Assembly: GCA_964415805.1 (NCBI GenBank)
Contig: CAYQBQ010000001.1
Location: 6,641-41,722 of the forward strand
DNA length: 35,082 nt
DNA from: an uncultured Clostridium sp.
GTDB taxonomy: Bacteria > Bacillota > Clostridia > TANB77 > CAG-508
Reading direction: 5' to 3'
In this document: one piece after another, positions 1-35,082 of the stretch
How positions within the stretch are numbered: the stretch's first letter is position 1
Layout of the letters: every line of letters begins with the position of its first letter
The notes under the pieces: model-generated
Told to the model about the DNA's origin: nothing
Seen by the model: the letters and a program-made list of their open reading frames with translations, nothing else
Databases searched by the model: none
Made by a program: the position numbers and the translations under genes

Positions 1-1
1 A

Positions 2-631
2 GAAATAAACGATAAAATAGTAAACAACAAAGAAGAGTATTCAAAAACATTAGAAAATATAAATGATGAAATAGTGAATAACAAAGAAGAATATTCAAGA
101 GCATTAGAAGAAATGAACAATAAATTAATGAATCATAAAGAAGAATATGCTCAAATTATAAAGGAAATAAAAACAGAAGATAATGAAAGAATAACACTGT
201 TAATTCAACAATTTGTGCTAGAAATTAATAATTTAAAATATGAAATTAAAGAATTAAAAGGAGCACAAGAAAATAACAATACAGAATTGTTAGAAAGAAT
301 AGAAAGAACAGATTATAAAGAAAAACTAGCAGAAATAAATGAAAAAATAGAAAATATGAATTATGATGAAAAACTAGCAGAAATAAATGAAAAAATAGCG
401 AATATAAACTATGATGAAAAATTAACAGAAATAAATAATAGAATACAAGAAAAAGAAGAGAAAAATGAAAGCAATATTATAAGTTTTGAGTCATTAAAAG
501 AAAGAAGAAAGAATGGTAAAAGAGTATTTAAAACCAATGAAAGCATTAAATATGAAGATTTAGAAAGATTAGCGACTTGTGTTATAGATTTAAATGAAGA
601 TATATCATCTAACGAAGTAATTAGTAATTAA
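2..631 (+). CDS. Coiled-coil repeat protein, 5' end cut by the window edge (function unknown)
   Basis: The open frame runs from base 2 to TAA at 629-631. The listed GTG at 74 is internal. The sequence is K/E/N-rich with heptad-like periodicity, reiterated NNKEEYS motifs and three 16-aa tandem repeats. A hairpin lies downstream. Confidence 0.6.
   Translation, partial: EINDKIVNNKEEYSKTLENINDEIVNNKEEYSRALEEMNNKLMNHKEEYAQIIKEIKTEDNERITLLIQQFVLEINNLKYEIKELKGAQENNNTELLERIERTDYKEKLAEINEKIENMNYDEKLAEINEKIANINYDEKLTEINNRIQEKEEKNESNIISFESLKERRKNGKRVFKTNESIKYEDLERLATCVIDLNEDISSNEVISN
314..457 (+). repeat. Three tandem in-frame 48-bp repeats (16 aa each: Y(K/D)EKL(A/T)EIN(E/N)(K/R)I...) inside the coiled-coil gene
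   Basis: Direct reading: units at 314-361, 362-409 and 410-457. The first two are nearly identical and the third is diverged. Confidence 0.85.
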
Positions 632-644
632 AAATATGATTAAA

Positions 645-686
645 AAACATGCAATTTTTGTCTTAGGTAATTGCATGTTTTAAATT
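645..686 (+). terminator. Putative intrinsic terminator after the coiled-coil gene
   Basis: A 12-bp stem aaacatgcaatt (645-656) / aattgcatgttt (669-680) with a 12-nt loop, followed by a weak T-rich tail. Confidence 0.5.
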
Positions 687-715
687 AAATTTTTCCTGAA
701 ATTAACAGCAAAATA

Positions 716-745
716 TTGTAAAAAAGGCTTTTTTATAATATAATA
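716..745 (+). promoter_or_regulatory. Putative sigma-A promoter for argS
   Basis: TTGTAA (716-721), an 18-nt spacer, then TATAAT (740-745), about 60 nt upstream of the argS start. AT-rich DNA produces such matches easily. Confidence 0.35.
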
Positions 746-803
746 GAAAAGTACATAAAAGAGAAAAAAGTATAAAACAATTATTTAATTAGGAGGAAAT
801 AAA

Positions 804-2522
804 TTGAAAAATTTTAAGAACACTATTGCAAAATTAATAAATAAAGTTACAAATATAGATGAAACAGAATTAGAAACATATATAGAGACACCAAAAGATA
901 CAAAAAATGGAGACTACTCTTTTCCATGTTTTAGATTAGCAAAAGAATTAAAAAAAGCACCACAAATTATAGCAAGCGAAATAAAAGAAAAACTAGAAAA
1001 AGAAATAGAAGAAAATAAAGAAATTGATAAGATAGATGTTGTTGGAGGATACTTAAACTTTTTTGTAAATAAAAGTACTATAGCTCAAGAAGTTTTAGAA
1101 GAAGTATCAAAAACACAAGAATATGGAAAATCAGAAATAGGAAAAGGAAAAAACATAGTAATAGATTATTCTGCACCTAATATAGCAAAACCATTTCATA
1201 TAGGACATTTGCGCTCAACAGTTATAGGGGGAGCATTATATAATATATATAAATATTTAGGATATAATGTAACAGGAGTAAACCATTTAGGAGATTATGG
1301 AACACAATTTGGAAAATTAATAGAAGGTTATAAATTATGGGGAGAAGAATATAACATTGAAGAAGACCCTATAAATGAATTAACAAAAATATATATTAGA
1401 ATCAATGAAGCATGTAAACAAGATGAACAAATACTAGAAAATTGTAGAAATAATTTTAAAAAATTAGAAGATAGGGATACATATTGTGTAGAAATTTGGA
1501 AAAAATTTAGAGAATTAAGTCTAAAGGAATTCCAGAAAGTATACGATTTATTAGGAAGTAAATTTGATTCATGGAATGGAGAATCATTTTATTCAGATAA
1601 AATGCCTGAAATAATAGAGATATTAGATAAATCAGGAAAATTAATTGAATCACAAGGTGCTAAAATAATAGATTTAGAAGATAAAGGAATAAATACACCA
1701 TGTATAATAGAAAAATCAAATGGTTCTACAACATATGCAACAAGAGACTTAGCAGCTATAATGTATAGAGCAAGAACATATGATTTTGATAAAGCACTAT
1801 ATGTAACTTCATATGAACAAACATTACATTTCAAGCAAGTATTTGAAGTAGCAAAAATTTTAGGGATAGATGAAAAATACACAAAAGGTCTAGAACATGT
1901 ATCATTTGGAATGGTATTATTACCAACAGGAAAAATGTCAACAAGGGAAGGAAATGTTGTAAAACTAGAAGAATTACTAAATGAAGCAATATCAAGAGCT
2001 AAAGAAATAATTGAACAAAAAAATCCAGGATTAGAGAATAAAGAGGAAGTTGCAAAAAAAGTTGGTATTGGAGCAGTAATATTTAATGATTTATCAGGTT
2101 CGAGAATAAAAGACGAAATATTTGATTGGGATACAATATTAAACTTCCAAGGAGAGACAGGACCATATATACAATATACATATGTAAGAACAAAAAGCGT
2201 ATTAGAAAAAGCTGGATATACACCAAAATTTGAAAATATAAAAATAGAAAAGTTACTAGATGAATATTCTCTACACGTTTTGAAATTAATTTATGGTTTT
2301 GAAGATACATTAATTCAAGTTACAGAAAAAAATGAACCATCAATACTATCTAGATACTTAATAGACTTATCAAAAGCATATAGTAGCTTCTATAATGAAA
2401 ATAAAATAATTGATGAAGATAAAGATGTTCAAAATGCACGTGTATATTTAACATATGCAACTGGAAAAGTCTTAAAACAAGGAGCAGAATTATTAGGTAT
2501 GCAGATGCCTGAGAAGATGTAA
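804..2522 (+). CDS. argS: Arginine--tRNA ligase
   Basis: 572 aa with a TTG start 7 nt after AGGAGG. It has the class I HIGH motif (PFHIGHLRS), an MSTR motif (GKMSTREG) and a typical ArgS N terminus and length. Confidence 0.95.
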   Translation: MKNFKNTIAKLINKVTNIDETELETYIETPKDTKNGDYSFPCFRLAKELKKAPQIIASEIKEKLEKEIEENKEIDKIDVVGGYLNFFVNKSTIAQEVLEEVSKTQEYGKSEIGKGKNIVIDYSAPNIAKPFHIGHLRSTVIGGALYNIYKYLGYNVTGVNHLGDYGTQFGKLIEGYKLWGEEYNIEEDPINELTKIYIRINEACKQDEQILENCRNNFKKLEDRDTYCVEIWKKFRELSLKEFQKVYDLLGSKFDSWNGESFYSDKMPEIIEILDKSGKLIESQGAKIIDLEDKGINTPCIIEKSNGSTTYATRDLAAIMYRARTYDFDKALYVTSYEQTLHFKQVFEVAKILGIDEKYTKGLEHVSFGMVLLPTGKMSTREGNVVKLEELLNEAISRAKEIIEQKNPGLENKEEVAKKVGIGAVIFNDLSGSRIKDEIFDWDTILNFQGETGPYIQYTYVRTKSVLEKAGYTPKFENIKIEKLLDEYSLHVLKLIYGFEDTLIQVTEKNEPSILSRYLIDLSKAYSSFYNENKIIDEDKDVQNARVYLTYATGKVLKQGAELLGMQMPEKM

Positions 2523-2567
2523 TTTATTAGTGATTTTTATGACAATATAAAAAGGGAGAAGATATTT

Positions 2568-3473
2568 ATGGGATTTTTTGATAAATTAAAAACGGGATTA
2601 AACAAAACAAAGGCATCATTTGACGAGAAAATAAACAATGTATTTAGTAACTTCAGAAAGGTAGATGAAGAATTTTTAGATGAACTAGAAGAAGTCTTAA
2701 TAATGTCAGACATAGGAATGGATACATCAATAAAAATAATATCAAACTTAAGAGAAAGAATAAAAAAAGAAAAGATACAAGATGAAGAAGATGTAAAACA
2801 AGCATTAAGAGAAGAAATGCAAAAAATACTTGACATAACAGATATAAGCTTACATTTAAATACAAAACCATCAGTAATTCTAGTTGTTGGAGTAAATGGA
2901 GTAGGAAAAACAACATCAATAGGAAAAATGGCAAATAGACTAGCAAAAGATGGAAAAAAAGTAGTAGTTGCAGCAGCAGATACATTTAGAGCAGCAGCAG
3001 TTGAACAGCTAGAAATATGGTCAAAAAGAGCAGGAGCAGACATAGTAAAAAGAGAAGAAGGAGTAGACCCTGCATCAGTTGTATTTGACGCAATCAAAAA
3101 AACAAAAGAAAATGGAGCAGATATATTAATTGTAGACACAGCAGGTCGACTTCATAACAAAAAATATTTAATGGATGAATTAAATAAAATTCAAAAAGTA
3201 ATAAATAAAGAAATGCCAGATTCAGATAAAGAAGTACTACTTGTAATAGATGGAACAACAGGACAAAATGCAATATCACAAGTAAAAGCATTTAAGCAAG
3301 AGGCAGATATTACTGGAATAGTACTTACTAAATTAGATGGAACAGCAAAAGGTGGAGTGGTTATAGGAATAGTTGAAGAAAATAAAATTCCAGTAAAGTT
3401 TATTGGTGTTGGAGAACAAATAGATGATATGGAAATATTCAACTCAGAGGATTTTGTAAAAGCAATAATTTAA
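2568..3473 (+). CDS. ftsY: Signal recognition particle receptor FtsY
   Basis: 301 aa with SRP-GTPase motifs GVNGVGKTT, DTAGR and TKLD, and an acidic N-terminal helical domain. An RBS GGGAGAAG lies upstream. Confidence 0.95.
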   Translation: MGFFDKLKTGLNKTKASFDEKINNVFSNFRKVDEEFLDELEEVLIMSDIGMDTSIKIISNLRERIKKEKIQDEEDVKQALREEMQKILDITDISLHLNTKPSVILVVGVNGVGKTTSIGKMANRLAKDGKKVVVAAADTFRAAAVEQLEIWSKRAGADIVKREEGVDPASVVFDAIKKTKENGADILIVDTAGRLHNKKYLMDELNKIQKVINKEMPDSDKEVLLVIDGTTGQNAISQVKAFKQEADITGIVLTKLDGTAKGGVVIGIVEENKIPVKFIGVGEQIDDMEIFNSEDFVKAII

Positions 3474-3540
3474 TATCTATATTAAATAAGTTACTTTGGA
3501 ATGATTGTATTTAAATTACCAAAGTAAAAGGAGGTAGAAA

Positions 3541-6327
3541 TTGGAAAAGAAAAGAAGTAAAACAAGGATGATGATAGTACTGCTATTTATAGTAATATTT
3601 GCAATAGGAACATATATAAGCTTAAGAGGAACATATTTACAATATAAAGAATTGGGAGAAAATTATGTACAAGCATTTTTTACTAACTTAAGTTACAAAT
3701 ACATAATTTTTGGAGTTAATTTCATATTCTTATATACATTAATATATTTTACAAATAGAGGAATAAAAAAAGGATTAAAGACGTTTTTTGAAAAGGAAAA
3801 TAAAGAAATGCCAAAGCTATTAAACAAATCAATAGCATTTGTAGCATCAGTTATTGTGAGTACATTTATGTCTAATATATTAATGAAAAAAATATTATTA
3901 TGTTCAAGCAATGCATCTTTTGGAGTAACAGATCCTATTTTTGGGTTTGATATAGCATTTTACATGTTCCAAAAACCACTAATAGAAACTTTATTGATAT
4001 ATTTAATAGGAATAATTATTGGAATAACTATTTACATGGCATTATATTACGTAATTATATTCAACAAATATTTTGATGGTGTAGAAGGAAAAATGCTAAG
4101 GAACAGTTTATTAATAAAAAAACTATTAAGAAACATTGCACTAATAATAATATGTATAGGAATATATACCGCTATAGGAACAACGAACATATCCCTTAGT
4201 AAGATGTTAACAATCAAAAATCAAAATAAAACTTCTGAAAACATTGAAATTATAGGAGCTGGATATACAGATAACATAATTCAAAGATGGGGATACTTAA
4301 TATTCTCAGTAGTTATTATAGTAGCTTCATTAAAAGCTATTAAAGCATTTAAAAATAATGATACTTCAAGAGTTATTAAAAATTTAGCTATAATTCCTGG
4401 ATATTTGATAGTAATGTTTTTTGTTATAATATCTTTTGATTTAATTTTTGTAAACTCAAATAAATTAGATAAGGAGAAAGATTATTTAGAAAATAATATA
4501 AAATATACAAAAAGCGCTTATAATATAGATATAGAAGAAGAAAGCAGAGAAAATACAGGAACTATAACACAGACAGAAGTTAACGAAAATAGCGATATAA
4601 TAAATAATATAAAATTAATAAATAGCGACGTGGTATTAAAAACATTAGATTATAACCAAACAGGAACAGGATATTATTCATATAGGAATGCCAATATTGC
4701 AAAATATAAAGTATCAGGAGAAAATAAATTAGTATACATATCAACTAGAGAGATTACTAATTCAGGAAGAACATACAATAATAAAACATATGAATATACA
4801 CATGGAAAAGGTCAAATTGTAGTTGATAGTACATCAACTACAGAAGCAGGGGCAATAAATTATATCCAAAAGGATGTATCTGGAAAAGATGAGCAGTTAG
4901 GTACAACAAATTCAGAAATATATTTTGGATTAGAAACAAATGATATAATTGCTACTAATACAAAAAATAAAAAGGAATATGATTATACAGATGAAGATGG
5001 GTTAGAACATACATCAACATATAATGGAAATGCTGGATTACAACTTGGATTTATAGATAGATTAATACTAGGAATAAAGACAGGTGATTTAAAACTTGCA
5101 TTTTCATCTGAAATAACAAATGATAGTAAAATATTAATAAATAGAAATATTATAAAAAGAGTAAAGGAAGCAATGCCGTATCTAATATATGATGAAGAAC
5201 CATACACTGTTGTAACAGAAGAAGGAAAAATTGTGTGGGTAATAGATGCGTATACTGTTTCAAGTGAATATCCTTATTCACAATATACAACAATTGAACA
5301 TGATGGAATAAAAGAAAAAATTAATTACATCAGAAATTCAGTAAAAGTAATAATAGACGCATATGACGGAACAATGAGATTTTATGTAACAGATAAAACG
5401 GACCCAATTGCTATGGCTTATAGAAATATATATACAACATTATTTGAAGACATAAATACAGAAATACCACAAGATATATCAGAACATTTTGTATATCCAA
5501 AATATTTATATAATGTACAAGCGAAACTTTTAAAAATATATCACAATGTAAAAGCAGATATATTATATAGAAAAGATGATTTATGGGATTTCGCAAAATA
5601 TAATAATACAATAATAACAAAATCATCAGGTACTGTACTAAAACCATATTATACAATGTTTAATTTAAATGGAAAAAGTGAGATTGGATTAATTCAGGTT
5701 TATACGCCAGATTCAAAACAAAACTTAATTTCTTATTTGGTTGGTACAACAGAAGGAAATGCAAATAAATTAAAATTATATAAATTTACACAAGATAGTA
5801 ATATTTTAGGTCCAATGCAATTAGATAATCAAATAGAACAAGATGAACAAATCTCTTCTGAAATAAAGGCGTTAAACACAACAGGAACAAGAGTTACAAA
5901 AGATATGGTGGTAGTTCCTGTAAATAACACATTATTATATGTTGAATCAATTTATCAAACAATGCTAAATGAAGAGTCTAAAATACCAATACTTAAAAAG
6001 GTAGTAGTTGCTTCTGGAAATAAAGTTGCAATTGGAGATAATTTAGAAAATGCTTTAAAAAATTTATTATCAAAAGAAGCATCTAATATTGAAGTTGAAA
6101 ATACTGATGATATTGATGGGTTAATTGAAGCGATTGTTAAGGCTAATAAAAATTTATCTGAGTCTACTAATAATAAAGATTGGGAACTTATGGGATCTGA
6201 TATTAAGAAGTTACAGAGTTTAATTGATTCTTTGGAAGCAGAAAAAGTAAAGGAAGATAAGAAAAAAGCTGAGAATAAAAATGAAGTTAATGAAGTAAAT
6301 AATGTAATAGAAAATATAGTAGAATAA
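3541..6327 (+). CDS. UPF0182 (COG1615) family large membrane protein
   Basis: 928 aa with a TTG start after AAGGAGG. It has a multi-TM N-terminal third, a large soluble domain, the LLYVESIY motif near the C terminus, and a coiled acidic tail. Size and architecture match UPF0182 proteins of Clostridia. Confidence 0.8.
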   Translation: MEKKRSKTRMMIVLLFIVIFAIGTYISLRGTYLQYKELGENYVQAFFTNLSYKYIIFGVNFIFLYTLIYFTNRGIKKGLKTFFEKENKEMPKLLNKSIAFVASVIVSTFMSNILMKKILLCSSNASFGVTDPIFGFDIAFYMFQKPLIETLLIYLIGIIIGITIYMALYYVIIFNKYFDGVEGKMLRNSLLIKKLLRNIALIIICIGIYTAIGTTNISLSKMLTIKNQNKTSENIEIIGAGYTDNIIQRWGYLIFSVVIIVASLKAIKAFKNNDTSRVIKNLAIIPGYLIVMFFVIISFDLIFVNSNKLDKEKDYLENNIKYTKSAYNIDIEEESRENTGTITQTEVNENSDIINNIKLINSDVVLKTLDYNQTGTGYYSYRNANIAKYKVSGENKLVYISTREITNSGRTYNNKTYEYTHGKGQIVVDSTSTTEAGAINYIQKDVSGKDEQLGTTNSEIYFGLETNDIIATNTKNKKEYDYTDEDGLEHTSTYNGNAGLQLGFIDRLILGIKTGDLKLAFSSEITNDSKILINRNIIKRVKEAMPYLIYDEEPYTVVTEEGKIVWVIDAYTVSSEYPYSQYTTIEHDGIKEKINYIRNSVKVIIDAYDGTMRFYVTDKTDPIAMAYRNIYTTLFEDINTEIPQDISEHFVYPKYLYNVQAKLLKIYHNVKADILYRKDDLWDFAKYNNTIITKSSGTVLKPYYTMFNLNGKSEIGLIQVYTPDSKQNLISYLVGTTEGNANKLKLYKFTQDSNILGPMQLDNQIEQDEQISSEIKALNTTGTRVTKDMVVVPVNNTLLYVESIYQTMLNEESKIPILKKVVVASGNKVAIGDNLENALKNLLSKEASNIEVENTDDIDGLIEAIVKANKNLSESTNNKDWELMGSDIKKLQSLIDSLEAEKVKEDKKKAENKNEVNEVNNVIENIVE

Positions 6328-6330
6328 AAA

Positions 6331-6373
6331 AGGGATTGAGGGGCCACCACACCAAATCCCTCTTTTTATTTTT
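6331..6373 (+). terminator. Intrinsic terminator for the UPF0182 gene (left arm of the palindrome)
   Basis: AGGGATT (6331-6337) pairs with AATCCCT (6355-6361), followed by CTTTTTATTTTT. Confidence 0.6.
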
Positions 6374-6484
6374 AATATTATAAGTAATTATTATATATTA
6401 ATATTTAAAGAAAAAGTCCCTATGGAAGACCCGAAGCAGCATTTTTTCTGAAAATATTAATATATAATAATTACAGTTTAATTT

Positions 6485-6528
6485 ATAAGAAAAAAAGAGG
6501 GATTTGGTGTGGTGGCCCCTCAATCCCT
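6485..6528 (-). terminator. Intrinsic terminator for tyrS (right arm of the palindrome, same hairpin on the - strand)
   Basis: This is the reverse complement of the left arm. On the - strand the hairpin is followed by CTTTTTTTCTTAT. Confidence 0.6.
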
Positions 6529-6530
6529 TT

Positions 6531-7742
6531 TTAAACTAATTTATAAAATACTTTTTTACCTTTTTTCAAAATAGCATATCCATCTTTAAAATCAACATCT
6601 GAAAGAACATAGTTCACATCAGAAATTTTATTATCATTTAAAGAAATACCACCTTGATTAATCAAAGTTCTAGCTTGCCCTTTAGAAGGAGCAATACCAG
6701 TTAAAATAATAGCATCCAAAATTGAAATATTTTTATCAGTCAATTCAACAGTAGGCATATTATCCAAATTACCTTTACCAGTAAATAGGGCATTGGCAGC
6801 TTCCTCAGCTTTTTTAGCTTCTTCTTCACCATGAACTAATTTTGTTATTTCAAAGGCAGCAATTTTCTTAGCTTCATTAATATGTTCATCTTTTAAAGAA
6901 GCAAGTTCTTTTATTTTGCCCAAAGGTAAAAATGTTAATAATTTTAAAACATTTTCAACACTTTCGTCTTCAATGTTTCTCCAATATTGATAAAATTCAT
7001 ATGGAGAAGTTTTTTCAGAATCTAGCCATAAAGCACCTTTTTCAGTTTTACCCATTTTTTTACCTTCTTTTGTTGTAAGAAGTTTGAATGTTAAACCAAA
7101 GGAATCATCTTTTCCAATTTTTCTGATTAAATCAACACCACCAATGATGTTAGACCATTGATCATTTCCACCCATCTCTAGTTTACATCCATATGTTTCA
7201 TATAAATGCAAAAAATCGTAAGATTGCATAAGCATATAACTCATTTCGAAAAATGTTAAACCTGTTTCCATTCTTTGTTTGTAACATTCTGCTGCAAGCA
7301 TTTTGTTAACAGAGAATAGGCTACCAATGTCTCTCATAAATTGAACAAAGTTCAAATCTAATAGCCAGTCTGCATTGTTTACTATAATTGCAGCATTTTC
7401 ACCTTCAAAACTAATAAATTTTTCAATTTGTTTTTTAATACATTCAACATTGTGGTCAATTGTTTCTCTTGTCATCATTTTTCTCATATCAGTTTTTCCA
7501 GAAGGGTCACCAATTGTAGCTGTACCACCACCAACTAATATAATAGGTTTATGTCCACATTTTTGCATATGGCTTGCAACCATTAAAGAAACAAAGTGTC
7601 CAACATGAAGACTGTCTGCTGTTGGGTCAATTCCAATATAAAAAGGAACACTCTCTTTTCCAAAAAGTTCTTTAATTTCTTGAGGATGAGTCATTTGTTC
7701 AATATAGCCTCTTTCTTCTAAAATATCAAATACATTCGTCAT
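6531..7742 (-). CDS. tyrS: Tyrosine--tRNA ligase
   Basis: 403 aa with HIGH (HVGH) and KMSKS-type (KMGKT) motifs and a C-terminal S4-like domain. No T-box leader fits in the 37-nt gap upstream. Confidence 0.95.
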
Positions 7743-7779
7743 TATTAAATCGCCCTTTCTATCATTAAATACTAATAAA

Positions 7780-8025
7780 TTATAATTTTATATTACCTTT
7801 TTTTAATTCTTCATTAAATTCTGAATAGTTTAGAAATCTATTTAAATTTTTTACTGTTATTCCAGTTGCTCCAGATATAGTATCTAGGTTTTGTGTTAAT
7901 CCGTTTTCTTCTACATATGATTTAAATGTTTCAAATTCTAGAGTATCTTTTGTACTGCATTTTGGACATACATTATTGTTTGATACATAAAAATTTCCAC
8001 ATCTACTACATTTATTAAATTCCAT
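7780..8025 (-). CDS. Small zinc-ribbon protein (YvyF/TIGR03826-like), probably co-transcribed with tyrS
   Basis: I prefer the ATG at 8025 ([10 protein letters not shown]...), preceded by GGAGGAAT, over the listed start at 8067. It has CxxC...CxxC followed by a helical HTH-like tail. Confidence 0.6.
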
Positions 8026-8202
8026 AATAATTCCTCCTAATTTTTCTTTTGATATATAAACTGGCATTATTTTATCATATTTTGTTGTAAATAGGAAGAG
8101 AAAATAAGAAAAATATAAAAAATATAATAGAATGCTGGTTCAACATATGGATTTTTAAATAACTTAATGATATAATAGCAAAAAACAAAAGAAGGTAATC
8201 AA

Positions 8203-9645
8203 ATGAAAAAAATCAATGGAATAATAATGCAATACTTTGAATGGTACATGGACTGCAATCAAAACTTATGGAATCAAATAAAAGAAAATGCAGAAAAACT
8301 ATCAAACATAGGAGTAACAGCAATGTGGCTACCACCAGCATATAAAGGAATTGGTGGAAAAGATGAAGTAGGATATGGAGTTTATGACGTTTATGACTTG
8401 GGAGAGTTTGAACAAAAGGGAACTATAAAGACAAAATATGGTTCAAAAGATGAATATTTGGAAGCGATAATGACATTAAAGCAAACTGGAATTGAAAGCT
8501 ATGCAGATATTGTTTTAAATCATAAAATGGGTGCAGATGCGATTCAAACAATACCTGCAACAAAAGTTGACTGGTCAAACCATAATATAGAAACATCACA
8601 AAAGGAAACAGTGCAAGTAGCAACAAAATTTACATTTCCAGGAAGAAAACACAAATATTCAGATTTTGAATGGAACTGGACAGATTTTGATGGAATAGAC
8701 TATAATAACCAAACTGGCGAAAATGCAATTTTTAAATTTATTGATAAAAAATGGGGAGCAGAAGTTGATGAGGAATTTGGAAATTTTGACTATTTAATGG
8801 GAGCAGATTTAGATTTCTCAAATCCGAGAGTAGTAAAAGAATGTATTGATTGGGGAAAATGGTATTTAGACATAACTAAAATAGACGGATTTAGATTAGA
8901 TGCGGTAAAACATATAGATGCAGATTTTTATGAAAAATGGATACAAACACTAAGAGAAGAGAGTAAAAAAGAATTATTTGCAGTTGGCGAATATTGGGCA
9001 ACAGATGTAAATAAATTACATAGATATATTACTGCAACAGAAGGACAAATATCATTATTTGATGTACCACTTCATTACAATTTTTATAATGCATCAAATA
9101 ATCCTGATTATGATATGTCACAAATTTTGGAACATACATTAGTAAAAGAAAATCCATGTATGGCAGTAACATTTGTAGACAATCACGATACACAGCCAGG
9201 CCAAGCTTTACAAAGCTTTGTTCAGAGTTGGTTCAAACCAATAGCATATTCAATTATATTACTAAGAAATGATGGATATCCTTGTGTGTTTTATGGAGAT
9301 TATTATGGAATACCACATGATAATATTGAATCAGAAGAAAACTTAAAAACATTAATGATAATAAGGAAAAATAGGGCATATGGTTTACAACATGACTATT
9401 TCGACCATAATAATTACATTGGATGGACTCAAGAGGGTGATGATGAACATATAAATTCAGGAATTGCAGTTGTTATATCTAATGCGGGAGAGGGATATAA
9501 AAGAATGTATGTTGGAAACCAAAATGCAGGAGAAATATATATTGACAGCCTTGGAAATTGTGAAGAAGAAGTTATAATAGATGAAGATGGATGTGGAAAT
9601 TTTAGTGTAAAATCTAAGAGTGTATCAGTTTGGATAAAAAAATAA
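8203..9645 (+). CDS. Cytoplasmic GH13 alpha-amylase (no signal peptide)
   Basis: 480 aa with GH13 conserved regions DIVLNH, GFRLDAVKH, EYW and FVDNHD. The N terminus NGIIMQYFEWY resembles Bacillus-type and E. coli AmyA-type amylases. Confidence 0.9.
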   Translation: MKKINGIIMQYFEWYMDCNQNLWNQIKENAEKLSNIGVTAMWLPPAYKGIGGKDEVGYGVYDVYDLGEFEQKGTIKTKYGSKDEYLEAIMTLKQTGIESYADIVLNHKMGADAIQTIPATKVDWSNHNIETSQKETVQVATKFTFPGRKHKYSDFEWNWTDFDGIDYNNQTGENAIFKFIDKKWGAEVDEEFGNFDYLMGADLDFSNPRVVKECIDWGKWYLDITKIDGFRLDAVKHIDADFYEKWIQTLREESKKELFAVGEYWATDVNKLHRYITATEGQISLFDVPLHYNFYNASNNPDYDMSQILEHTLVKENPCMAVTFVDNHDTQPGQALQSFVQSWFKPIAYSIILLRNDGYPCVFYGDYYGIPHDNIESEENLKTLMIIRKNRAYGLQHDYFDHNNYIGWTQEGDDEHINSGIAVVISNAGEGYKRMYVGNQNAGEIYIDSLGNCEEEVIIDEDGCGNFSVKSKSVSVWIKK

Positions 9646-9696
9646 TGTTAGGTCATTGGGGTAAAAAAATACAAAAAATAAAAAATGGAGGATAGA

Positions 9697-18099: not shown

Positions 18100-18131
18100 A
18101 TAATGAAATATCGAAAAACAATAAAAAAGTA

Positions 18132-18160
18132 TTGACAAATAATAATACTTAATGTAAACT
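18132..18160 (+). promoter_or_regulatory. Putative sigma-A promoter for the DUF4153/DUF2975/HTH operon
   Basis: TTGACA (18132-18137), a 17-nt spacer, then TAAACT (18155-18160). Confidence 0.45.
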
Positions 18161-18179
18161 ATAACTATAAATTTAAAAA

Positions 18180-18210
18180 ATAGGAATTTAGGCCCGTCCC
18201 CAAATCCTAT
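18180..18210. repeat. Hairpin with a CGTCCCC loop in the 5' UTR of the DUF4153 gene (third stem variant of the GGGAC-loop hairpins)
   Basis: ATAGGA(A)TTT (18180-18189) / AAATCCTAT (18202-18210) with loop aggcccgtcccc. It ends one base before the RBS AAAGGAG. Confidence 0.6.
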
Positions 18211-18226
18211 AAAAGGAGATAAAATT

Positions 18227-19744
18227 ATGAAAAAGATTTTATACAGTAGTTTATTTTTAAGTATATTACAGTCAATACTTTTTTGGCATAAAAGCCCAGG
18301 AATATCAATAGCAATATTTTTGACTGCAACAATTATTTTAATAATATACAATTTAAAAGAAAAAAAAATGCTAAAAAATAAAAAAGGAATATTATGGGCA
18401 ATACCAATAGAATTATTAGGATTAACATATTTTATATTTAACAATACATTTTTTAAAATCCTAAATGGACCAGTTATATTAGCATTATTTGTGATAATGT
18501 GTATGAACGTTACTAAGACGAAAGTAACAGAATATAAATTTATAAGACAAATTTTAAGTAAGATATTTAAACCATTTGCAGTGTTATTTGATTTTATAAG
18601 TGACTTTGATATGGATGAATTTTTTGAAAAGCAAAAAGAAAATAAAAATAATAAATCAGAAAGTGTTAAAAAAGTAGGAAAATCATTATTGATTGCAATA
18701 CCTGTAATCTTGGTTATAATCTTTCTATTATCTTCAGCAGATAGTGTATTTGGAAGTATATTCAGTAGCTTTACAAAATCAATATCAAAAATTCTAGAAA
18801 TAAAAACAATAAATGACTTACTAGGAAGAATTATGGTAATAGCCATAGTGTTTATATATATTTCAGGATTTATAATAGCATTTGCTAAAAGTGAGAAGTA
18901 CGAAGAAAAAGAAGAAAATTCAACAGGAATAAAATTAAGTGATTTAACAATAAAAATATTGTTAGTATCGCTAAACATAATTTATTTATTATTTAGCGTA
19001 ATTCAATTTAAGTATTTATTTATGAATGCAGGAAGAACAGCAGATTTTGACTATGCAACATATGCAAGAACAGGATTCTTTCAATTGATGTTTGTTTCGT
19101 TTATAAATTTTGCATTATTACATATTTGCAGAAAAAATGAAGAAAAGAATAAATTTATAAAAATAATGCTAATAATTTTTACAATAATAATTGTAATTTC
19201 AGCGGCATTCAGAATGCACTTATATGAACAAGAATATGGATATACATATTTAAGATTATTTGTATATTTTACATTGATGACAGAAATTTTAGTATTAATA
19301 CCAATATTAGCAAGGATTTGTGGTCAAAAAATAAATACATTTAAAACTACAATACAAATTGCTATTATAATGTATGTTGCCTTAAATTTTATAAATATTG
19401 ATAAGATAATTGCTAGAAACAATATAGATAAATATCTAGCAGATATAGAAAACGAATCTATTGACTATTACTATTTAAAAGAAATAACTGGAACAGATTC
19501 AATTGAGGAGCAACTAAGAATATTAAATGAGAAAGAAGAAGGCTTATCAGCTGATGCTAAAGAGTATCTAGTAAATCTTAAATCAAGTGTAAGAACTAAT
19601 TTAAGAGGGTATAAACTACAATATGGAAAAAATTATAAACCATCATTTGCTGAATGGAATTTATCAAAATCAAGGGTTGAGTCATTACTAGAAAATGTAG
19701 ACTTAACAGATAGGAGTATAAATTATGAAAATAACTGGAAATAG
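18227..19744 (+). CDS. Polytopic membrane protein (DUF4153/DUF4173-like)
   Basis: 505 aa after RBS AAAGGAG, with many TM helices and a soluble C-terminal region. The family name comes from remembered architecture only. Confidence 0.7.
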   Translation: MKKILYSSLFLSILQSILFWHKSPGISIAIFLTATIILIIYNLKEKKMLKNKKGILWAIPIELLGLTYFIFNNTFFKILNGPVILALFVIMCMNVTKTKVTEYKFIRQILSKIFKPFAVLFDFISDFDMDEFFEKQKENKNNKSESVKKVGKSLLIAIPVILVIIFLLSSADSVFGSIFSSFTKSISKILEIKTINDLLGRIMVIAIVFIYISGFIIAFAKSEKYEEKEENSTGIKLSDLTIKILLVSLNIIYLLFSVIQFKYLFMNAGRTADFDYATYARTGFFQLMFVSFINFALLHICRKNEEKNKFIKIMLIIFTIIIVISAAFRMHLYEQEYGYTYLRLFVYFTLMTEILVLIPILARICGQKINTFKTTIQIAIIMYVALNFINIDKIIARNNIDKYLADIENESIDYYYLKEITGTDSIEEQLRILNEKEEGLSADAKEYLVNLKSSVRTNLRGYKLQYGKNYKPSFAEWNLSKSRVESLLENVDLTDRSINYENNWK

Positions 19745-20234
19745 AAGTATATCTTCAATGATAAAAATATTTCTAATAATAATATTTGCAATATGTATTG
19801 CATCAATAATTACAGTGCCAATTGTTATAGAAAATCAGGGTGATGTGAATTTCAAACAGATGATTTTGAATGAGCCATTAGGAACAACAATAATATGCAT
19901 TTATTTATCAGGAATCCCAGCATTAGTAATGTTATATCAATTTATAAAAATATTTAGTGCATTAGAAAAAGGTGAAGTTTTTAGTAGGAAAATAGAAAAT
20001 AGATTTTTAATAACTTCAATTTGTTCTATTGTAATTGGAATTATATATGGAATTAATGTAATTGTAATGCCAAGTAAAATAGTCCAATTTGAATACTCAG
20101 CAATTGTAGCTTACATATTTTTCGCTATTATTACAGCGATGATATTTCTTATATTAGGAATTGGATTGATAGTGTTAAAAGAAATTTATAAAACCGCAAT
20201 AGAAAATAAGGAAGAAAATGATTTAACAATATAG
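19725..20234 (+). CDS. DUF2975-like 4-TM membrane protein
   Basis: 169 aa, overlapping the upstream gene by 20 nt, RBS TAGGAG. Pairing with a YozG-like HTH gene is the usual DUF2975 context. Confidence 0.7.
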   Translation: MKITGNRSISSMIKIFLIIIFAICIASIITVPIVIENQGDVNFKQMILNEPLGTTIICIYLSGIPALVMLYQFIKIFSALEKGEVFSRKIENRFLITSICSIVIGIIYGINVIVMPSKIVQFEYSAIVAYIFFAIITAMIFLILGIGLIVLKEIYKTAIENKEENDLTI

Positions 20235-20253
20235 TTGAAAAAGGAGAGTTAAG

Positions 20254-20460
20254 ATGGCAATAATAGTTAATTTAGATGTAATGATGGCAAAAAGAAAAAT
20301 GTCATCAAATGAATTAGCACAAAAGATAGGAATTACAAATGCTAATCTTTCTATATTAAAGAACAATAAAGGTAAGGCAATTAGATTTTCTACATTAGAT
20401 AAAATTTGTGAGGTTTTGGAGTGTACACCTGGGGATATTTTGGAATATATTGAAAAATAA
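20254..20460 (+). CDS. XRE-family HTH transcriptional regulator (YozG-like)
   Basis: 68 aa. IIVNLDVMMAKRKMSSNELAQKIGITNANLSILKNNKGKAIRFSTLDKICEVLECTPGDILEY closely matches the YozG-type small regulators. Confidence 0.9.
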   Translation: MAIIVNLDVMMAKRKMSSNELAQKIGITNANLSILKNNKGKAIRFSTLDKICEVLECTPGDILEYIEK

Positions 20461-20511
20461 AAAATGTTATGATATTATGATAAAAATAAAAATTGTCAGG
20501 AGATGTATTTT

Positions 20512-22566
20512 ATGAAAAACAAAAAAACAGTAATAATTGCAATAGTAATAATACTAGCAATAGCAGTTATAGTGGGAGCAATATTTATAATAAACAAGAA
20601 AGCTCCAAAACCTGAGGAAGCACTAAGCACATATATATCATTATTAAATGAACAAAAATATGAAGAGATGTATAGCATGATTTCAGAGTATTCAAAATCA
20701 CAAATATCACAAGAAGATTTCATAAAAAGAAATAAAAACATATATGAAGGAATTGATGCATATGACATAAAAATCATGCCATCCGAAACAACGAAAGATG
20801 GTAAAACATATAGCATCAGATACGATGAAAGTATGTCTACATCAGCAGGGACAATATCTTTTACAAACACTGCAAAATTGGTAAAGGGAGACAAAGATTA
20901 TAAAATAAGCTGGTCTTCTAGTATGATTTTTCCAGAATTAAGAGCAACAGATAAGGTAAGAGTTTCTACTTTATCAGCAAAAAGAGGAGAGATTTTAGAT
21001 AGAAATGGTGAAAAACTTGCTGAGAATGGAAGCATTTCAAGTGTTGGAATCGTACCAGGAAAATTAGGAGAAAACAAAGAAGAAAGTATAAGCAAAATAT
21101 CAGAGTTAACAGGTGTATCAACAGATTACATAAATACACAAATATCAGCTTCATATGTTAAAGATGATACATTTGTGCCAATAAAAAAGATTTCAGCAAA
21201 TAATACAGAACTAAAAAACCAATTACTAGAAATATCTGGAATCAAAATTACAAGTGTTGATGCAAGAGTTTACCCATTAGGTGAAGAAGCAGCACATTTA
21301 ATCGGTTATGTGCAAGCAATAAGTGCAGAAGAATTAAAACAAAAAGAAGGAAAAGGATATAATTCAAGTAGCATTATTGGAAAAGCAGGTTTAGAACAAG
21401 CATATGAAGATACTTTAAGAGGTGTTGATGGAACAGAAATTTATATAGCAGATGAAAATGGTAATAAGTTAAAAACTTTAGCAACACAAGAGAAAAAAGA
21501 TGGAACAGATGTCAAGTTAACAATTGACAGTTTAATACAAAAGAATCTATATGATCAAATGAAAACAGACAAGGGATTTTTTGTAGTTATGAATCCAACA
21601 ACAGGTGAATTACTTGCAACAGTAAGTACACCATCATACAACTCAAATGACTTTGTACTAGGAATGACAACTGATAAATGGAATGAACTTAATAATGATG
21701 CTAGCAAACCATTATACAACAGATTTTTACAAAGCTATTGTCCAGGATCAACATTTAAGCCAATAACCGCAGCAATAGGCTTAACAAGTGGAAAATTAAA
21801 AACAGACACAACATTTAACTATTCAGGACTAAAATGGCAAAAAAATTCAAGCTGGGGAGATGTCTATATAACAACATTAACAGCATATAATGGACCAAAA
21901 AATATAGCAAATGCATTAATACACTCTGACAACATATTTTTTGGACAAGCAGCAATGCAAATCGGAAAAGATACATTCTGTTCAGGACTAGACAAATTAG
22001 GATTTAACGAAAACATTGACCAAACAATTAAATTTCCATTAACATTTAAAAAATCACAATATTCAAATTCAGAAAAAGCAGATATGAATGAAAAGAAATT
22101 AGCAGATTCAGGATATGGCCAAGGCGATATATTAGTAAACCCAATACATATGGCATCAATATACTCAGCATTTGCAAACAACGGAAACATGGTAAAACCA
22201 TATATTGAATACGAAAATGGAAAAACAGAATATTTAAAAGAAAACGCATTCACATCAGATGCAGCAAATACAGTAAAAAATGACTTGATACAAGTTGTAG
22301 AAAATCCAGAAGGAACAGCAACTGACATGAAAGTACCGGGTGTTACGATTGCCGGAAAAACAGGAACAGCAGAATTAAAAACTACAAGCACAGATACAGA
22401 AAGTGGCACTTTAGGATGGTTTGACTGCTTCACAGTTGACTATTCTGCTAGTAACCCAAATGTAAATGATATGCTTATTATAGGTATGGTAGAAAATACA
22501 CAAAATAATAGTAGTGGTGGCAGCCATTATGTAATTAAAAAAATAAGAACTTTATTTGTAAAATGA
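20512..22566 (+). CDS. Class B penicillin-binding protein with an NTF2-like MecA_N domain (PBP2a/PbpC-type transpeptidase)
   Basis: I prefer the ATG at 20512 (9 nt after AGGAG) over 20503. It has a signal-anchor helix and the motifs STFK, HSDN (SxN) and KTGTAE. Its TGA stop is the first triplet of the repeat at 22564. Confidence 0.9.
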   Translation: MKNKKTVIIAIVIILAIAVIVGAIFIINKKAPKPEEALSTYISLLNEQKYEEMYSMISEYSKSQISQEDFIKRNKNIYEGIDAYDIKIMPSETTKDGKTYSIRYDESMSTSAGTISFTNTAKLVKGDKDYKISWSSSMIFPELRATDKVRVSTLSAKRGEILDRNGEKLAENGSISSVGIVPGKLGENKEESISKISELTGVSTDYINTQISASYVKDDTFVPIKKISANNTELKNQLLEISGIKITSVDARVYPLGEEAAHLIGYVQAISAEELKQKEGKGYNSSSIIGKAGLEQAYEDTLRGVDGTEIYIADENGNKLKTLATQEKKDGTDVKLTIDSLIQKNLYDQMKTDKGFFVVMNPTTGELLATVSTPSYNSNDFVLGMTTDKWNELNNDASKPLYNRFLQSYCPGSTFKPITAAIGLTSGKLKTDTTFNYSGLKWQKNSSWGDVYITTLTAYNGPKNIANALIHSDNIFFGQAAMQIGKDTFCSGLDKLGFNENIDQTIKFPLTFKKSQYSNSEKADMNEKKLADSGYGQGDILVNPIHMASIYSAFANNGNMVKPYIEYENGKTEYLKENAFTSDAANTVKNDLIQVVENPEGTATDMKVPGVTIAGKTGTAELKTTSTDTESGTLGWFDCFTVDYSASNPNVNDMLIIGMVENTQNNSSGGSHYVIKKIRTLFVK

Positions 22567-22610
22567 GACAATTGGGACGGTGCAAATCTGTCTCACTATT
22601 TATGTCGAAA
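22564..22610 (+). repeat. Solo unit of the TGAGACA-type palindromic element (family B)
   Basis: TGAGACA (22564-22570) / TGTCTCA (22589-22595) with an 18-nt loop attgggacggtgcaaatc and tail ctatttatgtcgaaa. It aligns with the left half of the addA insert. Confidence 0.85.
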
Positions 22611-22640
22611 TATGTTTAAAATTGTGTGGAGGTATAAGTT

Positions 22641-23171
22641 ATGTTTGAAAATATAAATAAAATTACAATAGTAGGTGGACCAGGAACTGGAAAAAGCACA
22701 TTAGCTAAAAATTTGGGTAAAGTATTAAATTTACCAGTATATCATATAGATTCAATAGAACATTTAGAAAATTGGAAAAAACGAAATAGTAAGGAACGAG
22801 ACAATATCATTTTAAATAAAATAGAAGAACCTAAATGGGTGATGGATGGTACTTACAAAACAACACTGAAACAAAGAGTTGAAAAATCTGATATGGTAGT
22901 ATTTCTTAATTATTCAACACTAGCTAGGTTAAAAGGAATATTTTCAAGATACTTCAAATTAAAAGGGAAAGATAGACCGGAAATGCCAGGATGTAAAGAA
23001 AAGTTAGAATTAAAATTTATAAGGTTTGCAATTAATTGGGATAAAGAAAAGGCACGATTTGTGAAGGATATATTAAGGGAAAATCAAAATAAAAATATTT
23101 TTATTTTTAAAAATAGAAGAAGTTTGAATAAATGGTTTGAAAAAGAGTTTGGTACAAAAATATCATTATAA
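22641..23171 (+). CDS. P-loop nucleotide-kinase-fold protein (FlaR / topology-modulation-protein-like)
   Basis: 176 aa with Walker A GGPGTGKST at the N terminus. Size and layout are those of adenylate-kinase-like FlaR proteins. Confidence 0.7.
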   Translation: MFENINKITIVGGPGTGKSTLAKNLGKVLNLPVYHIDSIEHLENWKKRNSKERDNIILNKIEEPKWVMDGTYKTTLKQRVEKSDMVVFLNYSTLARLKGIFSRYFKLKGKDRPEMPGCKEKLELKFIRFAINWDKEKARFVKDILRENQNKNIFIFKNRRSLNKWFEKEFGTKISL

Positions 23172-23185
23172 ATTAGGAGAATAAA

Positions 23186-23914
23186 ATGAAATTAGGAATA
23201 ATAACAGATATACACGGAAATTTAGTTGCATTAAAATCAGTATTATCAGAATTTGAAAAAGAAAATATAGATAAAATAATATGTTGTGGAGATATAATAG
23301 GAATAGGACCATGCCCAGAAGAAACAATAAAATTATTATTGAAATATAAAGGTAAAGTAATAGCAGTAAAAGGAAATCATGAGCAATATTTATTAGATGG
23401 GTTGCCACAAAGAGTTCATGATAATAGAAGAAAAATGAATCCAGAAGAAATAAAAAATCACGAGTGGACTAAAACACAAGTAAGTGAAACTTCAACAAAA
23501 TTTTTAAAAGAACTTCCAATATATTCAAAAATAGAAATTGAAGGAAAAAGAATTTATATAATACATTATCCTATAGATAAGAATGGAGAATATATAAAAC
23601 ATACTAAGAATGCAACAATAAAAGAAAATGAGAAAATTTTTAATGGAATTCAAGCAGATATATTTGTTTATGGTCATACACATGCAATAAGTGTAAATAA
23701 TAATGGAAATAAGTGGTACATAAATCCAGGAAGTCTAGGATGTCCATTAGCAAGTAATATTGCGAATGCAGGAATATTGACTGTAAACAAAGATAAAATT
23801 GAATATGAGCAACTATATGTAAAATATGATGTGGAAGAAGCAAAAAAAGAAATAAATAATAAAAAATATCCATTTTATAAAGAAATATTAAAAATTTTTT
23901 ATGGAAATGGATAG
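23186..23914 (+). CDS. Calcineurin-like metallophosphoesterase (YfcE/MJ0936 family)
   Basis: 242 aa with motifs DIHGN, CGDIIG, GNHE and GHTH. Confidence 0.85.
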   Translation: MKLGIITDIHGNLVALKSVLSEFEKENIDKIICCGDIIGIGPCPEETIKLLLKYKGKVIAVKGNHEQYLLDGLPQRVHDNRRKMNPEEIKNHEWTKTQVSETSTKFLKELPIYSKIEIEGKRIYIIHYPIDKNGEYIKHTKNATIKENEKIFNGIQADIFVYGHTHAISVNNNGNKWYINPGSLGCPLASNIANAGILTVNKDKIEYEQLYVKYDVEEAKKEINNKKYPFYKEILKIFYGNG

Positions 23915-23963
23915 AATTAGTGCTATTAACCATGCCACGAGAGTTGAAAAAATAGAAAAAATC

Positions 23964-23995
23964 AAAAGGAATGATAACTAATCATTCCTTTTTTG
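23964..23995 (+). terminator. Intrinsic terminator after the phosphoesterase gene
   Basis: A 12-bp stem aaaaggaatgat (23964-23975) / atcattcctttt (23981-23992) with a 5-nt loop and a T-run through 23994. Confidence 0.7.
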
Positions 23996-24091
23996 TACAT
24001 AACACAAAAAGATCCAAAACACCCTTTTGTTTTCACAACAGATATGATATAGTATAACATATAAAAAACAAAAATTAAGAAGGAAAAAACT

Positions 24092-24760
24092 ATGAAAAAA
24101 ATATTATTAGTAGAAGACAACCAAACAATAATAATGGGACTAAAATATACATTAGAACAAGAAAACTTCCAAGTAATATCAGCACAAAATGTAGCAGAAA
24201 GCAAAGAAAAAATAACAAAAGAACAAATAGACATAGTACTACTAGATGTATCATTACCAGACGGAAACGGATTTGACATATGCAAAGAAATAAAAGAAAA
24301 ACAAGATATACCAGTAATATTCCTAACAGCACAAGATGAAGAAACAAGCATAGTACTAGGACTTGATTTGGGAGCAGACGATTATATCGTAAAACCATTT
24401 AGAACAAGAGAATTGATATCTAGAATAAAATCAGTTTTAAGACGATATGGTCAAAAAGAAGAAAACAGTAATATAATTCAATACAAAAACATCAAAATAG
24501 ATACAACATCAGCAAAAGTATACAAATATAATGAGGAGATTATTTTTACAAGTTTAGAGTATAGAATATTGCTTATGTTGTTTACAAATCAAAATAAATT
24601 AATTACAAGAGAACAACTACTAGAAAAAATATGGGATATTGCTGGAAATTTTGTTAATGATAATACTTTGACAGTTTATATAAAAAGAATTAGAGAAAAA
24701 TTAGGAGATGATTCAATTATTAAGACTGTTAGGGGACTTGGATATAGGATAGGAGATTAA
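24092..24760 (+). CDS. OmpR/PhoB-family response regulator
   Basis: 222 aa with a receiver domain (DIVLLDVSLPDGNG) and a winged-helix output domain (TLTVYIKRIREKL, RGLGYRI). Confidence 0.95.
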   Translation: MKKILLVEDNQTIIMGLKYTLEQENFQVISAQNVAESKEKITKEQIDIVLLDVSLPDGNGFDICKEIKEKQDIPVIFLTAQDEETSIVLGLDLGADDYIVKPFRTRELISRIKSVLRRYGQKEENSNIIQYKNIKIDTTSAKVYKYNEEIIFTSLEYRILLMLFTNQNKLITREQLLEKIWDIAGNFVNDNTLTVYIKRIREKLGDDSIIKTVRGLGYRIGD

Positions 24761-24761
24761 A

Positions 24762-25997
24762 ATGAAACATTTAAAAAACAAAAATATAAAATACCTGATA
24801 CTACCAATGATAATATTAACAATATTAACAAGCATAGTAATTACACTTCAAACATATAACCAGTACAAAAAAGTAACAATAACAGCAAACCAAAAAATAG
24901 CAGAAATAATAGGAACAATTATAAAACATGAACCAGGAATAGATACAAGAACAATAATAAAAACATTAAACTCAAAACAAGATACAGAAGAATATCAAAA
25001 AGGACAAGACGAACTTAAAAAATACGGAATTAATATAAACGAAGCCAATTCCATAATAACAGTACAAAATCAAATGAAACAAAATTTGACATTAAACATT
25101 ATATTAATCATAGTATTTAGCATTTTATGGACGTTTATTATTTTTGAATATTTAAAAAGAAGAGACAAAAAAATAAACCAAATCACACAATACATAAACA
25201 AAATAAAAAACAAAAAATATGAGTTAGACATAAACGAAAACAGTGAAGATGAACTAAGTAATTTAAAAAATGAATTATATAAAATCACAGTTATGCTTAA
25301 GGAGGAAAGTGAAATATCGAAAAAAGACAAGGAAAATTTGAAAATGTCAGTTGAGGATATATCACATCAATTAAAAACACCTTTAACATCAATAACTATA
25401 ATGTTAGACAACTTAAAAGACAACCCCAATATGGATGAAAACACAAAACAAAAATTTATATTTGAAATCAGCAAACAAATTGATTGGATAAACTGGCTTG
25501 TTATATCAATGTTAAAATTGTCAAAATTAGATGCAAATGTTGTACAATTTTATGAAGAGAAAATTAATCTAAAAAGATTTATAGATGAAATTATAAAAAA
25601 TCTAGAGATACCAATTGAAATAAAAAATCAACAAATAGTTATTGAAGGAGACGAGAGCGCTTCGTTTATTGGAGATTACAAGTGGCAACAAGAAGCGGTT
25701 ACAAATATTATTAAAAATTGTATTGAACATAACAAAGACAATGGAAAAGTTTATATTAGATATGAAGAAAATACTTTATTTACAAAAATAACAATAAAAG
25801 ATGAAGGGGAAGGAATTTCAAAAGAAGATTTAAAACACATATTTGAAAGGTTTTATAAGGGGCAAAATTCTTCAGAAAATAGTGTCGGTATTGGACTGGC
25901 ATTAGCAAAGAATATTATTGAAAAAAATAATGGTATGATAAGTTGTAAATCTGAACTTGACAAAGGTACAGAATTTGCGATTAAGTATATGAAGTAA
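24762..25997 (+). CDS. Sensor histidine kinase
   Basis: 411 aa with two TM helices flanking a roughly 90-aa external loop, an H-box EDISHQLKTPLTSI, and N/G boxes (NCIEHN, GIGLALAKNIIE). It starts 1 nt after the RR stop. Confidence 0.95.
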   Translation: MKHLKNKNIKYLILPMIILTILTSIVITLQTYNQYKKVTITANQKIAEIIGTIIKHEPGIDTRTIIKTLNSKQDTEEYQKGQDELKKYGININEANSIITVQNQMKQNLTLNIILIIVFSILWTFIIFEYLKRRDKKINQITQYINKIKNKKYELDINENSEDELSNLKNELYKITVMLKEESEISKKDKENLKMSVEDISHQLKTPLTSITIMLDNLKDNPNMDENTKQKFIFEISKQIDWINWLVISMLKLSKLDANVVQFYEEKINLKRFIDEIIKNLEIPIEIKNQQIVIEGDESASFIGDYKWQQEAVTNIIKNCIEHNKDNGKVYIRYEENTLFTKITIKDEGEGISKEDLKHIFERFYKGQNSSENSVGIGLALAKNIIEKNNGMISCKSELDKGTEFAIKYMK

Positions 25998-26036
25998 TAG
26001 AAAGTTTAATAAATGTAAAATGTAGGAGAAGAAAAA

Positions 26037-26606
26037 ATGAAATTATATGTAGTAAGACATGGACAAACAGACTGGAATGTAGCAGGAAAATGCCAAGGAA
26101 GAACGGATATAGAGTTAAACAACACAGGAATAGAACAAGCAAAAAATACAAAAGTACAATTAAAAAATTATAATATAGATTTGATAATATGTTCACCTTT
26201 GAAACGAGCAATAAAAACAGCGGAAATAATAAATGAAGAAACAAAATGTAACATTATAATTGATGAAAGATTAATAGAAAGAGGCTGTGGCGAAGTTGAG
26301 GGAACAACGAAAGAGGAAAGGCCAGGTATAGTTGATAATGAGGATATAGATATAATAAATAATTATTATTTAAATTGGAATAAAAAAGATATAGAACCAA
26401 TACAAACTATATGCAAAAGGGTATGGAATTTACTGGATGAGATACAAGAGAAATATAAAGATAAAAATATTTTGCTAGTCACACATGGTGGAACTTGTAG
26501 AGCAATTAACGCATATTTTAATGGAATTGGTGAAAATGGACATGTTCAGAGTGCTCATATAAAAAATTGTGAAATTAGAGAATTCAAATATAGAAAAAAT
26601 AATTAA
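26037..26606 (+). CDS. Histidine phosphatase (phosphoglycerate-mutase superfamily) protein
   Basis: 189 aa with the RHG catalytic motif (VVRHGQTDWN), SPLKRAIKTAE and LLVTHGG. It starts 39 nt after the kinase gene. Confidence 0.85.
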   Translation: MKLYVVRHGQTDWNVAGKCQGRTDIELNNTGIEQAKNTKVQLKNYNIDLIICSPLKRAIKTAEIINEETKCNIIIDERLIERGCGEVEGTTKEERPGIVDNEDIDIINNYYLNWNKKDIEPIQTICKRVWNLLDEIQEKYKDKNILLVTHGGTCRAINAYFNGIGENGHVQSAHIKNCEIREFKYRKNN

Positions 26607-26902
26607 AAAATGAATATAAAACCTAAAAGTATAAAGTTTTGAGTTAATTAATTTTATCATATATCCAGTATATAAAATAAAAACTTGTTACTTGCAATTA
26701 ACAAAATTTGTTAAAGAAATAACAATAAACAAAATTACTGCAGGGATATTAAGGTTCTTTACATCATTACTAAAAACAGCATATTGTACTGGAATATGAT
26801 GAAAACAAAAATAGGGTAGACATTGAATAAATTTATGATATAATTATAAAGGTAAAGTACAAAAAATTTGAATTATGATAAAATGAATAAGGAGAAATAT
26901 AA

Positions 26903-27760
26903 ATGATTAATTTTACAAATTGCAAGGAAGAACTAAATAATTATAAGGGCTCTGAAAAAAAGAAAACACTCATATATGAAAATAAAAAATATTTAGTCAA
27001 GTTTCCAGACCCAATAAGAGAAAAAAATAAAAACATATCATATATAAACAATGCATTCTCTGAATATATAGGAAGTAACATTTTTAAAATTGTAGGATTT
27101 CCAACTCAAAATACGATTTTAGGAATATACAAATATAATGAAAAAGAAAAAATAGTATGTGCATGTGAGGATTTTACAGATTCAAGCAAAACCTTATATG
27201 AATTTGAAAATCTTGCATTAAGTACAAATCCAGACAAAAAAATTGAAACAGAATTATCAGATATTTTAAATGTATTAGATGAAAATAAAATAATAAATTC
27301 AACTAAAATCAAAGAAAAATTTTGGGATATGTTCATCATAGATGCTTTAATAGGAAACACAGACAGACACAATGGAAACTGGGGATTCTTAGTAGATAAT
27401 CAAACTAAAGAAGTAGAGTTTGCACCAATATATGACTGTGGTTCTTGCTTAAATCCAATGATAGATGATAATGAAATGGAAAAGTTAAAGGAAAATGAAA
27501 TAAAGAACTTAGCTATAAATTGTTATTCTTGTTTAAAAAAAAATGGTAAAAAAATAAACTATATGACATATTTAAGATATACCAAAAATGAAGAATGCCA
27601 TAAAGCTATTATTAGAGTGTTTAAAGACATAAATATTATTAAAATAAATAACTTTATAGATGGAGTATCTTGTATGTCTAATATAAGAAAAGAATTTTAT
27701 AAAGAAATAATCAATATAAGATATAAAATTATAGAGGAGTGTTATAATAAAATCAAGTAG
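26903..27760 (+). CDS. Short HipA_C-like serine/threonine kinase domain protein (orphan)
   Basis: 285 aa with the catalytic loop GNTDRHNGNWGF and a downstream PIYDCGS motif. RBS AAGGAG. No HipB-, HipS- or HTH-like partner ORF lies in the 296-nt upstream gap or downstream. Confidence 0.75.
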   Translation: MINFTNCKEELNNYKGSEKKKTLIYENKKYLVKFPDPIREKNKNISYINNAFSEYIGSNIFKIVGFPTQNTILGIYKYNEKEKIVCACEDFTDSSKTLYEFENLALSTNPDKKIETELSDILNVLDENKIINSTKIKEKFWDMFIIDALIGNTDRHNGNWGFLVDNQTKEVEFAPIYDCGSCLNPMIDDNEMEKLKENEIKNLAINCYSCLKKNGKKINYMTYLRYTKNEECHKAIIRVFKDINIIKINNFIDGVSCMSNIRKEFYKEIINIRYKIIEECYNKIK

Positions 27761-27795
27761 AAACAAAAATAATTATAAAAGCTATAAGAATCTAG

Positions 27796-27830
27796 AACTA
27801 TGGAGAAAAACTAAGTCTTCATAGTTTTTT
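27796..27830 (+). terminator. Intrinsic terminator after the HipA-like gene
   Basis: Stem 27796-27806 / 27816-27826 (aactatggaga / tcttcatagtt, one G-U pair) with a 9-nt loop, followed by TTTT. Confidence 0.65.
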
Positions 27831-27869
27831 CTATACCAAAAAATTTAAAAGTGACAAAATTTATAGTAA

Positions 27870-27905
27870 AAAAGTCACCTAAAAGTCACTTTCAAAAATT
27901 ATACT
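27870..27905 (+). promoter_or_regulatory. Tandem 11-bp direct repeats overlapping the -35 position, plus a -10 TATACT: candidate response-regulator-dependent promoter of the ABC operon
   Basis: AAAAGTCACCT (27870-27880) and AAAAGTCACTT (27881-27891). TATACT at 27900-27905. An inverted half-site AAAAGTGAC lies at 27847-27855. Confidence 0.45.
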
Positions 27906-27960
27906 AAATACAACAAAGAAAAATGTACACTTAGATACAAAAAAGAAAGTGAGGAAGAAT

Positions 27961-28644
27961 ATGGAAATATTAAGAGTAGAAAACTTAAACAAAACATATG
28001 GAAAAGGAGAAAATCAAGTAAAAGCAGTAGATAACGTATCGTTTTCTGTACAAAAAGGAGAATTTGTTGCAATAATAGGAGCAAGTGGAAGTGGAAAGTC
28101 TACATTATTACATCTAATTGGTGGAGTAGACAGACCAACATCAGGTAAAGTTTTTATAGATGGAAAAGATATTTACACTTTAAATGATGATAATCTTGCT
28201 ATTTTTAGAAGAAGACAAATTGGATTAATTTATCAATTTTATAACTTAATACCAGTTCTAAATGTTGCAGAAAATATCACATTGCCAACAAAATTAGATG
28301 GAAGAAATGTTGATGAAAGAAGATTAAATGATTTATTAAAAACATTAGGACTTGAGAAAAGAAAATATAATTTGCCAAACCAATTATCAGGAGGTCAACA
28401 ACAAAGAGTTTCTATTGGTAGAGCGATGATGAATGAACCTGCATTAATGCTTGCAGACGAACCTACTGGAAACTTGGATTCAAAGGCAAGTGAAGAGATT
28501 ATTTCATTATTAAGACTTTCAAATAAAAAGTATAATCAAACTGTTATAGTTATAACACATGACGAAAAAATTGCATTAGAAGCAGATAGAGTTATAACAA
28601 TTGATGATGGAAAAATAATTAAAGATGAAAGGACTGGAAAATAA
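27961..28644 (+). CDS. ABC transporter ATP-binding protein (MacB/FtsE-like)
   Basis: I prefer the ATG at 27961 (MEILRVENLNKTYG) after GAGGAAG. It has Walker A GASGSGKST, signature LSGGQQQRV and Walker B LMLADEPT. Confidence 0.95.
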   Translation: MEILRVENLNKTYGKGENQVKAVDNVSFSVQKGEFVAIIGASGSGKSTLLHLIGGVDRPTSGKVFIDGKDIYTLNDDNLAIFRRRQIGLIYQFYNLIPVLNVAENITLPTKLDGRNVDERRLNDLLKTLGLEKRKYNLPNQLSGGQQQRVSIGRAMMNEPALMLADEPTGNLDSKASEEIISLLRLSNKKYNQTVIVITHDEKIALEADRVITIDDGKIIKDERTGK

Positions 28645-31220
28645 TGAAAGTTTTAAATGAATTGAGTGTAAAAGATTTAAAGCTAAACAAAAAAAGGTCA
28701 ATTGTAATTATAATTGGTATTATTTTATCAACAGCTTTAATCTGTGGGGTAGCAGGGCTTATAACAAGTTTTCAAAATACATTTGTAGAAACTGCAAAAA
28801 ATAGTCAAGGAAATTATCATGCAATATTATATAATGTTCCAAAAGGTGAACTTAAATATATTGAAGAAAATAGAGGAGTGGAAGATTATTACTTATCAGA
28901 AGAATTAGGATATAGTTATTTAACAAATGGAAAAACATCAACAGGAGAAGAAGAAAAGCCACTTGTTAATATTATTTCAATGAATGACAAGTTTTTAAAT
29001 AATATGGCTATAAATGTAAAAGATGGTAGATTACCAGAAAATGATAGTGAACTTGCAATTTCAACTAGAATTAATGAAAAATTCAAGACAAATTACAAAG
29101 TTGGGGATACTATAACATTAAATGTTGGAGATTTAGGTCAAAAAACATATAAAATAGTCGGAATAATAGAAAGGCCAACTGTTGCAGTTGAACCTTATGA
29201 AGTAGACTGGTTTACAGTTATCACAAAAATGCAAACAATAAATAAAAAAGCAAATATAGCAGTTTTATATACAAATCCAAAGGATTATGTAAAAAATACA
29301 GAAAGTATAAACCAAATGGTAAAGGCGACAGATAATGGCGAATATACAAAGTTTATAGGATTAAATGGTACATATAAAAGTTATAAATATGAATTAAATA
29401 TAAATAAAGAATTATTATCATATCAAGGTGCAAGCTTAGATGACGAAATGCTAAGAACAATTTATGGACTAGGAGCATTCATAATGGGAATTGTTCTAGT
29501 ATCAAGTGTATTTGTTATTAGAAATGGATTTGCAATATCAATAACAGAAAGATTAAAACAATATGGAATGCTTTCAAGCATTGGAGCAACAAAAAAACAA
29601 ATCAAAAAAAGTGTTTATTTTGAAGGTTTTATATTAGGAATTATAGGAATACCTTTAGGAATTTTAAGTGGAATATTTGCAATTTATATATTAGTAAATG
29701 TAGTAAATTACATATTAAAAGATTATGTATCAAGTGGGACTTTACTAACATATGGAATATCATGGCCAGCAATAGTCGTAAGTATAATTGTATCAGTTGT
29801 AACAATATGGTTATCTTGCAGAAGGTCTGCAAAAAAAGCATCAAAAATTACACCAATTGAAGCAATAAGAAGTTCAGAAGATGTACAATTAAAAGCTAAG
29901 AAAATAAAATGTCCAAAAATAATAACAAAAATATTTAAAACAGGTGGAGAAATTGCATACAAAAACTTAAAAAGAAGTAAGAAAAAATATAGGACAACAG
30001 TAATTTCCATAATAGTAAGTGTTGTAATATTTATTGCAATATCAAGTTTTATACAATATGGATTTAAAATGTCAAGTGCATATTATACAGAAAGAAATTA
30101 TAATTATGTAGTATATGCTTATACAACTGCATCACCTGAAGATACAGAAGAATATGCAAAAGAACAAGAAAAAAACTTAAAAATGTTAACAGACATATCA
30201 AACTTGCCAGATGTAGGAGATGTATCAATAAATAAAAGTAATACATTTGAAATGAATATGGATGAAAAACACAAAGCAGAATTAACTGACTATGGAAAAG
30301 ATATAAAAACAAGATATTCAGATTCGGATTCTGATGAAAAACAAATAGATGCAATAAATATTATTTCATTAAGCAAAAATGCATATGATGCATTTTTGAA
30401 AAAAATAGGTGGAGATTATGAGACATACAAAGATGGAGCAATTTTAATTGATAACAATATCAATACAGACGAAAAAGGAAAGAAAATTCAAGGTAGTATG
30501 TACACATGGAAAAATGGAGATACTGTTACAGGAAAAATAGGAGACAAGGAATATAATATCAAAATAGTAGCAAGAACAGAAGAAAGACCAAATGGAGTAG
30601 AACAATTATATAGCCCTCATGCATATTTTATTGTAAGTGAAGAATTTATAAATAAAACAGGATATGTATCTGCGACTTTGTATTCACAGTCAAATAATGT
30701 TGATAAATTAGATGCAGAAGTTGAACAATATAAAAATGATAATAATCTTACTGATTCTAATTTACGTACATTTAATATGGAAGAATCAGTCAGAGCTGAA
30801 AATGCAGTTGTATTAGTTGTTTCAATATTCTTATATGGATTTATTGGAGTAATTACATTAATTGGAATAACAAATATTTTTAATACTATAACTACAAATA
30901 TGAATTTAAGAAAAAAAGAATTTGCAATGCTTAAATCAATAGGAATGACCAAAAAAGAATTTAATAGAATGATTAGATTAGAAAGCATTTTTTATGGTGT
31001 TAAATCTTTGATTATTGGTATACCAATTGGATTAGTGTTATCTTATGGTATGTATAATGTGTTTAGAAATAGTATAGAAATGGAATATGTTTTACCATAT
31101 AAAGCAATTGCGGTTGCAGTGATATTTGTGGTTGTTGTTATCGGTATTATTATGAGATATTCTATGAGCAAGATTAATAAACAAAATATTATTGAGACTA
31201 TAAGAAATGATAATATATAA
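28644..31220 (+). CDS. FtsX/MacB-family ABC permease with duplicated FtsX domains
   Basis: 858 aa, with ATGA overlap to the ATPase gene. Two 4-TM FtsX-type modules (around aa 260-390 and 730-850) are each preceded by a large extracytoplasmic domain. Confidence 0.9.
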   Translation: MKVLNELSVKDLKLNKKRSIVIIIGIILSTALICGVAGLITSFQNTFVETAKNSQGNYHAILYNVPKGELKYIEENRGVEDYYLSEELGYSYLTNGKTSTGEEEKPLVNIISMNDKFLNNMAINVKDGRLPENDSELAISTRINEKFKTNYKVGDTITLNVGDLGQKTYKIVGIIERPTVAVEPYEVDWFTVITKMQTINKKANIAVLYTNPKDYVKNTESINQMVKATDNGEYTKFIGLNGTYKSYKYELNINKELLSYQGASLDDEMLRTIYGLGAFIMGIVLVSSVFVIRNGFAISITERLKQYGMLSSIGATKKQIKKSVYFEGFILGIIGIPLGILSGIFAIYILVNVVNYILKDYVSSGTLLTYGISWPAIVVSIIVSVVTIWLSCRRSAKKASKITPIEAIRSSEDVQLKAKKIKCPKIITKIFKTGGEIAYKNLKRSKKKYRTTVISIIVSVVIFIAISSFIQYGFKMSSAYYTERNYNYVVYAYTTASPEDTEEYAKEQEKNLKMLTDISNLPDVGDVSINKSNTFEMNMDEKHKAELTDYGKDIKTRYSDSDSDEKQIDAINIISLSKNAYDAFLKKIGGDYETYKDGAILIDNNINTDEKGKKIQGSMYTWKNGDTVTGKIGDKEYNIKIVARTEERPNGVEQLYSPHAYFIVSEEFINKTGYVSATLYSQSNNVDKLDAEVEQYKNDNNLTDSNLRTFNMEESVRAENAVVLVVSIFLYGFIGVITLIGITNIFNTITTNMNLRKKEFAMLKSIGMTKKEFNRMIRLESIFYGVKSLIIGIPIGLVLSYGMYNVFRNSIEMEYVLPYKAIAVAVIFVVVVIGIIMRYSMSKINKQNIIETIRNDNI

Positions 31221-31223
31221 ACA

Positions 31224-31256
31224 TAAACCATTGGGGACGTTGTTAAATTGATTGAA
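31224..31256. repeat. Degenerate, inverted copy of the GAACCAAT-type element (family A)
   Basis: taaaccattggggacgttgttaaattgattgaa matches the reverse complement of 18041-18071 at about 27 of 32 positions. The stem complementarity is eroded. Confidence 0.65.
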
Positions 31257-31339
31257 ATTTCTATATGATATTAATAATTTAAGATAAAAAAATAAATTTA
31301 GTTAAGAAAAAATTTTATTAAATATATAAAGGAGACCAG

Positions 31340-31864
31340 ATGCAAAATAATGAAATTATAGTTTTAATTAATTCAAATAATACAATTTTAAAATTTCCTA
31401 AATGCAACATAGAAATACCAGCATTTATAGGAAAAAATGGACCAACATTGAACAAAAAAGAAGGAGATGGTTGTACTCCAATTGGTGAATTTAATTTGGG
31501 TCTACTGCTTGGAACACATGATAGAATTTCTAATGAAAATTATAGTTATACAAAAATAAATTCTAATATGTATTGGGTTGATGATAGCAATTCTATTTAT
31601 TATAATAAATTAGTTGATATAACTAAAGTAAAAAAAGATTGGAATAGTGCGGAACATTTAATTGATTATCCAATTCAATATGAATATTTAATAGAGATAA
31701 AGAGCAATCCTCTTAATATCCCTAACAAAGGAAGTGCAATATTTCTTCATTGCAGTAATAATAATGCAACTCATGGATGCATAGCAATAAATAGGAATGA
31801 TATGAAAAAGTTAGTCAATAATATTGACAAAAATACTAAAATCAATATAATTCAGCAAATGTAA
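31340..31864 (+). CDS. YkuD-fold L,D-transpeptidase family protein
   Basis: 174 aa with the catalytic signature FLHCSNNNATHGCIAI (His ... Gly-Cys). Confidence 0.75.
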   Translation: MQNNEIIVLINSNNTILKFPKCNIEIPAFIGKNGPTLNKKEGDGCTPIGEFNLGLLLGTHDRISNENYSYTKINSNMYWVDDSNSIYYNKLVDITKVKKDWNSAEHLIDYPIQYEYLIEIKSNPLNIPNKGSAIFLHCSNNNATHGCIAINRNDMKKLVNNIDKNTKINIIQQM

Positions 31865-31934
31865 GAATATAAAAAGGTTATGTCTAGATATTGACAATAA
31901 TATAACATAAAGTTAATGGTTAAAAATTAAAACG

Positions 31935-31963
31935 AAAGGGAAGTCGATGACTTCTCTTTTGTC
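31935..31963 (+). terminator. Putative intrinsic terminator after the L,D-transpeptidase gene
   Basis: aaagggaagtc (31935-31945) / gacttctcttt (31949-31959) with a 3-nt loop and one G-U pair. The T-run is partly inside the stem. Confidence 0.5.
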
Positions 31964-32035
31964 ATTATACAAAACCATTCCTTACTAAACTGTAACAGGC
32001 AATGATAGAAATTTATGACTTTTAAATAAATTAGA

Positions 32036-32064
32036 TTGAAAAGCAAAATAAAGTATGCTAAAAT
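32036..32064 (+). promoter_or_regulatory. Putative sigma-A promoter (extended -10) for the GIY-YIG gene
   Basis: TTGAAA (32036-32041), a 17-nt spacer ending in TGC, then TAAAAT (32059-32064). Confidence 0.5.
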
Positions 32065-32109
32065 CAACATGAAAAACGTAAATATAAAAAATTAATGTAG
32101 GTGAAAAAA

Positions 32110-32436
32110 ATGTACTATACATATATGATAAGATGTGCAGACAACTCAATTTATACAGGAATAACAAATGATTTAAACAAACGTCTAAATGAACACAAAA
32201 CAAAAAGCAAAAATGGAGCAAAATACACAAAATCACATACTGCAATAAAATTTGAAACAGTATGGAAAAGCAGGGACAAATCATTAGCATGTAAGCTAGA
32301 ATATCAAATTAAACAACTTACAAAAAAGCAAAAAGAAAATCTAATAAATGGAGAAAGATTATCAACATATCTACACGGAAAAGTAGACTGCAGGAGATAT
32401 AGAAAATGCTCATCTATTAATGATGCCATACTTTGA
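32110..32436 (+). CDS. GIY-YIG nuclease superfamily protein (UPF0213/YazA/YhbQ-like)
   Basis: I prefer the ATG at 32110 (MYYTYMIRC...IYTGITNDLNKRLNEH). This is the classic small stand-alone GIY-YIG domain. Its TGA stop is the first triplet of the repeat at 32434. Confidence 0.85.
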   Translation: MYYTYMIRCADNSIYTGITNDLNKRLNEHKTKSKNGAKYTKSHTAIKFETVWKSRDKSLACKLEYQIKQLTKKQKENLINGERLSTYLHGKVDCRRYRKCSSINDAIL

Positions 32437-32476
32437 ACCAATTTAAGAACGTCCCCATTGGTTCCCCATTGGTTCA
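32434..32476. repeat. GAACCAAT-type palindromic element (family A) with an internal 11-bp tandem duplication
   Basis: tgaaccaatttaagaacgtccccattggtt is identical to 18041-18070. ccccattggtt occurs twice (32453-32463 and 32464-32474). Confidence 0.9.
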
Positions 32477-32531
32477 AAAATTCGGATGATGATTGATGGA
32501 GCGAAGCGTAGTGAAAGGAGAATAAAAGTTA

Positions 32532-35082: not shown

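Follow-up and report, generated by a model that had tools for sequence, protein, structure and literature searches.

A 206-bp palindrome between convergent UPF0182 and tyrS genes is probably a REPIN-like element of a RAYT-linked hairpin family in uncultured gut Clostridia

The 206-bp palindrome separating the convergent UPF0182 and tyrS genes of an uncultured Clostridium sp. is, judged from its sequence, one copy of a dispersed hairpin repeat and not a regulatory device peculiar to this locus. It is probably a REPIN-like doublet of a RAYT-linked family, in which two inverted 29-nt REP hairpins surround a conserved palindromic core, inherited vertically and serving as back-to-back terminators. 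The analysis started from a 35,082-nt stretch of DNA, hereinafter referred to as the window, and was extended to loci fetched from related uncultured gut Clostridia and to metagenomic contigs.

Structure of the palindromic element

The original prediction had described a near-perfect palindrome whose arms begin in or next to both TAA stops, leave no ordinary intergenic DNA, and each fold by themselves into a hairpin followed by a U-run; all of these features were confirmed, down to the inner blocks, the apex and the overall fold (Table 1). The outer arms were complementary at 41 of 41 nt (AAAAAGGGATTGAGGGGCCACCACACCAAATCCCTCTTTTT). The inner 23-nt blocks were also perfect, with the right block beginning one base before the position expected from a symmetric reading, and the apex loop (gtccctatggaagacccgaagcagc) was left unpaired. 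This loop contains a direct repeat, GTCCC-N7-GACCC (6416-6432). The whole element folded at -113.7 kcal/mol, compared with -38.9 +/- 4.1 for shuffled sequences (z = -18.2), and two matches to the 29-nt arm core were observed in the window against zero expected. The UPF0182 stop codon shared one base with the left arm and the tyrS stop codon (6531-6533, minus strand) shared two bases with the right arm; because the arms overlap both stops, there is no further spacer DNA between the two genes.

Single arms folded independently (-10.7 to -16.7 kcal/mol) and were followed by TCTTTTTATTTTT or TCTTTTTTTCTT. Each arm with its U-run would serve as an intrinsic terminator and 3' stabilizer of the gene reading into it, and the pair would thereby form a double terminator; acting back to back in this way is the most likely role of the two arms. 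The arm hairpin has only three G-C pairs and a 17-nt loop, which is atypical for a terminator; each of the two sides has its U-run. Because of the few G-C pairs and the long loop, a standard terminator scan made no call on the arms. The RNA runs searched yielded sparse contigs only.

The left arm, which is in sense orientation for UPF0182, is preceded by an A-run and followed by TCTTTTT. The left linker completes the UPF0182 U-run and moves along with the inner segment on flipping. A small ORF in the apex (14 codons, minus strand) was rejected, as it had no ribosome-binding site and was not conserved in the sister copy L002.

Table 1. Features of the UPF0182/tyrS junction (window coordinates)
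Feature	Position	Strand	Basis or details
UPF0182 family gene	3541..6327	+	PF03699, E 2.4e-173; ORF list; TAA stop 6325-6327
Left arm, REP unit	6327..6367	+	29-nt core 6332-6360 GGGATTGAGGGGCCACCACACCAAATCCC; fold -15.4 kcal/mol; perfect inverted repeat of 6492-6532
Left linker ATTTTTAATATTATAA	6368..6383	.	Comparison of window with L002/L027
Left 23-nt AT-only inverted block of core, GTAATTATTATATATTAATATTT	6384..6406	.	Core pattern in 13 other loci
Core apex	6407..6451	+	A/T stem AAAGAAAAA / TTTTTTCT around asymmetric loop 6416-6440
Right 23-nt inverted block of core, AAATATTAATATATAATAATTAC	6452..6474	.	Inverted repeat; core pattern in other loci
Right linker AGTTTAATTTATAAGAA	6475..6491	.	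Complement completes tyrS U-run
Right arm, REP unit	6492..6532	-	Core 6499-6527, minus strand; sense orientation for tyrS
tyrS, tyrosine-tRNA ligase	6531..7742	-	PF00579, E 9.6e-83; plus SYY C-terminal and S4 domains

Distribution of the arm unit

At least 59 distinct copies of the 29-nt arm core, GGGATTNNGGGGCCACCACNCCAAATCCC, were found with three or fewer mismatches in the fetched loci of related uncultured gut Clostridia, and the exact core pattern occurred at 33 sites in 25 loci of seven uncultured Clostridia MAGs. The units were mostly located just 3' of stop codons, either solo or as inverted pairs. Inverted pairs accounted for 36 of the 59 units, with spacings of 33 to 161 nt. Among the 23 solo units, 14 lay within 40 nt past a same-strand stop according to a crude ORF call, and four more were assigned to this position by eye; at least six T residues were present in the 10 nt following 17 of them. 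In three metagenomes, the summed contig depth of the arms was 20- to 35-fold that of the flanks, a ratio that rose to 54- to 80-fold with looser matching.

The arm units start with GGGATT and contain invariant bases in both stem and loop. The loop is nearly invariant, and the base pair just outside the 29-nt core covaries (A-U in 36 and C-G in 12 of the 59 copies). The GTAG or CGTC tetranucleotide present at the hairpin foot of proteobacterial REPs was absent from the arm units. No copy of arm or core was found in the viral contigs or phage records searched, and a plasmid search with arm and core returned only 48-nt AT-rich chance matches in Bacillus. A metagenome scan with the tyrS flank combined with the arm pattern gave no match.

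Putative RAYT-type transposase associated with the arm family

The gene at 5725-6480 of locus L001 (minus strand) codes for a protein of 251 aa, in which a Y1_Tnp domain was detected (45.1 bits; cut-off, 23). Its best NCBIfam match was the REP-associated tyrosine transposase (REP_Tyr_transpos) at 64.7 bits, which is below the cut-off of 80, and the IS200 model scored 20.6. The best match among solved structures was E. coli TnpA-REP (4ER8), at a weak E-value of 0.054. The alignment with 4ER8 matches up two motifs, HxH and YIHFNPYKAGIV / YIYINPVKHGWV (YIHxNP), and both are invariant among seven homologues. In addition, the protein is extended at its C-terminus by approximately 100 residues that give a weak helix-turn-helix signal.

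The L001 transposase gene is bracketed by inverted arm units (5679-5707, plus strand; 6606-6634, minus strand), and the gene likewise lies between inverted arm units in L017 and L124. Transposase homologues at 58%, 42%, and 37% identity have their own inverted hairpin variants alongside (GGGGGCCAGGTCTTC, GGGAC types, and GAACTTTTGGGGACAGTCTTAAAAGTTC). The REP family appears to belong to this RAYT-type Y1/HUH tyrosine transposase, the action of which on single-stranded hairpins most likely spread the arm family. Paralogous copies and the differing junction contents of sister species speak indirectly for transposase-dependent mobility.

Arm-to-arm contigs of 938-952 nt, approximately 98% identical to L001, were detected in four bovine or sheep gut metagenomes at depths of 13.5 (X1), 10.5 (X4), 44 (X5), and 16.3 (X7). 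The window flanks had depths of 12-15.5 in X1, approximately 11 in X4, and approximately 44 in X5. Judged by this matching metagenome depth, the RAYT is probably present in the window's own organism. The arms located about 900 bp apart were also considered as the ends of an insertion sequence, and this was rejected: the pair encloses the RAYT gene, which is the REP-RAYT layout and not that of a multi-copy insertion sequence.

Conserved core and its genomic contexts

The core (approximately 81 bp) consists of AT-rich inverted blocks and an asymmetric apex. It was found in 13 further loci of seven MAG species, and its apex was conserved across these copies; the search pattern fixed 32 core bases, so that the apparent conservation is inflated. 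Four base pairs just outside the pattern-fixed part covary. The apex of the window was identical at 48 of 49 positions to that of L107, which derives from another species. At the orthologous locus L109, the core was better conserved than the arms, which had decayed. The core was accompanied by other hairpin types in L108 and L114, and by no hairpins in L107. To go by these alignments, the core is a separately conserved module, and its conservation together with varied or absent outer hairpins is not predicted by a plain REPIN model.

Of 14 composite elements, eight were located between convergent genes and approximately five between co-directional genes; no divergent gene pair had one. Each of the 14 fills its spacer, with 49-72 nt from flanking ORF to core where the ORF call was reliable. 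A paralogue in L001 (3016-3200) lies between porG-like and porD-like genes. Copies located at the 3' ends of genes had arms with T-runs, and the operon-internal copies (L001, L110, and L112) had arms without them; among the operon-internal copies, the orientation of the apex relative to transcription was inconsistent.

The core may be a functional module in its own right, common to this clade of uncultured gut Clostridia and framed repeatedly by the resident REP family, although we regard this as unlikely. It would then be a candidate structured RNA, or a site at which a nucleoid or replication protein docks, comparable to the IHF centre of BIME-1, with GWCCC-N7-GACCC as its apex motif, and its flipping between the arms would be more than neutral. 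That the core is the primary functional or mobile unit, as a putative nucleoid-protein site or structured RNA around which REP hairpins gather secondarily, has a still slimmer chance of being correct. Its occurrence alongside three different types of outer hairpin, and in one case without any, is in line with such an order of events, as is the near-identity of the apex with that of L107 while the arms of L109 have decayed. However, part of the conservation stems from the bases fixed in the search pattern, gene conversion among copies could equally keep the core uniform, and the shorter doublets resemble deletion derivatives of the composite, not empty targets. The orientation of the core to neighbouring genes was inconsistent, as described above, and no Rfam family matched at its gathering score; a score of 63 bits against 200 for MIR7723 reflects only a long AT-rich hairpin.

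Variation at the tyrS/UPF0182 junction

A comparison of this junction in relatives, which the original prediction had proposed, revealed differing contents among sister species. The element was present in four of them, where the inner 125 bp run in one direction or the other, and a fifth had a single hairpin. The inner segments of the window and L002 were identical at 118 of 126 positions when one of them was flipped, and at 96 of 132 positions unflipped. The window and L109 have orientation A, and L027 and L116 have orientation B. Placed on the TyrS tree, (L027,(window,(L109,(L116,L028)))), this distribution implies that the inner segment was inverted at least twice, a count that depends on the topology of this single-gene tree. 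At the variable arm positions, the window has GA/GA and L002 has AA/AA. The perfect arms had been taken to indicate a recent event or active maintenance, and this is supported by both arms differing from those of the sister at the same position and by the flipped inner segment.

The composite would have been gained in the ancestor of the five-species clade and vertically inherited since then. Recombination or gene conversion between the identical 41-nt arms has probably inverted the inner 125 bp on two or more occasions, and the same process would also keep both arms identical to each other.

The two orientations could also reflect a phase-variable invertible switch (inverton), in which recombination would take place at the arms, and the direction of the inner segment would govern small-RNA or antisense transcription entering UPF0182 or tyrS. 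Sister species do have both orientations at this locus, with breakpoints inside the arms, and the apex is asymmetric and conserved. Such a switch is nevertheless very unlikely, as each species had a single orientation (4/4 assemblies of the CAKPNF species and 3/3 records of the window species), no recombinase gene was identified among the ORFs scanned, and a promoter scan of the element detected no excess of promoter-like sites over shuffled sequence (3 versus 2.9). The inconsistent orientation of the apex to transcription in operon-internal copies also speaks against a switch.

Relation to classical MITEs

Among the options of the original prediction was a multi-copy MITE with terminator-like ends, to be checked by searching for further copies of arm and core. 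This option was essentially right in that both are dispersed repeats with many further copies in relatives (at least 59 arm units and 13 core loci), whereas the ends are not those of a classical transposon but REP units, linked to a putative RAYT-type transposase of the Y1 class. A classical MITE, namely a deletion derivative of an insertion sequence with 41-nt terminal inverted repeats bound by a trans-acting DDE transposase, is disfavoured and we think it very improbable, even if the element is small and multi-copy, has terminal inverted repeats, and occurs in several genomic contexts. No direct repeat or target-site duplication was found at the ends of five composites (window, L002, L001, L110, and L112). 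Each of the "inverted repeats" is a hairpin that folds on itself and is also found solo, in fixed orientation after genes. In addition, the transposase gene bracketed by the units is of the Y1 type and not of the DDE type, and no DDE transposase was identified among the ORFs scanned.

Assembly support

Contigs from three independent metagenomes tiled the same arrangement as the window. An X25 contig spans 6413 to 6578 unbroken, covering the entire right arm, and the Logan contig L026, which encodes a TyrS identical to that of the window, has the same join. The Logan contigs, built from short words, break in the arms, and orientation was readable only from L026 and one X25 contig. The full-length element was also present in four independent assemblies of the sister species. 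The single raw-read run searched, X24, contained no reads of the organism. The palindrome thus stood up to the check for an assembly artefact that had been advised. Long palindromes are a known assembly hazard and the short-k contigs were broken within the arms, but independent assemblies and an arm-crossing contig agree with the window and paralogous copies exist at unrelated loci, which refutes both an artefact and the inverted duplication of a single terminator at this locus alone.

Comparison with known systems

The family resembles the REP/REPIN-RAYT systems of E. coli and Pseudomonas (Bertels and Rainey, 2011, PMC3116915; Bertels et al., 2017, PMC5581495) in its short hairpin unit with tens of extragenic copies, found solo and in inverted doublets folding into a long hairpin, and in its Y1/HUH transposase gene, present at single-copy depth in the metagenomes examined and located between inverted copies of the unit. 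Vertical inheritance at a given locus and a hairpin sequence that shifts together with the transposase are further shared features. The host differs, being a clade of uncultured gut Clostridia. In a 2017 survey, Clostridia appear only as hosts of Group 1 RAYTs, which are "also found in the Clostridia" and have no strong tie to REP populations, with only Groups 2 and 3 being strongly REP-associated (Bertels et al., 2017, PMC5581495). The present family also differs in that its conserved motif is in the loop (GGGG[A/C]C...) with no GTAG foot, that the transposase is about 100 residues longer at the C-terminus, and that the conserved inner segment, at approximately 125 bp, is far longer than the usual REPIN spacer.

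In BIME-1, or RIP, of E. coli, a pair of inverted REPs encloses a conserved central motif that includes an IHF site. The element described here similarly has an inverted REP pair enclosing a conserved asymmetric centre, and both occur at gene 3' ends and within operons; its core, however, is unrelated in sequence, and no IHF-type consensus was seen.

In Neisseria, Correia repeat-enclosed elements can stop transcription or be cleaved as RNA hairpins, and they are not known to be linked to a RAYT. Like the present element, they are small palindromic repeats that fill intergenic spacers and have an inner part found inverted; unlike it, they have a TA target duplication and their 26-bp inverted ends do not fold on themselves. 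Inversion of the inner part among strains is stated in PMC10969869, which cites Elbeyioglu et al. (2017) for it. The same source describes a dispersed Firmicute repeat that resembles an intrinsic terminator and clusters or nests with other repeats. That repeat is unrelated in sequence to the present one, and an associated transposase does not feature in the part of PMC10969869 describing it.

Significance

A conspicuous palindrome that separates two essential genes does not have to be a regulator specific to that locus. REP/REPIN-RAYT populations have so far been characterized mainly in Proteobacteria, and a dispersed hairpin family is now linked to a RAYT-like gene in an uncultured, AT-rich clade of gut Clostridia, across which the hairpin sequence changes with the transposase. 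The RAYT link probably accounts for many of the "conserved-loop" hairpins in the intergenic spacers of these genomes, and it also accounts for the breaking of assemblies into contigs of approximately 900 bp at the transposase gene. The family would provide a second, distant lineage in which the persistence of REPs and the gain to their host can be tested.

Structure of the palindrome and its flanking genes

The perfect 41-nt arms, the perfect 23-nt sub-terminal blocks, the unpaired apex of about 25 nt and the extension of the arms to the stop codons of both flanking genes, all proposed in the original prediction, were confirmed (see table). The folding energy of the whole palindrome was -113.7 kcal/mol, compared with -38.9 ± 4.1 kcal/mol for shuffled sequences. 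Each arm had also been regarded as a terminator; it does fold on its own into a hairpin followed by a U-run, but a standard terminator scan did not call the hairpin, whose stem holds 3 G-C pairs and whose loop spans 17 nt.

The concern that such a palindrome might be an assembly artefact was not borne out, as independent contigs and assemblies agreed. The same arrangement was tiled by contigs from three metagenomes, one contig crossed the whole right arm (6413 to 6578), and a contig encoding an identical TyrS had the same palindrome join. The full element was also present in four independent assemblies of a sister species.

A CGG triplet was found in the apex (6430-6436; minus strand CTT CGG GTC), where the related locus L002 has TTTGGG, so that the triplet is not conserved; no credible ORF was found at this site. 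Elsewhere in the window, two further genes were identified. One encodes a 111-aa GIY-YIG domain protein (32101-32436; PF01541, E 1.1e-16), the other a protein of 285 aa that carries a HipA C-terminal kinase domain (26903-27760; E 5e-11) and may be the toxin in a toxin-antitoxin pair.

Coordinates of the palindrome, its flanking genes and the por-like stop codons formed by the repeat (window positions unless a related locus is named)
Feature	Position	Strand	Remark
UPF0182 protein gene	3541-6327	+	stop overlaps left arm
Left arm	6327-6367		perfect 41-nt inverted repeat with right arm
Inner perfect blocks	6384-6406 and 6452-6474		
Unpaired apex	6416-6440		
Right arm	6492-6532		perfect 41-nt inverted repeat with left arm
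tyrS	6531-7742	-	stop overlaps right arm
Stop of por-like TPP-binding subunit gene	L001 5679-5686; L017 ~2600; L020 ~5735		'TAA' in REP core (GGGAT-TAA-GGGG)

The arms as a dispersed repeat

No further copy of the 29-nt arm core was found in the 35-kb window. A scan using one genome per species detected the core in seven metagenome-assembled genomes (MAGs) of uncultured gut Clostridia, in which the pattern GGGGCCACCACNCCAAATCCC occurred at 33 sites in 25 loci. Allowing up to three mismatches, 59 distinct copies were collected from the fetched loci, and in metagenomes holding the window organism the summed arm depth was 20-35 times the flank depth. The consensus was GGGATT-NN-GGGGCCACCAC-N-[C/A][C/A]AAATCCC with a nearly invariant loop, and the base pair immediately outside the core covaried (36 A-U, 12 C-G).

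Inverted pairs accounted for 36 of the 59 copies, at spacings of 33, 49, 74, 82, 147 and 159-161 nt. The 23 solo copies mostly lay directly 3' of a stop codon, oriented as in the window and followed by a T-run. Downstream of orthologous por-like genes, the variable 'TAA' within the REP core of three copies was itself the stop codon, and the repeat thus provides the last codons and stop of a conserved gene. At L008 (7684-7780), a doublet of the arm family surrounded a GAACCAAT...ATTGGTTC-type hairpin, one repeat family being nested in another.

The composite as a family

The composite is itself repetitive: the complete element recurs in diverged form at L001 (3016-3200) between porG-like and porD-like genes, and a scan with the inner blocks detected 13 loci in seven species. 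The apex was conserved across composites (AGAAAAAG-WCCC..GG-W-AGACCC...TTTTTTC), and the four base pairs directly outside the fixed blocks covaried (e.g., GTAAT/ATTAC, AGAGAT/ATCTCT, TTTGT/ACAAA). The outer hairpins differed: some composites had the arm REP family or decayed forms of it, L114 had the GGGGACAGGTC type and L108 a further type, and L107 had no outer hairpins. Among 14 composites, all of which filled the spacer, the flanking genes were convergent in eight cases and co-directional in approximately five; none had divergent neighbours. T-runs followed the arms in composites at 3' ends and were absent from operon-internal ones. The shorter doublets have the appearance of composites from which the centre has been deleted; in the L024 copy precisely the apex is missing, the deletion lying between two ATATTAATAT repeats.

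Association with a RAYT-like transposase

At L001, two arm units in inverted orientation and 920 bp apart flank an ORF of 251 aa that contains a Y1_Tnp domain, and genes for such transposases were likewise enclosed by inverted arm units in L017 and L124. The top NCBIfam match of the L001 protein was REP-associated tyrosine transposase (RAYT; 64.7 bits, below the curated cut-off of 80), far above the 20.6 bits of the IS200 model. Its closest solved structure was E. coli TnpA-REP (4ER8), with which the HxH and YIHxNP motifs aligned; both motifs were invariant across seven RAYT-like homologues. A protein database contained 289 homologues, many on contigs of approximately 900-1000 bp, as would result from assemblies breaking at the flanking repeats. 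Homologues with 58, 42 and 37% identity were flanked by their own inverted hairpin variants (GGGGGCCAGGTCTTC, GGGAC types and GAACTTTTGGGGACAGTCTTAAAAGTTC), indicating that hairpin and transposase change together.

Matching metagenome depth makes it very probable that the window organism has this gene, at single-copy depth: an arm-to-arm contig ~98% identical to L001 had depths of 13.5, 10.5, 44 and 16.3 in metagenome runs X1, X4, X5 and X7, while the window flanks had depths of 12-15.5 (X1), ~11 (X4) and ~44 (X5).

The RAYT-like proteins of this clade have approximately 100 extra C-terminal residues (~150-251 of the L001 protein, P0001; L001 5725-6030, minus strand), which are lacking in the 165-aa E. 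coli TnpA-REP. This extension ends in a conserved LTNKEIxEFLGIGKNRI motif; its match to the helix-turn-helix model HTH_24 was weak (E 0.003) and below the cut-off.

History of the tyrS/UPF0182 junction

For comparison of the junction, TyrS orthologues from 80 species were fetched. The TyrS tree placed the window in a clade of five species with good support, (L027,(window,(L109,(L116,L028)))), within which the composite has been inherited at this locus. Its inner segment was in one orientation (A) in the window organism and UMGS1423 (L109) and in the other (B) in CAKPNF (L027 and L002) and CAKPAB (L116), while UMGS1516 (L028) had a single 41-nt hairpin of related type. The junctions of several outgroups held hairpins of an ordinary or unrelated kind, hairpin doublets of other types, or an additional small gene. 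Across the wider set, each lineage had a different hairpin family (L029, L085 and others among L027-L106), several with GGGGAC-type loops; L085 had a 118-nt composite palindrome built of GGGGACGGAC hairpins, and a small membrane-protein gene was inserted at the junction in many species.

The inner segment has flipped: over its 124-126 bp, the window and L002 were identical at 118 of 126 positions when one was inverted and at 96 of 132 when it was not. The linkers travelled with the core, which places the breakpoints in the arms, and the distribution of orientations on the TyrS tree requires at least two inversions. Since orientation was uniform within species (4/4 CAKPNF records, 3/3 of the window species), this looks like rare evolutionary flipping and not phase variation. 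The arms have meanwhile been held identical; within each species the two are alike, and the position at which species differ is shared by both (GA/GA vs. AA/AA), a case of concerted evolution.

Comparison with known systems and proposed function

The system of this clade agrees with REP/REPIN-RAYT systems in their main defining features, although the GTAG/CGTC tag is absent and the score of the transposase falls short of the curated threshold. It further differs in its host (gut Clostridia), the conserved motif in the hairpin loop, the C-terminal extension of the transposase and the long conserved inner segment of the doublet. A 2017 survey reported strong REP association only for Group 2 and 3 RAYTs, noting of Clostridia only that Group 1 RAYTs also occur there (PMC5581495). 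Flipping of the inner portion, as in the window composite, is already known from another small palindromic repeat, the Correia element (Elbeyioglu et al. 2017, as cited in PMC10969869).

The transposase probably spreads the hairpins, or the whole doublet, via single-stranded intermediates. At this junction, each arm with its U-run probably terminates and stabilizes the mRNA of the gene that is transcribed into it. RNA from read-through would form a duplex of ~200 nt, a likely substrate for RNase III.

Follow-up and report, generated by a model that had tools for sequence, protein, structure and literature searches.

Most of what has been established about REP repeats and their tyrosine transposases comes from Proteobacteria, where a GTAG tag marks the base of the stem. 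For TnpA_Y1 subclass 2.1 we know of no substrate rule. This subclass corresponds to the TIRYTs and has a C-terminal helix-turn-helix (Quentin et al. 2018, PMC6006769), of the Bac_DnaA_C, HTH_23 or HTH_28 type; it was present in 14.9% of strains, and no REP-like sequences were found in its gene neighborhoods (PMC6006769). TIRtrons/TIRYTs were described as RAYT-like genes lying between inverted repeats with a common motif, GGGGWSAS (Di Nocera et al. 2013, PMC3733652), some of the TIRtron repeats being self-complementary and dispersed (PMC3733652).

We have analyzed a stretch of 35,082 nucleotides (hereafter, the window) from the genome bin of an uncultured Clostridium sp. (1.12 Mb, 154 contigs, ~26% GC, 62% complete), for which the related records are uncultured gut Clostridia. 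The hairpins found there belong to a system of the TIRYT/REP type, in which the loop-borne tag, the free stems, the several families and paralogues per small genome and the Bacillota-wide spread are new. The likeness to TIRtrons/TIRYTs comprises a RAYT-like Y1 transposase with a C-terminal domain (here a putative HTH, by weak matches), inverted flanks with a G-rich motif, and moderately abundant dispersed repeat families that are often dimers. Family B GGGGACAG fits GGGGWSAS exactly, and GGGGACGK of families A, C and D and GGGGCCAC of family E are one position off. The system differs in that the motif lies at the 5' side of the loop of a freely varying stem, in that several families and paralogs occur together in one small genome, and in its hosts, gut Clostridia and other Bacillota that are unnamed for TIRs in the texts of PMC3733652 and PMC6006769.

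Short intergenic palindromes, inverted doublets, a single-copy Y1 transposase between inverted units (REPtron) and insertions within genes are shared with the REP/BIME/REPIN repeats and their RAYTs (TnpA_REP groups 2 and 3; PMC2817692, PMC3479197, PMC8266576), and the nearest solved structure of the transposase, 4ER8, comes from that group. The stems here are, however, AT-rich whereas REP stems are GC-rich, the loops have 11–18 nt and bear the conserved tag, and the transposase has an extra C-terminal domain that is HTH-like by weak matches. Of 75 units, 1 had a REP head, sought as GT[AG]G in the 7 nt preceding the stem on its 5' side. The CGTC-tagged REPs (PMC3733652) are also short AT-rich-stem palindromes forming head-to-head dimers, and the tag of the present system, read on the other strand as CGTCCCC, includes CGTC. 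Their tag is, however, unpaired and terminal, the loop has 4–5 nt, and a CCA tail is present without a transposase. Membership in that group was ruled out by the position of the tag inside an 11–18 nt loop; here, a transposase is associated.

With IS200/IS605 elements (IS608, ISDra2 and the gene-less PATEs) the system shares the Y1 HUH fold and subterminal hairpins for recognition. The end hairpins of IS200/IS605 lie on the same strand, whereas the flanks here are inverted, and the gene-carrying element here is not multi-copy and has no tnpB gene. Membership was ruled out by the inverted flanks (upstream, GGGAC on the coding strand at 51 loci vs 1; downstream, inverted at 30 vs 2) and the single transposase gene.

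Rolling-circle Rep origins offer a functional analogy: an HUH enzyme goes together with a hairpin that has a conserved loop and stems that differ by lineage, and the nick lies within the loop. The present system departs from it in that an empty site shows insertion of the whole hairpin, pointing to cuts outside the stem. Literature text searches with TIRYT and the loop strings gave nothing further, the loop strings returning only unrelated primer matches.

Hairpin families and their loop tag

The genome carries five hairpin families with unrelated stems, and a list of every GGGACG site showed several of them. On its 5' side, the loop bears a G-rich tag in every family, GGGGAC(G/A) in families A to D and GGGGCCAC in family E. 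Three stem classes around a shared loop core had been proposed by an earlier reading of the sequence alone (hereafter, the sequence-only reading); the pattern stands, and the number of families rises to five. Pattern counts over 867 kb of low-GC contigs gave ~130 units in total. The 54 short contigs with a GC content of at least 33%, which make up roughly a quarter of the bin (255 kb), were without the hairpin families and are probably bin contamination.

Family A, about 28 units: TGAACCAAT-GGGGACGTTCTTAA-ATTGGTTCA
Family B, about 39 units: TGAGACA-nTTGGGAC(A/G)GTCCnAATT-TGTCTCA
Family C, about 11 units, including the hairpin at 18180–18210: TAGGAWTT-GGGGACGGGYYAA-AAWTCCTA
Family D, about 6 units: AACTGTTTTT-GGGGACGGAGGAA-AAAAACAGTT
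Family E, about 46 units: GGGATT-GAGGGGCCACCACACCA-AATCCC

For family B the sequence-only reading had given the loop as GGGACGG; most units read GGGACAG. Outside the stems, the family consensuses showed no base that is conserved; in family B a tail, (T)TTGTCGAA, is conserved a few nucleotides past the hairpin, so this repeat is somewhat longer than the hairpin itself. Besides the family C unit in front of the DUF4153 gene, the window contains the following copies.

6332–6527: family E +/- doublet, units 6332–6360 (plus strand) and 6499–6527 (minus strand)
16151–16182, minus strand: family B, TGAGACAA-GTGGGACAGTCCAAAT-TTGTCTCA
18041–18072, minus strand: family A, with the family sequence given above, just past trxA; a decayed second copy extends to ~18099
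22564–22595, plus strand: family B, 3' tail ATGTCGAA at 22602–22609
31225–31253, plus strand: degenerate family A, AAACCATTGGGGACGTTGTTAAATTGATTGAAA, within a stretch that diverges from G041
32435–32464, minus strand: family A, 3' arm partly duplicated, to 32475
33903–34021: family B +/- doublet, units 33903–33934 (plus strand) and 33990–34021 (minus strand), in frame within addA

Adjacent pairs of the same family were ordered +/- in 24 of 24 cases, with spacers of 10–138 nt, a layout that is that of the two flanks of a transposase gene minus the gene. The doublet of family E, with loop GGGGCCAC, forms the arms of a 206-bp palindrome (6327–6532); the GTCCC that had been pointed out at the palindrome center lies outside any unit. 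Single units showed no significant leading/lagging-strand bias (38 vs 26).

The window was compared with the genome G041, with which its syntenic blocks share 93–98% identity. The addA doublet, which lies between the helicase motif VGDVKQSIYRFRQA and KNFRS and adds ~39 residues with no stop codon, is also present in G041. In family B the opening TGA of the stem TGAGACA can serve a gene: at 22564–22566 it is the stop codon of a penicillin-binding-protein gene (20503–22566), and several further family B units similarly overlap ORF ends, by 2–7 nt. About 30 nt past this same unit begins a 1.3-kb segment (22626–23953, with ORFs at 22641–23171 and 23186–23914) that is absent from G041; further segments swapped with respect to G041 are 25998–27847 and 31222–31346. 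At the place of the family A unit after trxA (18041–18072), G041 has a different palindromic element: there (contig C1, L122, the region corresponding to window 18041–18100), as in the genomes G044 and G045, a palindrome GTTACAGTTCAG-N18-CTGAACTGTAAC without the GGGAC tag follows trxA, and a remnant, TGTGAACCAATAA, adjoins it.

AT-rich genomes yield many weak hairpins, and ~2,200 with a stem of at least 7 bp arose even in shuffled sequence, as would suit the view that chance palindromes happen to share a G-rich pentamer. Among all genome hairpins (perfect stem of at least 7 bp, loop of 7–22 nt), however, GGGAC was the top-enriched loop 5-mer, with 73 occurrences vs 9–18 in ten dinucleotide shuffles, and the next-ranked 5-mers belong to family E. 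In the window, GGGGACG was observed 4 times vs 0.09 expected. Genome-wide, 24% of the GGGAC sites lay in the 5' part of the loop of a perfect stem of at least 7 bp, vs 0–3.5% for unrelated permuted pentamers. Defining the units by the stem alone avoids circularity and, with the 5-mer ranking, constitutes the unbiased check: GGGAC was present in 36/37 units of family B and 4/5 of family D, and GGGRCCAC in 43/50 of family E. Together with the systematic link to a transposase gene, these values make a chance origin scarcely conceivable. They bear out the sequence-only reading in its view that the hairpins are recognized structures and not chance palindromes: the motif exceeds its frequency in dinucleotide shuffles, and most further family members keep the GGGAC core.

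The transposase and its flanking hairpins

The sole Y1 transposase gene of the genome (G000:C26:2918–3661) encodes 248 aa and matches Pfam Y1_Tnp; against NCBIfam REP_Tyr_transpos the protein scored 60.7 bits, under the cut-off of 80. In an alignment of 17 homologues, H60-x-H62 and Y120-x-H-x-N-P were invariant. The only PDB sequence match was E. coli TnpA_REP in 4ER8, where it is bound to a REP hairpin, and the same entry was the best fold match (TM 0.73) of the AlphaFold model (pLDDT 87.7), followed by the IS608 and ISDra2 TnpA. The model predicts a helical C-terminal domain (residues ~185–248), and the C-terminus weakly matched a number of HTH families, HTH_23 and HTH_28 among them, each time below the cut-off.

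Inverted family B units stand on both sides of the gene. The upstream one is cut by an IS3-family insertion in this genome and intact in a near-identical one (L022, L132). The IS3-family element (L001:1975–3329 on G000:C26, orfA 2047–2559, orfB from 2601) truncates this unit after TGAGACAAATTAGGACTG; in G041 its counterpart is intact. Only the family B transposase was seen in this 62%-complete genome. For the other families, cognate or near-cognate transposases were found as follows.

Family A, in close relatives: L137
Family C-like, in relatives: L135, with the unit CGGGATT-tGGGGACGGGTCTcc-AATCCCG
Family D, in relatives: L081
Family E, in relatives: L136, a RAYT gene of G041 that is flanked by family E hairpins

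An A-type transposase was not found in G041, though many family A units are present there.

Transposase homologues were present in 25 of 41 relatives, and a search of a species collection with a 6-sequence alignment as query gave 532 candidate stretches, from which 80 loci were kept. A GGGAC-loop hairpin lay at most 500 bp from the gene at 56 of the 80 loci; the upstream units carried GGGAC on the coding strand at 51 loci and on the other strand at 1, and the downstream units were inverted at 30 loci and not inverted at 2. The same layout was seen at 20 additional paralogue loci of the genus. Across the order, 87/123 loci had a canonical flank, with 53 different 6-mer stems, and 36/123 had none; the search for flanks was anchored on GGGAC, so that the invariance of GGGAC in them is partly built in. 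The base after GGGAC was G at 53 loci and A at 33, and a C-rich stretch followed at +8 and +9. Where one genome holds several paralogues (e.g., G021, G006 and G001), each has its own stem family. In a survey of Bacillota, homologues were found in 48/151 genomes (43/127 genera), and 15 of 20 loci from different families of the phylum (GC 35%–56%) had the same layout, mostly with the loop GGGGACGGTTCT.

Hairpins and transposases have diverged together. On a tree of 77 transposases, the loop subtype required 23 changes vs 36–48 in 300 label shuffles, and the stem class 11 changes vs 18–24 in shuffles; stem and loop subtype thus follow the transposase tree. The stems also covary, as seen in an alignment of 23 units whose loop has 13 nt, representing 20 stem families and, in addition, three family C copies of this genome. 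All 8 stem pairs changed on both sides, 95% of the cells paired vs 44.5% in shuffles, and the covariation score was 1.21 vs 0.23 in shuffles and 0.13–0.34 with slid partners. The selection of units demanded the inner six stem pairs; the outer two, which lay outside it, paired in 17/22 and 20/23 sequences.

The covariance model built on this alignment gave the family A unit at 18041–18072 20.7 bits (E 1e-3), though this unit was outside the training set, and matched the family B units of the window weakly, with 8–13 bits. Among the 41 relatives, hairpin matches occurred in 21/25 genomes with the transposase vs 1/16 without it (Fisher p 1.6e-6, Spearman rho 0.80), p values that overstate independence owing to the kinship of the genomes. 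There were up to 66 matches per relative genome, and the transposase-free genomes were scattered within the same genus. The sequence-only reading had suggested a search for partner genes that co-occur with the hairpins, and the Y1 transposase behaves in this way. An HUH/RAYT-type enzyme acting on a single-stranded DNA hairpin had been the first of its candidates, and this one is supported by hairpins flanking more than 100 RAYT-like Y1 loci in fixed orientation, by the co-occurrence and by the co-divergence.

The hairpin in front of the DUF4153 gene

The hairpin at 18180–18210 reads ATAGGATTT-GGGGACGGGCCT-AAATTCCTAT on the minus strand, where its 3' arm is AAA(T)TCCTAT and GGGGACG occupies the 5' side of the loop. 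Folded as single-stranded DNA it gave -4.7 kcal/mol (z -2.9), and the family C unit scored 33.2 bits with the covariance model. Its surroundings are as follows.

18132–18160, plus strand: promoter-like TTGACA-17-TAAACT (consensus scan), upstream of the insertion
18181–18214, minus strand: family C unit, a 34-nt insertion, TAGGAATTTAGGCCCGTCCCCAAATCCTATAAAA (plus strand)
18227–19744: DUF4153 gene (Pfam, E 2e-74), downstream of the insertion, as is its RBS

The 34 nt at 18181–18214 are present here and missing from G041, and they are the sole indel of at least 12 nt in a 6.9-kb block (15689–22625) of 93% identity. The TTGACA-17-TAAACT site and the RBS are both kept in G041, which has no hairpin there. 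There are 11 family C copies here vs 0 in 406 kb of G041, which suggests a recent expansion in this lineage. Judging from this comparison, the segment 18181–18214 is a single family C unit that was recently inserted downstream of the predicted -10 box and ahead of the DUF4153 RBS. When further empty sites were sought against the 406 kb of G041 (170 kb aligned), it was the only clean unit insertion, so that turnover appears slow. A possible short T-run duplication at the insertion was indistinguishable from low-complexity sequence.

The unit is antisense to the DUF4153 gene, the transcript of which would show CGUCCCC. The RNA fold of the 5' UTR was unremarkable (-7.2 kcal/mol, z -0.3) and left the RBS free, and a terminator-like pattern lies on the minus strand. 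The placement between promoter and RBS given by the sequence-only reading is correct; its description as a transcribed 5'-UTR stem-loop does not carry over to a conserved element, since the hairpin is missing from G041 despite the same promoter and RBS and is antisense. The hairpin is most probably a mobile-repeat copy and not a gene-specific regulatory RNA, so that whatever it does to DUF4153 expression would be incidental to the insertion, and annotation as a regulatory RNA is unwarranted.

Two family C singles at unrelated loci, this one (flank at window 18166–18180) and G000:C16:236–286, share an identical 14-nt 3' flank, TTTTTTAAATTTAT. Part of it, TAAATTTAT, is already present at the G041 empty site, and there may be a target preference.

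Proposed mode of action and alternative readings

In our view the hairpins are likely to be REP-like, non-autonomous units of mobile DNA that go with a RAYT-like Y1 (HUH) transposase subclass with a predicted C-terminal helix-turn-helix. What has been observed is that the units accompany the transposase gene, keep a fixed orientation to it, diverge together with it and covary in their stems, and that one of them shows an insertion polymorphism. The subclass would correspond to TnpA_Y1 subclass 2.1, i.e., TIRYT. Each transposase paralog would have its own hairpin on both sides, in two inverted copies, and gene-less copies, single or as +/- doublets, would be dispersed in intergenic DNA. The stem would need only to pair and would drift along with the paralog, while the G-rich loop tag GGGGAC(G/A), with GGGGACGGTTCT as the commonest form across the sampled Bacillota, would be kept. 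Its conservation suggests that the tag is most likely the feature that the enzyme recognizes on the folded single strand, and it would also mark which of the two strands is active. As with the related IS608 TnpA and E. coli TnpA_REP (PMC8266576, PMC3479197), cleavage most likely falls outside the hairpin; in keeping with this, the empty site shows that the whole hairpin was inserted. Recognition and cleavage both within the loop, with a nick inside the tag as in rolling-circle Rep origin hairpins, seem improbable to us. Such nicking by this widespread subclass of chromosomal Y1 enzymes would be a mode unlike that of IS608 TnpA and E. coli TnpA_REP, acting on dozens to more than 100 hairpins per genome, and could tie the hairpins to replication-fork processing beyond transposition.

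The main rival is a more conventional reading, which takes the units as MITE-like terminal inverted repeats, with the helix-turn-helix binding GGGAC in the duplex and the hairpin potential being incidental. The literature does name such flanks TIRs sharing GGGGWSAS (PMC3733652), and the inverted flanks, the uniformly +/- doublets, the C-terminal helix-turn-helix (weak matches) and the conservation of the family B tail beyond the hairpin agree with this reading. Moreover, the bases after GGGAC tend toward an interrupted palindrome, GGGAC-R-GTCC, and the near-palindrome GGGAC-N-GTCC of several loops fits double-stranded recognition. A duplex binding site needs no self-complementarity, however, and here self-complementarity of the repeat is kept over more than 50 unrelated stems, with both-side changes at every aligned pair, which weakens this reading. 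Furthermore, for characterized Y1 HUH enzymes cleavage is confined to single-stranded DNA (PMC8266576, PMC3479197), and at 18181–18214 a single hairpin was inserted, not a pair of repeats. On balance, we regard duplex recognition as unlikely.

The hairpins could instead act mainly as RNA, as a motif or protein site (e.g., GGA-in-loop), a terminator or an mRNA stabilizer, with the copy at 18180–18210 regulating the DUF4153 operon. Many units lie just past stop codons and would be transcribed, and this copy, located between a promoter-like site and an RBS and with a terminator-like pattern on the minus strand, would suit such a role. Nonetheless, between co-directional genes the units occur in both orientations (27 sense vs 14 antisense), and the orientation is fixed relative to the transposase gene and not to host genes. 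The DUF4153 copy is antisense, would present CGUCCCC in its RNA loop, is missing from a 5' UTR in G041 that keeps promoter and RBS, and lies in a UTR with an unremarkable fold and a free RBS; no match at gathering score to Rfam 15 was obtained in the window. An RNA motif or RNA-binding-protein site, also among the earlier candidates, is therefore very improbable.

The reading of the hairpins as mobile DNA units explains several odd palindromes of the genome together. It supplies a testable rule, any stem plus a GGGGAC(G/A) loop, which held in the 15 of 20 Bacillota loci noted above, and it would provide concrete oligonucleotide substrates for the biochemistry of an enzyme class acting on single-stranded DNA. 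In two other Bacillota genomes, G066 and G078, 10–11 transposase copies were found, including two adjacent on one contig; in such multi-copy lineages, the gene may have kept the behavior of an active insertion sequence.
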